Sequence record: OR896157.1 | DNA from: a phage | Length of the DNA stretch: 64,000 bases | Direction: 5' to 3' (one strand) | In this document: positions 1 through 64,000 of the stretch, piece after piece | Position numbering within the stretch: position 1 is the stretch's first letter | Layout of the letters: each line of letters starts with the position of its first letter | Program-made: the position numbers and the translations under genes | Notes under the pieces: generated by a model | The model's input: only the letters and a program-made list of their open reading frames with translations | What the model was told of the DNA's origin: nothing | The model's database searches: none

Positions 1-16
1 GGAATTACAAATTGAA

Positions 17-784
17 TCATTTCCATTTGCCTTTGTAGTCAGATTTCTTAACATCAATCCGGCCGGTTTGACGATAATGGTCAACCAGATAGAAATGACG
101 TTCATACACATGCAGAGACCCAGCGTTCCAAATAATGTCGCCTGGAACATATTTTTCACCAGAGCCTGCATTAACTGTTTCTACTAATGATTCTAACACA
201 TATTTCTGCCAAGCATAATCATTGCGGAAACCAAATACAACATCATTGCTTCGCATATTAACGACAGCGTTTACACGACCATCACGAATAAGATATTGAA
301 CTGTGTTAGTGCACATGAAATCACTCATACCATCACGTTCAAAATCAACTTGCATACTTGGACGAGTGTAAATCATAATTGCGCGGCGAGAGTCTGGTTT
401 TTCAATCAGCTCAGTTGCACAGAATGAGAATTGATTATAGTTTTCAGCAGACCAGATTGCCCAGCCATAGTTTGAGTTAATTTCACCCTTTGAAGATGAA
501 ACTTGTTCCCAAATTGCCGGAGTACCACCCGGAATATCTTTCACGAACAGAGACTTGGATTTGTACCACGCAAGTTCACGTTCAACATATTCTTGGTTAA
601 CTGTTCCGAAAATTGAATCTTCGGTTACTACAAAAGATGGACCAATTAACTCAATGGTCTTTGCGCCAGTTTTGTCAATTACAAACATCTCGTTGAACAG
701 AGCATGGCACAGTTCATCACGAATATCTTCGTTAGTCAGTGGAGTTACAATCATTTTGCCTCTTCGTAGTTTTTCTTCATACAA
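17..784 (-). CDS. 42: dCMP hydroxymethylase (T4 gp42)
   Basis: 255-aa ORF closely matching remembered T4 gp42 over full length (e.g. SDFMCTNTVQYLIRD, NMRSNDVVFGFRNDYAWQKYV). Confidence 0.93.
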   Translation of the reverse strand: MYEEKLRRGKMIVTPLTNEDIRDELCHALFNEMFVIDKTGAKTIELIGPSFVVTEDSIFGTVNQEYVERELAWYKSKSLFVKDIPGGTPAIWEQVSSSKGEINSNYGWAIWSAENYNQFSFCATELIEKPDSRRAIMIYTRPSMQVDFERDGMSDFMCTNTVQYLIRDGRVNAVVNMRSNDVVFGFRNDYAWQKYVLESLVETVNAGSGEKYVPGDIIWNAGSLHVYERHFYLVDHYRQTGRIDVKKSDYKGKWK

Positions 785-1191
785 CGTTTAAATGCTTCAT
801 ATTGGCCAGAAGACCTGAAGTTTTCAAATGCGTTGATATTTTTGCGGGTAGGATTATTATACATTGTTTGATATAAAGCAGCACCATGGAATTCAACGAT
901 AGCTTGGCACTTACGAGCAGCTACTCGCTTTTCATAAGTAGCGTCAAGTTCTCGCTGCTTTTTCATAACGCGTGCTTGGTCACGAGCGATAGGGTCATTA
1001 GCCTGCTGCTGAGCAAGATATTCTTCGCCTTCACGAATAGAAGACTGCTTGACCTGCGGAGTTGAACGAGCATACACCAGACCAGTGCCGCCTACATACT
1101 TAACTTGCCCTACAGTACTAGCATGAACAGTGTCTCCTTGATAAGCACAACCTGCCAGTAACATAGCAGCAGCTACTGCTAAAAATTTCAT
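751..1191 (-). CDS. predicted lipoprotein (signal peptide + lipobox LLAGC) at the imm locus position
   Basis: 146-aa ORF between 43 and 42; N-terminal hydrophobic signal with LAGC lipobox; not similar to T4 Imm by eye. Confidence 0.55.
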   Translation of the reverse strand: MKFLAVAAAMLLAGCAYQGDTVHASTVGQVKYVGGTGLVYARSTPQVKQSSIREGEEYLAQQQANDPIARDQARVMKKQRELDATYEKRVAARKCQAIVEFHGAALYQTMYNNPTRKNINAFENFRSSGQYEAFKRCMKKNYEEAK

Positions 1192-1201
1192 TTCAATATC
1201 C

Positions 1202-1426
1202 TCATCTGTGAGTTACAAGTTTATAAGTCCAATCACTTTCATCTTCACGATAGATGTTAACGATAGAAGTCTCTTTGAGTTTAGCTCGTAGATTCTTTTC
1301 AGTGATTTCAATACCATCATCAAAGAAAATCTTATCAGCACCGCCAGCACTCAGGAAGTAAAAAGTGCTTTTGAGATTGAACTTCAGTACTGGAATGTAG
1401 CTATCGTCGGTGATTGAGTAAATCAT
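1202..1426 (-). CDS. hypothetical protein
   Basis: 74-aa ORF, co-oriented, preceded by sigma70-like promoter at 1453-1481. Confidence 0.45.
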   Translation of the reverse strand: MIYSITDDSYIPVLKFNLKSTFYFLSAGGADKIFFDDGIEITEKNLRAKLKETSIVNIYREDESDWTYKLVTHR

Positions 1427-1452
1427 TTTATTCTCCTTTTGTGTATAGAAGA

Positions 1453-1481
1453 ATTATACCACATCCGTGTGGTAATGTACA
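1453..1481 (-). promoter_or_regulatory. candidate sigma70-type early promoter (-10 TATAAT, -35 TGTACA)
   Basis: minus-strand TATAAT at 1453-1458 with 17-nt spacer to TGTACA; upstream of ORF 1202-1426. Confidence 0.4.
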
Positions 1482-1486
1482 ATGCT

Positions 1487-4195
1487 TTAGAAATCAAACA
1501 TATTGTCTAAAGACGCTTTTTCTTCATAGTCTAATCCAGAAGCTTCTGACATACCAGCAAGTGGCTTAACGAAAGACTTTTGGAACAGAGTCGTATAGTC
1601 CAACCAAGCCAGAACATCTTGACGAATTTCCTGCGGAAGTTCAGTACCTGATGGCCAGGCGATACACTTGTCACCGAATGGGTTACCCTGACGAAGTGGA
1701 AGAACCATCACCTTGTTACCCTCGAGAATCGGAGTGACAGAGAATCCTGCCGTTGCACGATTATAAGTCAGTGCACCACGAACGTGATATGGACATTTCA
1801 GACCAGGGAAACCATTATCGTCATATTTACCAATGTCATTACAAGTTTTAACTTCTGCAATAACTTTGTAGTCCAGCTGACGATATTCCTTCTCAAACTG
1901 TTTGTAGTATTCTTGCAGTGATTCTTCGCCTTCTTGAACCATACGACGAATACTTTCTTCCAGTGCTTTCTGAACTGCTTTTGGCGTAGAAGACTGCTGA
2001 GTTTCCATGCCCATAATCTTCAAGTGTGGTTCAGCATAACGCTTATCTTCCATGTCGTAAACGTTCAGTGCATAACGTTTCTTAGCTTTCCAGAATCCAC
2101 CACAACCTTTTGAACCAAGCGGCGGACATGAAATAGCTTCTCGGTCCATGTGCATAAGATGTTCACGGTTATTGAAATATTCGCACAGTTCACGATAAGC
2201 AGTATCAATCATCGGTTCCATTTTCTTCTTACCGAATTGGTTCATAAATTCAACCACTTCGTCAGTCGTTTTGAAACGTTCAAGACCTACTTTTTCAATA
2301 ACTTTGTCAACAGAAACGTAGATTGAGTCAGTATCACCTGCTGCGATGAAATCAAATCCTTCAGTTCCACACACTTTATTCAGATACTCGTTAACTTTAC
2401 GAGCAATCCAACGAATACCTACTTGACCAAACAGTGTAATAGCAGATGCGTTACGAAGGTCATAATAACGGAAGTAGATGTTACCCAAAGCACCATAAAG
2501 ACTGTTGATAAGAATCTTACGGTTCAACTGGTTTGTGTTTGCTAGAATAGCAGCAGCTTCACATCGAGCCAGCATAGTTTCCAACACCAACTTCGTGTAC
2601 TTATTCAGTGATGCTTTCTGTTCGTCAGTGTACTGAGTGTAACGAGTTTCATCTGGAGTATCAATGTCACCGAATACGCCAGCTGCCAGAACTTTCTTAA
2701 TTTCTTCTGCGTTACGTTCTTCTGCGAACATCTTTTTCTTCCAATCTTTACGCTGGAAGAATACCTTAGCGATTTCTACTGGGATGACACCTTCAATATC
2801 TTTACGATACATCCAACCGTTCGGTGAGCAAGAATACTCGTCACTTGGACGTGGTGCAGTCTTATTGATATAAGCTTCAATATCATAAAGTTTGAATTGA
2901 CCAACAATAGTTTCCGGAGAAATATTCACCTGACGAATGATACTCGGATACAGAGATGTTAAGTCAAAACTCATGATGTACTTACGAGCGCATGCTAATG
3001 GTTCAAATACATATGCACCTGGATAACTTTGCTTGATATGACGCTTACCTTGAGGAACAACTTTGTTCTGTTCTTTCAGGGAGTTAAAGATAATTGCGTC
3101 CCAAGTTTTAATCGGAGACATTACACCACCAAACGGCATCTTGGCATAATAAGACATACTAAGTGCCAGGTCAATGAATCCACGAACTCGGTCAATACCA
3201 CCTACGGACTCAACGTCCATAATGTTATAGCTAATGTATCGTTGGTGATTTGTTTCACGAAGTTTGTTAATTGGACCATCGTATGGCAACTTACCACGTT
3301 TAGTCTCGTATAGAGCGATGTAGTCCAAGTTATAAGTTGGTTGGTTCGTGAATGAATACTTCTTGTACAAATCCATGTAATCCAGAATTGTTACACCATC
3401 AATACTGAATACTTCTTTTTCACCGTACATGTTCTGAATGAGTTTTGAATTCACTCGATTGATTGGAGAGAATCGTTTCATTGAACGTTCACCCAATACA
3501 TGCTTAACACGGTTCATGATGTATGGAATATCGAAGCCTTCAATGTTCCAACCCGTGAAGATTGCTGGACGCTTTTGTTCCCAGAGATTGATATATTCCA
3601 GAAGAAGTTCTTTCTCTGAATGGAAAGGCATGTACACTACACGGTCGAGAATATGTTGTGGAACTTCGTCTCCACCTTCTTTATCACTTCGTGCAGCTAA
3701 CTTCGCGTCCCATTCTGAAACTGAGCCATACAGAGAATCTAACAAATCGAAAACGTAGAACTTATCATCGATTGAATCATAATGAGTGATTGCATCGATT
3801 TCGTACATAGCTTTCATTGGGTCTGGGAATTTATCACCTGTAACTTCGATGTCACAGTTCGCAACACGAATGAATTTCTTGTCATAAACAATTTCAGAAC
3901 CATAAGTGTCGGAGATATAAGCGAGTTTGAAGTCATCCATACCCATGGCTTCAAGACCGATATCTTCCATACGACGAATCCAATCACGAGCATCTTTCAT
4001 GGTTGGGAATGTGTTTTTGATACATGGTTTCCCATAGATATCAAAGAACTTTGTCTTCACACCTTGTTGAGCATGAGAAAACATAGTTGGAGAATATTCA
4101 ACTCGTCGTTGACGTTCTACACCATTGGAGTCAATATAACGTTCAATGATGTCATTACCTGCGGTTTCAATAGAGATATAAAATTCTTGTGCCAT
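1487..4195 (-). CDS. 43: DNA polymerase (T4 gp43, family B)
   Basis: 902-aa ORF collinear with remembered T4 gp43; exonuclease and polymerase motifs (DIE, YGDTDS, KILINSLYGALG). Confidence 0.97.
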   Translation of the reverse strand: MAQEFYISIETAGNDIIERYIDSNGVERQRRVEYSPTMFSHAQQGVKTKFFDIYGKPCIKNTFPTMKDARDWIRRMEDIGLEAMGMDDFKLAYISDTYGSEIVYDKKFIRVANCDIEVTGDKFPDPMKAMYEIDAITHYDSIDDKFYVFDLLDSLYGSVSEWDAKLAARSDKEGGDEVPQHILDRVVYMPFHSEKELLLEYINLWEQKRPAIFTGWNIEGFDIPYIMNRVKHVLGERSMKRFSPINRVNSKLIQNMYGEKEVFSIDGVTILDYMDLYKKYSFTNQPTYNLDYIALYETKRGKLPYDGPINKLRETNHQRYISYNIMDVESVGGIDRVRGFIDLALSMSYYAKMPFGGVMSPIKTWDAIIFNSLKEQNKVVPQGKRHIKQSYPGAYVFEPLACARKYIMSFDLTSLYPSIIRQVNISPETIVGQFKLYDIEAYINKTAPRPSDEYSCSPNGWMYRKDIEGVIPVEIAKVFFQRKDWKKKMFAEERNAEEIKKVLAAGVFGDIDTPDETRYTQYTDEQKASLNKYTKLVLETMLARCEAAAILANTNQLNRKILINSLYGALGNIYFRYYDLRNASAITLFGQVGIRWIARKVNEYLNKVCGTEGFDFIAAGDTDSIYVSVDKVIEKVGLERFKTTDEVVEFMNQFGKKKMEPMIDTAYRELCEYFNNREHLMHMDREAISCPPLGSKGCGGFWKAKKRYALNVYDMEDKRYAEPHLKIMGMETQQSSTPKAVQKALEESIRRMVQEGEESLQEYYKQFEKEYRQLDYKVIAEVKTCNDIGKYDDNGFPGLKCPYHVRGALTYNRATAGFSVTPILEGNKVMVLPLRQGNPFGDKCIAWPSGTELPQEIRQDVLAWLDYTTLFQKSFVKPLAGMSEASGLDYEEKASLDNMFDF

Positions 4196-4217
4196 GAGTT
4201 TCCTTAGTTTTTCCTAT

Positions 4218-4235
4218 AGACCGAGTGATTGGTCT
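4218..4235 (-). promoter_or_regulatory. gp43 translational operator-like hairpin (5-bp stem, 8-nt loop) just upstream of the gene 43 Shine-Dalgarno
   Basis: minus-strand AGACC-AAUCACUC-GGUCU followed by AUAGGAAAAACUAAGGAAACUC-AUG; same architecture as the T4 gene 43 operator. Confidence 0.5.
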
Positions 4236-4246
4236 TTGGTATGTCT

Positions 4247-4271
4247 ATTATACTCCGCTCTGCTGATAGCA
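4247..4271 (-). promoter_or_regulatory. candidate MotA-type middle promoter for gene 43
   Basis: minus-strand TGCTA (MotA-box-like) then 14 nt then TATAAT. Confidence 0.35.
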
Positions 4272-4272
4272 G

Positions 4273-4292
4273 AAAGGGCCCGAAGGCCCTTT
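4273..4292 (-). terminator. GC hairpin AAAGGGCC-UUCG-GGCCCUUU (UUCG tetraloop); copy 1 of 4
   Basis: perfect palindrome GGGCCCGAAGGCCC flanked by A3/T3; lies between regA-distal small ORF and gene 43 leader. Confidence 0.5.
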
Positions 4293-4294
4293 AA

Positions 4295-4456
4295 TTAAAG
4301 CGTAATTTCTTCATACTGAATTACATCATTTTCGTCTTTGTATGGCAGAGTAATCACTGTTCCTTCTGGATAAAGAGGAGTGCCATCTGACGAGAACTGA
4401 CTTTTAAGTGAAGCAATTTGACGAGCTAGTTGTTCTTGTGGAGTACCTTCAAACAT
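4295..4456 (-). CDS. hypothetical small protein (53 aa), start overlaps regA stop (TAATG)
   Basis: ORF in track trimmed to ATG sharing A with regA TAA stop; no T4 counterpart recalled. Confidence 0.35.
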   Translation of the reverse strand: MFEGTPQEQLARQIASLKSQFSSDGTPLYPEGTVITLPYKDENDVIQYEEITL

Positions 4457-4821
4457 TATGCACCTATCGTGTATTTTGATTTGAGAGTCCATTCAGATTT
4501 CTGCTGGAATGTGATAACACGGAAGTTATTCTGCATTTCAGCAAGATGAACATCCGGAGTCACGATATCAAGTAAGCCCCATCCTTGTAACAGTTGGGCA
4601 ATTGAATCTCGACGGATGTAGTCTTCAGAATCAATAGTAACAGGACGACCATCAAGCTTCAACATTTCTTTGAAGTGAACGATGTAGTACTTGCCCTGTT
4701 TCTGAAGAATGTGGCAACTTTGATATAGTACCTTATCTTTGTTATTAGCAATACCCATACGAGTTAGGGTTTCTTTCACTTTCAGAAAATCTTCAGGTTG
4801 TTTCAGAGTAATTTCAATCAT
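4456..4821 (-). CDS. regA: translational repressor RegA
   Basis: 121-aa ORF nearly identical at N-terminus to remembered T4 RegA (MIEITLKxPEDFLKVKETLTRMGIANNKDKVLYQSCHILQK). Confidence 0.92.
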   Translation of the reverse strand: MIEITLKQPEDFLKVKETLTRMGIANNKDKVLYQSCHILQKQGKYYIVHFKEMLKLDGRPVTIDSEDYIRRDSIAQLLQGWGLLDIVTPDVHLAEMQNNFRVITFQQKSEWTLKSKYTIGA

Positions 4822-4822
4822 T

Positions 4823-5386
4823 TTACCATTCCAATGCTAATTTTTTAAGTTGCTTTTGTTCTTTCACGTTTTTAGTAATGCTTTTGACCAGCTCATCAGT
4901 CACTGTACCTTTAAGACGTTTTAATGTCTCAGACAGTTTATTTTTGTTGGCTAGAGTCACTCTATAACGCTCAGCGTCATTGATATTGATTGTATAATGA
5001 TTCATCAATACTTTCAGAATGAGTGTCTCCTGGGCGCTCTCGTTTAACTTAGCCCACTTACCAAAACGGCGTCCTCGAGGAACAGCCGCTTTCAGATAAT
5101 TGAAATGAGCTTCATCTGACAATCCAGAACCAACTAAATTCATCACATAAACTGATGGCATGCATTCTGGAAATTGAGATAGAGCATTTTCTACCATGAA
5201 CTTCGAATAATCACGAGTTCCGATTGATATATCTTTCTTCTCGTTAATTGCACCGATTATTGCGAAGAATTCATTTTCTGCTGTTTCTTTGAAAGTATCA
5301 GAGAGACGTTTAATCTCCGCCTCATCTTTACTATACCAAGCAATCTGGTGTTCGTTCAGCTGAACGTCATCTTCGAATAAACTCAT
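4823..5386 (-). CDS. 62: clamp loader small subunit (gp62)
   Basis: 187-aa ORF matching remembered T4 gp62 (same length, C-terminal [16 protein letters not shown]). Confidence 0.9.
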
Positions 5387-6342
5387 TTGAATTGCATCTC
5401 TACAACAAGTTGCATGAACATATAAGTTATGTGCAGTTCTGTCGAAGCTGCTACACCATGATATTGATTGTTCTCACCGACAATCTCATACATCCTGATG
5501 ATACTTGCTTTATCAACTTTCGTGTAAAGCTCGTTAGCAAGTTTCTCGATAAACCAAGAATAATTAGTCGCATACTTAGGAGCTAATGCACGAAGTTGTT
5601 TAACATCTTTTGATTTCAGTGCATCAATAACATCACTGATATCACCAGAAGTTTTCGTCACCAAATCCAAAATTCCAGAGTCAATAACGCCTTTGGAAGA
5701 ATAATGGTCCAAATCACCAATCGTCTTACGAAAATCTGGGAAGTTCTTGTTAACCAAAGCCGCGATGACTTTAAGGTCTTCAATTTTGATATTCTCGTTT
5801 TTACAGATTTCTACGCAACGGCGAATCATTTCTTTCATCATGCTGCGTTTATCGTCATCAGTCGCTTGACCGAATTTGATAACACGACAACGAGATTGAA
5901 GTGGTTCAATGATACCGTCAATGTTGTTAGCAGTGATGATGATTGTACAGTTGCTTGAATAAGCTTCCATGAAAGAACGTAAGTGACGTTGAGATTCAGC
6001 AAGACCTGAACGGTCAAATTCGTCAATCACAATAACTTTCTGCTTACCGGATAATGAGGCAGCTGTTGCAAAGTTTGTCAGTGGCCCACGTACGAAATCA
6101 ATCTTACAATCTGAACCGTTAACGAACATCATTTCAACACCGACGTCGTTACAAAGTGCTTTTGCTAAAGTAGTTTTGCCTGTACCCGGAGATGCAGATA
6201 CCAGAATCATATGAGGGATGGTGCCTTTCTTGATGATAGCATCGAATACTTGGCGGTCAAATTCCGGAAGAATACATTCCGAAATTGATTGTGGACGATA
6301 TTTCTGTTCGAAGATGTGTTCTTTTTCGTTAATGCTTAACAT
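5383..6342 (-). CDS. 44: clamp loader large subunit (gp44, AAA+ ATPase)
   Basis: 319-aa ORF, Walker A SPGTGKTT, Walker B VIVIDEFD; position between 62 and 45. Confidence 0.93.
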
Positions 6343-6401
6343 AATTTCCTCATATTGAATTAATCAAATCAGTGGATGGTCCGAAGACCATCCTATCACA
6401 A

Positions 6402-7088
6402 TTAGAAATCGTGAGTACTATCTGCTTCCATTGCTACTACATAACTTGCATGTTCACCTTCGAACTTAGCAGCAGTTTTCTTACCTTGTGCCCAGAGCAG
6501 CAGTTTATAATCGGCAGGCTGCATCTTCATGTTACCCATGTTGATAACGAAGTTGAAGTTATTCGTGCCATCATAATCACCGAGAGTCAGAGAATATTTG
6601 GTACGAACAAGTGCAGAATCTTCTACCTTATTGAAGCCGTTCAGAACAATCTTACCATCTTTATTAGTGATGGTGATTGTGTCAATCTGCAGACCGCGAG
6701 ATACTCGCATCAGCTGTTGCAAGTCTTCAGATTTGAAGTCAACGATAACAGAAGCAACCGGGAATGGAATTGGCTTGCTTGGGAATACGATAGTGCTTGG
6801 GTCAGCTGCTGGCCAGAAAATGGTTGAACGAGCATCAGCAATTTTGATGTTACCGTCATCAGCCAGAGAAATTTCTGCATCTTCATTGACCAGAGACAGA
6901 ATACCAAGGAAGCCGTTCAGTTCATAAATCGCAACTTCAAAATCAATTTCATCTGCAATTTTAGCTTCAGCATAAGTTGTACCATTAACTGCTCGAGTCA
7001 TGATGAACTTACCAGGTTTCAGCATAATACCAGAGTTGATGGTAGAGAAGTTTTTCAGAATATTCAGAGTTTCTTTAGACAGTTTCAT
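6402..7088 (-). CDS. 45: sliding clamp (gp45)
   Basis: 228-aa ORF, same length and position as T4 gp45. Confidence 0.88.
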   Translation of the reverse strand: MKLSKETLNILKNFSTINSGIMLKPGKFIMTRAVNGTTYAEAKIADEIDFEVAIYELNGFLGILSLVNEDAEISLADDGNIKIADARSTIFWPAADPSTIVFPSKPIPFPVASVIVDFKSEDLQQLMRVSRGLQIDTITITNKDGKIVLNGFNKVEDSALVRTKYSLTLGDYDGTNNFNFVINMGNMKMQPADYKLLLWAQGKKTAAKFEGEHASYVVAMEADSTHDF

Positions 7089-7096
7089 GTTTTTCC

Positions 7097-7522
7097 TTAG
7101 TTCAATTCAATTTCAGTTTCAGATGATTCAGATTTTACAACAAATGGAGCGAAGCTATCATAAACTTCTTGAGCAACGATTTCAGCAGCTACCAACAGCT
7201 GTTCATCAGCGTTAGTACAGAATTCGTCTTCCAGACGTTCACCACCGACCTTATCGAGAATAACTTTAGCGCCGGCTTTAATTGAACGGTCATAGTGCTT
7301 ACGCATTACTTCAATCCACTTTTCAGAGACTGAATTATCAACAGAAGAGTAATAAGCGAAACGAACTTCTGCATCAGGCAGTTTACGTTTGATAGCTTCT
7401 TTAATTTCTTCAGGCAGCATCAGAACCCATGCTCGACGGATTTTATTCTGATTGTTAGGGTTGGAGTCAGTACGTACGTTTTTAGGTTGGATTTCTTTAA
7501 CATCAGTAACGATATTCAGCAT
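7097..7522 (-). CDS. rpbA: RNA polymerase-binding protein RpbA-like
   Basis: 141-aa ORF in the 45/46 interval where T4 has rpbA; assignment by synteny. Confidence 0.5.
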   Translation of the reverse strand: MLNIVTDVKEIQPKNVRTDSNPNNQNKIRRAWVLMLPEEIKEAIKRKLPDAEVRFAYYSSVDNSVSEKWIEVMRKHYDRSIKAGAKVILDKVGGERLEDEFCTNADEQLLVAAEIVAQEVYDSFAPFVVKSESSETEIELN

Positions 7523-7531
7523 ATTATTTTC

Positions 7532-7723
7532 TCATTCAAAAAATTCAGAAACTGTCCAAGCAGGATGCCTGTTGGAAGATATTTTATCATAGTCTTTACC
7601 GAAAGCATCTTTTAAATGCTGGTCGGTAACTACGTGTTCTTCACCAGAAAAATTATTGATGAGAACGTACTTCTTTATTTCAGGGAACGTTAGTAACTCG
7701 TTCCCGGTTGCGTATTGTTTCAT
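7532..7723 (-). CDS. hypothetical protein (45.2 position)
   Basis: 63-aa ORF between rpbA-like and 46. Confidence 0.45.
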   Translation of the reverse strand: MKQYATGNELLTFPEIKKYVLINNFSGEEHVVTDQHLKDAFGKDYDKISSNRHPAWTVSEFFE

Positions 7724-9408
7724 TCCAGTACCGTAAAGCGTCCAACTTTCTTCATTTGAAGATGTTGTCCGTATGCTTGAGGGTCATGGTCTCGGTGAGA
7801 AATTATAAAAATATTTGAATTTGGCATTTTACTAAGAATGTTATTAATTGCTTTAACACCCTCAGCATCGGTGGCGGAGTCAAAAATTTCATCTAAGAAC
7901 AGACAACTTATTTTAACACCAGATACCAATTCAGCAATATCACGCCAAGTAAATAACAGCGCAATATCAATACGAGCTTTCTCGCCTTGACTGAAAGAGT
8001 TATAACTAAACTCTTCGCGTCCTCGGGATTTAATCGTTTCGTTGAACTCTTCATTCAACGTAAAGACGTAATCCGCATCCATTATCTTCAAGTATGTATT
8101 AATCTGCTTATTGAACAGAGGAATGTACTTCTTAATGATTGCGCCTTTAATACCAGAATCCTTGAACATTTCTGTAAGAATACCACGTTGATATTTTTCC
8201 ATAACAATGTTGGATTTGGTATCAACTATTTTATTCAATTCTTCTGTAAGCGTTTTGATTTCATCTGAATAATCAATGAACTCTTCAGCTGCTTTATCAA
8301 TAGCTGCTTTAATCTTACGAATACGCTCTATAGCTGCTTTTAACTCTTCGGTTTTGGCTGCGACTTGTCCTCGGATGTCTCTGGCTCGGCGTTTAACCGC
8401 TTCATATTCAATTTGGGAAGCCTGAAGATTCTCTAGATGCGTTTTTAACTCAGCATGTTTGATATTACATTCATCAACTTTCGAGTTAATCTGGCCGATT
8501 AGAGCATCACTAGAGTGCAAATCCTGCAAACATGTTGGACAATGACCGCCTTTATCATACAACGACAGAACTTTTGTGTATGACTCGATGCGGTTCAGAA
8601 TAGTCATCCCAGCCATCTGAGTTTTCTGAATTCCTTCAGACACATCATCTTCTTCGCCAATTACGATGTTAGCCAAGTTCTTGTTCAGCTCGTCGATAGT
8701 TGAACGAATGTTACGAGCATCAGCCATAGACTCTTCGTACATACTCTGCCAACGAGCAACGTTTTCGCCAGAAAGTTTCTTTTGCTTCTCTATGTTTTCT
8801 TCATAGATTTTGATTTGTTGCTGAATTCCGTCTTTCTTTGCATCAAGAACTTGAACTTGAGAATTCAGTTCTCGAACCAAAGACTTATTCAGTTTATCCA
8901 TTTCAGCAATGATTGAAACTTCAAGCAGGTCTTCTACTAACTTTCTCCGAGCGGGTGTACTAAGACCCATAAACGGAGTGTAGCCTGCTGTTCCGAGTAC
9001 CACGACCTGCTTGAAACTCGTGTATGACATTCCAATGAGTTCTTCGAAATAACTTTGGAAGTCTTTAACTGAAGCTGCTTCATCAAGTTTAGCACCGTCG
9101 CGTTCAATTTCAAAGACATTTGGTTTCTGTCCACGTTTGATGTAATACGAATGACCGTCATATTCCATCCACAATTCGCAGAGCAATCCTTTCTTATTGG
9201 TGGAATTAATTAATTGGCCTTTCTTGAAATCACGGAATGGCTTACCAAACAATGCGAACGTAATCGCTTCAAGCATTGTACTTTTACCGGCACCATTCTT
9301 ACCAGTGATTAATGTTTTGTGAACCTTATCAAGTTGAATATCAATGGGCTGTCCGCCCACTGACATAATATTTTGATACTTGACTCGGTTCAATTTGAAA
9401 ATCTTCAT
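7720..9408 (-). CDS. 46: recombination endonuclease subunit gp46 (SbcC/Rad50-like ATPase)
   Basis: 562-aa ORF; Walker A GKNGAGKST, coiled-coil middle, signature and D-loop at C-terminus; synteny with 47. Confidence 0.9.
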   Translation of the reverse strand: MKIFKLNRVKYQNIMSVGGQPIDIQLDKVHKTLITGKNGAGKSTMLEAITFALFGKPFRDFKKGQLINSTNKKGLLCELWMEYDGHSYYIKRGQKPNVFEIERDGAKLDEAASVKDFQSYFEELIGMSYTSFKQVVVLGTAGYTPFMGLSTPARRKLVEDLLEVSIIAEMDKLNKSLVRELNSQVQVLDAKKDGIQQQIKIYEENIEKQKKLSGENVARWQSMYEESMADARNIRSTIDELNKNLANIVIGEEDDVSEGIQKTQMAGMTILNRIESYTKVLSLYDKGGHCPTCLQDLHSSDALIGQINSKVDECNIKHAELKTHLENLQASQIEYEAVKRRARDIRGQVAAKTEELKAAIERIRKIKAAIDKAAEEFIDYSDEIKTLTEELNKIVDTKSNIVMEKYQRGILTEMFKDSGIKGAIIKKYIPLFNKQINTYLKIMDADYVFTLNEEFNETIKSRGREEFSYNSFSQGEKARIDIALLFTWRDIAELVSGVKISCLFLDEIFDSATDAEGVKAINNILSKMPNSNIFIISHRDHDPQAYGQHLQMKKVGRFTVLE

Positions 9409-10427
9409 TGATTCTGAGCCTCAACATAAAGAGCTTGTGCAAATTTTTTCAATGCAGCATTATCAGTTGGAGATAAGTCTTCCAATGCATCAATATATTC
9501 TGACATCAAATCTAATAAGCTTTTAACTTCGATATCTTCTTCGTCATCAGATTCAACTGAGTTGTCAATCTTAGAAACCATACGAAGCTCGTGAACTACT
9601 TTTTCGAGTTCAGTTTCAAACTTCGTGATGTCTTTATCAACATCAGTGACAATTACTCGGACTGAAAGATTTTTGTAGTCGTTGTAATCAATCTTACCTG
9701 TAAATGGATATTGAAGTCTTACATGCCAAGTGGTTTCGTTTGGCACAAAATCCATACTTTCCGTTGCGGTATCGAAAATCCAGAATCCGCGAGGGTCGTT
9801 CTCGTCACCTGCTGTAAGGGTCCAGGGAGTGCCGATATACTTAACATTGGCAGCAGAGGATATAGTATGGAAATGCCCTGACCACACTTGCTTATATGAC
9901 TTAAGGAAATCTGGCTCGAGACCATGAGATTTTAAACCCTTGTAGTAATAGAAGCCATTAAGCTCCCAGTGTCCAATACAATACTCTGCAGATGATTCTT
10001 TAACATGCTTCATAATAGAAGCTACGTTTTCATCACAAAGCCATGGAATTAGGTCGATTAAGCATCCATCAAAATCAACAGTAGTAGGCACATCATAAAT
10101 TTTGATGTGGTCATGTTTGCCCAATACTTCTGTGATAGCGTTAGGATGAATTTTATTCTTATAATGCATATCGTGGTTTCCGATGATTGTATGCATCGTA
10201 ATCCCAGCTTCTGCTAGCATATCAACTATTTCACGAGCGAATTCCATCGTCTTGTGAGTAATAGCTTTACGTACGTCAAAAATATCTCCATACTGAATCC
10301 ACACGGTAATTCCATGCTTCTTCGAGTACTCAATTTTTTGACGAATACCATCACGTTGAATTTCTTGAAGCCAAGGGTCATCACCCTTTACGCCCAGATG
10401 CCAGTCACCTGTGTGAAGAATTTTCAT
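9405..10427 (-). CDS. 47: recombination endonuclease subunit gp47 (SbcD/Mre11-like phosphoesterase)
   Basis: 340-aa ORF; calcineurin-like motifs (GDWH, GDIFD, GNHD). Confidence 0.9.
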   Translation of the reverse strand: MKILHTGDWHLGVKGDDPWLQEIQRDGIRQKIEYSKKHGITVWIQYGDIFDVRKAITHKTMEFAREIVDMLAEAGITMHTIIGNHDMHYKNKIHPNAITEVLGKHDHIKIYDVPTTVDFDGCLIDLIPWLCDENVASIMKHVKESSAEYCIGHWELNGFYYYKGLKSHGLEPDFLKSYKQVWSGHFHTISSAANVKYIGTPWTLTAGDENDPRGFWIFDTATESMDFVPNETTWHVRLQYPFTGKIDYNDYKNLSVRVIVTDVDKDITKFETELEKVVHELRMVSKIDNSVESDDEEDIEVKSLLDLMSEYIDALEDLSPTDNAALKKFAQALYVEAQNQ

Positions 10428-10542
10428 TTCTTTTTCCTCAATTTAAGACGGCGATGTGGAAGTTTTATTTTAATCGCAGATGTATGTTCTCTTTTACCTG
10501 ATATTTGAATCCAGTTAATTTTCATATTTCACCTCAAAGAGA

Positions 10543-10566
10543 TTATATTCTATACTCCAGAAAGCA
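10543..10566 (-). promoter_or_regulatory. candidate MotA-type middle promoter upstream of 47/46
   Basis: minus-strand TGCTTT box, 12-nt spacer, TATAAT. Confidence 0.4.
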
Positions 10567-10567
10567 G

Positions 10568-10587
10568 AAAGGGCCCGAAGGCCCTTT
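10568..10587 (-). terminator. GC hairpin AAAGGGCC-UUCG-GGCCCUUU; copy 2 of 4
   Basis: identical palindrome GGGCCCGAAGGCCC; downstream of ORF 10586-10774. Confidence 0.5.
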
Positions 10588-10774
10588 AAATTTTACTGTA
10601 TGTGATAGTTACTTCGGCTTTTGCTTTATCATATGACATCTTGAACCGCCTCATCATTTCAGTCTTGCCGTTATGAATCTTTGCATAATCAATAGCTCTT
10701 TCTAAAGCTTCAGCCGAATAAACAGTTCCGTTGCGGGATACTACAGCAGCTTTTAATATTACAGCTTCCACCAT
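10586..10774 (-). CDS. hypothetical protein
   Basis: 62-aa ORF in 47-55 interval. Confidence 0.4.
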   Translation of the reverse strand: MVEAVILKAAVVSRNGTVYSAEALERAIDYAKIHNGKTEMMRRFKMSYDKAKAEVTITYSKI

Positions 10775-10968
10775 GGCTTCACCATAATTGTATCAGCCCA
10801 GACTAATTCCTTTTTAGTAGCTTTAACTACTGGATTGATAGGACCGGTTTCACCCAAGACTTTGTAATGGGTTTCAGATACTTTAATAGCCATTACACCA
10901 TCAGCAACAGACAAAGTGAAACCTGCGTTTACTTTCAGACGTTTGAATTTAACCTGCTTTATAGCCAT
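10759..10968 (-). CDS. hypothetical protein
   Basis: 69-aa ORF in 47-55 interval. Confidence 0.4.
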   Translation of the reverse strand: MAIKQVKFKRLKVNAGFTLSVADGVMAIKVSETHYKVLGETGPINPVVKATKKELVWADTIMVKPWWKL

Positions 10969-11317
10969 TTAAAATTTCCCAGATCTGACGACGAGTGGTT
11001 TCCCATTGGACTTTGATAAGCTCGTCATTGAATGGTTGACGTAAGATTTTACGAGATTTTTCAATCGCATACTTATACGCCGCGAAGTTGTTATCGAGAA
11101 CTGATTGCTGAGCATGTTTGTTCAAACGTTCAAGTTCGCGACTATTTTTCTTGATAATTTTATCAGCTTTAGATTTAGCATTTGCTGCAATTCGAGCTTG
11201 TGCTTCTTCAATAGCTGCAAGACGATCTTCTTCCATTAATTTCTGATGGTCTGGATCTTCAATCAACTGGTCTTGATATTCAAGTTCTGCTTTGAATGCT
11301 TCGCCTGGTTGTAGCAT
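10949..11317 (-). CDS. hypothetical coiled-coil protein
   Basis: 122-aa ORF, charged helical sequence. Confidence 0.45.
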   Translation of the reverse strand: MLQPGEAFKAELEYQDQLIEDPDHQKLMEEDRLAAIEEAQARIAANAKSKADKIIKKNSRELERLNKHAQQSVLDNNFAAYKYAIEKSRKILRQPFNDELIKVQWETTRRQIWEILNGYKAG

Positions 11318-11323
11318 AATTCC

Positions 11324-11578
11324 TCATTCTGGAAAGTATTCTAATGTGATATAAAAATCATCATCAGATATATGGTAATTGTAGTTCAAGTCTTTGCCAT
11401 CGCACTTGAACTCTGTATCATGTGGGTTCTTGGGGTCGATGTGAATGTCCAAATCCAATACCTCCCTCATATACATTTTAAGCAAATAAGGGATAGCATC
11501 GTAATCGGGCACTTCTTCTAAAAATCCTGCGAGGTTAATCGTCAGCCTCATATAAAAAATCCAAACTTGGACCTTCAT
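11324..11578 (-). CDS. hypothetical protein
   Basis: 84-aa ORF downstream of gene 55; listed start overlaps 55, true start probably internal. Confidence 0.4.
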
Positions 11579-12068
11579 CTACAACATCGCTCTTTTTGTC
11601 AGACCCTGGCTGTTTGTAGGTGGAGGTTTCGTAATGCGTCATTTTATCATAGATGTCTTGAATAAAAGTTTCATCTACTAACGCAACCATATCATCGTCA
11701 CGAGCATCATAGACGTTGTGAACGAAATAGCTATACTTCTTAGCAACTTCCTTACGCTCTTTCTTGATACGTTGGACGAATGCGTTAAAGCAAGCACGGG
11801 TTATATACGCATGCGGGTTGTCATACTTTGTTTCATCGAAGTTGTGTAGACCTTTAATCGAAGCTTCTACACCGTCTGAAATCATTTCATCTTTCCAAGA
11901 GCGGGTGTACCCTGAAAAGTTAAAACGCTTACTCAGACCCTCAGATATCAACATAATTGCTCTGCCGATAGTATCATTCTGACGAACGGGTTTACCAGCT
12001 TCGCGGCATTGCTGTTTCCACTCAGTGATGGCTTTCAGCAACTCCTTATTATTTACATAGTTAGCCAT
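11535..12068 (-). CDS. 55: late-transcription sigma factor gp55
   Basis: 177-aa ORF nearly identical in core to remembered T4 gp55 ([28 protein letters not shown], [12 protein letters not shown]). Confidence 0.93.
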
Positions 12069-12134
12069 ATTACCTCTTCCGCTTCATTTAATAAGAATAT
12101 TATAACACGTTTGGAGGAAGAGTATTTTAAGCAT

Positions 12135-12431
12135 CTATTTAAGGAGTTCGTAAAGCGAAAAGCACTTAATCATGAGTTTGCGGAAAGTAACAAAATCGAG
12201 TTCAGGCTCAAAAGCATTTTCATTACAGAATCTGAGCCATGATTTCCATAATTCGATGTAGCCATTTTCATTCAGCTTAGATACATGGCCTCGCCAGACA
12301 TATTCAAGACTAGGACCAGGTTCATTTGAGTCTGAGAATGTAATTCCCATCCACTTATCAACGAAAAATTCACCCAGCCCAGTAACACGGAATGAGGCGA
12401 TTTCAATATTATCTAAAGTAATTCGGCTCAT
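12135..12431 (-). CDS. hypothetical protein
   Basis: 98-aa ORF. Confidence 0.45.
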   Translation of the reverse strand: MSRITLDNIEIASFRVTGLGEFFVDKWMGITFSDSNEPGPSLEYVWRGHVSKLNENGYIELWKSWLRFCNENAFEPELDFVTFRKLMIKCFSLYELLK

Positions 12432-12679
12432 AAGTCAAATACCTTAAAAGTATCTTCGATTAAAGTCTTAAACGTATTGTAGTGCATAGGTTCAAGGTCT
12501 TCGCAAGTTTCTTCACAGAATTCGCGATAAAGAATATCTGGAGTGTAATCGCGGAAAATAGCAATATCAGATTCCCAGTAAGCACCAGTCTCTTCATCAG
12601 AGAAATAAACGGTACCATCACGACGAATAACCCAATCGCCATAATTCAATACGGTGATAGTGAATTGATTGTATTTCAT
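12428..12679 (-). CDS. hypothetical protein
   Basis: 83-aa ORF, 4-nt overlap coupling. Confidence 0.45.
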   Translation of the reverse strand: MKYNQFTITVLNYGDWVIRRDGTVYFSDEETGAYWESDIAIFRDYTPDILYREFCEETCEDLEPMHYNTFKTLIEDTFKVFDL

Positions 12680-12903
12680 AGAATAAGCTCCTTAGCGCAT
12701 TCAATAGCTTCATCCATACTTCCGAATGCATCTACTGAGTGATAATCTTTCCCAGTGTATTCATAAACCCACCAGGCGTCAAAATCTTCTTCAATAACAA
12801 AATCAACATCGTTCTTTGAAGTACCTTCAATCATCAAGCGACCGTCTTCAGTTCGCTTTGTTTGAAATCCGGCTAGATGCAGATCATTTTCAATTTCATT
12901 CAT
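12676..12903 (-). CDS. hypothetical acidic protein
   Basis: 75-aa ORF. Confidence 0.45.
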   Translation of the reverse strand: MNEIENDLHLAGFQTKRTEDGRLMIEGTSKNDVDFVIEEDFDAWWVYEYTGKDYHSVDAFGSMDEAIECAKELIL

Positions 12904-13238
12904 TTGGCAGCCTTAACAATTTTGAGGTCGACGAAGCCTTTCTTGCGCTGGTTCTTCATCTTACGGATAGTGCTGTCAGAGATTTCTTTGCGCTTGGTAG
13001 TTGGAATACCGAAAGCATCAAGGCTAAATTCGGACAGAATGTAAGCAACGACCAGTTCACGGATACGAGCTTTACCAATTTTCTGGTCGTTCTCTTTCAT
13101 CGTACCATGCAACTCAACTTCCCACTTATCCAGCAACTTAGGAGTCACGATAACGTCTTTGAACTCACCATCAACTTTCATTGCTTCTACCTTCGGGAAT
13201 ACGAAAGCGTTCAGTACGTTTTTGATAGCCTGTGACAT
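12900..13238 (-). CDS. hypothetical protein
   Basis: 112-aa ORF. Confidence 0.45.
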   Translation of the reverse strand: MSQAIKNVLNAFVFPKVEAMKVDGEFKDVIVTPKLLDKWEVELHGTMKENDQKIGKARIRELVVAYILSEFSLDAFGIPTTKRKEISDSTIRKMKNQRKKGFVDLKIVKAAK

Positions 13239-13303
13239 ATTGATTTCCTCATTTTAACTAAGTTTGACATAAGAGATTCTATTCTGAATCCCTTATAGCA
13301 AAA

Positions 13304-13570
13304 TTAGCAGTTTTTAATATGCTCGTAGATAGCACGAGTCAGTTCAGATGCTTCTTCTTTGTTGATGTCTGAAATCAAAGCGTAGATAGCATTAGTGATT
13401 GAACTTGGGCGATGGCGCGCAGTGCTGATTGCAACTTCTGTCATACAAGAACGTCCGCGGAAGATGATTTCAACATTGTTGATTTCAATATTCATGCGTT
13501 CTTGGTCACGGGATTCAGAACGTACCAGAACTTCCAGTTCAACAGAAACTTTCTTTTTCAGTAAAATCAT
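13304..13570 (-). CDS. hypothetical protein (88 aa)
   Basis: track ORF trimmed to ATG at 13570 preceded by AAGGAG; the longer listed start would run through the terminator and promoter. Confidence 0.5.
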   Translation of the reverse strand: MILLKKKVSVELEVLVRSESRDQERMNIEINNVEIIFRGRSCMTEVAISTARHRPSSITNAIYALISDINKEEASELTRAIYEHIKNC

Positions 13571-13597
13571 GTTACTCTCCTTGGTTGATATAAGAGT

Positions 13598-13627
13598 ATA
13601 GTAACACCTTCTGCAACAGATGTAAAC
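13598..13627 (-). promoter_or_regulatory. T4-type early promoter (GTTTAC-N18-TACTAT)
   Basis: minus-strand -35 GTTTAC and -10 TACTAT with 18-nt spacer. Confidence 0.6.
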
Positions 13628-13630
13628 GGT

Positions 13631-13664
13631 CATAGAAATAAAAATGGGGACCACCAGGGTCCCC
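13631..13664 (-). terminator. intrinsic terminator (7-bp GC stem + U-run)
   Basis: minus-strand GGGGACC-CUGGU-GGUCCCC followed by AUUUUUAUUU. Confidence 0.6.
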
Positions 13665-13715
13665 GAAGATGTGAGCCATATGTTTATATGGACTTCAAAA
13701 GAAAGTGTCTTAGAG

Positions 13716-14025
13716 TTAATCCAGTGAATCGAGGTCGTAACCTAGTTCACCAAGTCTCTCTTTTATTGTTCTTAGATTTGGGTAATATACACCACCGAGG
13801 ATGACGACCGGGTAATTGACTCGCTTGCTTGGGAAAACTCCTGAGGCTTTAGCGGCTTCTTCAATCGCTTTGTAGTTGTATTGGACCGGCCATGTAGATA
13901 ACGTCGATGAACTCATACGGAATTTTGAATTCGTCAAAAATTTCTTTGACCGTTGCGCAACCAGCGCAGCGGTAGACGTCTTCCGGAATTCCATAAATTT
14001 TAGCTCTTAGTTGTGAGTTTTCCAT
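13716..14025 (-). pseudogene. nrdH: NrdH/NrdC-like glutaredoxin split across two reading frames (frameshift)
   Basis: frame A: KIYGIPEDVYRCAGCATVKEIFDEFKIPYEFIDV (CxxC half); frame B: AIEEAAKASGVFPSKRVNYPVVILGGVYYPNL (cis-Pro/GG half); at nrdH position. Confidence 0.5.
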
Positions 14026-14275
14026 TGACTGTAACCTCAAGCTTATCATCTAAACCAATATCCTTAAGCGCATCAGTCATTCGACGAATACGAGCAGTAA
14101 CTTCTTCGGGAGAAAGTTTAGGTTTATCATCGGTCTTAGGAGCGATAATCACTGCCAGTCCGAATACCAAAAGTGCAGGTACAGCAACAATGATTCCGTA
14201 AGCAATAACAAGATAAGCCAGAAGCTTAGATAAAGCAGTACGAGTCCCGTTGAAGAAAGATTTGATGTATTTCAT
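14000..14275 (-). CDS. hypothetical membrane protein
   Basis: 91-aa ORF with one strong hydrophobic helix. Confidence 0.45.
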   Translation of the reverse strand: MKYIKSFFNGTRTALSKLLAYLVIAYGIIVAVPALLVFGLAVIIAPKTDDKPKLSPEEVTARIRRMTDALKDIGLDDKLEVTVNGKLTTKS

Positions 14276-14374
14276 GTTTTTCCTTAGGAGAAAGTTACGA
14301 TACCAGCGAAAACGTACAGAGCAGGGAATTCTTCGCCCCAGCTTTGAATGATGAAGTTTGCGTTTAGTGCGAGT

Positions 14375-14860
14375 TTATTCAGGATGTTCATTGTGTTCCT
14401 CATTCCAAGTTCCGCTGTTAATCCACAGCCTTTGATTGTCACTGCCTCTCCAAAGCTTTTTAGTTGGTAGAGACTGTTCATATTTACCATCGATAATAAC
14501 ATCAACATAATTTAGCAGTTCCAAGTCCTTGATATCTTCGAACTTGTAGCCCGTCCACATCCAAACATCTTTATGAGGATGACTAGTGTGTAAGCACTTA
14601 AGTAGTGCTTCTATAGTTTCTCTGTTGTCTGGATAAAGAGGGTCTCCACCTGTAAGAGTGATTCCTTGAATGTAATCTTTGCTTAAAAGCTCTCTGATTT
14701 CTCCAATGGTTTCACCGGTGAATTCTGTTCCATTACGCGGATTCCATGTAGATTTATTGTAACATCCTTCACATTTATGCAAACACCCGGTGACAAAAAG
14801 AACGACCCTGCAACCAGGGCCATTCACAAAATCACAAGGATAGATTCTGTCATACTTCAC
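14375..14860 (-). CDS. nrdG: anaerobic ribonucleotide reductase activating protein NrdG (radical SAM)
   Basis: 161-aa ORF; cysteine cluster CLHKCEGC; directly downstream of nrdD. Confidence 0.9.
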   Translation of the reverse strand: MKYDRIYPCDFVNGPGCRVVLFVTGCLHKCEGCYNKSTWNPRNGTEFTGETIGEIRELLSKDYIQGITLTGGDPLYPDNRETIEALLKCLHTSHPHKDVWMWTGYKFEDIKDLELLNYVDVIIDGKYEQSLPTKKLWRGSDNQRLWINSGTWNEEHNEHPE

Positions 14861-16679
14861 AGTGCTTTGTCCTATGCATTATTTCTTTGTTTTTACCAAG
14901 ATTAAATCCACGTTCAGATGGATTGCCAAGATATCCACAAGTGCGTCGTATTGTGTTCATCTTTTTAGGGTCTGATTCACCACATTCATGACAGACAAAT
15001 CCATCTTCCGTTGGAGTCATTTCATGAGTTGAACCGCATGTAAAGCACTTATCAACTGGCATGTTTACACCGAAGTAATCAAGATGCTCAACAGCATAAT
15101 CCCACACTGCTTCAAGACCTTTAAGGTTGTTCTTCATATCAGGAAGTTCTACATAACTGATATGACCACCCTTAGCGATGAAGTGGAAAATAGCTTCACG
15201 GTCAATTTTACCAAATGGAGAAATCTTTTCTTCTACTGAAACATGGAAACTGTTGGTGTACCACCCTTTATCGGTGACGCCTTTGATATCACCATGGACT
15301 TCAGCGTCAATCTTACAGAAGCGATAGCACAAATTCTCTGCTGGAGTTGAATAAAGACTAAAAGCAAAGCCAGTCTCTTTAGTCCATTCAGCAAGATAAT
15401 CATTCAGGCATTTCAGAAGAAGCTTACCGATATCAGCACCCAATAGAGTTTGAACTTCATGGATTCCGATGTACCCTAACGAAATTGAAGAACGACCATT
15501 TCGGAAGATGTCGAGAATCTCATCGTTTGGCTTAAGACGAACACCAAAAGCACCTTCTTGATAAAGAATAGGAGCTACAGAAGCTGTTACACCACGAAGT
15601 GATTCAATACGAGCTAAAAGAGCTTCTTTACAAATCTTCAAACGGTCATCAAGAATGTGGAAGAACTTGGTCAAGTCTGGACGGCCATCAACCATACAAT
15701 CGAGTGCTACTCGTGGTAGGTTAATTGTCACTACACCAAGATTATTACGACCATCGAGAATTTCTTCGCCGTCTTTGTTCTTCCATACGCCCAGGAATGA
15801 GCGACATCCCATTGGAGAAACTGGAACAGAAGAGCCAGTGATTAGACGGTTATTCTTTGAACTAATGATGTCAGGATACATTCGCTTACTTGCACATTCC
15901 AATGCAAGTTGTTTGATGTCATAGTTCACATCAGTAGGATGAAGGTTAATTCCTTCTTCAACAAACATAACGAGCTTAGGAAAAATCGGAGTGATTCCGT
16001 CTCGTCCAAGACCTTTGATTCTATTTTTGAGAATAGCTTTTTGAATCATTCGTTCATAATCGCTTGTACCAGTACCAAAGGTAATTGTCACGAATGGAGT
16101 TTGTCCATTTGAACTGAACAAAGTATTGACTTCATATTCATAAGCTTGGAATGCGTCGTATACGTCTTTTTCTGTTTTCTCAATCGCGTATACATAGTCA
16201 TTGACATGCTCAATGCCGTATCTTTCTGCATCGTGTAAATGCTTAAAGAAAGTCTTCTCTACAAAAGGAGCAAGTACAACATCAACATTAGCAAATGTCG
16301 TTCCACCATATTGATGTGAAGCTACTTGAGCAGTGATTTGAGCCATAATAGCAGTTGCTACACCAATTGACTTTGGAGTCTCAATTTGAGCATTACCAAG
16401 TTTAAATCCATTGCTGAGCATACCCTTCAAATCGACTAAGCAACAGTTAGTGAATGGAAGAGCTGGAGAATAGTCTAAGTCATGAAAATGAATAAGACCT
16501 TTATCATGAGCATTTAGAACAGTAGGAGAGATAACCTGACGAGCAATGTGTTTTGAAACAATTCCTGCCATCAGGTCTCGTTGAGTTGGAAAAACACGAG
16601 AATCTTTATTAGCATTCTCGTTTAGTAAGTCTTTGTTGGTGCGGTTGATTAAACCCTGGATTTCTGATTCAATTGTCAT
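14850..16679 (-). CDS. nrdD: anaerobic ribonucleoside-triphosphate reductase NrdD (uninterrupted, no intron)
   Basis: 609-aa ORF; C-terminal zinc ribbon CxxC...CxxC and glycyl-radical motif RTCGYLG. Confidence 0.95.
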   Translation of the reverse strand: MTIESEIQGLINRTNKDLLNENANKDSRVFPTQRDLMAGIVSKHIARQVISPTVLNAHDKGLIHFHDLDYSPALPFTNCCLVDLKGMLSNGFKLGNAQIETPKSIGVATAIMAQITAQVASHQYGGTTFANVDVVLAPFVEKTFFKHLHDAERYGIEHVNDYVYAIEKTEKDVYDAFQAYEYEVNTLFSSNGQTPFVTITFGTGTSDYERMIQKAILKNRIKGLGRDGITPIFPKLVMFVEEGINLHPTDVNYDIKQLALECASKRMYPDIISSKNNRLITGSSVPVSPMGCRSFLGVWKNKDGEEILDGRNNLGVVTINLPRVALDCMVDGRPDLTKFFHILDDRLKICKEALLARIESLRGVTASVAPILYQEGAFGVRLKPNDEILDIFRNGRSSISLGYIGIHEVQTLLGADIGKLLLKCLNDYLAEWTKETGFAFSLYSTPAENLCYRFCKIDAEVHGDIKGVTDKGWYTNSFHVSVEEKISPFGKIDREAIFHFIAKGGHISYVELPDMKNNLKGLEAVWDYAVEHLDYFGVNMPVDKCFTCGSTHEMTPTEDGFVCHECGESDPKKMNTIRRTCGYLGNPSERGFNLGKNKEIMHRTKHCEV

Positions 16680-17149
16680 TTTAAACTCTTACGAAGTTGC
16701 TTTTTGAATGAAGCAACAAGCTTTGGTTTGGAATCATCTTCAGAATAGGTAAACCCGTAAGCATTCATTTCAGCTATCATCTCGGGTTTACCAAGTCGAC
16801 TGAATTCTTTTGACTTATCGCCAATGAAATTAGGATGAATGTTGTTTTTAGTATAGTCATTCTTCAGATAGGTCAGCAAACTCTCAAGCCACTCGAGGTA
16901 GTCGACTTCACGACCTTTCAAACCAGAGCGGTTGAACTTATGCTTCATTTGACCTTCTGCTGCGTTACACAAATTACACAGTAAACCACGAACTTTACCG
17001 GCTTTTGGTCCGTTCAATTCATGGTCGTGGTCAAGGTGGTTACTTTGAACATCGCTGTCTAATTCACGTTTACAAATCGGACAGATACCATGCTGTGCAT
17101 CAAATAGTCTTTGTTTTTCTTCTTTGTAGAGTTTGCTGGTCAATAACAT
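16676..17149 (-). CDS. 49: endonuclease VII (gp49, Holliday junction resolvase)
   Basis: 157-aa ORF nearly identical to remembered T4 gp49 (HLDHDHELNGPKAGKVRGLLCNLCNAAEGQMKHKFNRSGLKG). Confidence 0.95.
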   Translation of the reverse strand: MLLTSKLYKEEKQRLFDAQHGICPICKRELDSDVQSNHLDHDHELNGPKAGKVRGLLCNLCNAAEGQMKHKFNRSGLKGREVDYLEWLESLLTYLKNDYTKNNIHPNFIGDKSKEFSRLGKPEMIAEMNAYGFTYSEDDSKPKLVASFKKQLRKSLK

Positions 17150-17183
17150 AGTTCACCTCAATATTAGATGAACTATTTATAGT

Positions 17184-17648
17184 TTAGAACTTCCTGGAGT
17201 TAAACTCCAATTGAGATTCAAGCCAACGAATATAATCTGCAGCAGCTTGCATCAAATCGTATTCTTCGGAATCACAATTTTCTTGACCAGCCATTTTATA
17301 GAGCTGCGCAGTAATATCTTTTCCGTTAAAAAGATTACGAGGGATATCTTCAGAAGAGCCGTATTGGTCAGAAGAAAGTTCTTCAAGTTCTTCTAAATGA
17401 TCAATCTCATCAGAGTAGAAGCACCAGAACCATGAATCTTGACCACTAATTTCTGGATGAGTAGCAGTTTTAACATGAACATAAGGGCCGTTCTTAAATT
17501 GAACAGAAGTCATGCCAGTTGATTCGCCTACTTTACTGATGCTCAGAACTTTAAATTCTGCACCCTTTACAAATTCAGGGAATTGAGAAAGCAGCTCTTC
17601 ATCTTCTTCAATAACACGAAAAACTTTATTCAGGAAACTCATATCCAA
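17184..17648 (-). CDS. pin: Pin-like protein (protease inhibitor locus)
   Basis: 154-aa ORF immediately downstream of 49, as pin is in T4; similarity not verified. Confidence 0.45.
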   Translation of the reverse strand: MDMSFLNKVFRVIEEDEELLSQFPEFVKGAEFKVLSISKVGESTGMTSVQFKNGPYVHVKTATHPEISGQDSWFWCFYSDEIDHLEELEELSSDQYGSSEDIPRNLFNGKDITAQLYKMAGQENCDSEEYDLMQAAADYIRWLESQLEFNSRKF

Positions 17649-17756
17649 ACTCCATATCGATTAATTCATTGTTGGTAGGTTCATTATAATCATCTTCAGG
17701 AAAGCGTTCTTCTTCCTCTGGCTCGAGAGTTTCCCATCGAGCCGCATACCAAGGTT

Positions 17757-18068
17757 TTAGAGCGTAACCCATTCTGTGATAGTCTTAGTTACTTTACGCT
17801 CGCGTTTCTCAACTAACGAGACATCAGGCTCCATATAGTACCAATCAGTATGATACGAACCAGAACGAGTTTCATTTACAGCGACGTGAACGTCATGTTT
17901 CTTGCTGTAGTAAACTACTTGACGATATTGATACTTGTGGTTCTGAGTCCATTCATCATGGTCTACTTCTTCAAGATAATCAGAGTCTTCAAAGTCGTAA
18001 TACTCTGAATGTCCATCATGGTCTTCCATGATTTCTTTCAGAATTTTTTCTTTCATTTCAGAAATCAT
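17757..18068 (-). CDS. hypothetical acidic protein
   Basis: 103-aa ORF. Confidence 0.45.
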   Translation of the reverse strand: MISEMKEKILKEIMEDHDGHSEYYDFEDSDYLEEVDHDEWTQNHKYQYRQVVYYSKKHDVHVAVNETRSGSYHTDWYYMEPDVSLVEKRERKVTKTITEWVTL

Positions 18069-18069
18069 T

Positions 18070-18243
18070 ATTCACCTCGTAAAGTTTCAAGAACTTCATC
18101 ATCAACCCAAGATTCTAAACCACTTGGAAGAGAACGTTCGACTTCCCAAAGTAAAGCTTCGCATTCGCGAAGACGAGCAAGCTCAGCAGAGCAAATTACT
18201 TCTTCTGTCTTTGGGTCAATCAATACAGAGTTCAGACTCATTT
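18070..18243 (-). CDS. hypothetical small protein (57 aa, not in track)
   Basis: manual translation: MSLNSVLIDPKTEEVICSAELARLRECEALLWEVERSLPSGLESWVDDEVLETLRGE; fills an otherwise empty 170-nt gap. Confidence 0.3.
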
Positions 18244-18534
18244 CAAATATTCCTTCAATTCAGTAAATCCACCGATAGGCGAACCTTTTTCATCAAAAAT
18301 CTGGGGCATTGTCAAACCAACACGAGATGGTCTATTCAGACGCGTCAGAAGCTCAGAGATAACTTCTTCATTAAAGATTGGTGTACCATCTTCATTATTA
18401 CCTGAAGTCACAGAGATGAACTCGTAATCTTTACGTTTAGCATCTAACAGACGCTTAGAGTTAATGCATGGAACACATTTAAAATGCTTGCTGTCGTAAC
18501 CGAAAACCTTGAATGTCACTAGAGATGTCCTCAA
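18238..18534 (-). CDS. nrdC: thioredoxin/glutaredoxin NrdC
   Basis: 98-aa ORF resembling remembered T4 NrdC (FKVFGYDS..KCVPC, GLTMPQIF, GGFTELKEY). Confidence 0.85.
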   Translation of the reverse strand: MRTSLVTFKVFGYDSKHFKCVPCINSKRLLDAKRKDYEFISVTSGNNEDGTPIFNEEVISELLTRLNRPSRVGLTMPQIFDEKGSPIGGFTELKEYLK

Positions 18535-18772
18535 TAACTGATGAGACTACTTTATCGTAGTCGGGATGATTTTGCGTGCGATGGTCCCATTTAACACCAA
18601 GACGTTTTGCAACTTCACGGTTAATTGAGCCAAACGCAAATGAATGAGCACGGGTTAAAGCACTCTTCAAAACTGAATAAGAATCCGGCATTTTACCGTG
18701 GTCTTTATGATAAGCTACCATCATTCGGAGGAGGCTGTCTTCAGCCTCAATCATATATTCTTTACGGCTCAT
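18479..18772 (-). CDS. hypothetical protein
   Basis: 97-aa ORF; 3' end overlaps nrdC start. Confidence 0.4.
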   Translation of the reverse strand: MSRKEYMIEAEDSLLRMMVAYHKDHGKMPDSYSVLKSALTRAHSFAFGSINREVAKRLGVKWDHRTQNHPDYDKVVSSVIEDISSDIQGFRLRQQAF

Positions 18773-19062
18773 AATTCTGTAACTCGTTTATAAGCTTCAT
18801 GAGCTGCGATTGCAATCTTCTCATTAATATCAAGAGAAGTTTCAGGTTGATTATTTAACTGATGGCAAGCGTATGTTTTAAACATTATAACATCGAAATC
18901 AACCATTGCACTAATGCTTCGGTGAACGTGGTCCATATTCAGTTCTACACCTTTTTCTTCAGCGTACTGAAGACAGATTCTAGCGTTAATTTCACGAAGC
19001 TCCTTGAATAAGGATTTCAATTCAGGAGAATCAGCAATTGCTTCACCTTTAAATGGATTCAT
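18769..19062 (-). CDS. hypothetical protein
   Basis: 97-aa ORF. Confidence 0.45.
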   Translation of the reverse strand: MNPFKGEAIADSPELKSLFKELREINARICLQYAEEKGVELNMDHVHRSISAMVDFDVIMFKTYACHQLNNQPETSLDINEKIAIAAHEAYKRVTEL

Positions 19063-19394
19063 TTGACCGCCTTAACGCCAGAAATGTTACGGATAGCTTC
19101 GTGTACTTCATCGAAGTCTTCTTTATTGACTGTAACTACCAGAGTTCGAGTAGTTTGTTTCTTTTTCCAGCGTTTGAAGAAAGTTTCTAAACGAAGGTCA
19201 TGAGCAGCAAAACTATCTTCGTCATTTTTGTAAACATAACCAGATTCGATTTCAACTACTGTGTATGGAGATGGGTTTTCATATTCTTCTACTTCTACAC
19301 CATCAAATAAGATTAGTGTATCATCGTGGTAATAACCTTCCCAGAAGGCTTCATCGTTATAGAATTCTTTCCAAAGTGCACCAGTAGTTTTCAT
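19059..19394 (-). CDS. hypothetical protein
   Basis: 111-aa ORF. Confidence 0.45.
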   Translation of the reverse strand: MKTTGALWKEFYNDEAFWEGYYHDDTLILFDGVEVEEYENPSPYTVVEIESGYVYKNDEDSFAAHDLRLETFFKRWKKKQTTRTLVVTVNKEDFDEVHEAIRNISGVKAVK

Positions 19395-19906
19395 TTCTTC
19401 ACCTCAGGAAATGCAGCTTCAATACGTTTAGCAATTGCTTTATCAAGACATTCACCGAAATTAGCATTTAAACGAGCAACTACTAGTTCTTCCCAGCGGT
19501 GTTCAGTCATTCGCATAGTGTCTTCAATGCGGTTTTCTAACTTTTTGACTGCTTCATCAATAATTTTAACAATTCGGTCTTGAATTGCATTAGCAGCTAC
19601 TCGTTCAGCTTCTTTATGCATGCGAGAATCAAGTTCCATCGTTGATTCAACATCGTTCCAACCTTTCTTTGTAAAGAAATCCTGGAGTTGATTCTTAATA
19701 GCCGCGTTTACATTAGGAATTCGAGCTCCAAGTAATTCAATTTCCTGCGAAACTGCTTTACGAATTTTGTTATCAGAGTCTTTAAGCACCATCTCTTTGA
19801 CGATGTTCTGAATAACTGACTGTTGCAAGGCGGCACGAATTTCAGTGCCTTCTGGGAACAGTTGACGAATTGTGTTGGTATCTAATTTTAAATCAATGAG
19901 TGACAT
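19391..19906 (-). CDS. hypothetical protein
   Basis: 171-aa ORF. Confidence 0.45.
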   Translation of the reverse strand: MSLIDLKLDTNTIRQLFPEGTEIRAALQQSVIQNIVKEMVLKDSDNKIRKAVSQEIELLGARIPNVNAAIKNQLQDFFTKKGWNDVESTMELDSRMHKEAERVAANAIQDRIVKIIDEAVKKLENRIEDTMRMTEHRWEELVVARLNANFGECLDKAIAKRIEAAFPEVKK

Positions 19907-19918
19907 AACAATTTCCTC

Positions 19919-20344
19919 TTAAATATCTGAATTCATCCAATCAATTGCTGATTGAGGTAAACATACTATCACAGAAAAGAATAAAGCAAGTACATAAGTG
20001 ATAACATAAAGGAATGCTGAACCAAATGACCAAGCAGCATTCCAGCCTTGACGATACTCTGAATAGATTAACTCAGGTCGTATTTCCAAATCGTACATTG
20101 AACCAACTTGTGCCATGCTATAAAATGCAGGTGAAATTTCTCTGTCAAATCTTCGACCATTTTGGTCTTCATAAACAGCAATGAATTCCAGATGAGAATA
20201 TTTTCCAGTTGAAGTTCCGGAATAAAGTTGAACTAATTCTGCTTTAACGAGCTGTTCCTTTGAAAAGTCAGGACGCACATCAGTAAAAATAGAGAAACAC
20301 CAAAAGCAAATTGCCGCTACAAGAAATTTCATGCGAGTTGTCAT
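19919..20344 (-). CDS. hypothetical membrane protein
   Basis: 141-aa ORF with N- and C-terminal hydrophobic helices. Confidence 0.45.
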   Translation of the reverse strand: MTTRMKFLVAAICFWCFSIFTDVRPDFSKEQLVKAELVQLYSGTSTGKYSHLEFIAVYEDQNGRRFDREISPAFYSMAQVGSMYDLEIRPELIYSEYRQGWNAAWSFGSAFLYVITYVLALFFSVIVCLPQSAIDWMNSDI

Positions 20345-20598
20345 TTTAATTCCTTCACAAATTTATGGAAACAGATTCGGCATTTCATCTGAAGTTGAGG
20401 AGTTTGCCAGTTAACTAATTGTACTTGAATACTATCACATTTTGGGCAAGGCGTAACTTGTTTAGCTGCTGCTTCACGTCGTTCAACCATTTCAATCATA
20501 GCATTCCAACGGGTAGCGGCCATAAGCCGCTCCATTCCTTCAGGGTCGTCTAAAATTTCTTGACTTAAGTCAATATCTTCTGCTAATTGCTTTTTCAT
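20341..20598 (-). CDS. hypothetical zinc-ribbon protein
   Basis: 85-aa ORF with CPKC...CRIC. Confidence 0.45.
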   Translation of the reverse strand: MKKQLAEDIDLSQEILDDPEGMERLMAATRWNAMIEMVERREAAAKQVTPCPKCDSIQVQLVNWQTPQLQMKCRICFHKFVKELK

Positions 20599-21593
20599 AC
20601 ACCAGCCTTAGGTTCAGAGATAACTTCTAACGAAATTCGCAATGTTTCCATCTGCCGTTTTAACTGAATGGTACGTGAACTGATTCGCGAAACTTCGTCG
20701 TTAAGATTACGCTTTTTCATTTCAAGTTCATTGAACTCTTCTTCAAGCTCGTTGATTTTTGCTTTAATAACTTTGCTTGCGTCTGCAGGAGTTTCAACAA
20801 TTTCTTTAACCGTGTTAGGAGTCATAATCGGCTCTTCTGGAGCAACGAAATCTTCCTTTTTCTTAATATTCAAGTTAACCATAATTTGATGCTGACGTGG
20901 CGTTTCAACAACAAGATTATAGAAACGGACAATATTCATTCGTTTAAGAGCTGAAATAATCTGCTTAGAGATTCGTTCCATATCACCATTTTCACGGCCA
21001 GCACGAATGGTGATAGTCATTACATCATCACTTTCTTCAATAAATGAAATTGTCGGAATGGTCCATTTACTAGTTGAAAGCATGAAGTTAGTTTTAGCTT
21101 TGTCGTTTTCAGTCAGAAAAGCTGCACCCAAACGTAACAGACGAGGAAACTCAAAAGAAAACTGATTAATGATGAAATTAACAGCGCTTTGATTATGCAT
21201 TTTATTTGTGTGCACATTAGTTTTATCACCATCAGCGTTATAATAAAGAGCATTGTATTCGTCAGGAGCTTGCATTAAGTAATGACGAAGACGGTTATTT
21301 GCTTTAACACGACGGAGAATTCCACTGGTGCGCAGTACATCAATCCAGGCGTCGGGTTTGTTCGCATCTCCAGCAGCTATTCGCGTAGAGTTGATGCGAG
21401 CGTCAATTCCCATTTTACCAAATTCAGTGTTTAAAATGGTTGAAATCCACTGACGAATACATCCAAGTTTTTCAATTCGGTCAGCTCGTAATCCTTCGCC
21501 TGGGACGAAGTTGAAAGATGCTTCAGCATTAGCAATAAGTTCTTTGATGTAAGTATTGAAATTGTTGTTGGTCAACACATTTACTAATTTCAT
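20595..21593 (-). CDS. hypothetical protein (332 aa, C-terminal coiled coil)
   Basis: long ORF, nrdC.x region. Confidence 0.55.
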   Translation of the reverse strand: MKLVNVLTNNNFNTYIKELIANAEASFNFVPGEGLRADRIEKLGCIRQWISTILNTEFGKMGIDARINSTRIAAGDANKPDAWIDVLRTSGILRRVKANNRLRHYLMQAPDEYNALYYNADGDKTNVHTNKMHNQSAVNFIINQFSFEFPRLLRLGAAFLTENDKAKTNFMLSTSKWTIPTISFIEESDDVMTITIRAGRENGDMERISKQIISALKRMNIVRFYNLVVETPRQHQIMVNLNIKKKEDFVAPEEPIMTPNTVKEIVETPADASKVIKAKINELEEEFNELEMKKRNLNDEVSRISSRTIQLKRQMETLRISLEVISEPKAGV

Positions 21594-21633
21594 TTCTATT
21601 CCTTCATTGTCAGGCGTAAATTTGATTGAGAAT

Positions 21634-21665
21634 CCGTGAAACCATTATACATCACGGATTCCTAA
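21634..21665 (-). promoter_or_regulatory. 10-bp perfect inverted repeat hairpin (GAATCCGTGA...TCACGGATTC)
   Basis: intergenic between ORFs 21673-22446 and 20595-21593; no clear U-run. Confidence 0.4.
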
Positions 21666-21672
21666 AGCATTT

Positions 21673-22446
21673 TTAAATTTTTACTTTTGTTGGACGCTTA
21701 AAGAACGAATGAGTGCTATCGTCTTTAGCATGCTCAAAAGTTGCAGAGAATTCAATAATTCCACGATAATCCATCGGAACTGCTTTTGGTAATGAGCCAT
21801 AAACAGTAGCACCGTTTTCAAGACGGACAGTCATTTTGACTTGCATTCCATAATAGTCTTCCCAGCACTTAACTGAAACGACTTTACCTTTCACTGTTTG
21901 CTTACCAGTGGGTGCTTCACCTTTATTCTTTTTGAATGATTCATATAGTTCATCAAAGAATTTCTTAGAAGCTTCTTGAATAGCCATAAGAATGTTCTTA
22001 TGAGCTCTGACTTCAACCATCATAACAGTGGTGAAATCTTCAAGTTCCCAGCGTTTGTAAGGCTCACGGACCTCGATAGGGCAACCGTAAAGCTTAAGTT
22101 CAACATACATTGCTGCAGTTAAACGAAGTTTCCACCATCCATGGTCTCTTGTGTACTCTGGTTTGTCAAAGTAATCAAGTTCCGTAACGTATGGAAGATA
22201 ACTACCAGCGTGATATGCTTCCACTTCGCCATGTTCATTTTCCCAGAGATAACCATCGAACGGAGCATGTGGACGATCATCAATTCCCCAGGTTGGAGCA
22301 ACCACCTTATCAAATCCTTCACGACCGTAGTGGGTCTTCGCCCATCCAGCATTCAATTCCAAAGCGCGTTCTTCAACTTTCGCCCGGCGTGCAGCATGTG
22401 CTTTACGATTTTCATCTAAGATTGAGTCGATGATTTCAGTTAGCAT
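21673..22446 (-). CDS. hypothetical protein (257 aa)
   Basis: track ORF trimmed to ATG at 22446 with GGAGA SD, 23 nt downstream of predicted TSS. Confidence 0.55.
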   Translation of the reverse strand: MLTEIIDSILDENRKAHAARRAKVEERALELNAGWAKTHYGREGFDKVVAPTWGIDDRPHAPFDGYLWENEHGEVEAYHAGSYLPYVTELDYFDKPEYTRDHGWWKLRLTAAMYVELKLYGCPIEVREPYKRWELEDFTTVMMVEVRAHKNILMAIQEASKKFFDELYESFKKNKGEAPTGKQTVKGKVVSVKCWEDYYGMQVKMTVRLENGATVYGSLPKAVPMDYRGIIEFSATFEHAKDDSTHSFFKRPTKVKI

Positions 22447-22476
22447 TTTGTTTCTCCGTTGGTTGATTACGAGACT

Positions 22477-22506
22477 ATCATATACTAACTTTTTGTTGTT
22501 GTAAAC
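22477..22506 (-). promoter_or_regulatory. T4-type early promoter (GTTTAC-N18-TATGAT)
   Basis: minus-strand -35/-10 with 18-nt spacer; drives ORF 21673-22446. Confidence 0.6.
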
Positions 22507-22516
22507 GGTTGAATGC

Positions 22517-22548
22517 GGATTCACCAGAACGGTTGAGAGGAACTTTCT
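22517..22548. repeat. 32-bp element GGATTCACCAGAACGGTTGAGAGGAACTTTCT, copy A (identical copy at 45549-45580)
   Basis: exact 32/32 repeat 23 kb apart, both immediately upstream of the -35 of an early promoter and downstream of a terminator. Confidence 0.7.
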
Positions 22549-22580
22549 TAGGAAGGATGATAAATCATATTACGAGGATA

Positions 22581-22605
22581 CAAAAATGCCCCAGCGAAGC
22601 CGGGG
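22581..22605 (-). terminator. intrinsic terminator
   Basis: minus-strand CCCCGGC-UUC-GCUGGGG followed by AUUUUUGUAU. Confidence 0.55.
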
Positions 22606-22611
22606 CGAACT

Positions 22612-23040
22612 TTAGTGATAAGCTGGAGTATTAGGGTCGCCAGAGAACCACACAGACTTTTCTATAACAGCTGTTTGCATTTGATTGTTATAAAGAGTCT
22701 CATTGATAATTTTTTCCATCTCAAATAAATGCGCAGCTTGCAGTTGCTCACGGTCCATTGCGATTAAAGCTTTACATTTTTCTTTCATATAAGTTCGTTT
22801 GCCAATCTGTCTTCCTACCAATGGCACTTCACTTCCCAATTTAAGCCAGTTATTAAAAGCAGCATCCGTAGAGTTTTTGTATTCTGCTATAGAATCAGTC
22901 ATACGATTATAAAAGTCTAATTTTGCTTCTTTGTTGTTCTTTCGAAGCATTTCTAAGGCTGTAGATTTCAAACTCACCGCTTCCACTCCTCTGTTCGACC
23001 TATTCGGTCCGGGTGACAATTCCAGAAATAGTCCTTGCAC
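22612..23040 (-). CDS. hypothetical protein
   Basis: 142-aa ORF; start uncertain (overlaps upstream ORF). Confidence 0.4.
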   Translation of the reverse strand: MQGLFLELSPGPNRSNRGVEAVSLKSTALEMLRKNNKEAKLDFYNRMTDSIAEYKNSTDAAFNNWLKLGSEVPLVGRQIGKRTYMKEKCKALIAMDREQLQAAHLFEMEKIINETLYNNQMQTAVIEKSVWFSGDPNTPAYH

Positions 23041-23408
23041 TTATTTCCATTAGTGCGACAAAACTTTTGCTGGTATGATTTCTTTTTAAATGGCTCACCG
23101 CAACTTGGACATACTAATGTAGTGCCAACTTTCATTAATGCATTATTTCGGTAGATGGGTTCCATGATATCATACCTGGTTGTTGTGGCCTTCTTTTGAG
23201 GACTTTGACTATTATGCTCTTTGACTTCTGTAAGCTTTCTTTCTCGAGTTGTGCTAGTCCTTTGACTACTGTTGAGAAGTCTGAGGACTTCAATTCGGTC
23301 ACCATGCAAGTTGATGGGCCGAGGCTCGTGACCATATTCTTCATTTTCATAGTCTTCGTCTTCATAATCATCATACCAATCGTTTAGTTCATCTAATCCG
23401 TAGCCCAT
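22974..23408 (-). CDS. hypothetical zinc-finger protein
   Basis: 144-aa ORF; acidic N-terminus, CPSCGEP...CRTNGNKCKDYFWNCH. Confidence 0.5.
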   Translation of the reverse strand: MGYGLDELNDWYDDYEDEDYENEEYGHEPRPINLHGDRIEVLRLLNSSQRTSTTRERKLTEVKEHNSQSPQKKATTTRYDIMEPIYRNNALMKVGTTLVCPSCGEPFKKKSYQQKFCRTNGNKCKDYFWNCHPDRIGRTEEWKR

Positions 23409-23624
23409 TCATTTACCTACAATTAAAACACCAACCATGAAAATAATCCAGAATGGATAGAATAAAATCATAGACCATTCTGCTAACCATTTAACTACTT
23501 TTTGTTTAGTAGTGTGACAGCTTGATGCCGGCATTCCAAGACACCAAGCGAAAGTTTTAAGAAAAGCAACTCCACCTAGTAAATAAACCACTATTGCTAA
23601 AGCAATAAGAACTGGAATTACCAC
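23409..23624 (-). CDS. hypothetical small membrane protein
   Basis: 71-aa ORF, two hydrophobic helices. Confidence 0.45.
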   Translation of the reverse strand: MVIPVLIALAIVVYLLGGVAFLKTFAWCLGMPASSCHTTKQKVVKWLAEWSMILFYPFWIIFMVGVLIVGK

Positions 23625-23800
23625 GGGCTTGAATCCTTAGGAATATCAGAAGCCCACACCGCTGCCGTGGCTATTTCTTCACCTTCTAATGTTAACGTTA
23701 CGCGCATAGTTGAGTCTTTGTAAGATGGAGCATAGACATCAAATTGCGCATTCTCTTTTAAATAAGTTTTGATGAACTCTTTGAGTTGTTCACTTGTCAT
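23618..23800 (-). CDS. hypothetical protein
   Basis: 60-aa ORF. Confidence 0.35.
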   Translation of the reverse strand: MTSEQLKEFIKTYLKENAQFDVYAPSYKDSTMRVTLTLEGEEIATAAVWASDIPKDSSPW

Positions 23801-24257
23801 GAGTTTTCACCATTTCGTCATACACTTCAATGCATTTAATCCACAATTGAGGAGTTACTGTATCATACATTGCTGAATTGATTTCTTTTGCTTTAAGCTT
23901 CCATTCGTTGTAATAAGCATTTACTGCTTGATGTCCTTTATAAACTTCATCCATTTTACGGACAGCTTCTTTGGCCCAGTACAAGAACTCGCCAATTACC
24001 TTAGCCCAATAAGAATCTAGAACAAAGATATTTTCTGAATCACTTTCGGCCATTTTCATTGTAACTTCGAGTTCTCGCCAGGATGCTCTAAGTTCACCTA
24101 AGACATTTGGCTGGTTACCATGATTAAACCTATATAACTCTTCACAAAGTTTAATAGCGAGCTTCTCTTGTTTACCTTGAACCATTCCTTGGTAAATATG
24201 CGCCGGAGGGTAAACAGAAGTTTGTGCAACCCAGTCTTTTACTTTTTGAATGCTCAC
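23790..24257 (-). CDS. hypothetical protein
   Basis: 155-aa ORF. Confidence 0.5.
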   Translation of the reverse strand: MSIQKVKDWVAQTSVYPPAHIYQGMVQGKQEKLAIKLCEELYRFNHGNQPNVLGELRASWRELEVTMKMAESDSENIFVLDSYWAKVIGEFLYWAKEAVRKMDEVYKGHQAVNAYYNEWKLKAKEINSAMYDTVTPQLWIKCIEVYDEMVKTHDK

Positions 24258-24757
24258 AGTTTCACCTCAACTCGTTCTTTACTTTTAACGCCCTTCCCAT
24301 TATCAGAATATTTGCGTTCCATAACAAAATCATATGGGTCATCAATATCCATACACATCCAGAAAACACCGAGCTGAATATTTTTAGGGTTACAATTTTC
24401 TGAACCTGTGCAACGCCCTTGGTCACGACGAGTATAACGATGACAACCATTTTCGTCCATAATAGTTTCGTAACCTGTACGACGGTCTGGGCCAAGGTCT
24501 TTGAATTTCGTCATCAAGACTTTATCACCAGATAGAGTTTCGTAAGTCCAACCTTCTTCGAAATAAGATGGATTTCCGTCTTTTGATTGAACCATAACAA
24601 TAACGTCTTCAATGTTCTGGTCATCATTATAAGTGCCAAGATGCCATACAGCTTGATATTGATTCTCGGCTTTTACAGTTGCTACACGGAACTTTTCGTC
24701 CCAAATACCGTTGACAAAACGCTTAAATTTAATTTCATAAGTGATTAATTTACTCAT
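24254..24757 (-). CDS. hypothetical protein
   Basis: 167-aa ORF. Confidence 0.5.
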   Translation of the reverse strand: MSKLITYEIKFKRFVNGIWDEKFRVATVKAENQYQAVWHLGTYNDDQNIEDVIVMVQSKDGNPSYFEEGWTYETLSGDKVLMTKFKDLGPDRRTGYETIMDENGCHRYTRRDQGRCTGSENCNPKNIQLGVFWMCMDIDDPYDFVMERKYSDNGKGVKSKERVEVKL

Positions 24758-24767
24758 TATAATTTCC

Positions 24768-25118
24768 TCAGATTAAGCCTAATGCACGTTTTTCTTCAGG
24801 GTTCAATTTAGATAAAGCATATTGTTTTACTTTTTCTAAACGAGCAACTCGTTCTGCTTCTGTTTCAGTGCGAATTTCAAAACCATCTTTCTTTAAGAAA
24901 GAAAGTTTGCTTCCGTCTTCAAAGGTAAGTGTCAAAGCTTTGACAGGATGCCGGTCAACTGTACCGTTTGAACCATACCAGGATTTACCAGCGACACTCT
25001 CTTCAGCTTTAAAATAAGAGTCATAGTAACCATAAACTTCTGAGCGGCGGTCGTCTGGTGAAACTCTGGCGACATAGACGTCTGATTCTTTTACACTGAT
25101 TACTTTCATTGTACCCAT
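24768..25118 (-). CDS. hypothetical protein
   Basis: 116-aa ORF. Confidence 0.5.
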   Translation of the reverse strand: MGTMKVISVKESDVYVARVSPDDRRSEVYGYYDSYFKAEESVAGKSWYGSNGTVDRHPVKALTLTFEDGSKLSFLKKDGFEIRTETEAERVARLEKVKQYALSKLNPEEKRALGLI

Positions 25119-25252
25119 TCTCCATTTTCGTCGATATAATTAATCCAGTTTGAAATAGTCCAAGAAGAAGTATTTCCTTTAGGAACATCAACAATATACA
25201 TTCCGCTTTTAAATAAAATTCGCTTTACATCATTGGAAATTAAAGAAGCCAT
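25116..25252 (-). CDS. hypothetical small protein (45 aa, not in track)
   Basis: manual translation MASLISNDVKRILFKSGMYIVDVPKGNTSSWTISNWINYIDENGEWVQ; ATGA overlap with next gene. Confidence 0.3.
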
Positions 25253-25268
25253 AATATTTTCCTCAATT

Positions 25269-25282
25269 GGGGCTTTCGCCCC
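25269..25282 (-). promoter_or_regulatory. GC hairpin GGGGC-GAAA-GCCCC between ATPase gene and small ORF
   Basis: perfect 5-bp stem with GAAA/UUUC loop; no U-run. Confidence 0.4.
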
Positions 25283-25290
25283 GTGGTTGA

Positions 25291-26268
25291 TTATTTCAGC
25301 ATAGTTACTTCAGCAATTTCAGTCCAGTTTTTCTCGTCAGTAGCGACGAAATCTGCCAGGTAAAGAGCTGTGCGGAGAGATACATTACGAAGACGATTAA
25401 CGTTGTTTTGCATAAATGCCAGAACGTCAAGTACTTGGTAGTGTTTTAATCCGCGATTTTGCAACATGTCGGTTGTCATAATAACATCTTCAACGCGAGA
25501 CATGATTTCTTCGTTTGTGTGAACTCCGAGGTCCAAATAAACAGAACGAGATACTAAAGCAGAAAGATGTGGAGCTAATTTGCTGCCGCGTTCTAATTCT
25601 TTATCAATATCAACGTTAGTGATGAATACGACAGTACCTTCAAATTCAAATTCGTTTGGAATATCTTTTTCTTCCAGGAAAGCAGAAGCAGTTGACCAGC
25701 AAACTTTACGTTTTTCGCCAGAATCAAGAGCAGCTTTCAGAAGGTTCAGAATGTCCATATCAGAAAATACATCCACATCGTCAATAAGCAGAACAGAATT
25801 TGAATGACGAGATTCCCAGAGACGGCAGTAAAGACCGATACCAGAAATTTTACCGTTAACCATTTTGTATTCAATATCACCGCGAGCATCTGCTTTAGTT
25901 AATGCTTTATCTAAGGAGAAAGTTTTACCGATACCAGCAGCACCTGAGATAATCAGTGAACGAATGTTCCCGTTAACCAGACCAGCAGTCATTAACCCCA
26001 TAACGTTGAAGCGTTTAGCGATACGTGCTTTCATTTCTTCAACAGATTCGGTCAAAACTTCTTTGACTTCTTGACCTTCAATTTTGTAATCACCGTGGAA
26101 AACCCATACTCCGCGTTTCTTACCATCGATGTTTACGAATACTTTACCATCACCCTGAGCAGCATCAGATTCTGATAAATCTTTTGGGAACCACTCGCCC
26201 AGAAGTTCGAAGGTACCAGAGATTTCTTTACCGAAGTTAGTACCTTTAGCGATAGTGATGGTTTTCAT
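25291..26268 (-). CDS. P-loop NTPase (AAA-like)
   Basis: 325-aa ORF; Walker A GAAGIGKT, Walker B-like LLIDDVD. Confidence 0.6.
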   Translation of the reverse strand: MKTITIAKGTNFGKEISGTFELLGEWFPKDLSESDAAQGDGKVFVNIDGKKRGVWVFHGDYKIEGQEVKEVLTESVEEMKARIAKRFNVMGLMTAGLVNGNIRSLIISGAAGIGKTFSLDKALTKADARGDIEYKMVNGKISGIGLYCRLWESRHSNSVLLIDDVDVFSDMDILNLLKAALDSGEKRKVCWSTASAFLEEKDIPNEFEFEGTVVFITNVDIDKELERGSKLAPHLSALVSRSVYLDLGVHTNEEIMSRVEDVIMTTDMLQNRGLKHYQVLDVLAFMQNNVNRLRNVSLRTALYLADFVATDEKNWTEIAEVTMLK

Positions 26269-26305
26269 TTTATTCTCCGAGTTTCTATTTGTTTGGTATG
26301 AGGTA

Positions 26306-26335
26306 ATAGTATCATCATCTCATACCGTTGTAAAC
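26306..26335 (-). promoter_or_regulatory. T4-type early promoter (GTTTAC-N18-TACTAT) embedded in 8-bp dyad
   Basis: minus-strand motifs; GGTATGAG...CTCATACC flank the -10. Confidence 0.6.
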
Positions 26336-26342
26336 AATATTT

Positions 26343-26560
26343 TTAAACTAATTCTAAAATTTCGTTGATGTAGTAAGGACGAACTTTAGAGTCCAAGAAG
26401 AACTCATCAACGAAGTCAATCAGTTCGTCAGTAGTACCAAAGATGTTTGCTAATTTAGAAAAAACTTCCCCGACCATCAAAGCTTCAAATTTAACATTGT
26501 ACTGACGAGCTACTTCTTCGGCTTTTGCAACGTTGTTTACTACGATTTGTAAAGTTTTCA
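26343..26560 (-). CDS. hypothetical protein (72 aa)
   Basis: track ORF trimmed to ATG at 26560 with GGAGA SD. Confidence 0.5.
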
Positions 26561-26589
26561 TTTTGTTCTCCTTTGGTTTTGATAGTGCT

Positions 26590-26619
26590 ATAATACCATA
26601 TGCTATAGCACTTGTAAAC
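26590..26619 (-). promoter_or_regulatory. T4-type early promoter (GTTTAC-N18-TATTAT)
   Basis: minus-strand motifs; AGTGCTATA...TATAGCACT dyad around -10. Confidence 0.6.
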
Positions 26620-26626
26620 AATATTT

Positions 26627-26911
26627 TTAAGCAATGTATGGAGTTGCTGAACCGTCTGAATAACGCGCCCATACTTCGTTGCCGACGTTGAAAAGTTTTG
26701 CTTTACGACCGTTAGGCATCTGAACCATTTTGCTTTTAACCGGAGTTACAGCTTCAATCAAAGTTCCAGCAGCTTTTGCATTTTCTTTAGTTTTAAGAAT
26801 TTTTTCCATGTATTCAACGTATTCGATGATAGCAGGTGCCATATGCTGTTTGTGGCCCATACCGCCAAAATCGAATTCAGTTACTGCGTAGAAAGTTTTT
26901 GAAGTAGCCAT
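26627..26911 (-). CDS. hypothetical protein
   Basis: 94-aa ORF. Confidence 0.5.
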   Translation of the reverse strand: MATSKTFYAVTEFDFGGMGHKQHMAPAIIEYVEYMEKILKTKENAKAAGTLIEAVTPVKSKMVQMPNGRKAKLFNVGNEVWARYSDGSATPYIA

Positions 26912-26952
26912 TTTATTATCCTTGATTTTTGTTACCGTTTAGTTGATAGAGA

Positions 26953-26982
26953 TATAGTATCAAAACTTAAAGCATCTGTAAA
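26953..26982 (-). promoter_or_regulatory. T4-type early promoter (GTTTAC-N18-TACTAT)
   Basis: minus-strand motifs. Confidence 0.6.
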
Positions 26983-27030
26983 CACTTTTTGAAAACTTTC
27001 TTCAAAAACAACAAAACCTCCCGAAGGAGG

Positions 27031-27291
27031 TTATTTTGAGTGTTTTTCTAGCTGACGTTCAGCAAACAGCTTTGGCTGCATTAACAACCAACTTAAGATA
27101 CGCCAGATGACTTGTATGACACCGACAGGTAGCCATAATATAATACTAAACAAGTAATTAAAAGGTGTCTCTATGAACCCTCGTTTAACGAGAGCGTTTG
27201 TGATGAGCCACCCGACGGCTAGATAAACCAATACAATAAAGACGGGCATAATCCACCATAGTTGAGCCAAAAGTAAAGTAACCATAATCAC
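27031..27291 (-). CDS. hypothetical membrane protein
   Basis: 86-aa ORF, two hydrophobic helices. Confidence 0.5.
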   Translation of the reverse strand: MIMVTLLLAQLWWIMPVFIVLVYLAVGWLITNALVKRGFIETPFNYLFSIILWLPVGVIQVIWRILSWLLMQPKLFAERQLEKHSK

Positions 27292-28298
27292 CTGTAGTAA
27301 GAGTTGTGGTTCGCCAGATAAACTTCTTCAAGGAACTTGTCCCAGAATGTCATGTCAACTTTATCAGGCATACCGTTTTTAGAAGCGATGATGCTTTGAC
27401 GTTCAACTTCATCTACACAGTTTTCTAACCACTCTTGAACTTCTTTGAATGGAATAGTGCCGGCTTTAACTTTCTTGATGAACTCAGCATCTTTAAGCGG
27501 ATAAACCAAATCACCGGTTGTGTAGATTTCCTGGAGCTGAAGACCACCACGAAGAGCATGAGACAGAGCTTTCCAGTCTACACCTTCGTTAGCTTCTGCT
27601 TTACGAGCACGTTCACCGTATTCGTTCCAGAGCTTAGTAAGACTGTATTTCATTTCGGCAACAGTGATTGTTGTCTGGAATTTACGACCAAGCACGTTGT
27701 AGAACTTCTGAACGCCAGATTTGTGGTCAACAAAATCAGTCCACTCAAGGAACTCTGAAGTTGGAAGCAGATGAGCAATATCAGCAACTTTCCAACGAAC
27801 ATTGTGAGCTTTATCTTTTGGACGGTCTTCGTATTTCCATTCTGGATAAGGCTCTAATACTTCAAGAACTTTACGAAGTTCAGCTAAACGAGAACCTTTG
27901 ACACCATACTTAGCTGCTTGCTTACGAACATAACCAAGATAAGCTTTCATATCGGTGGTGTAGAAACGCCAGCGGTTGTCTTGGATAAATTTCCAGACAT
28001 CAGGCAGGTCAGATTTAACAATCAGATTAGCAGGAGTATGAAGCATATCAAGAGCAACAGTTTCTCCTGACTGAGCGAGTTCCAACCAATACTTGAGAGA
28101 ATAGAGTTCATGGTCAACGTCATCGTGAGAATTCTTTGTTGAAGTGTTGTTAGTATTCATATTAGTATGGTTCATTGCACGACCCATAAGAATATCTTTT
28201 GGGTGTGGAACGAAGATTTCTTTGAAGTCCGTGTCACTTTCTGGTGTTGACGTACCGTAAAGATGGCTACCGAAGTAGCCTTTCATAACTGTTTTCAT
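27288..28298 (-). CDS. nucleotidyltransferase-fold protein (Pol-beta superfamily motif GS-x9-DxD)
   Basis: 336-aa ORF; N-terminal FGSHLYGTSTPESDTDF; helical C-terminal domain. Confidence 0.5.
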   Translation of the reverse strand: MKTVMKGYFGSHLYGTSTPESDTDFKEIFVPHPKDILMGRAMNHTNMNTNNTSTKNSHDDVDHELYSLKYWLELAQSGETVALDMLHTPANLIVKSDLPDVWKFIQDNRWRFYTTDMKAYLGYVRKQAAKYGVKGSRLAELRKVLEVLEPYPEWKYEDRPKDKAHNVRWKVADIAHLLPTSEFLEWTDFVDHKSGVQKFYNVLGRKFQTTITVAEMKYSLTKLWNEYGERARKAEANEGVDWKALSHALRGGLQLQEIYTTGDLVYPLKDAEFIKKVKAGTIPFKEVQEWLENCVDEVERQSIIASKNGMPDKVDMTFWDKFLEEVYLANHNSYYR

Positions 28299-28849
28299 TT
28301 AGTCGGTTGACCCCATGTGAATTGACCACCGAAAGCCGCAATCAATGAAGTGTCATTCAGATTAACTGGCAGACCGTCGCCGCTTTCGGATTCGAGGAAC
28401 ATTGTACCACCATTTTTAGTGATAGCAATTACAGTGAATTCTTTAGAACCCTTTTGGAAGACATCACCAACAACTACCGGAATATTTTTAAAACCAGAAG
28501 CTTCCGCTTCATATGTTTCTGTATATCGGCCGTCTTTTGGTCTGAAATTAGTGAAATCAACCAGGTACTTATTACGAATTGAAGTTACATACACATTAGT
28601 AACACCATATGATGTAATTTTATCTTCATCATAAATGAAGAGTTCAATCATTACACGAGTTGAATATACTTTTAAAACAGCTCGTTGATTTTTATTGATT
28701 TTAAGGAAAATATGAGTTGCTCCTTGGCAACGGCTAATAAAATCAATTTCACCATCAAATTCTGTTGTTCCGGATTGAACAGTAATTGAGCGTCCAACTT
28801 CAAGTTCTTTCTTTACAATGCCTTTAGCTTTCACTTGACGAATAAACAT
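28295..28849 (-). CDS. hypothetical protein
   Basis: 184-aa ORF translationally coupled upstream of the NTase gene. Confidence 0.5.
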   Translation of the reverse strand: MFIRQVKAKGIVKKELEVGRSITVQSGTTEFDGEIDFISRCQGATHIFLKINKNQRAVLKVYSTRVMIELFIYDEDKITSYGVTNVYVTSIRNKYLVDFTNFRPKDGRYTETYEAEASGFKNIPVVVGDVFQKGSKEFTVIAITKNGGTMFLESESGDGLPVNLNDTSLIAAFGGQFTWGQPTK

Positions 28850-28858
28850 AATATTTTC

Positions 28859-29080
28859 CTATAAGAAGCGCCATGAGCCATTACGATATGCAACTGAACG
28901 GTCCATCATTTCGGAAGAGGTAGAACTTCCGCTGAGTTTGTCATGAACTACTGTAATTTTGCGTCCGTCAGCAAAAATAAATTCGGCTACTGGACGCAGG
29001 CCAGTAAAGCCTTTGTCCACAGTTGCATTAAATTTAGCAGATTCACCGTTGATAATATAGTTCTGGTCTTGTTTAAGCAT
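28859..29080 (-). CDS. hypothetical protein
   Basis: 73-aa ORF. Confidence 0.4.
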   Translation of the reverse strand: MLKQDQNYIINGESAKFNATVDKGFTGLRPVAEFIFADGRKITVVHDKLSGSSTSSEMMDRSVAYRNGSWRFL

Positions 29081-29532
29081 TATTTAAATTCCAAAGTTGG
29101 GCAGAACTTCTCTTTGCGAGCTTTAATGAAAGCAATAATGATATTAGGTTGTGGTTCAACGTAAGTACCATTTCTGATAGCTTCCCATTTTTTATCTTCT
29201 TTCTTTTCTTTTCGTCTTTGAACGACTCGATAAATTCCGTAACCAATACAGAAAATTGTACCAAAAATAGCCGCCAACAAAATCCAACCAATAATCATTC
29301 CAGGGACAAATGCTACAGCAGACGAAAGAATCACACCACATTGAGCGAATAACCAAGTAGCTAAATCTACACCACTAGCCCATCCAACAAAAACTACAGC
29401 ACAAACAGCGAATAGCAGGAGGAAAGCATGCCAAACACCTTTCCAAAAATATGGACACAGAGAACGTGGAGCGCTTTCAGCGCCATTCATAGTAACGAGT
29501 TTGTAGTGCCAAGAGTTAGTATTGATTTGCAT
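29080..29532 (-). CDS. hypothetical membrane protein
   Basis: 150-aa ORF with 3-4 predicted TM helices. Confidence 0.5.
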   Translation of the reverse strand: MQINTNSWHYKLVTMNGAESAPRSLCPYFWKGVWHAFLLLFAVCAVVFVGWASGVDLATWLFAQCGVILSSAVAFVPGMIIGWILLAAIFGTIFCIGYGIYRVVQRRKEKKEDKKWEAIRNGTYVEPQPNIIIAFIKARKEKFCPTLEFK

Positions 29533-29553
29533 TATAATTTCCTTTCAATTCAG

Positions 29554-29799
29554 TTATTTAAAGTTTTTAGAAGTGGTCATATGAGGTATTGTAACCTGCA
29601 ACCATGAAAGCAATTTCTCAGCTTCTTCTTTAAGAAGCTCAACTTCTTCGCCTTGGGAAATAATTGTGAGAATATCTTTATCGGCATTAACGAAGAGCAT
29701 TGTTTTAATATCAGCATGACCACCATAAACTGATTCAGCTTTATAGTTGATAGTAGCATCTAACCCTGGGACGTTCCAATCTAAAGTGCACTTAGTCAT
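29554..29799 (-). CDS. hypothetical protein
   Basis: 81-aa ORF. Confidence 0.45.
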   Translation of the reverse strand: MTKCTLDWNVPGLDATINYKAESVYGGHADIKTMLFVNADKDILTIISQGEEVELLKEEAEKLLSWLQVTIPHMTTSKNFK

Positions 29800-30085
29800 T
29801 TACTTGTTCCTTACGAGCTCGTTCTTTAAGTTGCTCTTGAATTTTGAGCATTGTTTCTGTATATTCTTCTGAATTAGCTCTTACTATACTAGAAGAATAT
29901 GGAAGCGATTCATGATATTTCAAAAATCTCTCAAGATGCGGTTTGTATTGAGTAGAGAAATTGTACATCAAAAATCCCGTAGCACTTACGTGAGTACAAA
30001 TTTCATACTGAAATGTTCCGTCATATTGACGAGTAACAATAATATCTTTTAACTCAAGACTTAGGCTCATTGACTTCTCCTGCAT
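29792..30085 (-). CDS. hypothetical protein
   Basis: 97-aa ORF. Confidence 0.45.
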   Translation of the reverse strand: MQEKSMSLSLELKDIIVTRQYDGTFQYEICTHVSATGFLMYNFSTQYKPHLERFLKYHESLPYSSSIVRANSEEYTETMLKIQEQLKERARKEQVND

Positions 30086-30260
30086 AAAGTTTAAGAATGA
30101 AAAACGCTACCTTTAAAGCCTCTTCTTTACTTAAATGAAGAGGAGAGCCGGCATAACATGCTCCTTCAGGGACAGCATGCTCCAAAACAATTTCATCTTC
30201 TTTAGTGCGAATGTCTAAACTTCCTAGATGAAATTGTTCATATCCCCAAGGGTCTTTCAT
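30054..30260 (-). CDS. hypothetical protein
   Basis: 68-aa ORF. Confidence 0.4.
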   Translation of the reverse strand: MKDPWGYEQFHLGSLDIRTKEDEIVLEHAVPEGACYAGSPLHLSKEEALKVAFFILKLYAGEVNEPKS

Positions 30261-30550
30261 TGCATCTCCTGAATAGCTTTTAAGAAGTTATCAAGATTCT
30301 CTTTACTGCAAAAAGATACGCATCCGTAGCTTCCATCTTTTGCTTCAAAAGTAAATGAATCATCACCATAATCAGTGTAATCAATATTAGGGCATTGATT
30401 GCATTCAATCAGATGTGCTTTGTCCAGACGAAAATGGATTTTGAACAAATCTTCATCGCCTTCATGACCAAGTTTGCAAAAGTTTCCACGTACTTCAAGA
30501 ACCAGAGGACCATGTACTGAACCGCTTTCAAATGTATATTTCATAATCAC
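30257..30550 (-). CDS. hypothetical protein
   Basis: 97-aa ORF. Confidence 0.45.
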   Translation of the reverse strand: MIMKYTFESGSVHGPLVLEVRGNFCKLGHEGDEDLFKIHFRLDKAHLIECNQCPNIDYTDYGDDSFTFEAKDGSYGCVSFCSKENLDNFLKAIQEMQ

Positions 30551-30816
30551 CTCAATTGCGAATCTTTTGAACCGCGTCTGTTATAAGACGCTTTAATGAT
30601 AGTATCATGTGAGCTTTGGCAAGCTACACAACGAGTGCATCCTTTTTGAGCTTTGCGTCTAGCTTCCGGAATTTCTCCGTCACAATCTTCACAGTATTTT
30701 TCACTCTCACGATTTTGAGATTTGATGAGCTCTAAACGAGCCCATTCAATTCCATCACTTACTGTAGCCTCAATAGCTGCAAATCCGTCGTCACTTGGAC
30801 CCCATCCACTTGCCAT
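30547..30816 (-). CDS. hypothetical zinc-ribbon protein
   Basis: 89-aa ORF with CEDCDG...CTRCVAC. Confidence 0.5.
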   Translation of the reverse strand: MASGWGPSDDGFAAIEATVSDGIEWARLELIKSQNRESEKYCEDCDGEIPEARRKAQKGCTRCVACQSSHDTIIKASYNRRGSKDSQLR

Positions 30817-30840
30817 TACAAACTCCTTTGAACGAGGTCT

Positions 30841-30870
30841 ATTATACCATTAACTAAGTTGTATGTAAAC
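30841..30870 (-). promoter_or_regulatory. T4-type early promoter (GTTTAC-N18-TATAAT)
   Basis: minus-strand motifs. Confidence 0.6.
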
Positions 30871-30922
30871 AACGGATTGTGGTATTGAACAAACAGATAA
30901 AGCAGTACAAATACTGTTCTCA

Positions 30923-31459
30923 TTACCAGCCTGCCGTGTCAAATTCACCATCATCGTAGATGTCCCAAGCCATTCTTTCTTCAAGAACTCGGACTGGTGT
31001 CCAATAGTCCGCATATTCCTGGTCTTCTGGAGAAGAGAATTTATTTGCTTTAAGTTCAGCCATAAATTCCAAAGCGGATTCAACATCACCGAACAGACGG
31101 TTCAAGTTGTGAGGTTTACGTTCAGGGTCTTCAAATACTGCGTTATCACCAGGGCAAATTTGAGTACGATAAGAACGCTTTGTTTCGCCGTTGATGTCAG
31201 TATACTCGCAGATGATATCAACCATCAAGATATCTGATGTTGGGCTACGATATGGTTTACTGAGGATAATGTACTTGCTAACTTCATCCAGCGACACAGT
31301 AGTTTCAGTACGAGATACACCGTACACATGATACATGATGCGGCCTGGAACGAAATCAGATAATTTAGTAATGCGATTCATGATGTTCTCCTCTTGTTTG
31401 TGTAAGGTCATAGTATCACCTTTTGAAGAGGATGTAAACGGTTCCTTTAAAAACAACAA
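30923..31459 (-). CDS. hypothetical protein
   Basis: 178-aa ORF. Confidence 0.5.
   Translation of the reverse strand: MLFLKEPFTSSSKGDTMTLHKQEENIMNRITKLSDFVPGRIMYHVYGVSRTETTVSLDEVSKYIILSKPYRSPTSDILMVDIICEYTDINGETKRSYRTQICPGDNAVFEDPERKPHNLNRLFGDVESALEFMAELKANKFSSPEDQEYADYWTPVRVLEERMAWDIYDDGEFDTAGW
31409..31438 (-). promoter_or_regulatory. T4-type early promoter (GTTTAC-N18-TACTAT)
   Basis: minus-strand motifs. Confidence 0.55.
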
Positions 31460-31484
31460 AAGCCCTGACCAAAAAAGTCAGGGC
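31450..31484 (-). terminator. intrinsic terminator (8-bp stem + U-run)
   Basis: minus-strand GCCCUGAC-UUUUUUG-GUCAGGGC followed by UUUUGUUGUUUU. Confidence 0.65.
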
Positions 31485-31489
31485 TCAAA

Positions 31490-31882
31490 TTATTCCAAAG
31501 ACAGCAAGTATTTGGTTTGAAACACTATACCATTGATTTCGTCAATTGTGTTTCTGATTGCTCCAGGCATCTTGTCGTAGATGCTTTCAGCTTTTGCTGT
31601 GATGCTATCGAGCATCTCAATCGTGTCAGTAGGCAAATCCTGTTGCGATGGTATAGATGGGGTGTACTTTTTACCGGACCATCCAAGCCATTGCTCTCCG
31701 AACTTGTCGGTTAACTCAGGGATTGCATCAAAGAAGAAATTGTATGCTTTGTGACGAGCATAGCTTTTAGTTTCAAAATGAGCTGAGTGGAAGTATGATG
31801 CAGAAGCCATCAAAAGACCAATGAACTCATCCTCTGGAAGTTTCTTTCCGGTTGTTATGAAATCTTCAAATTTCGTTTTCAA
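31490..31882 (-). CDS. hypothetical protein
   Basis: 130-aa ORF. Confidence 0.5.
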   Translation of the reverse strand: MKTKFEDFITTGKKLPEDEFIGLLMASASYFHSAHFETKSYARHKAYNFFFDAIPELTDKFGEQWLGWSGKKYTPSIPSQQDLPTDTIEMLDSITAKAESIYDKMPGAIRNTIDEINGIVFQTKYLLSLE

Positions 31883-32141
31883 GTTTAACCTTCGTTAGAG
31901 AAACATATTGCTTACCAGCATGAACTCCTTCTTCAGTGCACTGGGTAGTACAACTTGAAGCTGCCCATTTCTGCTTAATGAAAGAAAAGAAACGTTCAGA
32001 TTCTTCTTTAGAAGGTTCTTTGAACTTGCTATATACTACCATAGCGCCATCAGCGTATTGTTCAAAGTTTGCTTCTTCTGCCGATACGGGCGAGATTAAA
32101 GTGGCTGCAAATAAAATCGCAGCCAATGCACGTAGAGTCAT
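31866..32141 (-). CDS. rI: lysis-inhibition regulator RI-like periplasmic protein
   Basis: trimmed to MTLRALAAILFAATLISPVSA signal/SAR-like N-terminus; C-terminal FFSFIKQKWAASSCTTQCTEEG resembles remembered T4 RI; lies before tk as in T4. Confidence 0.55.
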   Translation of the reverse strand: MTLRALAAILFAATLISPVSAEEANFEQYADGAMVVYSKFKEPSKEESERFFSFIKQKWAASSCTTQCTEEGVHAGKQYVSLTKVKLENEI

Positions 32142-32148
32142 AAAAGCC

Positions 32149-32361
32149 TCAGCGTTGTCCTGTATTAAGTTTGTGCTGAAGAACAGCCTTAACTTTATCG
32201 AGGTATTTTTGCAGCTGGCGTTTACGCAAATAGTCTGGGCGTGCACCATGCTGGCGAAACTCTTCGTTTAGACTTGAGATAGCGTGGCCAATCTCGCACT
32301 TAATTTCTTCCAGTTGAGATACACCAAGATTACGAAGTTGCTTATCGTTCAAATGCTTCAT
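32149..32361 (-). CDS. hypothetical protein
   Basis: 70-aa ORF preceded by late-promoter motif. Confidence 0.5.
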   Translation of the reverse strand: MKHLNDKQLRNLGVSQLEEIKCEIGHAISSLNEEFRQHGARPDYLRKRQLQKYLDKVKAVLQHKLNTGQR

Positions 32362-32385
32362 ACATACCTCATTAGTTAGTAATAG

Positions 32386-32393
32386 TATTTATA
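32386..32393 (-). promoter_or_regulatory. T4 late promoter motif TATAAATA
   Basis: minus-strand TATAAATA about 25 nt upstream of ORF 32149-32361, immediately after palindrome GGGGAGCATGCTCCCC (32396-32411). Confidence 0.5.
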
Positions 32394-32420
32394 AAGGGGA
32401 GCATGCTCCCCAATTTAACT

Positions 32421-32792
32421 TTAGTCCCACAAAATTTGGCACAGACCTTTCTCATACTTACGAGCAGCCTTTTCGTCCCAATTATAGTCCGTATCGTTTC
32501 TCAACGAGCGTTTGATTTCCATCTTGTGAAATACACGAGGAATCGGTGAAGCATAGCGCATCCAGCGCAGAGTCTTCCAGAATGAATCACGATGGCGCTT
32601 TTTCATCATAGAAGCAAGCTCTAACGGTCTTTCCATGTTTTCTTTAATTTGCTTATCGATATATTCATTACGCCAAAGAGAAGTTCTCTCGTAGTCATAA
32701 TCTTTGATATAAGCAAATGGGTTGTTCTTCTGGTCGTGCCATTTAGAAGAAGTGGTTACGTGCCAGCCTTTACGACGAATAGTTCTTGACAT
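32421..32792 (-). CDS. hypothetical basic protein
   Basis: 123-aa ORF. Confidence 0.5.
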   Translation of the reverse strand: MSRTIRRKGWHVTTSSKWHDQKNNPFAYIKDYDYERTSLWRNEYIDKQIKENMERPLELASMMKKRHRDSFWKTLRWMRYASPIPRVFHKMEIKRSLRNDTDYNWDEKAARKYEKGLCQILWD

Positions 32793-32955
32793 ATCTACCT
32801 CTTGAGTTAAAGTACCTCAATGGTAGTAAAATCCTGCTTTAAAATATTTCATGGTGATACTTTCCCTTCAATTAAAATCTTTAAGAATCCAAGTAAAGCT
32901 GCTATGATAAACCCAGCAGCTGGAAAAGCGAATAACCAAAATAATACATCAATAA

Positions 32956-33087
32956 TCATCCTAATGTTACCTTGCATTTGCATTTTGGACATTCAACTTC
33001 TTTTACGCGAAGACGCTTTGTCTTCGAGCGCGGCGCTGTATCATGGTCATAAACATGAAGACATCGATAGCAAATGACTAATTTCAT
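32956..33087 (-). CDS. hypothetical small zinc-ribbon protein (43 aa, not in track)
   Basis: manual translation MKLVICYRCLHVYDHDTAPRSKTKRLRVKEVECPKCKCKVTLG. Confidence 0.3.
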   Translation of the reverse strand: MKLVICYRCLHVYDHDTAPRSKTKRLRVKEVECPKCKCKVTLG

Positions 33088-33114
33088 CAGTAGATAGCCT
33101 CGAAGATTTTTACA

Positions 33115-33714
33115 CTATTCATAAATACCAGTCATTTCACACCAATGTTTTCGACAGAGTGAGACGTATTTGTCTTCACCACCTAATTCAATAGTATCAC
33201 CTTCTACGATAGCATTTCCTTCTTGGTCAACACGAGCAACCATTGTTGCTTTACGACCACAATGGCAAACACCCTTCAGTTCGCAGAGTTTATCTGCAGT
33301 TGCCAGAAGAGCGGCAGAGCCCTTAAATAGGTTACCACGGAAATCTGTACGAAGTCCATAGGCCATCACTGGAGTATTATAGAGGTCAACAATTTGACAT
33401 AATTGAAGAACGTGAGACTGGGTCAAGAATTGAGCTTCGTCAACAAACACACAGTGAATATCTTTTTGAGTCTGCGCCCATTTGAAAAACTCAAGAATGT
33501 CCATGTCTTCAGTGATGGTATTTGCTTCAGCATGTAGACCAACACGAGATACAACTTCATTTGCTGAATCTCGCGTGTCAATAGCTGGCTTAAGAATGAG
33601 CGTTCCCATTCCACGCTCTTTATAGTTATGAGCTGCTGTAAGCAGAGATGCTGATTTACCAGCATTCATTGAAGCATAGTTAAAATAAAGCTGAGCCATT
33701 ATTCGCCGTCCCAA
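33115..33714 (-). CDS. tk: thymidine kinase
   Basis: 199-aa ORF; AAMNAGKSASLL P-loop, zinc ribbon CHCG...C; strong match to remembered T4 Tk. Confidence 0.93.
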   Translation of the reverse strand: MGRRIMAQLYFNYASMNAGKSASLLTAAHNYKERGMGTLILKPAIDTRDSANEVVSRVGLHAEANTITEDMDILEFFKWAQTQKDIHCVFVDEAQFLTQSHVLQLCQIVDLYNTPVMAYGLRTDFRGNLFKGSAALLATADKLCELKGVCHCGRKATMVARVDQEGNAIVEGDTIELGGEDKYVSLCRKHWCEMTGIYE

Positions 33715-34154
33715 TCAACTACAATAATATCAACATTTGGAGTGAACATATTAATTAATGCTTCAATCTTTTCCCAATCGCCACCAGCAATGCCGGCGCC
33801 AATGCGAGGAATATAAACATCCATTTTGAACAAAGAACCAGATAAGAATTTGTCCATTTTCTGAAAAGCATTAATTAATGCGCCATAATCAAGATTAGGA
33901 CCTGGTTCGTATTGAGTGTAAAGATTAAAGCAAGCACCACCATTTAATGCTAACGCTAAGCTAAAAGTTCCAAGCTTTTTATGGTCAGCATAATCTGTAG
34001 CTGCTTTGTCAGTTGACAAAATAACCGGAAATTTTGAAGCAAGTTGTCCTGCTACGCCAGCACCCATAGTATGGAAACAGTTACAACCATGAGCAATAAC
34101 TTTGCCTTCAGAATATAGCTTAACAATATCGCCTTTAATGTAATTTACAATCAT
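33699..34154 (-). CDS. macro-domain protein (ADP-ribose binding/processing)
   Basis: 151-aa ORF; macro signatures HGCNCFHTMGAGVAGQL and IGAGIAGGDWEKIEALI. Confidence 0.6.
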   Translation of the reverse strand: MIVNYIKGDIVKLYSEGKVIAHGCNCFHTMGAGVAGQLASKFPVILSTDKAATDYADHKKLGTFSLALALNGGACFNLYTQYEPGPNLDYGALINAFQKMDKFLSGSLFKMDVYIPRIGAGIAGGDWEKIEALINMFTPNVDIIVVDWDGE

Positions 34155-34570
34155 CTTTTCCTCAACTCAGGTATGCTTTTAAATTGATAAGTAGCGTAGT
34201 TTTCAAATTCATCGTAAACTCGTGCATAAATTTCTTCGCCACATGTTAACTTTTTGAAAGACTTCAAATCTCTTTCAGAAAAATCTATCGATACTCCGTT
34301 GATGATTCCGGAGGATTTGGCTCCGCAACCTCGAAAATGAATTGAACCACCCGGAATAATAGCTTGGTCTTCTTTGTTAGAGTAATTGTAAAATGATACA
34401 CCAAAAGCTTTCTTTTTAGGATAGTAAGAAACTTCAATATTCTTTTTAAACGAACCAGTTGTTTCAACTAGCTTACCATCAATAGCGTAGATATTATCAG
34501 GATAGCCTGGGAGTTTTTCCCAGGCATTTACCGATAATGGTAGAGCTAGCAGAAATGCTGCTATTTTCAC
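34151..34570 (-). CDS. hypothetical secreted protein (signal peptide)
   Basis: 139-aa ORF, N-terminal MKIAAFLLALPLSVNA. Confidence 0.5.
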   Translation of the reverse strand: MKIAAFLLALPLSVNAWEKLPGYPDNIYAIDGKLVETTGSFKKNIEVSYYPKKKAFGVSFYNYSNKEDQAIIPGGSIHFRGCGAKSSGIINGVSIDFSERDLKSFKKLTCGEEIYARVYDEFENYATYQFKSIPELRKR

Positions 34571-34893
34571 TTAGATAATCCCGCTATATACACCCTCAAT
34601 AACGTATCACGATATTCTTCGCATACGTTTACATCAGGTGCATTATCACACAACGACTCAAGGTCTTTAGCCTTACGAGCCACCAAGGTAGACCATTTAA
34701 AGCGGCTACCAGAATCAGTTTGTCCTTCAGCATAAGTTTTGTCAAAGTCAAATGACAAAATGTTCAAACACTCTGTATTAGTCTTAGTGCAGAATTGCTT
34801 TGCTAATACTAAAGAATCATCTTGTTCAGTAGCAAAATCAACTTTACACCCAGATAGAGCAAAAACTATTAGAAGTACAAACAACTTTTTCAT
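34567..34893 (-). CDS. hypothetical lipoprotein (lipobox LSGC)
   Basis: 108-aa ORF, signal peptide + Cys; several further Cys. Confidence 0.5.
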   Translation of the reverse strand: MKKLFVLLIVFALSGCKVDFATEQDDSLVLAKQFCTKTNTECLNILSFDFDKTYAEGQTDSGSRFKWSTLVARKAKDLESLCDNAPDVNVCEEYRDTLLRVYIAGLSK

Positions 34894-35441
34894 TATTCCA
34901 CCGTATAATGAAGTATTTTACGAGATTTCAAGTAATTCGCCTTTGCTAATACTTCAGAGGCGTACTTGTTGCCGGCTTTCCACTTGTTTCCTGCGTTGTA
35001 TGATGCTATGGCTTTTCTCATATCACCGTTATGACGGTCTAACCAATAACTTAACTCAATATACGCCCAAGCGGCGGAGTGCTTCCGGCTCTTTGCCATG
35101 CGGATGATTTCAGCGTCTGTCATTGACCATCCGGCTTGTTTAACTCTTTCCCTAAGTGTAGGAAGATAATTTTGAAATATCCCGTAAGCTTGATGCCCAT
35201 GTTTACCAGTTGTACGTAAGCCTGCAGAACTTTCCTGCCAGACTAGTGCAGCCATAATGTAACCAAGTCCATCATTGTCATAGCGCTTACTATGGTCTTT
35301 ATACTTCCCATTCTTCTGAAATTGTTCACCAAACGAATATGCGTATTGCAAATTGTCGAGTTGGACATTACTGAAGGTGTGTTCGGACGCGAATCCTAGA
35401 GACGAAACTAGGAGTAACGCCGCGCATAGAGCTTTTTTCAT
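34893..35441 (-). CDS. secreted lytic transglycosylase-like protein (SLT domain)
   Basis: 182-aa ORF; signal peptide; SLT-type motif LVWQESS...AYGIFQ. Confidence 0.55.
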   Translation of the reverse strand: MKKALCAALLLVSSLGFASEHTFSNVQLDNLQYAYSFGEQFQKNGKYKDHSKRYDNDGLGYIMAALVWQESSAGLRTTGKHGHQAYGIFQNYLPTLRERVKQAGWSMTDAEIIRMAKSRKHSAAWAYIELSYWLDRHNGDMRKAIASYNAGNKWKAGNKYASEVLAKANYLKSRKILHYTVE

Positions 35442-35459
35442 GTTTACCTCAAATTAAAG

Positions 35460-35930
35460 CTATAACTTGATAATCTTTGTGCTGATTTTACCTTTCAAGC
35501 GTTTATCATTTACGAATGCCATGCGACATTGCATGGAGTGACCGCGGAACGGATGTTCTGGGTTTGGTAGAGAGACAGTCATTCCAAGCCATAGAGTACC
35601 ATCTGTGATTTCCAGACGTTGAGGTCTGTACTCTACTTCTGGGTCAATTTCCGATGGGTCAATTGGAAGCATCGGCATTTCTAAGAACTCGTGAATTTCT
35701 GTTACATGGTTGTGTACTTTGTGGAACAGAGCGAACACATACTCTTCATCAATTTCTCGCTGGATAGCACGGTCCAGGAGGTGATTAGAATATTTAATAA
35801 AGAAAGCTGGAATACCAGCAGATGCGCAAGCACTACGTATAGAATCGTTTACACTCTTGAATTCAGTCTCAAAGCGGCGACGTAGCTTGTTTCGGCGGAT
35901 GAATACTTCTGGGTTAGTTGTCATTTTCAA
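35460..35930 (-). CDS. regB: endoribonuclease RegB
   Basis: 156-aa ORF closely matching remembered T4 RegB (EVFIRRNKLRRxFExEF, HLLDRAIQREIDE, QCRMA). Confidence 0.92.
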   Translation of the reverse strand: MKMTTNPEVFIRRNKLRRRFETEFKSVNDSIRSACASAGIPAFFIKYSNHLLDRAIQREIDEEYVFALFHKVHNHVTEIHEFLEMPMLPIDPSEIDPEVEYRPQRLEITDGTLWLGMTVSLPNPEHPFRGHSMQCRMAFVNDKRLKGKISTKIIKL

Positions 35931-35950
35931 TCTCCTTTGTTGATAGGGCT

Positions 35951-35980
35951 ATAGTATCATAGCCCTTGGAGAAAGTAAAT
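35951..35980 (-). promoter_or_regulatory. T4-type early promoter (ATTTAC-N18-TACTAT) within palindrome GGGCTATAGTATCATAGCCC
   Basis: minus-strand motifs upstream of regB; 27-nt block identical to 53138-53164. Confidence 0.55.
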
Positions 35981-35982
35981 AG

Positions 35983-36255
35983 TCAGTAGTTATGGTCATC
36001 GTAGAACACTTGAAGCAGAACATTGCTACGCAGCTTCTTGGTGTCCGCGATGCGTTGACGGAGCTTTGAGATTTTGTCCTGAACAGCATTGAAAGCATCA
36101 GAAGTCTTAGGGTCATGAAGACCCATAGACTCATCCACAAGCTGCTCCATCTTTTCTTCCATAGCATTGATAGCTTCGGAGAAAGACTCGGAGACTTTGT
36201 TGCGGATAGACATTAATACTTTTCTTCTGGTTGAAATACTGAACGGCATGCCCAC
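35983..36255 (-). CDS. hypothetical protein
   Basis: 90-aa ORF. Confidence 0.45.
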   Translation of the reverse strand: MGMPFSISTRRKVLMSIRNKVSESFSEAINAMEEKMEQLVDESMGLHDPKTSDAFNAVQDKISKLRQRIADTKKLRSNVLLQVFYDDHNY

Positions 36256-36494
36256 ATAGAAGCTTCTTTCAAACGATCAATTGCATTACGAATCTGAGTG
36301 ATTCTAGAATGAGCTAGATCGAATTCTTCGTCGCTTATAGTGTCAACATCCAAGTCCATGTAAACTTTGACATGCTCTTCTTCTAAGGCTTTGAAAATCA
36401 AGCCAAGACGTAATTCAGCATCTTTGATAGCGTTCACTTTACCAATTTTGTCATCAGTGTGTGGTTTATAGCCTTTGATATCTTCAATTGACAT
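36213..36494 (-). CDS. hypothetical protein
   Basis: 93-aa ORF. Confidence 0.45.
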   Translation of the reverse strand: MSIEDIKGYKPHTDDKIGKVNAIKDAELRLGLIFKALEEEHVKVYMDLDVDTISDEEFDLAHSRITQIRNAIDRLKEASMWACRSVFQPEEKY

Positions 36495-36856
36495 TACATT
36501 TCCTTAGTGAAAGTGCGTGAAATAACGTCGCGCTGTTGCTCTGGAGTTAGAGCATTAAAACGAACGGCATAGCCAGAAACACGAATAGTCAGCTGAGGAT
36601 ATTTTTCTGGATGTTGAACTGCATCTTCTAAAGTTTCTTTAGACAGCACGTTCACGTTCAAATGCTGTCCACCTTCAACTTTAACTGTAGGCTTGGTTTC
36701 AATTCCAATTTCACGAGATTCAAAACCAAAGAAAGTTTCTACATCAACTATAGAATCTTCTGGCAAAGTTTTAGATACAATCACACGGGCTTTATCACCA
36801 TCTTCAAGATAAATTGTGCCTTTATGAGTGCCGTTCAAAATTTGATATGCGTTCAT
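36494..36856 (-). CDS. grcA: autonomous glycyl radical cofactor GrcA (YfiD-like)
   Basis: 120-aa ORF; C-terminal ~80 aa near-identical to remembered E. coli GrcA ([41 protein letters not shown]). Confidence 0.85.
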
Positions 36857-36865
36857 AGTAGTTCC

Positions 36866-37102
36866 TTATGGGTATTGAATTTCTTCGTCAGTCTCTTTAT
36901 CATACTCACGAATTTTGATTGGTTCATTAATTCCGTAGCCACTTACAGTAAGACCAGTTTTAGCGTCTTCCCACTGTTTGGTTTCTTCATTCCACACACC
37001 GTTAGCATGCGCTTCCATTAAATCCTGTTCGCCTTGGTTTGAAAACCAGCCGCAGAAAGATTCAACCAGGTGGTCGGGGATGTCGATAATAATTTGCGCC
37101 AT
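36866..37102 (-). CDS. hypothetical acidic protein
   Basis: 78-aa ORF. Confidence 0.45.
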   Translation of the reverse strand: MAQIIIDIPDHLVESFCGWFSNQGEQDLMEAHANGVWNEETKQWEDAKTGLTVSGYGINEPIKIREYDKETDEEIQYP

Positions 37103-37437
37103 GTTGGCTCCAAAGAAATGACCTTGCGGTCGTAAGTAATTAAGCTTGAAGTTTTAATGCCTTTGCATGGGCCAGAGATAAACTCTACTTCAAACCATGG
37201 ATGCTCATTCATCAGACCCACATCTGGCGAAGTGCAGAGGAACAACGAGCCTTTAAAAGGCCCATCTAAAAATCGATACAGCTTTGGCTCAAGAACTGCC
37301 CCATCTGAAAATTTGATATGCAGAATATTAATCAAAGATTCTACATTACATTTTCCAGTAGAACGCAAAAAGCGGATATATTCACCTGTAGTCATTCTAA
37401 GGGCCCGAAGGCCCTTATTAAAATTTTCTTTCATCAT
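37018..37437 (-). CDS. hypothetical protein (start ambiguous)
   Basis: 139-aa ORF; ATGATGA coupling start at 37437 has SD, but a GGGCCCGAAGGCCC hairpin lies in codons 8-12; alternative ATG at 37395. Confidence 0.4.
   Translation of the reverse strand: MMKENFNKGLRALRMTTGEYIRFLRSTGKCNVESLINILHIKFSDGAVLEPKLYRFLDGPFKGSLFLCTSPDVGLMNEHPWFEVEFISGPCKGIKTSSLITYDRKVISLEPTWRKLLSTSPTTWLNLSAAGFQTKANRI
37398..37417 (-). terminator. GC hairpin GGGCC-UUCG-GGCCC; copy 3 of 4
   Basis: identical palindrome; inside or just upstream of ORF 37018-37437 start. Confidence 0.45.
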
Positions 37438-37988
37438 TGCATTCCTATCACAAAGAATAATGGAATCATCTCTTCACCAGTAACGTGTGATTGATGAACA
37501 CATGCATAAAATGGACCTTTGAAATGGGCTTCATAGAACTTTTCCATTTCAGGGAGTTTCATTGGTTCTTCTATAATATACAAGATTCTGTTAAGCTTTC
37601 GACCGCGGGCCTTTGAACCACCATCGCTCAGAAAACTTCGCACAGTGTCCATGATAATCATGCGTTTGGCTTCATCTGGATTTGCTTGATGAATGAGTTC
37701 TTTCTCATAACAAGCTCTTATTAGTTTTGCGGTTTCTTCTGAATTTCGTTGATGAGTGCTAATAATCCATACAGTTCCGCCATCATGTAACCAATCTGCT
37801 GCAAATTCGGCAACAGCTTTAGTCTTGCCTGATTGACGTCCGCCATCGATTTTTAGCGTAGCATATTCGCGTAGAATATCTATAGGAGTGTAATGACTTT
37901 CTTTGAGGATTTCTATACAATCATCAGCACGGATTTTGAAGGCGTGCATCAGGGATAGATATGGGGCAAATAGAGATTTTATTTTCAT
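37434..37988 (-). CDS. P-loop NTPase-like protein
   Basis: track ORF (TTG at 38024) trimmed to ATG 37988; Walker A-like GGRQSGKT, Walker B-like LYIIEEP. Confidence 0.45.
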   Translation of the reverse strand: MKIKSLFAPYLSLMHAFKIRADDCIEILKESHYTPIDILREYATLKIDGGRQSGKTKAVAEFAADWLHDGGTVWIISTHQRNSEETAKLIRACYEKELIHQANPDEAKRMIIMDTVRSFLSDGGSKARGRKLNRILYIIEEPMKLPEMEKFYEAHFKGPFYACVHQSHVTGEEMIPLFFVIGMQ

Positions 37989-38029
37989 TTTGTTTACCGT
38001 TAGTGAGGGCCTTCCATGGCTCAAGAATT

Positions 38030-38170
38030 TCCATCAGCTAGCGGGATTGCTAGGACCCTGATTGTAACTGGCTTTACCGCACTTGGGCTCGACCTTTTCA
38101 CAGGTACCAGAAGCTACTTCACTCAGAGGACACGACGTTCATGAGGAGAGGTCCAGGTTGGCTTTTTGAT
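38030..38170 (-). ncRNA. GC-rich non-coding island (candidate structured RNA)
   Basis: ~140 nt markedly more GC-rich than flanks, no credible ORF on either strand. Confidence 0.25.
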
Positions 38171-38176
38171 TGAAGA

Positions 38177-38473
38177 TTAACTAAACGGGTCGTGAAGCTT
38201 ATTACCAATACGACGGAACACTTTAGCTGCAAATTTATTGGAAGGGTTATCAACCATAATTTTGCGCATGTGACCGGTCGCGACTGTTCGAGCAGCCTTA
38301 TAACCAGCAATGTTATCTTTCAAAGTAATTCGACCTTTTCCTTTAGGGTCGTCAATGGTCACTTTGTAAGTTCCCATATCTTCGCCAGGCTTAATTTCTT
38401 CAATCCAGATATAACCACCTGGAACTCGCTTTTGTTCAGCTGCTTCATTTAAAAATTCATTATAGGTTTTCAT
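38177..38473 (-). CDS. internal head protein (capsid-targeting sequence [11 protein letters not shown])
   Basis: 98-aa ORF from internal ATG; N-terminus matches T4 IP capsid-targeting consensus MKTYxEFIxE; adjacent to e as ipII/ipIII in T4. Confidence 0.6.
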
Positions 38474-38954
38474 ATGCTTTCCATGTTCCAACTCGGAATG
38501 TTTCAATTACTCGTTTAGCACGATTTGGTGTCTGACGATACCACTTGGAATTAGCAAGCTCTTTTGCAGCCGCTTCCCATTGTTTTGATTTAAGCAGACG
38601 CATTGATGCTGGGAAACCAGCTACACCTGTTACGCCCATCTGAAACACCATATTAATAAGTGCAGCACGACGAACTCCATCAAGTACATCATATACTGGT
38701 TTTAATACAGCATTTCCGAGAATCCCTCGAGTTGCTTTATCGACGTCTTTCGCAAAAATAGCTTCTGCTTCAGCTTTTGTGATTTGACCATTACATGGAC
38801 GCCCCACAAGCTTATCAAGTTCTCGTTTAGCAGCATCAAGAGAAGGGTCACGTGTCAAAAGGTGACCGATACCGATTGTCCAAAAACCTTCAGTATCTTT
38901 ATAGATTTTAGAATCGTATCCTTCATCGATACGAAGCATGCCAAAAATGTCCAT
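38460..38954 (-). CDS. e: lysozyme (T4 e, endolysin)
   Basis: 164-aa ORF, near-identical core to remembered T4 lysozyme ([32 protein letters not shown]). Confidence 0.96.
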
Positions 38955-38987
38955 GAGGACCTCCTATCAGTTGATAGGAGTATTTAT

Positions 38988-39467
38988 TTAGCATTCCCAA
39001 AGAGCGTCTTGAATGACCTTTGGATAAAGTTTCTGCATAACAGAGAAAAGACTTGGGCCCATTACTACATTCCACATACGCGGCTGAATCAAAGCAAACG
39101 CATCGATTTCCGGAAATTCGTTTCCATCTTCGTCCGTATGATATGCCGTGCAAATACAATCTCTGAATTGAGAGTGTTCCACTGGGAACGGATATTCAAA
39201 GATATGTATATCTTTATTGCTAGCATAATCATGTCGGCCTAGGTCCACTAGATGTCCTGGATTATAATCAACGAATCCACTTTCTTCTCTGCATTCACGA
39301 ACTGCAGCTTCAAGAGGAGATTCACCTGGCTCGATATGACCCTTTGGAATGTCCCAGCGAGATGGTCCACCACCTAGTCCAGAATTAGTTACTCGACCCA
39401 TGAACAGTTCTTTGTCTTTTGTAAAGAACAGAATACCAGCAGAGACTTCTTTAATTTTCTTACTCAA
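38988..39467 (-). CDS. nudE: Nudix hydrolase NudE
   Basis: 159-aa ORF; Nudix box GHIEPGESPLEAAVRECREESG; adjacent to e. Confidence 0.85.
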   Translation of the reverse strand: MSKKIKEVSAGILFFTKDKELFMGRVTNSGLGGGPSRWDIPKGHIEPGESPLEAAVRECREESGFVDYNPGHLVDLGRHDYASNKDIHIFEYPFPVEHSQFRDCICTAYHTDEDGNEFPEIDAFALIQPRMWNVVMGPSLFSVMQKLYPKVIQDALWEC

Positions 39468-39694
39468 ATTTCACCCCAACTAATTTCACGAAGTCTTTGC
39501 ATGATTGACTCAACTTCTTCAATCATATCTTCATCGCAGTCAAATGAACCTTCTACCATCCAATCACTAATTGGAGTGAACATTTCAAGGTCCGTAGATA
39601 GACGATTACGAATATCATCTACTGATTCATTGTCGTTGAAGGAGTACAGGTAAGAATCAGCCGATTCAGATTTAACAAATACCGCAATACTCAT
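39464..39694 (-). CDS. hypothetical acidic protein
   Basis: 76-aa ORF. Confidence 0.45.
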   Translation of the reverse strand: MSIAVFVKSESADSYLYSFNDNESVDDIRNRLSTDLEMFTPISDWMVEGSFDCDEDMIEEVESIMQRLREISWGEI

Positions 39695-40002
39695 ACCTTT
39701 TCCTCTAAGAAGTCAGACAGTTTAAAATCTTTACGGTCCATCAGACCATAGTGAATGTTCTTCAGCGTATCGTACATGTCCCAGTACTTTTCTTTTAGCA
39801 TATTACCAAATGGTGGAATATAAAGCTTATCCCATTTAGCAGCTAACTCACCATTGCGCAGTTCTCCTGGAACATTTTCAACGATACGTAAAACTTTAGT
39901 TGCAACCTCATAATCGGATGGCGGAATCCATCCCCAATTATGATGTACTGAACCGTTAATTTCGCCATTCAGCGAAGTAAAAATCGTAGCTGGACAACTC
40001 AT
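39691..40002 (-). CDS. hypothetical protein
   Basis: 103-aa ORF. Confidence 0.5.
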   Translation of the reverse strand: MSCPATIFTSLNGEINGSVHHNWGWIPPSDYEVATKVLRIVENVPGELRNGELAAKWDKLYIPPFGNMLKEKYWDMYDTLKNIHYGLMDRKDFKLSDFLEEKV

Positions 40003-40361
40003 CGTGTACCTCTAATACCTTGAATAAAGTTTAAAGCATCTTCACCTGGTGGAACTTCTTTAGACTTAGATTTTCGTTTAAAGAGTTTCCACTCTTTCTT
40101 TTGGTCGAAGGTTCCACGTTGAACCTGCCCAAGATAAAATAACCACTTTCCAATCCAGTAGAATGGAGTTAAAATGCCAGCCATCCAGCCAACAAAAAGT
40201 AATTGTTCACCATACAAAGGACTAAAGAAGTACAATCCCCAATATGTTCCAAACCCATAAAGCATTGTGAACATAAAGCAAATAATTATTGTACAAACAG
40301 CCCATCCAAAATTATCATATGAACCAGCATCTTTGAATCCGCGAAATAATGTTTTAATCAT
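39999..40361 (-). CDS. small 2-TM membrane protein, paralog 1 (C-terminal NFIQGIRG)
   Basis: 120-aa ORF; two hydrophobic helices; C-terminal motif shared with next four genes. Confidence 0.5.
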   Translation of the reverse strand: MIKTLFRGFKDAGSYDNFGWAVCTIIICFMFTMLYGFGTYWGLYFFSPLYGEQLLFVGWMAGILTPFYWIGKWLFYLGQVQRGTFDQKKEWKLFKRKSKSKEVPPGEDALNFIQGIRGTR

Positions 40362-40717
40362 CGTTTAATCCTGCATCTGGAGATAAAGTTCTCTAAATTT
40401 TGTTTGTCGTCGTAAATGGCCTTGGCTTTAGTAAACAATTTAACATGAATTTTACAATAACACCACTTAATAAAAGAAGCAACAACAATGACAACGAATA
40501 GTGAACATAATGCGCTTAGTGGTACAGAGATAATCATTTCAGCTACAAATCCATTGAACCACCAAACTACGAAATTTGATATGAAGACAGTAAGTATAAT
40601 AATTGCCCAACAAACGTCGTCTTCGTATTTCGACTTGAATCTATCTTCAATTTCTCGTTCAAAATGTCTGATATTCATTTTAGGATTGTATTTCATTTTT
40701 ACCTCGACATTCCGCAA
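40358..40717 (-). CDS. small 2-TM membrane protein, paralog 2 (C-terminal NFISRCR)
   Basis: 119-aa ORF; two TM helices; FIxxCR tail. Confidence 0.5.
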   Translation of the reverse strand: MRNVEVKMKYNPKMNIRHFEREIEDRFKSKYEDDVCWAIIILTVFISNFVVWWFNGFVAEMIISVPLSALCSLFVVIVVASFIKWCYCKIHVKLFTKAKAIYDDKQNLENFISRCRIKR

Positions 40718-41036
40718 TGAATTCTTCTGATTCTCGGATTATTCTATTACGAAGAACTTTAGCATTCTGTTCAGCTAAACGTTTATTTTCTGGTCGCATT
40801 ACCCACCAGATTGCAATATCATGAGTTTTAGGATGAGCCCAAATCATAAATGGAAGCGAAAGAAAAGTTGTAGTTGCAAACCAAATTGGAGCATATGGGT
40901 CTTCTAACAACAGTGACGGAATAAAAACGAAAAGTGACACAAATGTGCATAAAATTAAAACTGCCATTAAGTGCCAAAAGTCTACTTTAGCTTCAAATTC
41001 TCTTAATTTTAATTCAATCTTTGGCTGATATCCCAC
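40680..41036 (-). CDS. small 2-TM membrane protein, paralog 3 (C-terminal EFIAECRGK)
   Basis: 118-aa ORF; two TM helices; FIxxCR tail. Confidence 0.5.
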   Translation of the reverse strand: MGYQPKIELKLREFEAKVDFWHLMAVLILCTFVSLFVFIPSLLLEDPYAPIWFATTTFLSLPFMIWAHPKTHDIAIWWVMRPENKRLAEQNAKVLRNRIIRESEEFIAECRGKNEIQS

Positions 41037-41038
41037 GG

Positions 41039-41413
41039 TTATTTCCTCGCTTTCCGGCAGTTGTCAATGAAACCTTCAAATCGTTCAGCTTTACCAAGCT
41101 TTGACACTATACTGTTTCTTCGTAAGCCAATTAAAGTTTGGGCAATCACATTGACAAACTCACCTATCAACATAATGATTATTGGTAACATTCCCCAACC
41201 AAAGCATATGAATACAGCAATCGCTCCAGCAGAATTAGCTCTTTCTTCTTTTGGAAGCTCTGTAATACCATACCAACCCCAACACGCAATAATTGCATAC
41301 AGTGACAATCCTATGACCCAACAAAACTTTTCATTCCTGGTCAAAATGTATCTGACCTTGGTTGAGAATGAATCTGTTTTAGCAATTTTAGCTTTAAGTT
41401 CATTTGAATTCAT
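41039..41413 (-). CDS. small 2-TM membrane protein, paralog 4 (C-terminal GFIDNCRK)
   Basis: 124-aa ORF; two TM helices; FIxxCR tail. Confidence 0.5.
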   Translation of the reverse strand: MNSNELKAKIAKTDSFSTKVRYILTRNEKFCWVIGLSLYAIIACWGWYGITELPKEERANSAGAIAVFICFGWGMLPIIIMLIGEFVNVIAQTLIGLRRNSIVSKLGKAERFEGFIDNCRKARK

Positions 41414-41425
41414 TTTATTTTCCTC

Positions 41426-41445
41426 ATAGGGCCCGAAGGCCCTTT
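41426..41445 (-). terminator. GC hairpin GGGCC-UUCG-GGCCC; copy 4 of 4
   Basis: identical palindrome directly upstream of the SD of ORF 41039-41413. Confidence 0.5.
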
Positions 41446-41446
41446 A

Positions 41447-42364
41447 TCATTTGAACGGACGAATCATATCAAAGTTTTCTTTAAAGCGTTTGACATAATC
41501 AGTCTTTCCAAGTTTCTTATGCATTGCAACTATCTTGTGGTAGTTTTCCCATGCATATTCGCGGAACCAACCAGATGTAATAGAAGTACAAACTTTTTCC
41601 AAAGCGTACATAAATGAACCAGTAGGGTCCGGGTTAAAGTTATTTGGAATTTGATGACGTTCCAAAGCAAGTACGCAAGTTTCTTCATATACACCCGCAA
41701 GTTTAATTTCTTCAGGCAGAGAATCAAATTTCTCTTTTGAAGTCATTACTTCAGAACCGTCTTTCATATAGAAAGTGTAAGCAGGACGGCCTGCTAAGGC
41801 TACTGCTTCATGAATTGAGTCATGGTCGTAGATGTAAAAATCATCTTTGAAGAAAGAATCTTTATCTACATCCAGATTAGGATGAGAATATGCTAATGTC
41901 TCTTTCTGACGCAGTTCGGAAATCTTTTTAAGACTTTCGTCCAAAACAATTCCTTTATTACGCAAGAAACGAATATGATGCATAGTCTTTTGGAAGAAAC
42001 GAGTGTTCTTCTTGAAGCGATGAGACAGTTTAATTGCTAAACACATCTCAGGAGTTGCCCAGTACATCTGAGACAGCGCATCGTAGCAGTCACGGAACAG
42101 CGCATAATTTGCAAGCATTTCAGATGAAGTGTTTTCATCATATTCAAAAATGTATGCTTCAAAATAAGTCTCACGACCGTTGTGCATGCATTTGAAAGCT
42201 TGTACATTAGGAGATTGAACTTCAACCTCTGTGCCGTTCATACGGTTTTTGAAATGAAGCCATTCGCCTGGAGACGCAATGAAGTCCCAATCAGAGTTCT
42301 TAACATCACTATAATCAATGAGACCATGGTGATGTAGTGCTCGAGAACCAATAACCAGCAACAT
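41447..42364 (-). CDS. hypothetical protein (305 aa)
   Basis: long ORF preceded by early promoter at 42393-42422. Confidence 0.55.
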   Translation of the reverse strand: MLLVIGSRALHHHGLIDYSDVKNSDWDFIASPGEWLHFKNRMNGTEVEVQSPNVQAFKCMHNGRETYFEAYIFEYDENTSSEMLANYALFRDCYDALSQMYWATPEMCLAIKLSHRFKKNTRFFQKTMHHIRFLRNKGIVLDESLKKISELRQKETLAYSHPNLDVDKDSFFKDDFYIYDHDSIHEAVALAGRPAYTFYMKDGSEVMTSKEKFDSLPEEIKLAGVYEETCVLALERHQIPNNFNPDPTGSFMYALEKVCTSITSGWFREYAWENYHKIVAMHKKLGKTDYVKRFKENFDMIRPFK

Positions 42365-42392
42365 AATATTTTCCTCTTTAGACTGTAGAACT

Positions 42393-42422
42393 ACTATAAC
42401 ACACTTGACTTCTGTTGTAAAC
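42393..42422 (-). promoter_or_regulatory. T4-type early promoter (GTTTAC-N18-TATAGT)
   Basis: minus-strand motifs. Confidence 0.55.
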
Positions 42423-42801
42423 GGTTCTTTCTCTGGTTCTTTCTACAAATTCTTATGAAATTTTCAATAGGTTCTTCTGGGGTCTTAATTGGATAACATT
42501 CTTTCCAATTCCAACCACCTAGCAAGTCAAAGATTTGGTCAGGAAGAGAATCCCATGGATGTTCTCTTTCACTGAGTTGAATTATGATGTCGCCAGCAGC
42601 TTCTCTGATTCCGGTATTAAGTTTTCCGTTACAAATCACAACATTCATGAGTGCAGAAAGACAACAACTATCATGGCTTCCATATTTGTTCGGATAGTAA
42701 AAATAATGGTCAATGATATAGCAGTAATTAGGATTTAAGCCTTTCATAGTGTTCCTCCAGTGATTCTGGGGAAACTTTTCAGTCTCCCCATATATTACCA
42801 T
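42394..42801 (-). CDS. hypothetical soluble protein with the same C-terminal motif (ENFIRICRK)
   Basis: 135-aa ORF, no TM helix, shares FIxxCR tail with the four membrane paralogs; 3' end overlaps the promoter (see 42393-42422). Confidence 0.45.
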   Translation of the reverse strand: MVIYGETEKFPQNHWRNTMKGLNPNYCYIIDHYFYYPNKYGSHDSCCLSALMNVVICNGKLNTGIREAAGDIIIQLSEREHPWDSLPDQIFDLLGGWNWKECYPIKTPEEPIENFIRICRKNQRKNRLQQKSSVL

Positions 42802-43034
42802 TAACAGCTGCTAGTATACCACACAGAGCCGTCCTCGTTAACCCCAAAGGTCTCAGAGTTACCTTCGCCATAGCAATCAGAAGACTGCCAATCGTTAAAG
42901 GTCAGATATCCGCCAGAAACTTCCATGCCAAAAGAAGCTTCATTCGCCATAGTTTCAAGTTTACCAAGAAGTTTAGCTACTTCAACTGCAACTTCTTCGA
43001 TTTCTTTACGTTTTTCTTCACGAGTTTTAGTCAT
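42801..43034 (-). CDS. hypothetical protein
   Basis: 77-aa ORF. Confidence 0.45.
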   Translation of the reverse strand: MTKTREEKRKEIEEVAVEVAKLLGKLETMANEASFGMEVSGGYLTFNDWQSSDCYGEGNSETFGVNEDGSVWYTSSC

Positions 43035-43042
43035 AATTTACC

Positions 43043-43354
43043 TTAGCACATATCAGAGGAAGAAAGCCAAACGCCTTCTACAAGTTTTTCATTTTCATCA
43101 ACTTCTACACCATGATGACCTACAAGCCAATGAGCGTCATAGCCTACTGGATAATAAGTACGGCCGTTTCCATAATCACCTACATCAAAAGTCAAACAAT
43201 GCTCATCAGCGATAACTTCAGCAGCTTGTTCAATTTCTTCTGACTGCTCCAGAAGTTTTGCAATAGCTGCTGCAGCAGATTTACGGTCGTTATATTCAGG
43301 AATTTCAATCTGAATTACTTTGTTCATTTCTTGTTCTCTTTGCAATCTGCCCAC
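43043..43354 (-). CDS. hypothetical acidic protein
   Basis: 103-aa ORF. Confidence 0.45.
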   Translation of the reverse strand: MGRLQREQEMNKVIQIEIPEYNDRKSAAAAIAKLLEQSEEIEQAAEVIADEHCLTFDVGDYGNGRTYYPVGYDAHWLVGHHGVEVDENEKLVEGVWLSSSDMC

Positions 43355-43970
43355 GGCAGTAGTTAATGAAATCGGAAACGTCCGCTCCGATATGGCTTCC
43401 AGGAACCTGTAGTTTTTCTACAAGATTATTCATTTCAGCTGAAAAATGCTTAACAAGATATTCTCGTGATGGGCCACGGAATGATTGAGCTTCTTCAAGA
43501 TTATTATCAGCAATAAATGAGAAAATAAACTTTCCACCACGAGTATTATAGTGAACTTCAATAGCTCCACAGAACCAATGACCCATTGAATAACGGTGTC
43601 CTTCGCCTTCTTTTCTAACTTCAGAAGTCAAATTATTCAATGAAATTGATGAATAATGATATGAATGCGCACCCTTATAAGCAATACTGCATCCGTCAGC
43701 AATTAAAGCAGAAAGCATACGACGAGCATCTTTCAAGCTGTTGATGTAAACGTGGCCTGGAACTTTTCGTTCTTTAAGCTGATGATCGTCCATACGCAAA
43801 GAACAATCATCGTATGCCGGAGCCAAAGGTTCAATGATATTGATTAAACGTTTTGGCATACCAGAATATTCTAATTGGCTACGAACATATTTCCCAAACT
43901 TATTTCCAGTACCCTTTGTGATAACTTTAGACTCTTTCTTAGGTTCATTAAAATCATCATAAAAAGCCAT
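43305..43970 (-). CDS. hypothetical protein
   Basis: 221-aa ORF. Confidence 0.5.
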   Translation of the reverse strand: MAFYDDFNEPKKESKVITKGTGNKFGKYVRSQLEYSGMPKRLINIIEPLAPAYDDCSLRMDDHQLKERKVPGHVYINSLKDARRMLSALIADGCSIAYKGAHSYHYSSISLNNLTSEVRKEGEGHRYSMGHWFCGAIEVHYNTRGGKFIFSFIADNNLEEAQSFRGPSREYLVKHFSAEMNNLVEKLQVPGSHIGADVSDFINYCRGQIAKRTRNEQSNSD

Positions 43971-43988
43971 AATCTTCTCCTCTATTAT

Positions 43989-44014
43989 CCCGAAAACCGG
44001 GGATTTCTCCCCGG
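43989..44014 (-). terminator. intrinsic terminator
   Basis: minus-strand CCGGGGA-GAAA-UCCCCGG followed by UUUUCGGG. Confidence 0.6.
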
Positions 44015-44022
44015 TGTATTTC

Positions 44023-44625
44023 TTAGCCTTTCAGACTTTCCAGATATTCCTGGAGATCAGCGGTGGTGGTTTCAATACCAGCAGGAGTGGTGTTGAAGGT
44101 ATCAATACGAGACAGAGTAGTCTGTACATCAACTTTCATCAGAGATGCAGATTCGATGATATCTGCTACATTGTCCAGACCCATGGAGTTAGCAGCACGA
44201 GTTTCACGGATGTACTCGAGTTTCACTTTAAGGTCTTCGCGCTGATCGTCCAGAGCTACAACAGTATTTTCAATTTCAGTGAGCATCTGTGTCAGTTCAG
44301 TTGCTTTGTTACGCAGAGCTTCTGCGGTACGACGATACAGAAGACCGAGTTTAGCATGGGTCTGTACGTCAGCGTTAGGATTTTCAGCCAGAATTCGGCG
44401 AATTTCTTTTTCTTTACTTTCAGCTTGTGCATCTTTTTCTGCAGCAGCTTTAAGTTTATCGTTAATTTCACGTGTTGCCGTCACATGACGAGTTTTCAGT
44501 TTATGAACTTCAGAGATAATATGCTCAGCAGCATGTGTCATCTGGTCTTCTACCGAAGTGTTCTTGGTCATGAAGGTGCCCAGTTTAATGCGGATGAATT
44601 CAACAATTTTCTTCAGAATAGCCAT
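44023..44625 (-). CDS. coiled-coil protein, possibly PspA/IM30-like
   Basis: 200-aa ORF, all-helical charged heptad sequence with amphipathic N-terminus; weak by-eye resemblance to E. coli PspA. Confidence 0.4.
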   Translation of the reverse strand: MAILKKIVEFIRIKLGTFMTKNTSVEDQMTHAAEHIISEVHKLKTRHVTATREINDKLKAAAEKDAQAESKEKEIRRILAENPNADVQTHAKLGLLYRRTAEALRNKATELTQMLTEIENTVVALDDQREDLKVKLEYIRETRAANSMGLDNVADIIESASLMKVDVQTTLSRIDTFNTTPAGIETTTADLQEYLESLKG

Positions 44626-44679
44626 GTTTATTTCCTTTCAGTTTAAAGTAGAGTTATTTTAAATCAAATTTTTAAAGCA

Positions 44680-44916
44680 TTACTCATATGAATTGATGAG
44701 TTCTTCCATTTTATCTAGCACATCGCAATCAATGATGCGCATTACTGCTGGGTCACTGCCGTACTTTTGCATACCATCTGCAATGATACGAGTTATTGTA
44801 TCAAGAGCAGCTTGCCGTTCTTCACCTGACGGGAAGTTTGGAGTTTTACCAAACAGACGATAAAACGAACTAAAATACGTCTGGGCAGCAGCTCTTGCTT
44901 TATCAGGATAATGCAT
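44680..44916 (-). CDS. hypothetical protein
   Basis: 78-aa ORF with GAGGA SD. Confidence 0.5.
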   Translation of the reverse strand: MHYPDKARAAAQTYFSSFYRLFGKTPNFPSGEERQAALDTITRIIADGMQKYGSDPAVMRIIDCDVLDKMEELINSYE

Positions 44917-44919
44917 ATT

Positions 44920-45118
44920 GTGTTCCTCACATACGATGACCGATTACCAGCTTAGCAGTAGGCCAGTTAGTAACAGAATACTCGATTACGTCTTTGACAT
45001 CTTTAGCTTCAACAATGTCAGTCACATGATATTCATGGGTCACCTGTATTCAGGATTGCACGATAATGAGTAACTTCACCGAAATTGTTAGTAATTTCGT
45101 GGATTGTAGAAGTGTTAA
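44920..45118 (-). pseudogene. small gene split across two frames (30 codons then 38 codons)
   Basis: ATG at 45118 with GGAGA SD and own promoter; frame 0 stops after MKFNTSTIHEITNNFGEVTHYRAILNTGDP, frame +1 continues QVTHEYHVTDIV...GHRM to a stop abutting the next SD. Confidence 0.35.
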
Positions 45119-45160
45119 ATTTCATTTTATTCTCCGATTCAATTTTGTTTTGATGAGGTA

Positions 45161-45190
45161 ATAATACCACACTACCTCATCATTGTAAAC
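45161..45190 (-). promoter_or_regulatory. T4-type early promoter (GTTTAC-N18-TATTAT)
   Basis: minus-strand motifs, 9-bp dyad GATGAGGTA...TACCTCATC around -10. Confidence 0.6.
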
Positions 45191-45194
45191 AATT

Positions 45195-45455
45195 TTATTT
45201 CATTCTGTTGAAATATTTTTCAGCTGCTTCGTCATCTTTATGGTAGGTCTTAGTCAAAGCTACCGGGCGAACGTTGAAAGTGTTAAGAGAATCGCGAGCA
45301 ATCACGATAGTAAACCAACGGCCATCATCATTACCTAAAGCAGCATAACGATAAGTATCCCATACGAATTGCTTAATGCTTTTGATATCGTTCAAAGAAT
45401 TTGCTAAATCTGAATGACCGTTCTTAGCGAGTTTTTCTGTGATGATGTTGAACAT
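45195..45455 (-). CDS. hypothetical protein
   Basis: 86-aa ORF. Confidence 0.5.
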   Translation of the reverse strand: MFNIITEKLAKNGHSDLANSLNDIKSIKQFVWDTYRYAALGNDDGRWFTIVIARDSLNTFNVRPVALTKTYHKDDEAAEKYFNRMK

Positions 45456-45487
45456 TTTCTTTTACTCCGTTTGTTTTTGATGGAGCT

Positions 45488-45516
45488 ATAATAACACATC
45501 TAGAACCAATGTAAAC
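45488..45516 (-). promoter_or_regulatory. T4-type early promoter (GTTTAC-N17-TATTAT)
   Basis: minus-strand motifs. Confidence 0.55.
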
Positions 45517-45548
45517 GGCTGAAGTGAAAGATTTTAAAGAAGAGATTT

Positions 45549-45580
45549 GGATTCACCAGAACGGTTGAGAGGAACTTTCT
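45549..45580. repeat. 32-bp element GGATTCACCAGAACGGTTGAGAGGAACTTTCT, copy B
   Basis: identical to 22517-22548; same position relative to promoter and terminator. Confidence 0.7.
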
Positions 45581-45610
45581 AGAAGGGAATGATTAAACCA
45601 TTGGCTATAC

Positions 45611-45649
45611 ATACAAAAATGCCCTGAGTGTCATAGAGATACCCAGGGC
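45611..45649 (-). terminator. intrinsic terminator
   Basis: minus-strand GC stem (GCCCUG...CAGGGC) followed by AUUUUUGUAUG. Confidence 0.5.
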
Positions 45650-45656
45650 ATTAAAA

Positions 45657-46310
45657 TTACTTAGTTTCTACCTTTTTGAGTGCTTTGGCACGAACGTCCA
45701 CACGGTGCGCCGACTCTATATATTTGCGAACTTCTTTAGCTATGCCAGTAGTGTAAGCTACAGTTTCGACTGTCGTATACAAGTCCATCAGCTCAGGAGT
45801 GTCGATGTTGCTGATGTTACGACCTCTGCGGATTTTAGCAAACTGAGTTTTAAGTGCAGCACCATCTTTAGAAATTTCGTTGAGAAGAGCGAGAATCTTC
45901 TCATACTTGTTTACGATGCCTTTAACGTCAAACTTGTAAAGGTCTGCGCTAACTTTAGGAGCCGGCGTCGCTTTAGGTGTCTGAACTGGAGCTGCAGGTT
46001 TAACTGCTGGTGCCGCTTTAGGAGCAGGAGCTTTCACTGCAGCAGCTTTAGGTTCTTTTGGTGCTTTTGCCGGAGATTTAATGCCTCTCAGAGTTTTAAA
46101 AGCATTTTGTACTTTGTAATAATCTTGTGGATTAGAAGTTCCAATACCATAAAGTTTTTGGACTGATGCAGCAAATTTCATGAAGTCGTTACGTTCGCCA
46201 GGAGGAACTAAATCCATAGCACTCTGCCACTTCATTTTAGTCATGCGTTCGCCAGCTTCAGTAATCATGTTGAAGCTAGATTCTGTAATAAATTCTTTAA
46301 AGTTAAGCAT
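45657..46310 (-). CDS. internal head protein-like (capsid-targeting sequence MLNFKEFITE) with Ala/Pro/Lys-rich linker
   Basis: track ORF trimmed to internal ATG 46310; N-terminus resembles T4 IP targeting peptide; low-complexity KAPKEPKAAAVKAPAPKAAPAVKPAAP segment. Confidence 0.5.
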   Translation of the reverse strand: MLNFKEFITESSFNMITEAGERMTKMKWQSAMDLVPPGERNDFMKFAASVQKLYGIGTSNPQDYYKVQNAFKTLRGIKSPAKAPKEPKAAAVKAPAPKAAPAVKPAAPVQTPKATPAPKVSADLYKFDVKGIVNKYEKILALLNEISKDGAALKTQFAKIRRGRNISNIDTPELMDLYTTVETVAYTTGIAKEVRKYIESAHRVDVRAKALKKVETK

Positions 46311-46329
46311 AATAGGGTTCCGTGTTAGT

Positions 46330-46585
46330 TTATTGTTGTATTTATATGCAACAACACCCCGTCCGAAGACAGGGCGTAAGAATCGACAGCACCACCTACT
46401 GGCAGATGGCCTGCAGAAGTTCATTCCCAGCGACTCGGAGGCATCAGTCTCGCCCCTGGGAATATAGCGTCGTGGAGGTGTCACTTTGCAGGTGATTAAC
46501 AACCGGTGGCTCCGTAGAACCGTTGCGGCAAGGGCTAACCTTCTCTTCTAACACGACGTCTTCATACGAGAGCTGCAACTCTCTG
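46330..46585 (-). ncRNA. GC-rich structured non-coding island (candidate ncRNA)
   Basis: ~250 nt far more GC-rich than flanks; minus-strand CCCUGUC-UUCG-GACGGGG hairpin at 46353-46370; reading frames through it give R/P/C/G-rich junk. Confidence 0.3.
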
Positions 46586-46587
46586 TA

Positions 46588-46788
46588 TTAGCTTAGATGC
46601 TTAACCGCATCGCAATCGTAAACAAAATAACTCGTTCCATATGGGTCAGAGATATTATTGAAATAATCATAAACTTTCTGTTCAGCTTCTCCATCAGAGT
46701 CAGCATCTACTGTGAACAGTTCTTCTTTAATTCTTCCGCCGTCTTCCATGTATTCTGCGATTTTATAACGTACTTGAACTAAACGCAT
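46588..46788 (-). CDS. hypothetical acidic protein
   Basis: 66-aa ORF. Confidence 0.4.
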   Translation of the reverse strand: MRLVQVRYKIAEYMEDGGRIKEELFTVDADSDGEAEQKVYDYFNNISDPYGTSYFVYDCDAVKHLS

Positions 46789-46803
46789 TGTGTTTTCCTC
46801 ATT

Positions 46804-46879
46804 TGGTGCCGGTTAACGGATTCGAACCGCTGACCCTCTCATTACAAATGAGCTGCTCTACCAACTGAGCTAAACCGGC
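46804..46879 (-). tRNA. tRNA-Thr (anticodon UGU)
   Basis: manual fold: acceptor GCCGGUU/AACCGGC, D GCUC..GAGC, anticodon loop UUUGUAA, T-loop GGUUCGAAUCC, CCA encoded. Confidence 0.8.
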
Positions 46880-46880
46880 T

Positions 46881-46965
46881 TGGTGCATCAAGAGGGATTC
46901 GAACCCTCAATCCTTTCGGCGGGGCATTTTAAGTGCCCTGTGTATACCAGTTCCACCATTGATGC
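46881..46965 (-). tRNA. tRNA-Leu (anticodon UAA), class II
   Basis: acceptor GCAUCAA/UUGAUGC, anticodon loop CUUAAAA, 13-nt variable arm, T-arm GAGGG-UUCGAAU-CCCUC. Confidence 0.8.
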
Positions 46966-46971
46966 GAAATT

Positions 46972-47056
46972 TGGAGCTAGGAGTGAGATTCGAACTCACG
47001 AAGGGATACCCGGCGGATTTGCAATCCGCTGCCTTTGGCCACTCAGCAACCCTAGC
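46972..47056 (-). tRNA. tRNA with class-II architecture and anticodon GCA (Cys-type)
   Basis: acceptor GCUAGGG/UCCUAGC, anticodon stem-loop GCGGA-UUGCAAA-UCCGC, 13-nt variable arm CGGGUAUCCCUUC; assignment tentative. Confidence 0.5.
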
Positions 47057-47060
47057 AAAT

Positions 47061-47138
47061 TGGTCGAGGTAGAGGGATTCGAACCCGTCGACCTGTGGAT
47101 TAGAAGTCCACTGCTCTATCCAGCTGAGCTATACCCCG
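47061..47138 (-). tRNA. tRNA-Arg (anticodon UCU)
   Basis: acceptor CGGGGUA/UACCUCG, D GCUC..GAGC, anticodon loop CUUCUAA; T-stem has only 3 clean pairs. Confidence 0.7.
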
Positions 47139-47142
47139 AGTG

Positions 47143-47268
47143 TGTTCAGACAGGACTCGAACCTGTAAGCATGTTCTTGCGGCGTTTTACCACCGTCGTC
47201 AGCATATGATTCAATATGCGAACTCAAAAGGTGTTGGACCCCTTGTCTACCAATTCCAGCACTGAACA
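47143..47268 (-). ncRNA. 126-nt tRNA-like stable RNA candidate (possibly rnaC/rnaD-type)
   Basis: 7-bp acceptor-like helix UGUUCAG/CUGAACA and canonical T-arm ACAGG-UUCGAGU-CCUGU enclose ~93 nt with D-loop-like AAUUGGUAGA but no canonical anticodon arm. Confidence 0.4.
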
Positions 47269-47278
47269 ACTTTATTTA

Positions 47279-47503
47279 TTACATATCAACTTGAGTAAAC
47301 CAGTTGATTTTGAAATACTCATCAAAATGAAGAGCAGGTTCAACTTGAGTATCTTCCTCAAGAAGAATTAAATTCTTTCTTACAATCGGGTCAAGATGAG
47401 TTGTGTTTAAGCAGCTATCATGCCAATATGTAAGAACTCGATTTGATTCAGTATCAACGAGATAACGAACATTCATATCAGGATGTCGGTACAGATTAAT
47501 CAT
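47279..47503 (-). CDS. hypothetical protein
   Basis: 74-aa ORF. Confidence 0.45.
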   Translation of the reverse strand: MINLYRHPDMNVRYLVDTESNRVLTYWHDSCLNTTHLDPIVRKNLILLEEDTQVEPALHFDEYFKINWFTQVDM

Positions 47504-47506
47504 AAT

Positions 47507-47956
47507 CTATTTCTCTTGAAGCATTTTGCGTAAACGATAGAGCTGATTACAAAATTCCTTTTCAGTCAAAACTGTTTCAGAGATTTTGTTCTTGCCCATA
47601 CTGTGGGTTAATGTTGCGTTACGAGTAGCAATCAATGCTTTTTGGAATCCAGTGTTTTGAGCAAGTGCGTCATAAGCTCCAGTTAAAAGATTCTGGTATG
47701 CTTCAGATGCTCGATGAATAGGAACACCCTTCCAATAAAGTGTTTGAGTAGGCCACCAACGCTTCTTCTTACCTTTGAACTTTGCTGCCTTTCCAACCAA
47801 TGTGCAAACATGAGCTTGCATTTCAGGGTTAGAAAATTTGAGGGATTGTAAAAATCCCTCCATTGAAGCACATTCTACACCATCATAAACGAAAGCATGT
47901 GGTGCAAAGTTACTTAAAGCACAAGAAGGATATGAACTTCCAGAGCCAATGTCCAT
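47507..47956 (-). CDS. NADAR/YbiA-like protein (DUF1768), candidate ADP-ribose glycohydrolase
   Basis: 149-aa ORF; SNFAPHAFVYDGVECASMEGFLQSLKF resembles remembered E. coli YbiA core (SNFA..DG..SEHYFQAQKF); downstream W...ALxAT pattern also shared. Confidence 0.5.
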   Translation of the reverse strand: MDIGSGSSYPSCALSNFAPHAFVYDGVECASMEGFLQSLKFSNPEMQAHVCTLVGKAAKFKGKKKRWWPTQTLYWKGVPIHRASEAYQNLLTGAYDALAQNTGFQKALIATRNATLTHSMGKNKISETVLTEKEFCNQLYRLRKMLQEK

Positions 47957-48187
47957 TTAATTACCGTGAGATATTCTAGAAGGTTTCTTACCAAAATAAT
48001 ATTCATATGAGCCATCTAAACGACCTGCTTTAGTGCGGCAATATGAATCCCATTTCTTATAATGCCGCCATTCATCATTGTATCTTGGATGACGGTCAGC
48101 GATTAAAATCTCTAATGGCCAACCAGGCGCAAAGGAACGGAGCCGTTCGACCTTTCTAATGTATCTTTTCTTTAAGATTTTCTTCAT
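47957..48187 (-). CDS. hypothetical basic protein
   Basis: 76-aa ORF. Confidence 0.45.
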   Translation of the reverse strand: MKKILKKRYIRKVERLRSFAPGWPLEILIADRHPRYNDEWRHYKKWDSYCRTKAGRLDGSYEYYFGKKPSRISHGN

Positions 48188-48405
48188 ATAGATTCCGACA
48201 TTACGTGAGTAGTTCTCTTTCTGATTGTAAATTGAGTTAATTCATCAACTTCACCACAACGCCAAGCGTCATCTTCAGTTTCAAAACCAAGAGCCTCGAA
48301 TAAGTTGCCTAAACGCCAACCTTCGTCAAACTCGGGGTCTCCTGAAAAATAGTAATAGTAATCGCCAGTTACTAAATCTTGAATTACAAAATCAAACTTT
48401 TCCAT
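48184..48405 (-). CDS. hypothetical acidic protein
   Basis: 73-aa ORF. Confidence 0.45.
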   Translation of the reverse strand: MEKFDFVIQDLVTGDYYYYFSGDPEFDEGWRLGNLFEALGFETEDDAWRCGEVDELTQFTIRKRTTHVMSESI

Positions 48406-48902
48406 CAGATACTTACCACAGTAATAGCTTCAGGAGCTTTAGGAATAACGATATCTTCTTCAATGTAGAAGAGCTTAAATGTTTCAGCTACACGCATAAA
48501 GTCAATATCATAACCGACTGGAGTTCCAATCAATTCTTGAATCTTATCCATCACTTTATACTGAACTTGATAGAAATCTTCAAGACGAGCATCGAATTCA
48601 TCTTCAGTATAATCACCTTCTGGGATTACAAAGCCAAGCACTTCTGAACAGAACTCTGGAGTGATTTCTTCATTTTCAACACAGTATTCAAAGAAAGCAT
48701 CACCGGAATAATCTTCATTACCCATTCCATTAGGGTCTGAATTATCAGATGCAAAACATTTAGCAACGGCACACCAACCTGAAACGTGTCTAGCATTTAC
48801 AGCATAAATCACATTCTCTTGATAATCATCGCCATCGTTTTCCCATGATACACATGATACTGCATAACCTTTAGGGATAGTTTGACCAAAGCGGAGTTCC
48901 AT
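48405..48902 (-). CDS. hypothetical acidic protein
   Basis: 165-aa ORF. Confidence 0.5.
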   Translation of the reverse strand: MELRFGQTIPKGYAVSCVSWENDGDDYQENVIYAVNARHVSGWCAVAKCFASDNSDPNGMGNEDYSGDAFFEYCVENEEITPEFCSEVLGFVIPEGDYTEDEFDARLEDFYQVQYKVMDKIQELIGTPVGYDIDFMRVAETFKLFYIEEDIVIPKAPEAITVVSI

Positions 48903-48912
48903 AATATTTCCT

Positions 48913-49287
48913 TCAATTAAATGGTGGAAGAGATTTCTTATATAAATCTATCATCATTCGCCATTTAGCAATTACTTTAGAATACGGAGATTTATGAGAG
49001 AATTGCGAAATGTCAGAATAATCAAGTTCAGGCAGTGGAGTTAAATGACCCATCAGCTCACGAGGAAATTGATGAAAACAATTCATCAAATCTTTGTAAA
49101 CATAATCAAGTAAGTCTTTAACATCAAAGAATTGGGTATTTAGTCCTTCTTTGGAATAACGATATTTCAAAAATTTCCAATGACCGGACTTAGAATCTTG
49201 AGTAAACGCGTAATCACTATGAAGCATGATATCGCGAACAAAATCTTCAGAAAAGAAGATGGAGTGAGTGCAACCATAATAAATCAT
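48913..49287 (-). CDS. hypothetical protein (124 aa)
   Basis: track ORF trimmed to ATG 49287 (GAGGA SD) so it no longer overlaps tRNA-Met. Confidence 0.5.
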   Translation of the reverse strand: MIYYGCTHSIFFSEDFVRDIMLHSDYAFTQDSKSGHWKFLKYRYSKEGLNTQFFDVKDLLDYVYKDLMNCFHQFPRELMGHLTPLPELDYSDISQFSHKSPYSKVIAKWRMMIDLYKKSLPPFN

Positions 49288-49305
49288 AATATTTTCCTCA
49301 GAATT

Positions 49306-49382
49306 TGGTGACCCCAGCAGGACTCGAACCTGCAACCTAGCGATTATGAGTCGCGTGCTCTAACCAATTGAGCTATAGGGCC
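49306..49382 (-). tRNA. tRNA-Met (anticodon CAU), elongator-type
   Basis: acceptor GGCCCUA/UGGGGUC, D GCUC..GAGC, anticodon loop CUCAUAA, T-arm GCAGG-UUCGAGU-CCUGC, CCA encoded. Confidence 0.8.
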
Positions 49383-49409
49383 AAAGTCCTCCTAAGAGGA
49401 CCGAGGGTA

Positions 49410-49634
49410 TTATTCAACCATGAAATCTGCTACTTCATCAAAGTCGTTATTGATGACAACAGTAAATGGCAGAGCTTCATCACTTGTTTTGATAGTCAGC
49501 TTAACAAAACCATCAACAGTTTCAACCAAACCAACGATTTTATCTGAACGCACTACAGCACGAGCTACGTCAACAATTTTACCAGTCATTGCAAATGTAG
49601 CGATTTGGTTAACTTCAACAACGATACGTTTCAT
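49410..49634 (-). CDS. hypothetical protein
   Basis: 74-aa ORF. Confidence 0.45.
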   Translation of the reverse strand: MKRIVVEVNQIATFAMTGKIVDVARAVVRSDKIVGLVETVDGFVKLTIKTSDEALPFTVVINNDFDEVADFMVE

Positions 49635-49695
49635 TCTTTTTCCTTAGTGGTTTTGATAAGGTAATTATATACTGAATTTTTAAAGCGTTTTCACT

Positions 49696-49729
49696 AAAAA
49701 GCCCCGTAACAGATTTCTCTGCTCGGGGC
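49696..49729 (-). terminator. intrinsic terminator at the distal end of the tRNA array
   Basis: minus-strand GCCCCG...CGGGGC stem followed by UUUUUAGUG. Confidence 0.55.
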
Positions 49730-49735
49730 GTCATT

Positions 49736-49810
49736 TGGTGGGAAGTGTTGGAATCGAACCAACCTCTCATGCTCTTCAGGCACGCGCTAATCCATCTCAG
49801 CTAACTTCCC
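49736..49810 (-). tRNA. tRNA-Phe (anticodon GAA)
   Basis: acceptor GGGAAGU/ACUUCCC, anticodon stem-loop CGUGC-CUGAAGA-GCAUG, T-arm GUUGG-UUCGAUU-CCAAC. Confidence 0.65.
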
Positions 49811-49813
49811 GAT

Positions 49814-49890
49814 TGGTCGGTGCGGCAGGATTTGAACCTGCGACCCCTTGGTCCCAAACCAAGTGCTCTACCAAACTGAGCTACACACCG
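49814..49890 (-). tRNA. tRNA-Pro (anticodon UGG)
   Basis: acceptor CGGUGUG/CGCACCG, D GCUC..GAGC, anticodon loop UUUGGGA, T-arm GCAGG-UUCAAAU-CCUGC. Confidence 0.85.
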
Positions 49891-49896
49891 TTAATT

Positions 49897-49971
49897 TGGA
49901 GCATCCAGAGAGAATCGAACTCTCATCTACTGGGTGGAAGCCAGTCATAATAGCCGCTATACGATGGATGC
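49897..49971 (-). tRNA. tRNA-Gly (anticodon UCC)
   Basis: acceptor GCAUCCA/UGGAUGC, anticodon stem-loop ACUGG-CUUCCAC-CCAGU, T-arm GAGAG-UUCGAUU-CUCUC. Confidence 0.8.
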
Positions 49972-49978
49972 AATTTGT

Positions 49979-50070
49979 ACGGAACGCCTGGATTCGAACC
50001 AGGTTAAATTGCGATTGACGTCACAATTTATCTTATGAAGGCCATGCCTCTACCATATCCGAACGTTCCG
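49979..50070 (-). tRNA. atypical tRNA-like gene / possible pseudo-tRNA with CAU-type anticodon loop (UUCAUAA) and a 9-bp hairpin insertion
   Basis: perfect 7-bp acceptor CGGAACG/CGUUCCG and T-arm CCUGG-UUCGAAU-CCAGG, but weak D and anticodon stems and a 26-nt perfect hairpin before the T-arm. Confidence 0.35.
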
Positions 50071-50121
50071 TCAAAAACGCTACTCGGCTTACGGCTTAGG
50101 CAATTCCTCGAACCGATAATT

Positions 50122-50195
50122 TGGCAGGCCCCGTAGGAATCGAACCCACGTCACTGAGGTTGGAGCTCAGGATAATACCACTATACGAGAGACCT
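50122..50195 (-). tRNA. tRNA-Trp (anticodon CCA)
   Basis: acceptor AGGUCUC/GGGGCCU (two G-U), anticodon stem-loop CUGAG-CUCCAAC-CUCAG, T-loop UUCGAUU. Confidence 0.7.
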
Positions 50196-50199
50196 AAAA

Positions 50200-50293
50200 T
50201 GGAGGAAGCGGTGGGATTCGAACCCACGGACCGTATCACTACGGCCTCCGCATTTCAAGTGCGGTGCAATTAACCAGACTCTGCCACGCTTCC
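50200..50293 (-). tRNA. tRNA-Ser (anticodon UGA), class II
   Basis: acceptor GGAAGCG/CGCUUCC, anticodon stem-loop CCGCA-CUUGAAA-UGCGG, long variable arm, T-arm GUGGG-UUCGAAU-CCCAC. Confidence 0.85.
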
Positions 50294-50297
50294 GAAT

Positions 50298-50373
50298 TGG
50301 GGTGACCGATGGGAGTTGAACCCATGACTACGAGAATCACAATCTCGAGTTCTACCAACTGAACTACGGCCAC
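50298..50373 (-). tRNA. tRNA-His (anticodon GUG)
   Basis: acceptor GUGGCCG/CGGUCAC, D GUUC..GAAC, anticodon stem-loop CGAGA-UUGUGAU-UCUCG. Confidence 0.85.
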
Positions 50374-50587
50374 ATCAATATTCACTCCAGCAATCATGAT
50401 GCCTTCACACGAAATTGAGAGAAGAGTGATCAGTTCAACCCTTGTAGACGCGTCAAGTAAATATTGATGTGACAGCTTATTTAAGAAGAGTGAGAGTCCC
50501 AGTCTTGTACGGAGTAACCATTTATGCATTGGCAGCTATCGCGCGGTTCGCACTTCCGATAAATGGACTTACCGTTACACTCTAATT

Positions 50588-50662
50588 TGGCTGGACTATC
50601 TGGATTCGAACCAGAGATACCGGAGTCAAAGGCCGGTGACTTAACCGCTTGTCTATAGTCCA
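50588..50662 (-). tRNA. tRNA-Gln (anticodon UUG)
   Basis: acceptor UGGACUA/UAGUCCA, anticodon loop CUUUGAC, T-arm UCUGG-UUCGAAU-CCAGA. Confidence 0.8.
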
Positions 50663-50668
50663 ATTGTT

Positions 50669-50745
50669 TGGAGGCGGGTGATGGACTCGAACCATCGCGT
50701 AACGGGATATGAACCCGTCATTCTACCAACTGAAGTTAACCCGCA
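50669..50745 (-). tRNA. tRNA-Met (anticodon CAU), initiator-like features
   Basis: anticodon stem ACGGG/CCCGU with three consecutive G-C pairs next to loop UUCAUAU; position 1:72 mismatched; T-arm GAUGG-UUCGAGU-CCAUC. Confidence 0.65.
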
Positions 50746-50898
50746 TCTATCCGGATTCTTGAAGTACTAACAAGTAGCTTGATGTAGAACACGCTAAAGA
50801 TATAATCTTACGAATATAGAGCTTATTCCGTGGGAACAAACAGCTTCGTCCTCGGCATTATCTTACAGGACTCTGACTTATCTTCAAGAACTGCCTCG

Positions 50899-51363
50899 TT
50901 ATTTTATGAACTTATTTATGAATCGTCTAGCTTGAGTATGACTGACTCCAAGTTCATTTGCAAATTTTACTAATGCACCACGTTTTGTGAAATCAATAGA
51001 ATTATATAAATCTATTCTTAAAGCAATTTCATCTGCAGTGAATTTATGAGCATGATTTTCTGATATTTTTATTTTTGTTTCATCAGAATGATTATGTCCA
51101 GTAAAACCAGTAGATACGATTCTTCCATTTGCGCCAGCGTCTTTAGCATTTTGCGCATTAGTTGCGCAATAAATGTTATCCAAAGAATATGGTCCAACAT
51201 CTCCTTTACGACACATACAATAATTATCTGAGGCTCTACCGCGCAAATGATATTTGCCAGTAGCTTTCCACCATGATAGCCATTCATCAAATGTCAGTTT
51301 AAATTCAATACCTCTTGATTTAGCATGCACTTTTTGCATGCGATACTTTTCATAATCTTTCAT
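50899..51363 (-). CDS. putative freestanding homing endonuclease-like protein (nuclease-like N-half, HTH-like C-half) inside the tRNA array
   Basis: 154-aa ORF; N-terminal GIEFKLTFDEW...NYCMCRKGDVGPYSLDNIYCATNAQNAKD, C-terminal helix-turn-helix-like; T4 carries segB at the analogous place. Confidence 0.4.
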   Translation of the reverse strand: MKDYEKYRMQKVHAKSRGIEFKLTFDEWLSWWKATGKYHLRGRASDNYCMCRKGDVGPYSLDNIYCATNAQNAKDAGANGRIVSTGFTGHNHSDETKIKISENHAHKFTADEIALRIDLYNSIDFTKRGALVKFANELGVSHTQARRFINKFIK

Positions 51364-51377
51364 ATTACTCTCATATT

Positions 51378-51454
51378 TGGCAGTGCTGACGGGTTTCGAA
51401 CCCGCGATCTCTCCCGTGACAGGGGAGTGTCTTGACCATCTCGACTACAGCACT
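51378..51454 (-). tRNA. tRNA-Asp (anticodon GUC)
   Basis: acceptor AGUGCUG/CAGCACU, anticodon stem-loop CUCCC-CUGUCAC-GGGAG, T-loop UUCGAAA. Confidence 0.85.
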
Positions 51455-51699
51455 ATAAATTTACTTTCGTGAGTATGGGATTACCCTCAAGCCTTCCGGA
51501 AAGCTGAATAGGCGTTATTGGCTCTCATATACCCGTGCACAGATATAATCTTCATTAACGCAATAACTTCATCAATATACTCCGAAAGTAAACTTTCGGC
51601 GCCGTATTTAATTTTGACTGTGTAGTTATCGTTGAGGGAACTCACAGACAGGGATTAAAGTGCCGACGACTTATCAGAACGTCTTCTGACTTCTACATT

Positions 51700-51785
51700 T
51701 GGCGGGCCGTGCAGGTATCGAACCTGCCTAGTCATTTCTGACACGGATTAACAGTCCGTCGCTTACCCTCTCAGCCAACGACCCA
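51700..51785 (-). tRNA. tRNA with anticodon GUU (Asn-type) and a 15-nt variable arm
   Basis: acceptor GGGUCGU/ACGGCCC, anticodon stem-loop ACGGA-CUGUUAA-UCCGU, extra hairpin GUCA-GAAA-UGAC, T-arm GCAGG-UUCGAUA-CCUGC. Confidence 0.55.
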
Positions 51786-51789
51786 AATT

Positions 51790-51864
51790 TGGTTCTCCGT
51801 AAGAGAATTGAACTCTTCTTTCCGACGTGAAAGGCCGGCGTCCTAACCGATAGACGAACGGAGA
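51790..51864 (-). tRNA. tRNA-Glu (anticodon UUC)
   Basis: acceptor UCUCCGU/ACGGAGA, anticodon stem-loop CCGGC-CUUUCAC-GUCGG, T-arm AAGAG-UUCAAUU-CUCUU. Confidence 0.85.
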
Positions 51865-51865
51865 T

Positions 51866-51943
51866 TGGTAGGACGTGAGGGAGTTGAACCCATCGACATT
51901 CCGATTAAAAGTCGGATGCTCTAACCAACTGAGCTAACGTCCT
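51866..51943 (-). tRNA. tRNA-Lys (anticodon UUU)
   Basis: acceptor AGGACGU/ACGUCCU, D GCUC..GAGC, anticodon stem-loop UCCGA-CUUUUAA-UCGGA; T-stem only 3 clean pairs. Confidence 0.75.
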
Positions 51944-51981
51944 GTAGATATTTATAATAACAAAAATATCTTTAAGCAAAT

Positions 51982-52057
51982 TGGTGGGAATAACTGGGCT
52001 CGAACCAGTGACCTAACGATTATCGGTCGTTTGCTCTACCAACTGAGCTATATTCCC
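51982..52057 (-). tRNA. tRNA-Ile (anticodon GAU)
   Basis: acceptor GGGAAUA/UAUUCCC, D GCUC..GAGC, anticodon stem-loop AACGA-CCGAUAA-UCGUU (C at position 33). Confidence 0.7.
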
Positions 52058-52063
52058 TGAATT

Positions 52064-52151
52064 TGGTGGGGAGTGATGGAGTCGAACCACCCGAGTCGCA
52101 ATGACAACAGATTTACAGTCTGCACCGCTACCTCTACGGAATTAACTCCCC
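52064..52151 (-). tRNA. tRNA-Tyr (anticodon GUA), class II
   Basis: acceptor GGGGAGU/ACUCCCC, anticodon stem-loop GCAGA-CUGUAAA-UCUGU, long variable arm; 5 nt between acceptor and D-stem. Confidence 0.75.
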
Positions 52152-52156
52152 GAAAT

Positions 52157-52516
52157 TTATTTAAGAACTGTTGAGTTCATCGATTTAACCAAGAAAACTT
52201 GGTGCGGTGAACGAAGTGAACCTTCAATAGTGCGATGTTCTGGAAAATTGGTTGAAGTCTGAAAACCAGCTACACGGTAACCTTGCTCAGTCCATCCTAA
52301 AAGGATACCAACCATACAGCCAGAATATTTTCCGCTTTTATCCAAAGCTACAATATCACCAGGAGCAATTTCATTACCCATTGAATCAGGCTTAATCCAT
52401 TGTGGAGTAACCAGTTCTATAGGTATATTTATACCGCTTGAAAAGCTGTAATATTCGTCTGAACGTAAGCCCTGAATGCTTTTAAAGACTTTATGCCAAG
52501 TTTTGCTGATGCTCAT
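52157..52516 (-). CDS. hypothetical protein
   Basis: 119-aa ORF directly upstream of the tRNA array. Confidence 0.5.
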   Translation of the reverse strand: MSISKTWHKVFKSIQGLRSDEYYSFSSGINIPIELVTPQWIKPDSMGNEIAPGDIVALDKSGKYSGCMVGILLGWTEQGYRVAGFQTSTNFPEHRTIEGSLRSPHQVFLVKSMNSTVLK

Positions 52517-52742
52517 AATGTTCTCTCGCAGTGTTTTGGTGAATCAACGATAATTCATCGAAGATTGACTTCATTGCATTTTTCACAAAAATTTTTTCAG
52601 AAGGCTCCATCGACGTATTGTTGATGATTCTCGCCATTCGTTCTTTAAGCTTCTTTTTCCGATTCCGGACCGTCTCCTTGGAAGCGGTCCTCATGTGAGC
52701 AAGATTAGTCATCATGTTCCGTCGATAGATTAATAATATCAA
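52491..52742 (-). CDS. hypothetical basic protein
   Basis: 83-aa ORF. Confidence 0.45.
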   Translation of the reverse strand: MILLIYRRNMMTNLAHMRTASKETVRNRKKKLKERMARIINNTSMEPSEKIFVKNAMKSIFDELSLIHQNTAREHYEHQQNLA

Positions 52743-52758
52743 GTAACTCTTTAAGCAT

Positions 52759-52995
52759 TTAACCGCGTTTATACGCGTGATGAATCAAAATACCAAGTAC
52801 ACCACAAGAAACTATAACGCTTTTAATAACAGTTAAAACAACGCCAGTAGCAACGCCGATAAGAATCCAGTCAAACTTATTCATCGGAGAATCGACATCA
52901 TAAGTTTTCTTAACCCATGCTTTAGCTTTGGTGTACAGTTCTTTAATTTGGTTCATTTGCAATTTTATCCATAACGAATGAAATGATACCAGCAA
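52759..52995 (-). CDS. hypothetical membrane protein
   Basis: 78-aa ORF with C-terminal TM helix. Confidence 0.45.
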   Translation of the reverse strand: MLVSFHSLWIKLQMNQIKELYTKAKAWVKKTYDVDSPMNKFDWILIGVATGVVLTVIKSVIVSCGVLGILIHHAYKRG

Positions 52996-53149
52996 CGAGT
53001 GTAAGTACTACGCTACTGATGAGTTCAGAATTTGAAAGGAACGGCCATCCGAAGATTGAAGTTCCAAGTGCTCCCAGGGTTACTACAGTAAAGATGTTTC
53101 CGATGATTTCGCAACGTTTCATTTTTAATCTCCTTGTGTTGATAGGGCT

Positions 53150-53179
53150 ATAGTATCATAGCCCTCAAGGAAAGTAAAC
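53150..53179 (-). promoter_or_regulatory. T4-type early promoter (GTTTAC-N18-TACTAT) within palindrome GGGCTATAGTATCATAGCCC
   Basis: minus-strand motifs; 27-nt block identical to 35939-35965; positioned to transcribe the small ORFs and tRNA array. Confidence 0.55.
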
Positions 53180-53187
53180 GGCTAAAA

Positions 53188-54198
<1,011 letters not shown>

Positions 54199-54202
<4 letters not shown>

Positions 54203-54927
54203 TTAATTACCTTTTCAATTTTAGAATAGAGGTCCTCTAAAGAACCATCGTTTGTTATTACAATATCACCGTCTCTGATTGGTAAACCAGCTTCAGTGAT
54301 GTGAGTATCTTGTGAACTTTCACTATCTGGACGAACTACATGAATTACTGTAGCACCCATCGCCCGAGCAGCATCGAGTTCATGGTCCTGACGAGTATCT
54401 GGAACAATGTAAAAATCCAGGTCGTCGTGGAAGCTATCGACATAATCAATAGCGAATAACTTCAACCAATACATGCGGTCAACCATGTTGCAGAAAATAT
54501 CAGTCCCAAGGGTCTGCATGAGACGACGTACTGTCCATGGTTTGGTATTTTTATTTATTAGGGCTTCAATCTTGGTATTTCCACTGAATGAAAAATCACC
54601 ATTGTCATGAATGAAGAACCCGTTTTCTCTTTTTCCAGCTTTTAATTTTCTGTCCAAAAGACGATAAACACACCGTTTCATGTAATCGATGACGTCTTTG
54701 TTATTCAGCAACAGAATCTGTTCGCGGTCATAACCTTTACCTTCAAAATCAAGGCGGTTCAAAGATACACCAGTTTTTTGGGTCAAATCTGGATTCCAGC
54801 AATCAGCTAATGTATCTTTAATTGGACCAGCAAGCTGGAACTTTTTAGTTTTGTAGTTATTCGCAAGATAGTCAGCGGTGGTATCTTTACCTGACCGTTT
54901 CTTACCTATGATGAAAATAAGTTTCAT
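54199..54927 (-). CDS. 1: deoxynucleoside monophosphate kinase (gp1)
   Basis: 242-aa ORF; P-loop GKKRSGKDT; C-terminal block near-identical to remembered T4 gp1 (YIVPDTRQDHELDAARAMGATVIHVVRP, HITEAGLPIRDGD). Confidence 0.93.
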
Positions 54928-54928
54928 A

Positions 54929-55519
54929 TTACCTCATAGAAGGATGCATTCCAACAGATGAACGAGACTGAGCAGCCTGTTCGATATTTTGTTTACCTAC
55001 TATGATTTTACCATCTTTTTCTATTTGCAAATACTTGAATGGGAACATTGCAGTGCAAATAACAGCTGGGTCAGTATCTTCAGTATAGCTGAATTCTACT
55101 TCGCCTAAATCAGAACACCAAGCTCCATAATAATGAAAACTCATTACAATTTTCTTCTTGGAGTTATCAAGCATATGCACAGAAACATGAGGTGGAACGA
55201 ATCCGGGTTTCCACGCTTGAGAGTTAAAATCTACGTAGTTGTTAATCGAAAGCATCCATTGATACATCTGAAGCCAAGAGTTTAGGTCTTCATCGACTAA
55301 AAAGCGTATGACCAGTGGGTCATGCTCAAAAGTTGAGCCTGGCAGTTGAGAACGTGCTAGACCACCTTGTCCAGATGGAGTTTCAGTGATAGGGATGCGT
55401 ATACCTGGTATATTAGCTGATTGCACGTTAAGCGTAAAAGCTTTTGTCAATCCAGCATCAGGAATATCTACTATAAAGTTAGTAATATTCGTTTGGTTAA
55501 AAAGTTGATTGGCGTCCAA
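54929..55519 (-). CDS. 3: tail completion / sheath stabiliser protein gp3 (TTG start)
   Basis: 196-aa ORF between genes 1 and 2; first in-frame start is TTG with AGGAAA SD; no in-frame ATG near 5' end. Confidence 0.65.
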   Translation of the reverse strand: MDANQLFNQTNITNFIVDIPDAGLTKAFTLNVQSANIPGIRIPITETPSGQGGLARSQLPGSTFEHDPLVIRFLVDEDLNSWLQMYQWMLSINNYVDFNSQAWKPGFVPPHVSVHMLDNSKKKIVMSFHYYGAWCSDLGEVEFSYTEDTDPAVICTAMFPFKYLQIEKDGKIIVGKQNIEQAAQSRSSVGMHPSMR

Positions 55520-55544
55520 TTCGCTTTCCTTCTGAAGTAGTTAT

Positions 55545-55582
55545 AATGGTTTTGAGTTCTTCCGGAGCAATCAATATCAATC
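55545..55582 (-). promoter_or_regulatory. 10-bp inverted repeat hairpin between genes 2 and 3
   Basis: CTTCCGGAGCAATCAATATCAATCAATCCGGAAG; followed on the minus strand by late-promoter-like TATAACTA. Confidence 0.35.
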
Positions 55583-55600
55583 AATCCGGAAGAAGATGGA

Positions 55601-56443
55601 TTAAGATTTCCAAACAGCAGTAGCAGAATAACGTTTGCCTTTTGACATGAACTGTTGAGTTGGTAACATAACAACGTTAGCCCAGTCTGCTGGCTTAATT
55701 TCTACTAAACTTCCTTTGATATGACCAGGAAGATAAGCTTTAATCATCTTATCCGCGCCAGCGAAACCCTTAACTTGACTCCAATTAATCTTCAACTTAG
55801 TTTTGTTAGTAATAGTCGGAGTGTTAGCATATTGCTTTAGCAACTCTTCGAGAAACTGTTGTCGTGCTTTTGGTGGAATATAGTGCAAGTTCAAGCCATA
55901 CATCAACGTAGTTGAGCCTTGTTTACCCAATCCCAAATAAATAATCAATGGAAATCTATCCCAGAATGGAAGTGTGTCTTTATGTTTAGCATCATACATA
56001 TAAGCATAAAGTTTTCCTGGAGTAGGTTTTGATACCTGATGACCACGAATATTTTTCTTCATTGTCTCGTTGAACCAACGAGCTGACTTATTGTTAACAG
56101 CTGCGCCTTCGTTAGCAATCTTTTGACGAATGCTCTGACGGAAACTGTTAATCATCACAAGTTGTCTTTCTTGACGAGTAAGTTTCTTTGGATTCTTTCC
56201 TTCGAGTTTAGCAACTTGAACAGCTGTCTTAATTCTCGAAGAATATCTGCTCATAGCTTTTGTGAATGTAGCATATTTTATGCCTTTTTCTTCGGCAAAA
56301 GATTTGGCGGTGGCACCTTTCTTTTTCGCTTCAGCATATTCTACACCTATCTCTACCCATTTTCTTTCGTCTTTAGGGACTGTTCGAGCTATCGGTTGAG
56401 CACCTTCATTAAGCAATTCAAATATAGCCATTAGCCTTTCCAC
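55601..56443 (-). CDS. 2: DNA end-protector / head completion protein gp2
   Basis: 280-aa ORF in gp2 position and size. Confidence 0.7.
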
Positions 56444-56880
56444 CCTAATCTCTTCAGACCATCTTCTGTAAGCAATCTGAATTTGATGTTATTCTTTTCA
56501 GCAACCTTTTGAGCAGCTGTCCATTTATCCTGATTCACGCTCCACGTGTATATCTCATCGATATATCTTTTCTTTGCTGCTGTTGTAAGTTTAGCAGGCT
56601 TTGGAGGCGGTTGAGTCTCTTTCTTTGGTTTAACTTCAACAAAGAATTCTTGGCCATTTACATCTCTGAACCAAAAATCCATAAAGTATCTACGTTTTTT
56701 ACCATCCGCATTACAGAAATAAGGAATAACAACTTCTTCACTATTCCATTTAACTATTTCTGGATTTGCATCGAGCCATTTCATGAACCACGACTCCCAG
56801 GATGAGCGATATGTAATTTTACGAATATCACCCCTGTACTTTTCATGGTTCTTAGGCATGAATTTGCCGGAGTACGCCAT
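56431..56880 (-). CDS. 4: head completion protein gp4
   Basis: 149-aa ORF in gp4 position and size. Confidence 0.75.
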
Positions 56881-56902
56881 TTCATTTTCCTCTAATAAAT
56901 AA

Positions 56903-56910
56903 TATTACTA
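56903..56910 (-). promoter_or_regulatory. T4 late promoter TATAAATA for gene 4
   Basis: minus-strand TATAAATA ~25 nt upstream of gene 4 start, in the divergent 4/53 intergenic region. Confidence 0.6.
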
Positions 56911-56929
56911 TTTATAAAGTGGAGGCTTT

Positions 56930-57505
56930 ATGTTATTCAGCTTTTTTGACCCTATTACATACACCGCTAAAACGGTTGATGAAAACGCTAAGCCTATTTC
57001 CATGACAGACATTTTCAGAAACTATAAAGCATACTTCAAAAGAGTTGCTGCTAACTATCGTCTGCGCACATATTATATCCAAGGTTCTCCACGACCTGAA
57101 GAGTTGTCTAACATCATTTATGGCAACCCTCAATTGTATTGGGTACTTCTGATGTGTAATGATAACTATGACCCTTACTACGGTTGGATTACAAGCCAAG
57201 AAGCGGCTTATAGAGCTTCTGAACAGAGATATGAAAATGCTGGTGGAAATCAGGTGTTGTACCATGTTGATGCTAAAGGAGAAAGATACTATAACTTAGT
57301 AGAATCTGAAACTAATCCAGGCACATGGTATGACAAAGGAGATACTCTTCAAGAACATCCTCAATATCAAGGTGCTTTAGCAGCTGTAGATGTTTATGAA
57401 GCAGCTATTCTTGAAAATGAAAAGAAACGTCAAATCAAAATTATTTCTCCTGCTGATATTGACACTTTTATTGCAGACTTAATCCGTGAGATGGAGATTG
57501 CATAA
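56930..57505 (+). CDS. 53: baseplate wedge protein gp53
   Basis: 191-aa ORF, first gene of the plus-strand late block, T4 order 53-5-6-7. Confidence 0.8.
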   Translation: MLFSFFDPITYTAKTVDENAKPISMTDIFRNYKAYFKRVAANYRLRTYYIQGSPRPEELSNIIYGNPQLYWVLLMCNDNYDPYYGWITSQEAAYRASEQRYENAGGNQVLYHVDAKGERYYNLVESETNPGTWYDKGDTLQEHPQYQGALAAVDVYEAAILENEKKRQIKIISPADIDTFIADLIREMEIA

Positions 57506-59241
57506 TGGAAATGATTAGTAACTCTCTTCAATGGTTCACAGGGGTTGTTGAAGATAGAATGGACCCGCTTAAGCGTGGTCGCGTACGCGTAAGAGTGCAT
57601 GGGCTTCATCCATTCCAGAAGACTCAAGGCCCTGTGATGGGTGTTCCAACTGAAGACCTTCCATGGATGAGTCCAATATTTCCAGTGACATCTGCAGCTA
57701 TTTCTGGCGTTGGCGGTTCAGTTACTGGCCCTGTTGAAGGAACTCACGTGTATGGTCATTTTTTAGACAAATACAGACAAAACGGAATTATTCTTGGAAC
57801 GTATGCAGCAAACGCAACTGCTCGTCCAAATAGAACTGAAGGATTCTCTGACCCGACTGGACAGTATCCTCGATATCTTGGTAATGACACTAACGCATTG
57901 AACCAAGGCGGAACCGAAGGCGACGATTATACAGCAAACATAGTTCAAGATAACAATCTTGACACCGGTATTAATCCAGATGATACCGACCTTGCTAATA
58001 TCCCAGAAGATAATAATCCTAACTATACGATTGAAGACATGATTCGCCGTGATGAAGGTCTTCGTTTGAAAGTTTACCGTGATTTAAACGGGCGCGGGTG
58101 GACAGTAGGGTTCGGTCACTATATTAGTGATAACCCAAATTTAACTAACGACCAAATAAATTCCGAATTATCTAAACAGGTTGGGAGAGAAGTAACTGGA
58201 AATCCAGGCTCTATTTCAATGGATGAAGCTTCAAAACTGTTTAAAGAAGATTTAGAAAAAGTTCAAAGAGACATGAGAAATAATGCAGCTGTTTCTCCAG
58301 TCTATATGAAAGTGAACAGATCTCGTCAAATGGCTCTTGAAAATATGAGTTTCCAGATGGGCATAGGCGGATTAGCCAAATTCACAAAAATGCTAGACGC
58401 CATGTTAATAGGCGATTGGAAAACTGCCTATAATGAAGCAAGAAATTCTCGTTGGTTCCAACAGACCAAAGGACGAGCATCTCGTGTTTCAATGATTATA
58501 TTGACCGGTAACTTGGAGTCATATGGTATTCCAGTATCTCCTCCAAGCCCAAAAAGTTTATCAGCGGCTGCTGTAGCTATGGCAACTGGGTCATCTGACC
58601 CGTGGGGACCACCAGTTCCTCAAACCGGAAGAATACTTTTTAAAGAACCGCCATCGTCATATAACGGTCAATATCCATATGTCCATACAATGGAAACTGA
58701 GTCTGGACATATTCAAGAATTTGATGATACTCCAGGATATGAACGTTATCGTATTGTTCATCCAACCGGAACATACGAAGAAGTTGCTCCTGACGGACGA
58801 AGAACAAGAAAAACTGTAGGCGACCTTTATGATATGACCGGTGGTGACGGAAATATTTTAATTTCAGGCGATAAGAAAGTCAACGTCGGTGGTGATGAAA
58901 CTTATTACAATATGGCTAATAAGATTAATCAAATCGATGGAAACAATACTCTCTTTATTCGTGGTGATGAAACTAAAACTATTGAAGGCGACGGAACCCT
59001 TTATGTGAAGGGTAATATCAAAATTGTTGTTGATGGAAATGCTGATATTCTTGTGAAGGGCGATGCAAAAACACAAGTTGAAGGCAACCACGACTACACT
59101 GTCAATGGTAATGTCACTTGGTCTGTTAAAGGTAACGTGTCAATGAATGTCACCGGAAACTGGGCTGAAACTATGCAGACAATGAGTTCTAAAGCATCTG
59201 GTCAGTACACTGTCGACGGTTCACGTATCGATATCGGTTGA
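57505..59241 (+). CDS. 5: baseplate hub / cell-puncturing protein gp5 with lysozyme domain
   Basis: 578-aa ORF; internal lysozyme domain (YTIEDMIRRDEGLRLKVYRD, GWTVGFGHYIS); C-terminal beta-helix repeats (VxGxxxxx). Confidence 0.93.
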   Translation: MEMISNSLQWFTGVVEDRMDPLKRGRVRVRVHGLHPFQKTQGPVMGVPTEDLPWMSPIFPVTSAAISGVGGSVTGPVEGTHVYGHFLDKYRQNGIILGTYAANATARPNRTEGFSDPTGQYPRYLGNDTNALNQGGTEGDDYTANIVQDNNLDTGINPDDTDLANIPEDNNPNYTIEDMIRRDEGLRLKVYRDLNGRGWTVGFGHYISDNPNLTNDQINSELSKQVGREVTGNPGSISMDEASKLFKEDLEKVQRDMRNNAAVSPVYMKVNRSRQMALENMSFQMGIGGLAKFTKMLDAMLIGDWKTAYNEARNSRWFQQTKGRASRVSMIILTGNLESYGIPVSPPSPKSLSAAAVAMATGSSDPWGPPVPQTGRILFKEPPSSYNGQYPYVHTMETESGHIQEFDDTPGYERYRIVHPTGTYEEVAPDGRRTRKTVGDLYDMTGGDGNILISGDKKVNVGGDETYYNMANKINQIDGNNTLFIRGDETKTIEGDGTLYVKGNIKIVVDGNADILVKGDAKTQVEGNHDYTVNGNVTWSVKGNVSMNVTGNWAETMQTMSSKASGQYTVDGSRIDIG

Positions 59242-59248
59242 GGTAATA

Positions 59249-59752
59249 ATGGTTGACATACTTCCAGTAAACACTGAGCTGCCTGATATTCAAGAAGGCG
59301 GTTCAGTTAATCAAACATTCACGGCTCAATTAGAAGCAACAGACACATTAGAGTCTATAAATATAATTGATTTTCAACCTACTCCTGGGATTACGGTTTC
59401 AGGAGCCAATTACAGCGGCGTATATGAAAGCGTCTTTTCCTTTGGAGGAGATGCTCTTAAATATCGAGAAGGTGATGAATTTAAAGTAGCCCAATCGTGG
59501 GAATCTTTACCACCTTCTGGTACAGCCGATTTATACCTCTGGAAAGCCCCCTCTAAACTTGAGAGGACCTTTACATACACAGTTAAGGTTATATATTGGA
59601 GACAAGGTGAAGACACTACAGGACCATCTGGTGAACCTGTCACACCTCCTCCAGTTAAAATGGAAATGACCAAAACTTATTCTCAGTTAGTGTATGGTAA
59701 TTGGAGCAAATGGGCTGAACAACTTCGTTCATACGTATATGCGAGACCATAA
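59249..59752 (+). CDS. gp5.1-like hypothetical protein
   Basis: 167-aa ORF between 5 and 5.4. Confidence 0.55.
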
Positions 59753-60048
59753 TGGCCGGATTAAGTTATGACAAAGCTTTAACTGCAGGCCACTCTGCTT
59801 ATCCTCCAACGCAAGTAAATGCGACACAGGGAAAAGTATTTGTTGGTGGAATTGCAGTTCTAGTAGATGGAGACCAAATAACTCCTCATACTAAAACAGT
59901 TAAACCCTACGACACTCACGGGGGTTCTGTTCAACCTCGTACAAGTAAAGTGTTCGTTACAGGAAAGAAAGCCGTTCAAATGGCTGACCCTATTTCTTGC
60001 GGTGACACTGTAGCCGAATCGAGTAACAAAGTATTCATTCACGGATAA
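59752..60048 (+). CDS. 5.4: PAAR-repeat spike tip protein gp5.4
   Basis: 98-aa ORF between 5 and 6; size and position of T4 gp5.4. Confidence 0.75.
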
Positions 60049-60052
60049 AACA

Positions 60053-61999
60053 ATGGCAACTACTGAACCCTTTAACTATCAATTAAAAAGAACCGCGAAT
60101 GCGATTCCTGAAGTTTTCATCGGCGGCACGTTCCAAGAAATTAAAAAGAACTTCGTTGACTGGCTGCGCGGCCAAAATGAGTTTTTAGATTATGATTTCG
60201 AAGGTTCACGCATGAACGTACTGCTGGACCTCTTAGCATACAACACTCTTTACATTCAGCAATTCGGTAATAGCGCAGTGTATGAATCATTCATGCGTAC
60301 TGCCAACCTCAGAAGCTCAGTTGTTCAAGCAGCTCAAGATAATGGATATCTTCCATCTTCTCGTTCGGCAGCTAAAACACAAATCATGCTGGAATGTACT
60401 CATGCATTGAATGAAAACAGTTTAAGAATTCCTCGCGGAACAAGATTCCTTGCATACGCTCGAGACACAAGCGCTGACCCGTATCCATTCGTAACTACTG
60501 AAGACGTAATTGCGTTAAAAGACCAAAACAACCTGTATTTCCCTCGTGTTAAATTAGCACAAGGTCGTATTGTTCGCACTGAATTAAAATACAATAAGTT
60601 GAAACCAATTATCATCAGGGACGAAAATATCGACCGGTCAGAGGTTCGTTTGTTCGTTGATGGTGCAGAATGGACTAACTGGACTTACAAGTCAATGGTA
60701 CATGCTGGTTCTACATCAACAATTTATTACATGCGCGAAACTGTAGATGGTCACACCGAATTCTTCTTTGGAGAAGGTGAGCAATCTGTTTCCGTCGCTG
60801 GCGCAGCTTTAGAAGCTAACTACATCGGCGGGTTAAAACCTATTCAAGACCAAACTATCGTTATTGAATATATTCGTACTGATGGTGAACGAGCAAACGG
60901 TGCTACTGAATTTTCTTATGCTGATACACTCCCGTATATAAGTGTACAGAAAATCTACGAAAACCCAGATGATTCTCCAGATTACGTTGGTGCTGATGGT
61001 GGTGGTGACCCTGAAGATATTGAACGTATTCGCGAACTCGGAACTATTAAAAGAGAAGCTCAAGCTCGTTGCGTAACCGCAACTGACTATGATACTTTCG
61101 TTTCAGAGCGTTTCGGTTCAATAGTTCAAGCTGTACAGACATTTACTGACCAATATAAACCTGGCTATGCATTTATTGCAATTAAACCAAAATCTGGACT
61201 GTACTTAACTTCTGTTCAAAGAGAAGACATTCAGAACTATCTGAAGCCATTTAACTTGGCTACGATTACTCCATCTGTTATTTCTCCGAACTATTTGTTC
61301 TTGAAGCATAAAATTAAAGTTACTTATGCTTTAAACAAACTTCAAGAATCAGAGCAGTGGTTACATGGACAAATCATCGATAAAATTGATGAGTATTACA
61401 CCAATGAAGTTGAAATTTTCAATGCTCAATTTGCTAAGTCAAGAATGTTGACTTATGTTGACAGAGCAGACCATTCAATTATCGGTTCATCTGCCGAAAT
61501 TGAAATGATTCGTGAAGTTCAAAACTTCTTTGAAACTCCATCTTCAGGTATTAAATACTATAACCAGATTACTCCACGCAGTTTAAAATCAAGCGAATTC
61601 AAATTCATTAAAGGCTCTTCATCTTACATGGTACGTTTAGCTGGTACTGTCGGTGATGGCAAAAAAGGTAAAATTGTTCTTGGGCCATTTAAAGCCGGGG
61701 ATTTAGCAGCTACTCCAGCCGCTCCAATTTATACCGGTAGTGATTTTGAAAAGCTTCCAGTAACTGATGGAAGAAATACATATTTCGTTGTTGGTGAAGT
61801 AGATTATCCATCTGATTATATCTATTGGAATATCGCAGCTCTTAATATTAACTCAAGTTTATTTGACGTTCAATCAATTGAGCTTTATTCTTCACCAAAA
61901 GAAAACAACATTTTCACTAAAGATGGTTCATTGATTGTATTTGAGAATGATCTTCGTCCTCAATACACGACCATCACATTGGAGCCTATTGCACAATGA
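60053..61999 (+). CDS. 6: baseplate wedge protein gp6
   Basis: 648-aa ORF in gp6 position and size. Confidence 0.88.
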   Translation: MATTEPFNYQLKRTANAIPEVFIGGTFQEIKKNFVDWLRGQNEFLDYDFEGSRMNVLLDLLAYNTLYIQQFGNSAVYESFMRTANLRSSVVQAAQDNGYLPSSRSAAKTQIMLECTHALNENSLRIPRGTRFLAYARDTSADPYPFVTTEDVIALKDQNNLYFPRVKLAQGRIVRTELKYNKLKPIIIRDENIDRSEVRLFVDGAEWTNWTYKSMVHAGSTSTIYYMRETVDGHTEFFFGEGEQSVSVAGAALEANYIGGLKPIQDQTIVIEYIRTDGERANGATEFSYADTLPYISVQKIYENPDDSPDYVGADGGGDPEDIERIRELGTIKREAQARCVTATDYDTFVSERFGSIVQAVQTFTDQYKPGYAFIAIKPKSGLYLTSVQREDIQNYLKPFNLATITPSVISPNYLFLKHKIKVTYALNKLQESEQWLHGQIIDKIDEYYTNEVEIFNAQFAKSRMLTYVDRADHSIIGSSAEIEMIREVQNFFETPSSGIKYYNQITPRSLKSSEFKFIKGSSSYMVRLAGTVGDGKKGKIVLGPFKAGDLAATPAAPIYTGSDFEKLPVTDGRNTYFVVGEVDYPSDYIYWNIAALNINSSLFDVQSIELYSSPKENNIFTKDGSLIVFENDLRPQYTTITLEPIAQ

Positions 62000-64000
62000 C
62001 TGTAAAAGCACCTTCTGTTACAAGTCTCAGAATAACAAAACTATCTGCAAACCAAGTTCAAATTAAGTGGGATGACGTTGGTGCTAACTTCTTCTATTTT
62101 GTTGAACTTGCAGAGACTCGTAACCAAAACGGGGAGATTATACTCCCCGAAAATTATCAATGGAGAAATTTAGGCTATACTGCCGAAAATGAATTTTTCG
62201 AAGACAACTACATTCGTCCATTAAGTTATTATGTTATGCGTGTAGCTGTGGCTGCTGAAGGGTTTGAGCAATCAAATTGGAAAATGACTGAAGAATTTCA
62301 GACGTTTGAAACGAACGTTTATACGTTTGAAATGATGCGTCAGATGACTTTATCTAAGCAGTTCATTGAAGAAAAATTCACTAAAGATAACCAAGATTTT
62401 GTGAATTTTAACCGTGATACTATCATGGCATCTTTGATGGATGAAACATTCCAATTTTCTCCTGAATATCGCACGGCTTCTTCTGTTAACAATTTTATTC
62501 TTAAAGAAGATGAATACCATGAAATTCAAGGCGACATAGCTAAAATCTGTAAAGATAAAGAGCGTGTAATGCTTATGGAATCTGAGGGAGTTCTTTATCT
62601 CTTTGAAAGATTCCAGAATATCGTTAAAGTATCAAACGATAAAGGACAGACTTGGAAGGCCGTACGATTACTCAATGATCGCGTAGGGAACCCAGTATCA
62701 AAAAATGTATATTACCAAACGCGGAACACTACGTATCTCCTGGGATACGACAGGGTCTTCTACGGACGTAAGAGTAATGACATTCGTTGGTCGGCAGATG
62801 ACGTAAAATTTAGTTCACAGGATGTTACGTTTGCTAAAATTGGTGACCAACTTAAACTCGGATTTGATGTAGAAATTTTTGGTACTTATGCTCGGCTTCC
62901 ATTAGCAGTTCAGAAATATGCTGAAGCTATCACAGCAACAGATAGTATGATTTATGTTGCTGGTCGTGATGTTGTTTACAGAGCTAAGACTAGAAATGCT
63001 CCTATCGACCAAGACCCATTATCACCTACGTTTGGTGAAAAACTGTTCGATAATTGGACTTCAAGAATCACTGGTAATTCAAAAGCAGTTTGTCATAACT
63101 TAGTTTCCGTAGATGGTGTAACTTTAGCATTAATCACTGGTGAAGTTAGAAACGAATTAGACGATCGTACTATTCCAGATAATGTTATCGATTCAGAATC
63201 TAAAGGTGTTTATCTTTTAGAAGGGGATAACTGGGTAAGAGTCTTTGGAAACACTGCAGAAGAACGTAGACGTATAGAACATGGTTATACTTCAATGTCT
63301 ACTAATGGAACTGATATTTTCTTCAGTTCAAGTAACTTTAAGTTTCTGGACTCTAATGTGGTACCAGACCCAGAAACAACTGCAAAATATGGTCTTTTAG
63401 GCGCTGTTAAGTATGAATTCACAAGAGAATGGTTGTCTGACAAACATTATCATATGATGAGTTTCAGAACCAATTCTAAGAGCGGATTTAAAACTTTTGT
63501 TCCAGGCGCGATGAATTACTACGCTGAACCATTCTTTAACTGGTCTCGTAAATCAAAAACTCGTTGCTGGATTGACACATCATACAGAATTGCGGTTGTT
63601 TATTCTGATATCACTCACTCTAAAGTCATTGATATTAATGGCTCGGGTTCTCCTGACCGAGTGTTGCATGAATACTGGGATAAAGGCACTTGTACAGTAA
63701 CAAGTCCTAACATTCAGTTTGACAATTTCACAAAATATGCTTCTGGTATTTTATTCCACAAAATGTCAGGTGAAATCATTTCATACTTCGAATTTGATTA
63801 TCGAGTTCGTGATGAAGTGTCTATCATATGGAAACCATCTGAAATTTTCTTAAAAGCATATCTTCAGAACCAAGAAAGAGTTGTTCCTTGGACTCCAGAC
63901 AATCGTGACGGACTTAAAGACCCTGATTTGCGTCCATTACTGAATACAATGATGCCAGATAGCTATTTGTTAGAAGAAAGCAACTTTGAGGCTTTCTGCG
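61996..64000 (+). CDS. 7: baseplate wedge protein gp7 (5' partial, continues beyond window)
   Basis: ATG overlapping gp6 stop (ATGA); open frame to the window end, not in the ORF track because it lacks a stop. Confidence 0.85.
   Translation, partial: MTVKAPSVTSLRITKLSANQVQIKWDDVGANFFYFVELAETRNQNGEIILPENYQWRNLGYTAENEFFEDNYIRPLSYYVMRVAVAAEGFEQSNWKMTEEFQTFETNVYTFEMMRQMTLSKQFIEEKFTKDNQDFVNFNRDTIMASLMDETFQFSPEYRTASSVNNFILKEDEYHEIQGDIAKICKDKERVMLMESEGVLYLFERFQNIVKVSNDKGQTWKAVRLLNDRVGNPVSKNVYYQTRNTTYLLGYDRVFYGRKSNDIRWSADDVKFSSQDVTFAKIGDQLKLGFDVEIFGTYARLPLAVQKYAEAITATDSMIYVAGRDVVYRAKTRNAPIDQDPLSPTFGEKLFDNWTSRITGNSKAVCHNLVSVDGVTLALITGEVRNELDDRTIPDNVIDSESKGVYLLEGDNWVRVFGNTAEERRRIEHGYTSMSTNGTDIFFSSSNFKFLDSNVVPDPETTAKYGLLGAVKYEFTREWLSDKHYHMMSFRTNSKSGFKTFVPGAMNYYAEPFFNWSRKSKTRCWIDTSYRIAVVYSDITHSKVIDINGSGSPDRVLHEYWDKGTCTVTSPNIQFDNFTKYASGILFHKMSGEIISYFEFDYRVRDEVSIIWKPSEIFLKAYLQNQERVVPWTPDNRDGLKDPDLRPLLNTMMPDSYLLEESNFEAFC

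Follow-up and report, generated by a model that had tools for sequence, protein, structure and literature searches.

The tRNA gene cluster of phage T4 comprises eight tRNAs, of which several lack an encoded CCA, together with the rnaC and rnaD genes located after tRNA-Arg and the mobile GIY-YIG gene segB; rnaC is a stable RNA of unknown function. Published counts are higher for Enterobacter phage PG7 and for ECLFM1, with 20 and 19 tRNAs, respectively (PMC10815064). A large near-complete set of 23 tRNAs, fMet, Lys, and Tyr included, is also carried by the virulent coliphage T5 from an unrelated phage family, where the tRNA-Lys with an altered anticodon stem rescues infection against PARIS (PMC11464382) and the tRNA-Tyr rescues it against a retron (PMC11555353). 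The action of phage tRNAs against host tRNA nucleases has been put forward as a general hypothesis (PMC10264068).

The DNA analysed here (the window, 64,000 nucleotides) derives from a Karamvirus, a T4-like Enterobacter phage with 97% identity to PG7. The array in it is already annotated in GenBank records of relatives, PG7 included, and because the PG7 record and the literature list 20 genes, the 20-locus array is known and not new. Over the PG7 array (KJ101592, 72107-77542) the identity is 97%, and the 20 loci, their order, and their strand are the same. The differences are that PG7 lacks a 154-aa open reading frame (ORF) present in the window and in KMB20, that the window has no PG7_155 ORF, which in PG7 separates the CAT tRNA from tRNA-Phe, and that the PG7 record applies the tRNA-Met label to an Ile2-type gene and to a fragment of rnaC. 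This PG7-like Karamvirus cluster of tRNAs and small stable RNAs probably serves mainly to supply tRNAs matched to phage codon demand.

In the 64-kb window ARAGORN predicted 19 tRNA genes, all on the minus strand and confined to 46804-47138 or 49306-52057, while Rfam RF00005 gave 19 matches over the gathering score (39–72 bits, E-values 1e-4 to 1e-13). They disagree at two loci, tRNA-Tyr(GTA) being found by Rfam only and a 95-nt "tRNA-Met" at 49977-50071 by ARAGORN only, so that combined they give 19 solid minus-strand genes, 15 in 49306-52151 and 4 in 46804-47138. Thus the first-pass annotation, which counted about 16 and 4 tRNA genes, or roughly 20 loci in two blocks where T4 has 8, agrees with both programs, the sixteenth locus of the larger block being dubious, and automated prediction did not find far fewer. 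The borders of that block are exact (49306 is the 3' end of the CAT tRNA and 52151 the 5' end of tRNA-Tyr). The features are as follows, where tRNAs were detected by both ARAGORN and Rfam unless stated otherwise:

46804..46879, minus strand, tRNA-Thr(TGT)
46881..46965, minus strand, tRNA-Leu(TAA)
46972..47056, minus strand, tRNA-Cys(GCA), 85 nt, class II body, U73 (Rfam 48 bits)
47061..47138, minus strand, tRNA-Arg(TCT), 78 nt, bulged T stem
47139..47270, minus strand, element F, unannotated tRNA-Leu-like RNA (fold and alignment)
49306..49382, minus strand, tRNA with CAT anticodon, tRNA-Ile2 type (Rfam 68.7 bits)
49696..49729, minus strand, intrinsic-terminator-like hairpin, then UUUUU
49736..49810, minus strand, tRNA-Phe(GAA)
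49814..49890, minus strand, tRNA-Pro(TGG)
49897..49971, minus strand, tRNA-Gly(TCC)
49978..50116, minus strand, homolog of T4 rnaC (species 1 stable RNA), 80% identity, full length
50122..50195, minus strand, tRNA-Trp(CCA)
50200..50293, minus strand, tRNA-Ser(TGA), class II, U73
50298..50373, minus strand, tRNA-His(GTG), no encoded G-1 (T at -1), C73
50374..50587, minus strand, non-coding spacer, 214 nt (comparison with relatives)
50588..50662, minus strand, tRNA-Gln(TTG)
50669..50745, minus strand, initiator-like tRNA-Met(CAT), loop TTCATAT (U38), U73 (Rfam 44.1 bits)
50746..50898, minus strand, element B, unannotated structured non-coding RNA (comparative alignment)
50899..51363, minus strand, 154-aa ORF between tRNA-Asp and element B (presence or absence in relatives)
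51378..51454, minus strand, tRNA-Asp(GTC)
51598..51698, minus strand, rnaD-like RNA (homolog of T4 species 2 RNA), directly after tRNA-Asn
51700..51784, minus strand, tRNA-Asn(GTT), 85 nt, class-II-like, G73
51790..51864, minus strand, tRNA-Glu(TTC)
51866..51943, minus strand, tRNA-Lys(TTT), 78 nt, bulged T stem
51949..51956, minus strand, TATAAATA, T4-type late-promoter motif 6 nt upstream of tRNA-Lys
51982..52057, minus strand, tRNA-Ile(GAT), C33, anticodon loop CCGATAA (Rfam 71.6 bits)
52064..52151, minus strand, tRNA-Tyr(GTA), class II, A73, CCA encoded (Rfam 39.1 bits, match 52067-52151; not ARAGORN)

The smaller block thus consists of Arg-TCT, Cys-GCA, Leu-TAA, and Thr-TGT. The 19 tRNAs serve every amino acid but Ala and Val, 18 in total, and are spaced by 1–10 nt inside runs; interspersed among them are the rnaC and rnaD homologs, two more structured RNAs, small ORFs, and a mobile endonuclease-like ORF. 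The neighbourhood is that of T4 (genes 1, 3, 57A, 57B, trna.4, and 30.3-like ORFs), all eight T4 anticodons are present (Arg-TCT, Gln-TTG, Gly-TCC, Ile-CAT, Leu-TAA, Pro-TGG, Ser-TGA, and Thr-TGT), and rnaC, rnaD, and an endonuclease-type mobile gene lie in the cluster as well. Unlike T4, the cluster holds 11 additional tRNAs (Tyr, Ile-GAT, Lys, Glu, Asn, Asp, Met, His, Trp, Phe, and Cys), rnaC and rnaD stand between tRNAs, CCA is encoded in every tRNA, and the mobile ORF is not a GIY-YIG SegB.

Codon-usage compensation, which had been suggested for the array, passed a comparison of mechanically called phage ORFs with an Enterobacteriaceae proxy, ~9,600 codons taken from loci of Citrobacter and Yokenella rather than of Enterobacter. 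Of the 19 Watson-Crick cognate codons, 17 are over-represented in the phage relative to this proxy, and the mean log2 ratio is +0.48 for cognate codons and -0.74 for codons read by no phage tRNA (Mann-Whitney p = 0.0037). The 11 phage-enriched amino acids (K, Y, C, F, H, N, E, I, W, D, and M) all have a phage tRNA, and phage tRNAs can read 71% of the codons of the phage against 58% of those of the host proxy; some strongly enriched codons, GTA (2.4x), CGA (2.35x), GCT (1.9x), and CTT (1.85x), lack a phage tRNA. It is this codon test (p = 0.004), not experiment, that supports compensation. The array probably supplies tRNAs for an AT-rich phage (39% GC) in a ~55% GC host in two ways: in four- and six-codon families the phage has the U34 isoacceptor for A-ending codons, which corresponds to the T4 set of eight, and it has one tRNA for each amino acid used more by the phage than by the host. 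By analogy with T4, the runs may be transcribed as multi-gene precursors from which host RNase P and 3' processing enzymes would cut the tRNAs out.

Three CAT loci are present, as was first claimed, and were read as an elongator tRNA-Met, an initiator-like tRNA-Met, and a third degenerate locus. The initiator-like gene at 50669-50745 was borne out: it shares with E. coli fMet (metZWV) the 1:72 mismatch (here U1xC72), the acceptor G2-C3-G4-G5-G6, and three G-C pairs closing the anticodon stem (G29-31:C39-41), and these hallmarks are retained in six genera. It is expected to act as an initiator. The T5 set also includes an initiator-type tRNA. The overall identity to E. coli fMet is only 68%, with U73, U38, and U32 instead of A73, A38, and C32 and a C11.A24 mismatch for A11:U24.

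The other two assignments did not hold. That the three loci are an elongator gene, an initiator gene, and a decayed third tRNA-Met gene is highly improbable, despite the fact that ARAGORN labels all of them tRNA-Met and the PG7 record annotates three tRNA-Met genes. The tRNA at 49306-49382 is identical to E. coli ileX at 65 of 77 positions (84%) and to metT at 59 of 77, and shares with ileX the entire anticodon stem-loop and the C4:G69 and C5:G68 pairs, which are identity pairs of EcTilS (PMC11947777). It has the same acceptor stem (GGCCCT...GGGTCA) and CAU as T4 tRNA-Ile at 74% overall identity, and its ortholog is annotated as tRNA-Ile in the fGh-Ecl04 record; by these sequence features it is of the tRNA-Ile2 (lysidine) type, the counterpart of T4 tRNA-Ile, rather than an elongator Met. 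Host TilS would be expected to convert its anticodon to lysidine-AU, with which it would read AUA. The tRNAscan-based records likewise have this gene as tRNA-Ile and leave out the third locus, and ECLFM1 was reported without one tRNA-Met.

At this third locus there is no decayed tRNA-Met: ARAGORN and the PG7 record mis-called the 3' 95 nt of the full-length rnaC homolog, in which the RF00005 search gave no match (49978..50116). Among rnaC homologs the CAT triplet and the anticodon stem are not conserved; base pairs between the 5' and 3' ends are all retained (100%) and show one compensatory change, while for the internal "acceptor" 87.5% are retained, with zero compensatory changes and one pair broken in 4 of 6 sequences. 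On these grounds tRNA-Met at 49977-50071 was rejected. The rnaD-like RNA scores low against T4 rnaD in simple pairwise alignment, but the two align end to end and share AATGnAGAA, a compensatory hairpin, TAAGTCGTCGG, TCCCTG, and ACGGCGC.

Several tRNAs have unusual features, for which folding error or genuine oddity had been proposed; the C33 of tRNA-Ile(GAU) and the weak T-stems of tRNA-Lys and tRNA-Arg (GA-N-GGG/CCCTC) proved to be genuine and not errors of folding. The C33 recurs in each tRNA-Ile(GAU) checked from Tevenvirinae, in four genera between which the anticodon stem shows compensatory differences, and in 78 distinct viral tRNA-Ile sequences, where other tRNA species of the same loci have U33 at ~98%. 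A T at -1 was found in 9 of 9 distinct Tevenvirinae tRNA-His sequences. The D region of tRNA-Tyr is non-canonical (8/9 linker of 5 nt, D stem of 3 bp), and its locus is annotated as tRNA-Tyr in PG7 and as "Pseudo-GTA" in Pet-CM3-4. The extra hairpin of tRNA-Asn (GTCA-GAAA-TGAC) keeps its stem via compensatory changes in CHI14 and Merlin. The tRNA-Cys, carried only by Karamvirus among the genera sampled, is closer to E. coli tyrT (62/85, 73%) than to cysT (50). Since these members depart from the norm at usually important positions, full function is only assumed for Ile with C33, His without G-1, Tyr with its odd D region, and Lys and Arg with bulged T stems, features which codon compensation does not explain.

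These same oddities, the "Pseudo" mark of tRNA-Tyr, the mosaic structure of the array (segments 73–100% identical among close relatives, ORFs variably present), and the deletion of most of rnaC in fGh-Ecl04 could indicate that a sizeable share of it is pseudo-tRNAs and recombination or homing-endonuclease remnants retained by linkage only. This is unlikely, since the odd features are themselves conserved between genera, with compensatory substitutions in the stems around them, the acceptor stem, T loop, and encoded CCA are intact in 19 of 19, and element B also keeps its pairs (98.9%).

Differences from host tRNAs in several anticodon arms are compatible with nuclease evasion, which is plausible, and it is tentatively conceivable that the array is kept mainly as counter-defence, by tRNAs uncut by nucleases of the host or of competitors or unrecognised by host modification enzymes. 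Translation would then go on when host tRNAs are destroyed, the candidate nucleases being PARIS AriB, PrrC/RloC, VapC, retron PtuAB, colicins, and CDI toxins. Enteric VapC cuts initiator tRNA in the anticodon stem-loop, where the phage initiator-like tRNA has U38 and E. coli fMet A38. The tRNA-Lys anticodon stem (TCCGA/TCGGA) departs from E. coli lysT, with C40-G41 for C40-A41 at the AriB cut site. T5 tRNA-Lys also has an altered stem (PMC11464382), and such rescue is known for this T5 tRNA and for T5 tRNA-Tyr (PMC11555353); the anti-PARIS and anti-retron roles are experimental in T5 and here only inferred. In E. coli tRNA-Ile(GAU), a CDI toxin cleaves between C32 and U33 (PMC11724271), the latter being C33 in the phage tRNA, and tests on tRNA-fMet showed that C33 prevents E. 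coli t6A37 formation (PMC8887486). Against this reading, the anticodon arms of phage Asn (identical to E. coli asnT) and Ile2 are the same as those of the host, that of Tyr differs at the closing 27:43 pair alone, the Lys anticodon loop is unchanged, and the anticodon choice fits codon demand well. Codon compensation and counter-defence are not mutually exclusive, and replacement of host tRNAs cleaved or depleted in infection is a plausible secondary benefit of an array that would mainly meet codon demand.

Among the other elements, element B, which ends 0–4 nt short of the initiator-like tRNA and has no match in Rfam, was found in 202 phage records. Copies from seven genera of Tevenvirinae were aligned, and across 14 distinct sequences pairing holds in 98.9% of pair cells, with 8 pairs changed on both sides, against 33–46% paired in slid controls. 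Element F, without a match in the RF00005 search, ends 4 nt upstream of tRNA-Arg and has acceptor, D, and T arms, a 5-nt "anticodon" loop that is not conserved, a ~60-nt extra region, and no CCA; it occurs in 144 phage records, mostly of Klebsiella (Jiaodavirus-type) and Enterobacter (Karamvirus) phages, and is annotated as RNA in none. The 154-aa ORF, missing at the same site from fGh-Ecl04 and Pet-CM3-4 as well as PG7, matches PHROG 16521 (unknown function) with a weak N-terminal HNH match (E = 5e-4) and had no match in Pfam, NCBIfam, or PDB; it is probably a mobile, homing-endonuclease-like gene. Conservation of the 214-nt spacer extends to Jiaodavirus for the 3' ~100 nt, and only to some Karamvirus for the 5' half. 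The motif TATAAATA, with 7 copies in the window against 3.5 by chance, is only suggestive of a late promoter 5' of tRNA-Lys inside the main run. The run from Tyr to Phe is closed by the terminator-like hairpin, with a fold energy of -21 kcal/mol (z = -5.15).

The array of tRNA and small-RNA genes on the minus strand of OR896157.1 was inventoried by two automated methods. ARAGORN predicted 19 tRNA genes in the 64-kb window, all on the minus strand and within either 46804-47138 or 49306-52057, and in the Rfam search 19 loci with a cloverleaf fold matched the tRNA family RF00005 at 39-72 bits, above its gathering threshold of 29 bits. The methods disagree at two loci, namely the class-II tRNA-Tyr(GTA) at 52067-52151, found by Rfam only, and a 95-nt "tRNA-Met" at 49977-50071, found by ARAGORN only; therefore the block 49306-52151 holds 15 solid tRNAs and one dubious locus. 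The first-pass annotation, made from the sequence by eye, had counted about 16 loci in this block and four in the second one, where exactly four were found:

46804-47138, minus strand: second block of four tRNAs, Arg-TCT, Cys-GCA, Leu-TAA and Thr-TGT

The observation of a two-block array is confirmed and its interpretation was right in part, the assignments of the CAU loci having to be corrected. All 19 tRNAs end with an encoded CCA and together cover 18 amino acids, Ala and Val being absent. Neither 49977-50071 nor 47139-47270 matched RF00005 even at E <= 5, and a permissive Rfam scan of 46400-52600 at E <= 5 returned only tRNA matches and chance-level ones, leaving the non-coding gaps unmatched.

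Over the array region the window matches Enterobacter phage PG7, a T4-type phage of the genus Karamvirus, at 97% identity; for about 25 further Karamvirus genomes the figure is 92-97%. The same 20 loci are annotated in identical order in the PG7 GenBank record, and in a 2024 paper PG7 is listed with 20 tRNAs and ECLFM1 with 19, "lacking one tRNA-Met" (PMC10815064). Comparable arrays of Jiaodavirus, Winklervirus, Moonvirus and Kagamiyamavirus show a similar gene order, while only 6-9 tRNAs are found in the Kanagawavirus phages retrieved. According to the PG7 record, the 2024 paper and the arrays in related genera, the expanded array has therefore already been described, and 19-20 tRNAs are a known, annotated feature of Karamvirus phages. 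What is worth keeping is not the array itself but the corrected CAU assignments, the unannotated structured RNAs and the tRNAs with conserved breaches of the usual rules, most notably a tRNA-Ile with C33.

Three loci with a CAU anticodon had been proposed, as an elongator Met, an initiator-like Met and a third degenerate copy. The supposed elongator at 49306-49382 is, judging by its sequence, of the tRNA-Ile2 (lysidine, CAU) type: it shares 65 of 77 positions with E. coli ileX (tRNA-Ile2, CAU), against 59 with metT and 57 with T4 tRNA-Ile, and in the anticodon arm GCGACTCATAATCGC it does not differ from ileX at all. The pairs 4:69 and 5:68, the major identity elements of E. coli TilS (PMC11947777), are C4:G69 and C5:G68 here and in ileX, the corresponding metT pairs being U4:A69 and A5:U68. 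The acceptor stem is common to T4 tRNA-Ile, which likewise has a CAT anticodon, and the ortholog in the record of phage fGh-Ecl04 is annotated as tRNA-Ile.

The initiator-like Met was recognized correctly at 50669-50745, including its mismatched 1:72 and its three G-C pairs. Position 1:72, with no Watson-Crick pair, is a U1xC72 mismatch here and in the copies from Jiaoda-, Kanagawa-, Winkler-, Moon- and Kagamiyamavirus; the anticodon stem ACGGG/CCCGT contains three G:C pairs (29-31:39-41), with GGG/CCC kept in six of six genera, and the acceptor strand begins with G2-C3-G4-G5-G6 as in E. coli fMet. Compensatory substitutions have changed the T stem and the 7:66 pair across these genera, but the hallmarks persist in all six. 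In the D stem ACTT/GAAT a C11.A24 mismatch takes the place of the A11:U24 (purine11:pyrimidine24) pair, and U73 stands where E. coli has the discriminator A73. Because it departs from E. coli fMet in these two features and in U38 and U32, the gene is designated initiator-like rather than a proven initiator.

The third, degenerate CAU locus is no decayed tRNA-Met but part of a homolog of rnaC, the species 1 stable RNA encoded within the T4 tRNA cluster. The stretch 49978-50116 aligns end to end with T4 rnaC (80% identity over 148 nt) and likewise lies inside the tRNA cluster; rnaC-type sequence occurs in 741 phage records, and the match is annotated rnaC in those of T4. A decayed tRNA-Met at 49977-50071 was ruled out by this full-length homology, by the missing RF00005 match and by the non-conserved "CAT", which is TTA, TGA, CTT and similar in the homologs. 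The internal acceptor helix drawn by ARAGORN is 87.5% paired with no compensatory change and one pair broken in four of six sequences, while pairing of the 5' and 3' ends of the rnaC homolog is kept at 100% with one compensatory change, a modest result from six sequences only. Thus two annotation errors propagated in public records are corrected, the Ile2-type tRNA and the rnaC fragment both having been labelled tRNA-Met.

The second T4 stable RNA, rnaD (species 2), has a candidate counterpart at 51598-51698, the first approximately 100 nt after tRNA-Asn. The blocks shared with T4 rnaD are collinear along the whole of rnaD, and the 5' hairpin is altered by compensatory substitutions; this relation was seen in the multiple alignment only, the pairwise local score being low, and when the gaps were aligned pairwise with T4 rnaC and rnaD, the rnaC homolog alone gave a score. 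In T4 itself no role is established for either RNA (PMC3014915, PMC9697503), and accumulation of rnaC as a stable RNA of about 140 nt during infection was shown for T4 only (PMC9697503).

Two further structured RNAs, here called elements B and F, were found beside them:

50746-50898, minus strand: element B, structured RNA ending just before the initiator-like tRNA, no Rfam match
47139-47270, minus strand: element F, RNA directly upstream of tRNA-Arg with tRNA-Leu-like acceptor, D and T arms

Element B is present in 202 phage records and never annotated as RNA; the alignment was built from copies retrieved for seven Tevenvirinae genera. It is 120-155 nt long, spans at least seven genera of this subfamily and usually lies directly 5' of the initiator-like tRNA-Met. 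In 14 distinct sequences 98.9% of pair cells are kept, against 33-46% in slid controls, the former figure being biased towards structure since the alignment was fitted to the model; eight pairs are changed on both sides, and covariation is strong. No paralog was detected with a covariance model of element B (R1), whether in T4, among the other gaps or in the rest of the window. A single family uniting element B, rnaD and gap C was therefore given up as an idea, despite their common (G/A)TAAGTC motif.

Element F occurs in 144 records, mainly of Klebsiella (Jiaodavirus-type) and Enterobacter (Karamvirus) phages, and has an extra region of about 60 nt and no CCA. It was rejected as a decoding tRNA-Leu(CAA) because its "anticodon" loop has 5 nt and is not conserved in Jiaodavirus phage JD18. 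The conserved non-tRNA RNAs (rnaC, rnaD, elements B and F) may serve a function that has escaped explanation in T4 for decades. Two further non-coding stretches within the array lie at 50374-50587 and 51455-51597. In the Gln-His spacer the 3' part of about 100 nt is conserved in Jiaodavirus and the 5' half folds into a long hairpin, the internal loop of which is GTAAGTC; a (G/A)TAAG(T/C)C motif is common to this spacer, rnaC, rnaD and element B.

Several tRNAs of the array break general rules, and their odd features are conserved ones rather than errors. The C33 and weak T-stems for which folding error had been considered are genuine, C33 occurring in tRNA-Ile(GAU) and a bulged T stem in tRNA-Lys and tRNA-Arg; tRNA-Tyr has an odd D region. 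tRNA-His (50298-50373) carries T at -1 (50374) opposite C73, so that G-1, normally needed by HisRS, is not encoded. The same holds for nine of nine distinct Tevenvirinae tRNA-His sequences and for 21 of the 45 distinct ones in viral loci, where position -1 in the sample, when not G, is always T. Class II tRNAs in bacteria are normally limited to Leu, Ser and Tyr, but a paired extra arm between the anticodon and T arms was found in tRNA-Asn (51700-51784; GTCA-GAAA-TGAC, with compensatory changes in CHI14 and Merlin) and in tRNA-Cys (46972-47056; GGG-TAT-CCC). The body of the latter is 73% identical to E. coli tRNA-Tyr, its GCA anticodon and U73 being as in cysT, and tRNA-Asn combines the host Asn anticodon arm with G73. 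From this we infer that a class-II (Tyr-like) gene gave rise to both through changes of anticodon and discriminator, and that charging follows the anticodon. The literature searched contained no description of class-II Asn or Cys tRNAs in phages, although absence there is not proof of novelty.

The elongator tRNA-Ile(GAU) at 51982-52057 has C33 in the loop CCGATAA; U33 is described as almost invariant in elongator tRNAs (PMC5041475). The same loop is present in every Tevenvirinae copy examined (four genera), and the anticodon stems of these copies differ by compensatory changes. In an IMG/VR scan for position 33 of tRNA-Ile with the D-arm anchor GCTCAGTTGGTAGAGC, the C33 form was found in 112 stretches (78 distinct tRNAs in 67 clusters with 37 different anticodon stems), about as many as the 119 stretches of the U33 form, while for other tRNA species from the same 230 viral loci U33 is the base in about 98% of 1,746 distinct sequences. 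In a metagenome sample C33 was present in 36 of 99 distinct tRNAs, which is not a clean cellular control because phage-like tRNA arrays are preferentially picked up by the anchor itself (the loci have a median of 8.5 tRNAs). In E. coli, C33 blocks t6A37 formation by TsaBCDE, as tested on tRNA-fMet (PMC8887486), and tRNA-Ile(GAU) is cut by a CDI toxin between C32 and U33 (PMC11724271). The C33 tRNA-Ile could be an adaptive device against either host t6A37 modification or tRNA-nuclease cleavage at 32/33. No report of it in phages was found in the literature searched, which again is not proof of novelty. If this and other rule-breaking tRNAs are adaptive, they provide testable handles on phage translation versus host tRNA-targeting defences.

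As to the function of the whole set, the first-pass annotation had named codon-usage compensation and resistance to host anticodon nucleases. The window has 39.4% GC, and E. cloacae about 54.8% (PMC10815064). Codon usage of 92 mechanically called phage ORFs (16,414 codons) was compared with 9,655 codons of Citrobacter and Yokenella loci as a proxy host, not Enterobacter. Against this proxy, enrichment in the called ORFs is seen for 17 of the 19 codons to which phage tRNAs are Watson-Crick cognates, with a mean log2 ratio of +0.48 for cognate codons versus -0.74 for codons unread by any phage tRNA (Mann-Whitney p = 0.0037). All 11 amino acids used more by the phage than by the proxy host have a phage tRNA, and for depleted amino acids the set includes only isoacceptors reading A-ending codons. 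This quantitative test favours compensation and supports a tRNA set that compensates codon and amino-acid usage, leaving unaccounted for GTA, GCT, CGA and CTT, which have no phage tRNA. Nuclease evasion would be compatible with the array as well, since the tRNA-Lys anticodon stem is unlike that of the host at the PARIS AriB cut site (PMC11464382) and the loops of tRNA-Ile and the initiator-like tRNA are altered; however, the Asn and Ile2 anticodon arms equal those of the host, and the Tyr arm differs at the closing pair only. It seems rather unlikely that the array goes beyond a codon-matching supplement and represents deliberately host-orthogonal tRNAs together with undescribed structured RNAs. 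Under this reading the C33 tRNA-Ile would be the sharpest case, the same strategy may take in the tRNA-His without G-1, the class-II Asn and Cys tRNAs, the initiator-like tRNA with U38 and the altered Lys anticodon stem, and elements B and F would join rnaC and rnaD as new families of stable RNAs from tRNA clusters.

The cluster also shows signs of exchange. The copies of rnaC and element B in the window are 96-100% identical to those of PG7 (element B 96.7% to the JD18 copy) and only 73-79% identical to those of other Karamvirus genomes (KMB20, Pet-CM3-4). Such mosaic identities across 50122-50898 imply that recombination between genera would have occurred inside the tRNA cluster. A 154-aa ORF (50899-51363), inserted between tRNA-Asp and element B, is shared by the window and KMB20 and absent from this place in PG7, fGh-Ecl04 and Pet-CM3-4, a polymorphism that supports mobility. 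It matches a PHROG of unknown function, has a weak N-terminal PHROG HNH match (residues 5-35, E = 5e-4) and had no domain matches in Pfam, NCBIfam or PDB sequence searches; it is probably a mobile gene of endonuclease type, comparable to the segB of the T4 cluster. In other relatives the inserts differ: fGh-Ecl04 has a GIY-YIG gene between Ser and His, and PG7_155 is placed between the CAT tRNA and Phe. The tRNA cluster thus looks like a preferred site for mobile ORFs.

Among transcription signals, a strong hairpin followed by UUUUU lies after tRNA-Phe, and the motif TATAAATA is located 6 nt upstream of tRNA-Lys. A sigma-70 promoter and terminator scan gave fewer promoter-like sites than in shuffles and missed the terminator hairpin after Phe owing to its loop length. 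Finally, nearly every tRNA in 46800-52151 is followed right after CCA by A-A-T/A (CCAAAT or CCAATT), which may be a 3'-processing signal; the CCA-AAT/ATT flank is also present in T4 and the other Tevenvirinae genera examined.

Follow-up and report, generated by a model that had tools for sequence, protein, structure and literature searches.

A tRNA-like RNA in the tRNA array of a Karamvirus phage is very probably the ortholog of T4 rnaC

We analysed a 64,000-nucleotide stretch of phage DNA (sequence record OR896157.1), here called the window, and conclude with high confidence that the segment 50116..49978 on its minus strand is the Karamvirus ortholog of T4 rnaC (species 1 RNA) and carries a four-way-junction fold. 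An original prediction had described a degenerate tRNA-like gene at this locus, and comparison of the sequences identifies that element as the 3' two-thirds of this longer, known RNA. As a gene, rnaC is already known; the covariation-backed fold, with its kissing loop and two exchangeable arm classes, may perhaps be new. The explanation taken as a whole, which joins identity and fold to an inferred maturation and action in trans, we regard as likely. One outcome is a correction of annotation, as loci recorded as an ARAGORN 'tRNA-Met' of the PG7 type, left blank or given hypothetical CDSs belong to a conserved non-coding RNA, rnaC, that is very widespread in the T4 family. The comparative model also provides handles for experiments, namely the acceptor-like helix, the modular arm, the kissing loop, the two arm classes and the CCA-like flank.

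Identity and distribution of the element

A blastn search with a 154-nt query, comprising the predicted element plus its upstream 'spacer', matched 741 phage records, 728 of which covered at least 80% of the query. T4-type phages matched with 80.8% identity over 98% of the query (151 nt, E 5e-32), and the annotated feature beneath the match in RB7, RB27, RB68 and T4 was rnaC, whilst SonariX was 100% identical over all 154 nt. The ends of the window RNA were set by alignment to the RB7 and T4 genes and transferred by homology, which replaced the predicted limits of 50070..49979 by 50116..49978. In this alignment the three RNAs are each 139 nt long and share their ends (5' UCGRUUCGAGG..., 3' ...CGUA), and the T4 riboprobe template used in PMC9697503 begins at the same 5' nucleotides as the aligned 5' end. 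A covariance model built here (R1) recovered the element at 50116-49977 with 149 bits (E 1e-38), and an Rfam scan of the window at E<=1 found no family covering it.

For structural comparison we assembled 30 distinct homologs from Tequatrovirus, Mosigvirus, Karamvirus, Moonvirus, Kanagawavirus, Tegunavirus, Gelderlandvirus, Marfavirus and unclassified Straboviridae. The useful diversity came from an annotated phage collection, as pattern scans of IMG/VR and one metagenome scan gave mostly chance matches or near-identical T4-type copies.

Genomic context

The window derives from a T4-like phage of the genus Karamvirus, and its tRNA region is 93-98% identical to those of Karamvirus phages of Enterobacter/Klebsiella (e.g. 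PG7, vB_EclM-UFV01 and SonariX). The array holds about 20 tRNAs with rnaC among them in an internal position; on the minus strand the rnaC region reads ...GACGGAACGUUCGGAUAUGGUAGAGGCAUGGCCUUCAUAAGAUAAAUUGUGACGUCAAUCGCAAUUUAACCUGGUUCGAAUCCAGGCGUUCCGUAC..., and the PG7 copy has the same sequence as that of the window. According to ARAGORN, 50116..49978 is separated from tRNA-Trp by a 5-nt spacer and from tRNA-Gly by a 6-nt spacer, and the other spacers in the tRNA sub-arrays of the window measure 1-6 nt. rnaC thus occupies exactly one slot of the tRNA array.

Model R1 found no second match, and hence no rnaC paralog, in the whole window, and no match at 50-100 kb of RB49; rnaC was also absent from the related arrays of CkP1 and Merlin. 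In Merlin, a small CDS (Merlin159) lies between tRNA-Ser and tRNA-Gly, at the place taken by tRNA-Trp and rnaC in the window. We found no homolog of T4 rnaD (species 2 RNA) in the whole window, where tRNA-Trp holds the position that rnaD has in T4, directly upstream of rnaC.

Several further observations concern the array itself. An extra tRNA missed by ARAGORN lies at 52067-52151 on the minus strand (39.1 bits with the Rfam tRNA model), and its equivalent is annotated as tRNA-Tyr in PG7 and fGh-Ecl01. The ARAGORN calls tRNA-Cys(GCA) (46972-47056, minus strand) and tRNA-Asn(GUU) (51700-51784, minus strand) are each 85 nt long with a long variable arm and a 3-bp D stem, and each of their anticodons is one base from the Tyr anticodon GUA. 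To our knowledge, type-II tRNAs of bacteria are normally those of Leu, Ser and Tyr only; a quick alignment of the two 85-nt tRNAs with those for Tyr, Leu and Ser in the array gave no clear indication of their origin. The CAU tRNA at 49306-49382 (minus strand), Met according to ARAGORN, has an equivalent annotated as tRNA-Ile in fGh-Ecl01 and is likely a lysidine-type Ile2 tRNA. The motif TATAAATA, which we take to be the T4 late-promoter consensus, occurs on the coding strand, upstream and within or before the tRNA array, at 51949-51956 and 52426-52433 (both minus strand). Across the window it occurs seven times against a chance mean of 3.5, which is not clearly in excess. The two sites are compatible with the late expression of T4 RNAC (PMC9697503).

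A conserved four-way junction

Run unguided on 26 homologs, RNAalifold returned a terminal helix P1 (nt 2-8/131-137), a helix P2, a long arm of four helices, a hairpin (here hairpin D) and a T arm (Table 1). In this structure 93.7% of cells were paired and 26 pairs carried changes on both sides, values matched by none of 500 shuffles, and slid controls were about 40% paired. Extending the count to all 30 sequences and to the pseudoknot gave 92.6% paired cells, with compensatory changes in 28 of the 46 base pairs.

The long-arm helices (alignment columns 15-17/71-73, 23-27/61-65, 31-33/55-57 and 38-41/50-53) were 95-99% paired, with double changes in 14 of their 15 pairs, and all four core pairs of P6 covaried. 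Hairpin D showed compensatory changes in eight of the nine pairs of its stem (97.8% of cells paired), and the T arm was 100% paired with two covarying pairs (UA:18 / GC:11). Within P1, the pair 4:139 (alignment columns) was GC in 16 sequences, AU in 10 and broken in none, the A-U variant being that of the T4-type phages. P1 contains two U.U mismatches in 27 of the 30 sequences and consists in the window of five Watson-Crick pairs plus two U.U; the tandem U.U is replaced by U-A and C-G in Tegunavirus phages, and in phiR1-RT P1 is a perfect 7-bp helix. P2 (AGG/CCU) was paired in 30 of 30 sequences, is invariant and hence has no covariation support; it was predicted by both RNAalifold and the single-sequence minimum free energy (MFE) calculation. 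We discarded a candidate hairpin, GGUC/GGCC, as incompatible with the covarying helix P4.

For the full 139-nt RNA of the window, the MFE structure is the conserved fold (-49.7 kcal/mol, z -3.82), with none of 200 shuffles as good, and the full-length RNAs of T4 and Yen9-01 also fold into the conserved structure. A folding program therefore does give a convincing structure for the 139 nt, and what forms is a four-way junction of tRNA-like shape instead of a canonical cloverleaf.

Table 1. Positions of rnaC and its structural features in the window, with the annotated reference genes
Feature	Position	Strand	Remarks
rnaC ortholog, whole RNA	50116..49978	(-)	139 nt; RNA position r = window coordinate 50117 - r
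P1 5' strand CGGUUCG, nt 2-8	50109..50115	(-)	real acceptor-like 5' strand; pairs with 49986-49980
P2 5' strand AGG, nt 9-11	50106..50108	(-)	D-stem position; pairs with CCU 50041-50039
Long arm, helices P3-P6, nt 15-72	50045..50102	(-)	contains ACGGAACG, 50071-50064
Long-arm apical loop UUGACG, nt 43-48	50069..50074	(-)	putative kissing partner 1
P2 3' strand CCU, nt 76-78	50039..50041	(-)	conserved GG just before, 50043-50042
Single-stranded linker UCAUAAGA, nt 79-86	50031..50038	(-)	'anticodon' CAU at 50037-50035
Hairpin D, nt 87-112	50005..50030	(-)	anticodon-arm position; loop CGUCAA 50020-50015, putative kissing partner 2
T arm CCUGG-UUCGAAU-CCAGG, nt 114-130	49987..50003	(-)	canonical T-loop sequence
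P1 3' strand CGUUCCG, nt 131-137	49980..49986	(-)	followed by tail UA, 49979-49978
RB7 ncRNA rnaC	L003:1509-1647		139 nt; record annotation
T4 misc_RNA rnaC, 'small, stable RNA; species 1 RNA'			139 nt; record annotation

The 5' segment UCGGUUCGAGGA (50105-50116) includes GGUUCGA, an exact repeat of the T arm's 5' half (GGUUCGAAUCC); this repeat could be a coincidence or an internal duplication.

A candidate kissing loop and two classes of long arm

The long arm ends in the apical loop UUGACG, to which the hairpin-D loop CGUCAA is perfectly complementary, and all six loop-loop positions are complementary in 30 of 30 sequences. Two independent double changes have occurred, to UUGAUG/CAUCAA in Tegunavirus and to UUGGCG/CGCCAA in Marfavirus, the hairpin-D loop being otherwise invariant. 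This pattern of complementarity indicates a kissing loop, and the covariation is equally compatible with intra- and intermolecular pairing. Pairing between molecules, giving dimers or rings as in phi29 pRNA, would also ease a geometric demand, as the long arm (approximately 18 bp) and hairpin D (9-10 bp) differ in length such that a contact in cis needs bends. The four internal loops of the long arm could however supply this bending, and we know of no RNA requirement in the defined T4 packaging systems, which counts against rings; we therefore consider an intermolecular arrangement unlikely and favour a kissing interaction within one molecule.

In class-2 homologs, approximately 61 nt of the long arm are replaced by an unrelated sequence of equal length that preserves the apical loop and the arrangement of helices in three tiers but lacks ACGGAACG. 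Members of this class are fGh-Ecl01 (Karamvirus), Melville, Kosakonia 305, PEi20-like, Marfa-like, NM4.3 and Ursula. The genus Karamvirus includes both long-arm classes, a distribution that suggests exchange of the arm as a module through recombination.

Hypothetical CDSs are annotated over several class-2 copies (L081 167-304, L068 349-453, L078 92-265 and L079 112-222) and are probably mis-annotations of the non-coding RNA. Were the locus to encode a small protein, as in these class-2 records (e.g. Marfa_145), the conserved GAGGA could serve as the ribosome-binding site, a role that some of the annotations assign to it. The frames nevertheless stop at different places among members and run through the T arm, codon substitutions are pairwise compensatory in helices (GCAU/AUGC, GUGU/ACGC, CACGU/ACGUG) and the class-1 copy of PG7 bears no annotated ORF, making a protein product exceedingly improbable.

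Re-evaluation of the tRNA reading

The original prediction placed the start of a tRNA-like gene at C50070, and ARAGORN independently called a 95-nt tRNA-Met(cat) at 49977-50071 on the minus strand. What had been observed was partly confirmed, and its interpretation partly supported. The perfect 7-bp acceptor complement is present (CGGAACG, 50070-50064, with CGTTCCG, 49986-49980, minus strand), and A50071-T49979 forms an eighth pair. The T arm was rightly described as canonical (CCTGG-TTCGAAT-CCAGG) and covaries across homologs, the sequence UUCAUAA does fall at positions 32-38 counted from C50070, and the D and anticodon stems are poorly paired in the ARAGORN drawing, where the anticodon stem has two Watson-Crick pairs, one G.U and two mismatches. 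A hairpin reported as perfect, with 9 bp in the variable region, also exists and covaries, exceeding chance; its strict perfection did not stand, as it forms either 10 bp including one U.G around the 6-nt loop CGUCAA or 9 bp around an 8-nt loop.

The acceptor pairing does not behave as a conserved stem. Its 5' strand according to both the original prediction and ARAGORN, ACGGAACG (50071-50064), lies inside the long arm, and the pairing of nt 45-52 with the 3' end shows no compensatory pair, is broken at one position (49:139) in 14 of the 26 homologs and is incompatible with helix P6. Under the ARAGORN register, the ACGAAACG of Moon, RZH, PS49 and Q7622 gives an A.C mismatch, whereas in the conserved fold it falls within a loop; in Tegunavirus the internal segment is AUGUAACG, which is unable to pair with the 3' end. 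With the ARAGORN acceptor forced, the window RNA reaches -42.1 kcal/mol. A 97-nt fold reproducing this register was rejected after folding of the full 139 nt and the covariation counts. The ARAGORN cloverleaf is the wrong register, and the same applies to the proposal of a tRNA with an insertion in its variable region: the real acceptor 5' strand lies 50 nt further upstream, the large insertion sits at the place of the D arm and the 'variable-region' hairpin is at the anticodon-arm position.

The predicted anticodon fares no better. Homologs have UUUUAAA (T4/RB7), UUUGAAA or UUCUAAA in place of the 'anticodon' loop, and outside an AANAU core the linker sequence is not conserved (T4 UUUAAAAA, Moon UUGAAAAAA; between P2 and hairpin D the T4 linker is UUUUAAAAA). 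The linker is unpaired in both the window MFE and the consensus structure, and in the sub-lineage comprising PG7, SonariX and the window, which is distinct in the stem sequences of P3 and hairpin D, it happens to read UUCAUAA. As the hairpin-D loop would be paired with the long arm and CAU sits in a variable linker, rnaC appears to have no free anticodon. The Rfam tRNA model RF00005 gave no match over 49977-50116 at E<=1, and 20 neighbouring tRNAs scored 39-72 bits with it (gathering score 29).

A functional, non-canonical 95-nt CAU tRNA with a long variable arm, decoding AUG or AUA, would fit the PG7 record, in which a 95-nt tRNA-Met is annotated at the locus, and the perfect 8-bp acceptor that the window offers in this register. 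We nonetheless give this reading next to no credence, since its acceptor has zero compensatory pairs, is mismatched in Moon, RZH, PS49, Q7622 and Tegunavirus, lacks its strand in class 2 and excludes the covarying P6. In addition, the anticodon loop is not conserved, the 95-nt call leaves a 50-nt 'spacer' to tRNA-Trp, and tRNAscan-based annotations skip the locus, which is left blank in the records of Entb_43 (tRNAscan-SE annotation) and fGh-Ecl01.

The idea of a decaying tRNA-Met/Ile2(CAU) left in the array as a pseudogene draws on the ARAGORN call with its weak D and anticodon stems, the failure of the Rfam tRNA model and the two genuine CAU tRNAs that ARAGORN places near rnaC. Against this, more than 700 phage records keep the full 139-nt unit, Tegunavirus and RB69 loci retain it outside a tRNA array, the 28 compensatory base pairs (of 46) would not be upheld in a pseudogene, the CAU of the linker is not conserved and alignment to the two genuine CAU tRNAs yields T-loop identity only. 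The T4 ortholog is moreover an abundant stable RNA (PMC9697503), and decay is thus extremely unlikely. Closest of the three readings originally offered is the tRNA-like regulatory RNA, the element being an ortholog of rnaC, a stable tRNA-shaped non-coding RNA.

A last variant retains both pairings, such that in class-1 RNAs the 3' strand would switch between the 5' terminus (M2) and ACGGAACG (M1), for example around 5' processing. Both states are possible in the window, where M1 comprises eight perfect pairs and M2 five Watson-Crick pairs plus two U.U, and M1 is 85.6% paired across homologs. However, M1 is without covariation, costs about 7.6 kcal/mol overall and is lost in class 2 and Tegunavirus, whilst the constraint that the kissing partner places on UUGACG explains the residual complementarity of ACGGAACG to the 3' strand. 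A two-state RNA is consequently very unlikely, and we retain the single four-way junction.

Expression and proposed function

For T4, a Northern blot confirmed RNAC, which was assigned to the late RNAs (PMC9697503). Published sources describe the role of RNAC and RNAD as unknown (PMC3014915, 2010; PMC9697503, 2022; PMC12685909, 2025), and in the literature after those papers we found no functional paper on RNAC. One possibility is that rnaC serves chiefly in cis, as a module for the processing or stability of the tRNA operon transcript, without function in trans. Its embedding in an array with tRNA-like spacers would suit this role, as would the T4 copy, the last unit before the terminator (PMC2330249). 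The Tegunavirus and RB69 loci nevertheless retain rnaC flanked by CDSs and not by a tRNA array, which argues against a purely cis processing role; its array position also varies, from internal in the window to terminal in T4, and a conserved tertiary pairing together with a discrete stable RNA (T4) exceeds the needs of a processing signal. We judge the cis-only role rather improbable.

Our preferred reading is one of action in trans. Given its tRNA slot, the tRNA-like spacers and the acceptor/T stack, rnaC is probably cut from the array transcript by host tRNA-maturation enzymes, with RNase P acting at the 5' end and trimming at the 3' end. It would then probably accumulate as a compact, stable, nuclease-resistant RNA that exposes only the acceptor/T 'top half'. 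In trans it may bind a protein, serving as mimic or decoy towards a factor that reads tRNA shape independently of the anticodon, a mechanism that we put forward as a tentative possibility. The viability of T4 on laboratory hosts after deletion of its tRNA region counts against this reading. Action as a decoder or antisense RNA is unlikely, and antisense action is disfavoured because the two best-conserved loops would be consumed by the internal kissing interaction.

A more specific and more doubtful proposal is that rnaC is a tRNA-derived decoy, in which an insertion at the D-arm position folds back and locks the anticodon-arm loop through a 6-bp kiss, exposes the top half and titrates or redirects a host factor. 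If this were true, the target could be, for example, a tRNA-targeting defence nuclease or a maturation enzyme, and the long arm would be a swappable module, its classes exchanged within a genus whilst the kissing loop is kept.

Comparison with known RNAs

The window RNA and T4 rnaC agree in size (139-140 nt), in their ends relative to the fold, in location within the tRNA region, in covarying structure and in kissing-loop sequences. They differ in order, T4 rnaC coming last, after rnaD, and the window copy lying internally between tRNA-Trp and tRNA-Gly.

With canonical tRNAs, rnaC shares a 7-bp terminal helix that abuts a 5-bp T stem without an intervening nucleotide, the loop UUCGAAU, a four-way junction, location in an array, tRNA-like spacers and a CCA-like NCA flank; genuine tRNAs can be aligned to model R1 over their whole length, with low score. 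Unlike them it lacks a D arm, having instead a 3-bp stem that bears a 58-nt arm, and it has a linker of 8-10 nt where tRNA has nucleotide 26, an 'anticodon' stem of 9-10 bp with a 6-nt, apparently sequestered loop, and an acceptor with tandem U.U, and the Rfam tRNA model gives no match. The flank 3' of P1 (window 49972-49979) is conserved as GU[A/C/U]CAA and may be a degenerate CCA end: after P1 the window encodes U-ACA and Marfavirus U-CCA. As the window has UACA and not CCA at this point, CCA-dependent enzymes may or may not recognise it. In Marfavirus and Kanagawavirus, position 1 forms an A-U pair with the nucleotide that follows P1.

The conserved GG preceding the 3' strand of P2 may be an analog of tRNA G18G19. 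In Kanagawavirus Q7622/CIP9 this GG is CG and the T loop (window 49992-49998) reads UGCAUGC instead of UUCGAAU, with G in place of U55, a change that fits conversion of a G18:U55-like contact to C:G and that, as a single evolutionary event, is at most suggestive.

The tRNA-like domain of tmRNA resembles rnaC in its acceptor helix, built from the 5' and 3' ends and set beside a T arm, and in a long helix that departs from the junction immediately behind the 5' strand. rnaC differs in lacking G3.U70 (its pair 3:70 is G-C or A-U), an encoded CCA (in the window), a tag reading frame and a pseudoknot series, and neither ARAGORN nor Rfam calls a tmRNA. The YrlA family (RF02553) gave no match on rnaC and sub-threshold matches (21-29 bits, gathering 69) on other tRNAs of the window. 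In phi29 pRNA, as in rnaC, two hairpin loops within the same phage RNA are complementary to each other and covary, a likeness without homology; the pRNA contacts are made in trans and build rings on the portal. Set beside these systems, rnaC is a conserved structured RNA, not a pseudogene or a decoder.

Follow-up and report, generated by a model that had tools for sequence, protein, structure and literature searches.

We find that a small cassette made up of one allele of tRNA-Asp (W), a 14-nt leader and an ORF of 154 aa replaces another allele of tRNA-Asp (V) in two T4-like genera, with sharp borders. The ORF (50899..51363, minus strand; ATG start, stop codon included; from the ORF list) lies in a stretch of phage DNA of 64,000 nucleotides (OR896157.1), here called the window, and it is optional, under selection, lower in GC than the genome, and modular. 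On the strength of sequence comparison, structure prediction and analogy, we consider it fairly probable that this candidate encodes a free-standing homing endonuclease and forms a mobile unit with the tRNA-Asp gene upstream of it. This reading is supported by the presence/absence polymorphism of the ORF, its low GC, a tail shared with known endonucleases, a predicted nuclease fold and residence in tRNA clusters. All that goes beyond the exchange of the cassette as a unit, nuclease activity and homing included, we infer.

Results

An optional gene between tRNA-Asp and tRNA-Met

The window belongs to the genus Karamvirus (Straboviridae, Tevenvirinae; PG7/CC31 group), a T-even relative, and its tRNA array is 93-96% identical to those of Karamvirus phages of Enterobacter, Klebsiella and Cronobacter. 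The earlier note had placed an ORF of this length inside the array, and this is confirmed: it sits between tRNA-Asp(GUC) (51378-51454) and tRNA-Met (50669-50745), and all tRNAs of the array are on the minus strand, in the same orientation as the ORF. The ORF is a real gene under strong purifying selection, as comparison with the 95%-identical copy of phage Hyena gives 34.5 synonymous and 8.5 non-synonymous differences (dN/dS 0.046), and comparison with the 72%-identical copy of Serratia phage LC53 gives a dN/dS of 0.12. Its GC content is 32.9%, versus 39.4% for the window. According to the ORF list and the tRNA calls, it is the sole candidate endonuclease gene in its segment of the window's array.

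The leader AAUAUGAGAGUAAU (51364..51377, minus strand; 14 nt) runs from the CCA end of tRNA-Asp to the ATG, contains a Shine-Dalgarno-like GAGAG, and is conserved in Hyena and LC53. On the other side of the ORF, the spacer to tRNA-Met (50746..50898, minus strand) is 90-100% identical across genera and is mosaic within Karamvirus, with a 29-bp indel. A promoter and terminator scan gave no signal exceeding shuffled expectation.

Comparison of the array with and without the ORF in related phages, as the earlier note had proposed, revealed a presence/absence polymorphism at the homologous site, with clean empty sites in both Karamvirus and Klebsiella T4-like phages. Most Karamvirus genomes cover 84% of a 2.9-kb query, and the absent 16% is the ORF. 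A clean empty site occurs in ∼20 close relatives; VPA32, PG7, SonariX, fGh-Ecl01 and AS6 are examples of Karamvirus phages that lack the ORF. Pairwise alignments against empty sites delimit the insertion to 50899..51373, that is, 475 bp consisting of the ORF from its stop codon and the 10 nt of the leader nearest the ATG. The CTC(G/A) repeat at the insert ends is short and beyond interpretation. The empty site reads CCTCG/TATTTGG in VPA32, fGh-Ecl04, CW742 and Pet-CM3-4 (the slash marks the junction), and CCTCA/TATTTGG in myPSH1140.

At ≥90% aa identity, the ORF is found in eight database phages from two genera: the copy in Enterobacter phage KMB20 is 100% identical, and those in KMB17, Citrobacter phage Ursula and five Klebsiella T4-like phages are ∼95% identical. 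The Ursula copy is annotated 'HNH endonuclease', and in GenBank some homologues already have this label or that of 'putative homing endonuclease'. Several other optional inserts occupy the same array, and the arrays of relatives hold bona fide GIY-YIG genes and other 'homing endonuclease' genes.

The ORF is exchanged together with an allele of tRNA-Asp

The tRNA-Asp(GUC) gene next to the ORF (51378..51454, minus strand; ARAGORN and Rfam, 64.7 bits) is the W allele. It is only about 72-73% identical to the V allele of ORF-less VPA32, and the acceptor and anticodon stems differ by compensatory changes; the flank beyond the 5' end of tRNA-Asp is ∼100% identical between the window and VPA32. The earlier note had suggested that an endonuclease gene could explain the degenerate tRNAs around it; the evidence supports this for the adjacent tRNA-Asp, a swapped allele, and not for the weak or odd tRNA calls elsewhere in the array.

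The W allele lies directly beside the ORF in 8/8 ORF-bearing database phages; W is carried by 19 records, among them all eight with the ORF (≥90% aa identity). V is the majority allele, with 121 records at ≥90% identity, and none of the eight ORF-bearing phages is among the 60 V records listed, of 121. At least nine phages, Pet-CM3-4 and myPSH1140 among them, have W with a clean empty site and no ORF. Three states of the site thus exist: V-empty, W-empty and W+ORF. A deletion between the short CTC repeats that border the insert would be expected to leave a junction like that of myPSH1140.

The swap recurs independently in a second genus, among Klebsiella phages: Hyena is W+ORF and Wolf is V-empty, both flanks are 97% identical, and the breakpoints coincide exactly with the 5' end of tRNA-Asp and the stop codon of the ORF. 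Between the window and Hyena, identity is 65-76% in the flanking genes, 38-62% in the spacer upstream of tRNA-Asp, and 86-100% in the block that extends from tRNA-Asp across the ORF into the spacer downstream. In LC53 (Winklervirus), the 72%-identical ORF follows a W-like tRNA-Asp (83% identical to W, 68% to V), which suggests, at the level of sequence, that the linkage of the ORF to this type of tRNA-Asp is old. Taken together, the allele linkage, the swap in two genera and the block of high identity indicate that the exchanged unit is [tRNA-Asp(W) - leader - ORF]. A very recent transfer between the genera is weakened by the dS of 0.5 between the window and Hyena copies, and thus the exchange is not very recent.

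Profile searches and rejected identities

The ORF protein falls into PHROG 16521 ('unknown function', E 8e-58) and has weak PHROG matches to 'HNH endonuclease' (E 5e-4 to 0.07) and 'homing endonuclease' families. No curated nuclease-family profile (Pfam, NCBIfam, PADLOC) matches the ORF protein, NCBIfam and PADLOC giving zero matches of any kind, and the curated HNH profiles (Pfam HNH, HNH_3) match neither the query nor 30 members of its family. PDB sequence searches, with the single protein and with family profiles, returned noise or a marginal match to the I-TevI DNA-binding domain. The earlier note had named the lack of any nuclease-family profile match as the result that would count against it; formally this is what we found, and the core idea is still supported by the comparative evidence.

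Several specific identities were considered and rejected. Membership in the GIY-YIG/SegB group fails because the GIY-YIG domain (PF01541) has no Pfam match even at E≤10, and BLASTP against T4 SegB gives an E value of 0.47, confined to a NUMOD3-like motif. A canonical HNH enzyme is ruled out by the lack of a conserved His in the N-terminal domain. The earlier note had described the N-terminal half as Cys-rich; it has only three Cys (49, 51 and 66), all replaceable in homologues, and a zinc-finger or Cys-rich nuclease is rejected because these residues lack conservation. A component of a defence system was set aside on the zero PADLOC matches. Finally, Hef of phage U5, considered as the 'unique' T-even endonuclease, belongs to the Vsr-like (I-Bth0305I) family.

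A predicted PacI-like N-terminal domain

The N-terminal domain (aa 1-80; 51124..51363, minus strand) is predicted to adopt a beta-beta-alpha, His-Me finger-like fold of the PacI type, without zinc sites. The AlphaFold model, built on a 118-sequence alignment, has a mean pLDDT of 90 and places in this domain two helices, then a strand (48-52), a loop, a second strand (64-68) and a helix (69-79). The best solved structural match to the predicted domain is PacI. The nuclease-like N-terminal half described in the earlier note is supported by the predicted fold, and not by any curated nuclease profile.

The conserved residues of the domain are R17, W28, W32, M50, R52, D55, G57, P58, Y59, N63 and N72. 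In the 118 sequences, R52, D55, G57, P58, Y59 and N72 are ≥90% conserved and N63 is invariant; there is no conserved His or Cys in the N-domain alignment. Conservation and the alignment to PacI together define a putative catalytic motif, R52-x2-D55-x3-Y59-x3-N63-x8-N72 (RKGDVGPYSLDNIYCATNAQN; 51148..51210, minus strand).

PacI, a His-Me finger (HNH) enzyme, has no catalytic His; a Tyr in the loop between the strands substitutes for it, and a single metal ion is held by one Asp and one Asn (PMC5714182, PMC4081073). We took the roles of PacI residues from these two reviews and the numbering from the verified PDB sequence; we assumed that D92 is the Asp that binds the metal, on the model of the D-H pair found in other HNH enzymes. 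Profile-profile alignment (hhalign; PacI and nine homologues) gave pairwise E values of 0.0018-0.011 and probabilities of 4-15%, and hmmsearch of PDB sequences did not recover PacI, so that the apparent sequence relationship is only marginally significant. The register was the same in every run (R52=R93, Y59=Y100, N63=N104, N72=N113), and the spacing R-x6-Y-x3-N-x8-N is identical in PacI and in the N-domain family. PacI D92 aligns to the variable C51 of the ORF protein, and the invariant loop residue D55 is a feature of the family in place of D92.

The traits of His-Me finger nucleases are found in part. The predicted fold contains the beta-hairpin followed by an alpha-helix that characterizes the metal finger, and residues corresponding by alignment to the structural Asn and to the metal-binding Asn of the helix are present (N63 and N72; N104 and N113 in PacI). 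Where the first strand ends, the catalytic His is missing and R52 takes its position. Of the traits specific to PacI, the near-invariant Y59 and R52 represent the Tyr of the loop and the Arg that stands where the His would be; their catalytic role is putative. The two Cys4 zinc-binding motifs are absent, none of the 3 Cys being conserved. Setting the shared register against three differences, we regard the domain as probably PacI-like, both in fold and in chemistry, but not as a demonstrated member of the PacI group.

The N-terminal domain defines a large, phage-borne family of more than 6,000 clusters: its profile, run against 1.84 billion representatives, matches 6,186 clusters at E≤1e-3. 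In the 30 members sampled, there is no Pfam match within this domain. Family members combine it with NUMOD3, NUMOD1 or the I-TevI DNA-binding domain as partners, and many of the top-scoring members contain two copies of it, an arrangement that fits the working of PacI as a homodimer. The two family members that we viewed in context are located in phage morphogenesis regions.

A C-terminal half shared with GIY-YIG endonucleases

The two domains are joined by a linker (aa 81-107; 51043..51123, minus strand) with a NUMOD3-like motif (GHNHSDETKIKISE, aa 89-102). The Pfam search for HNH, GIY-YIG and NUMOD domains that the earlier note had proposed came back with this motif alone, as a sub-threshold match to NUMOD3 (E 0.051, 14 bits, cut-off 20.4). 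In fGh-Ecl04, the GIY-YIG endonuclease has a segment that aligns with this motif (E 5e-4); the confidence of the structural model is low in the linker (pLDDT 57-72). The remainder (aa 108-154; 50902..51042, minus strand) is predicted to form four helices, with fold matches to HTH domains of the Myb, homeodomain and Fis types, in agreement with the HTH-like C-terminal half that the earlier note had read from the sequence. The ORF protein thus has a C-terminal region of the NUMOD3/HTH DNA-binding type that is a trait of GIY-YIG homing endonucleases.

The agreement with such enzymes extends to the whole tail: GIY-YIG endonucleases encoded by Erwinia phage FBB1 and in metagenomes have a C-terminus that matches aa 81-152 of the ORF protein at 61% identity (E 2e-27). 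The FBB1-type genes are themselves located in phage tRNA arrays, where they start at the 3' end of tRNA-Pro and stop at tRNA-Ala. Thus one tail is combined with two unrelated catalytic heads in the same niche, and the sequences suggest a swap of the catalytic head, GIY-YIG versus PacI-like, on a common DNA-binding tail.

This architecture bears on the strongest alternative, which we regard as unlikely: that the protein is a nuclease-dead, domesticated DNA binder whose N-terminal domain is a relic of a His-Me finger, comparable to the Smad MH1 domain. Such a site-specific binder might regulate transcription of the tRNA cluster, or recombination, with the patchy distribution reflecting the plasticity of a hypervariable region. 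The lack of a conserved His, with R52 in its position, is in line with a relic, as is the lack of conservation of the residue aligned to PacI D92, and His-Me groups that lack both the His and the Tyr are deemed inactive (PMC5714182). Strong purifying selection fits some useful host function, and the array has several further optional inserts. On the other hand, the loop Tyr and the Asn residues are near-invariant and identically spaced across a family of thousands, which is hard to explain without catalysis; the combination of head, NUMOD-type linker and HTH, together with the exchange with a GIY-YIG head, is typical of active modular endonucleases; and the tandem two-domain members mimic the PacI dimer.

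Homologues are located behind tRNA genes in eight T4-like lineages

The homologues that we sampled in eight T4-like lineages (38-72% aa identity) all begin 5-150 nt after a tRNA gene. They lie within tRNA clusters, behind tRNAs of differing isotypes, and several of them terminate at or within the next tRNA. The order is Ser/ORF/Met in WL-3 and in T2L 'trna.1' (both Tequatrovirus), Asn/ORF/Tyr in Aeromonas phage 31 (Biquartavirus; 'not conserved in 44RR'), Gln/ORF/Arg in S16 (Gelderlandvirus), Asp/ORF/Lys in LC53 (Winklervirus), Asn/ORF/Ile in phiAS5 (Chrysonvirus), Arg/ORF and no following tRNA in KPN6 (Jiaodavirus), and Ile/ORF/Lys for an unannotated paralogue in CW742 (Karamvirus). T2L trna.1 (AJ880101) and PHG31p119nc of Aeromonas phage 31 are true homologues, 50% and 51% identical in aa sequence to the ORF protein, but occupy other inter-tRNA positions than the ORF of the window (Ser-Met and Asn-Tyr). 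As annotated, T2L trna.1 is missing its first ∼30 aa; the paper on SegB homing (Brok-Volchanskaya et al. 2008, PMC2330249) lists it only as 'unknown function'. In the literature, no cleavage, target or cross is reported for any member of the family. The distribution argues for a site preference of the family's own, after tRNA genes.

These positions also help to judge a second alternative, less likely than a DNA-binding relic, according to which the ORF is a passive passenger, an accessory gene with an unrelated function that is moved by homologous recombination between tRNA genes or by other, Seg-like GIY-YIG endonucleases of the array and does not drive its own spread. Candidates for such a role exist, as GIY-YIG and other 'homing endonuclease' genes are found in the same array of relatives, and there is a precedent in T4, where SegB drags flanking DNA of the tRNA region along and excludes T2L trna.1, a homologue of the ORF (PMC2330249); the mosaic breakpoints immediately beside the ORF are also compatible with passive movement. 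However, the segment of the array in the window is without any other endonuclease gene, the borders of the swap are equally sharp in two genera, and the post-tRNA positions in eight lineages, combined with a tail of the homing endonuclease type, argue that the ORF has its own preference of site.

A third alternative, that the protein acts on tRNA or pre-tRNA or amplifies tRNA genes against tRNA-targeting host defences, and that selection favours this benefit in place of homing, draws on the presumed co-transcription with tRNA (the ORF starts 14 nt from the tRNA 3' end), on the strong purifying selection and on the ability of SegB to amplify tRNA genes and so defeat the Septu defence system (PMC13096335), but is very improbable in view of the zero matches to PADLOC or other defence profiles, of a tail that is the DNA-binding module of homing endonucleases, and of homologues beside so many tRNA isotypes that there is no tRNA-specific pairing outside the Asp-linked subgroup; since amplification by SegB requires DNA cleavage, it would in any case be an added benefit and not a different mechanism.

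Discussion

A proposed model for homing with co-conversion of tRNA-Asp

The anatomy of the ORF matches that of the free-standing homing endonucleases of T-even phages: conserved genes lie on either side of it, and flanking polymorphisms are co-inherited. The homing endonuclease that we favor could operate as follows. The ORF would be transcribed within the tRNA precursor and translated from the GAGAG site, which 3' processing of tRNA-Asp would leave near the 5' end of the message. The NUMOD3-like linker and the HTH domain would bind DNA in or beside a tRNA gene in an ORF-less co-infecting phage, and the beta-beta-alpha head would cut this target. Cleavage would use a single metal ion held by N72, perhaps together with D55; Y59, in the loop between the strands, would replace the missing catalytic His as in PacI, with R52 in the place of the His. 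Phage recombination would then repair the break on the ORF-bearing template, copying both the ORF and the W tRNA-Asp into the recipient. The cycle would amount to homing with co-conversion, in which the W tRNA-Asp is co-converted cargo. The carrier genome could be protected either by the W allele itself or by the ORF, which disrupts the junction. W-empty genomes may represent the ancestral homing site or products of ORF loss.

A broader proposal is more speculative, and we offer it tentatively, as a possibility that may well prove wrong in one or more of its parts: that there is a phage clade of more than 6,000 clusters, without Pfam entry, of zinc-free, Tyr-type, PacI-related nucleases, one branch of which has, in T4-like phages, become a homing endonuclease specific to tRNA arrays in a two-gene cassette, with tRNA-Asp serving as both cargo and resistant allele, and in which the head has been exchanged with GIY-YIG on the same tail.

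Significance

Homing-endonuclease-like genes in phage tRNA arrays are of an already known kind. The novelty is in the combination: a PacI-like domain family that is large, zinc-free and uncurated; a Seg-type tail fused to it; strict residence after tRNA genes in T4-like phages; and the co-movement of tRNA-Asp in a three-state polymorphism that is replicated in two genera. Genome mosaicism in T4-like phages is shaped by free-standing homing endonucleases, which also determine the markers that come through a co-infection; SegB is the model case. An active ORF protein would mean that two unrelated catalytic types have converged on phage tRNA arrays, and it would provide a function for T2L trna.1 and for hundreds of 'hypothetical' genes in therapeutic phages of Enterobacter, Klebsiella and E. 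coli. It would also offer an experimental handle on a very large domain family that may use the rare Tyr chemistry documented for PacI. If the protein is inactive, the ORF is an ordinary accessory gene of a hypervariable region. With its three states, V-empty, W-empty and W+ORF, in two genera, the polymorphism offers a natural setting in which the homing cycle and target immunity can be studied.

Comparison with known endonucleases

It is instructive to place the ORF protein among enzymes that resemble it in one part or another. PacI (PDB 3ldy/3m7k; His-Me finger group 20, Jablonska et al. 2017) is similar in having a loop Tyr and no catalytic His, and its N-terminal helical segment has the same 'A(K/N)K.G..LT' pattern. 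It differs in its two Cys4 zinc sites and an 18-aa CxxC insertion, both absent from the ORF protein, and in being a homodimeric restriction enzyme without a NUMOD/HTH tail. HNH homing endonucleases of the I-HmuI type are likewise phage-borne, free-standing or intron-borne, and combine a beta-beta-alpha-metal head with NUMOD/HTH tails; unlike the ORF protein, canonical HNH enzymes keep the D-H...N set and match Pfam HNH/HNH_3. Two further groups are comparable by their published description: the HNH endonucleases F-TflI/II/IV, which reside in the tRNA cluster of phage T5 (PMC2330249), and the 'PacI-like HNHE' class of Skunavirus, for which PacI-like phage genes were recognised by HHpred (PMC12724721). 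In an assay of lactococcal-phage enzymes, one PacI-like enzyme was included, and it is absent from those reported active (PMC12724721).

The FBB1-type GIY-YIG endonucleases (P0004, P0006 and P0007) share with the ORF protein the 61%-identical C-terminal 72 aa (E 2e-27) and a seat in phage tRNA arrays immediately after a tRNA gene, in their case tRNA-Pro; their head is GIY-YIG (PF01541), whereas that of the ORF protein is PacI-like.

SegB of T4 is a free-standing GIY-YIG homing endonuclease in the tRNA cluster, shown to home in T4 x T2L crosses; it cuts the 3' part of tRNA genes in phages that lack segB and is then copied together with neighbouring tRNA genes (PMC2330249). The earlier note had seen the same arrangement here, and its layout stands, as a free-standing and optional gene splits the array; the parallel does not reach the catalytic domain, since the ORF protein has no GIY-YIG motif. 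Activity, target and homing are proven for SegB, and in the case of the ORF we infer them from comparison. The likeness nevertheless includes the position between two co-oriented and presumably co-transcribed tRNA genes, optional presence in close relatives, exchange of the flanking tRNA genes along with the ORF, and a linker motif of the NUMOD3 type, so that, by analogy, SegB would be the closest functional counterpart of the ORF.

A recombination breakpoint beside the ORF

Immediately 3' of the 154-aa ORF, a candidate free-standing homing endonuclease gene in the tRNA array, lies a mosaic patch with a 29-bp indel (window 50783-50882). One version of this patch is common to the window, VPA32 and myPSH1140, and the other to KMB20, fGh-Ecl04 and Pet-CM3-4. 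KMB20 and the window are 100% identical across the ORF despite carrying different versions of the patch, which marks a recombination breakpoint adjoining the ORF.

We also compared the empty site of myPSH1140 (locus L005, ~1295-1310) with window 50894-50899 and 51368-51377. Its junction reads CCTCA/TATTTGG, versus CCTCG/TATTTGG in other relatives lacking the ORF, and the A is the same as the final base of the insert (CTCTCA/TATTTGG). Judged from the junction sequence, this A is as would be expected if the ORF had been lost through deletion between short CTC repeats.

Homologues and other optional inserts

Two homologues of the ORF lack annotation: a 169-aa paralogue with 49% amino acid identity in Enterobacter phage CW742 (locus L004, 3168..3677, minus strand), located between tRNA-Ile and tRNA-Lys and overlapping the annotated tRNA-Lys, and the LC53 copy (locus L016, 1501-1962).

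The array of relatives carries further optional inserts: a GIY-YIG Seg-like endonuclease gene in the tRNA-Ser/tRNA-His interval of fGh-Ecl04 and CW742 (loci L003, 2064-2678, and L004, 1498-2112), and a 185-aa ORF upstream of tRNA-Phe in KMB20 and fGh-Ecl04 (locus L001, 879-1436). The window is empty at both sites (~50293-50298 and ~49686-49694). In Klebsiella phage Wolf_ER13, an annotated 'homing endonuclease' lies between tRNA-Gly and tRNA-Pro (locus L018, 1323-1985); this gene is absent from Hyena, which instead has the ORF under study. Each thus having its own endonuclease gene, these sister phages carry different endonucleases at different positions in one tRNA array.

tRNA calls and the spacer upstream of tRNA-Asp

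The odd tRNAs of the array are two minus-strand calls. The weak tRNA at window 52067-52151 (39 bits in Rfam; missed by ARAGORN) is annotated in relatives as tRNA-Tyr or 'tRNA-Pseudo-GTA', and the 95-nt 'tRNA-Met' called by ARAGORN at 49977-50071 has no match in Rfam and no such tRNA in the VPA32 annotation. Besides the main array, and 2.2 kb downstream of it, there is a further, distinct cluster comprising the tRNA genes for Thr, Leu, Cys and Arg (window 46804-47138, minus strand); small protein-coding ORFs occupy the interval between the two.

The 245-nt spacer upstream of tRNA-Asp (window 51455-51699, minus strand) contains a 52-aa ORF (51487..51645), is ~100% identical to its VPA32 counterpart, and gave zero matches in an Rfam search. 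Its folding stability far exceeds that of shuffled controls (z -3.74), with none of 200 shuffles equally stable, and the spacer may be a small stable RNA resembling T4 rnaC/rnaD.
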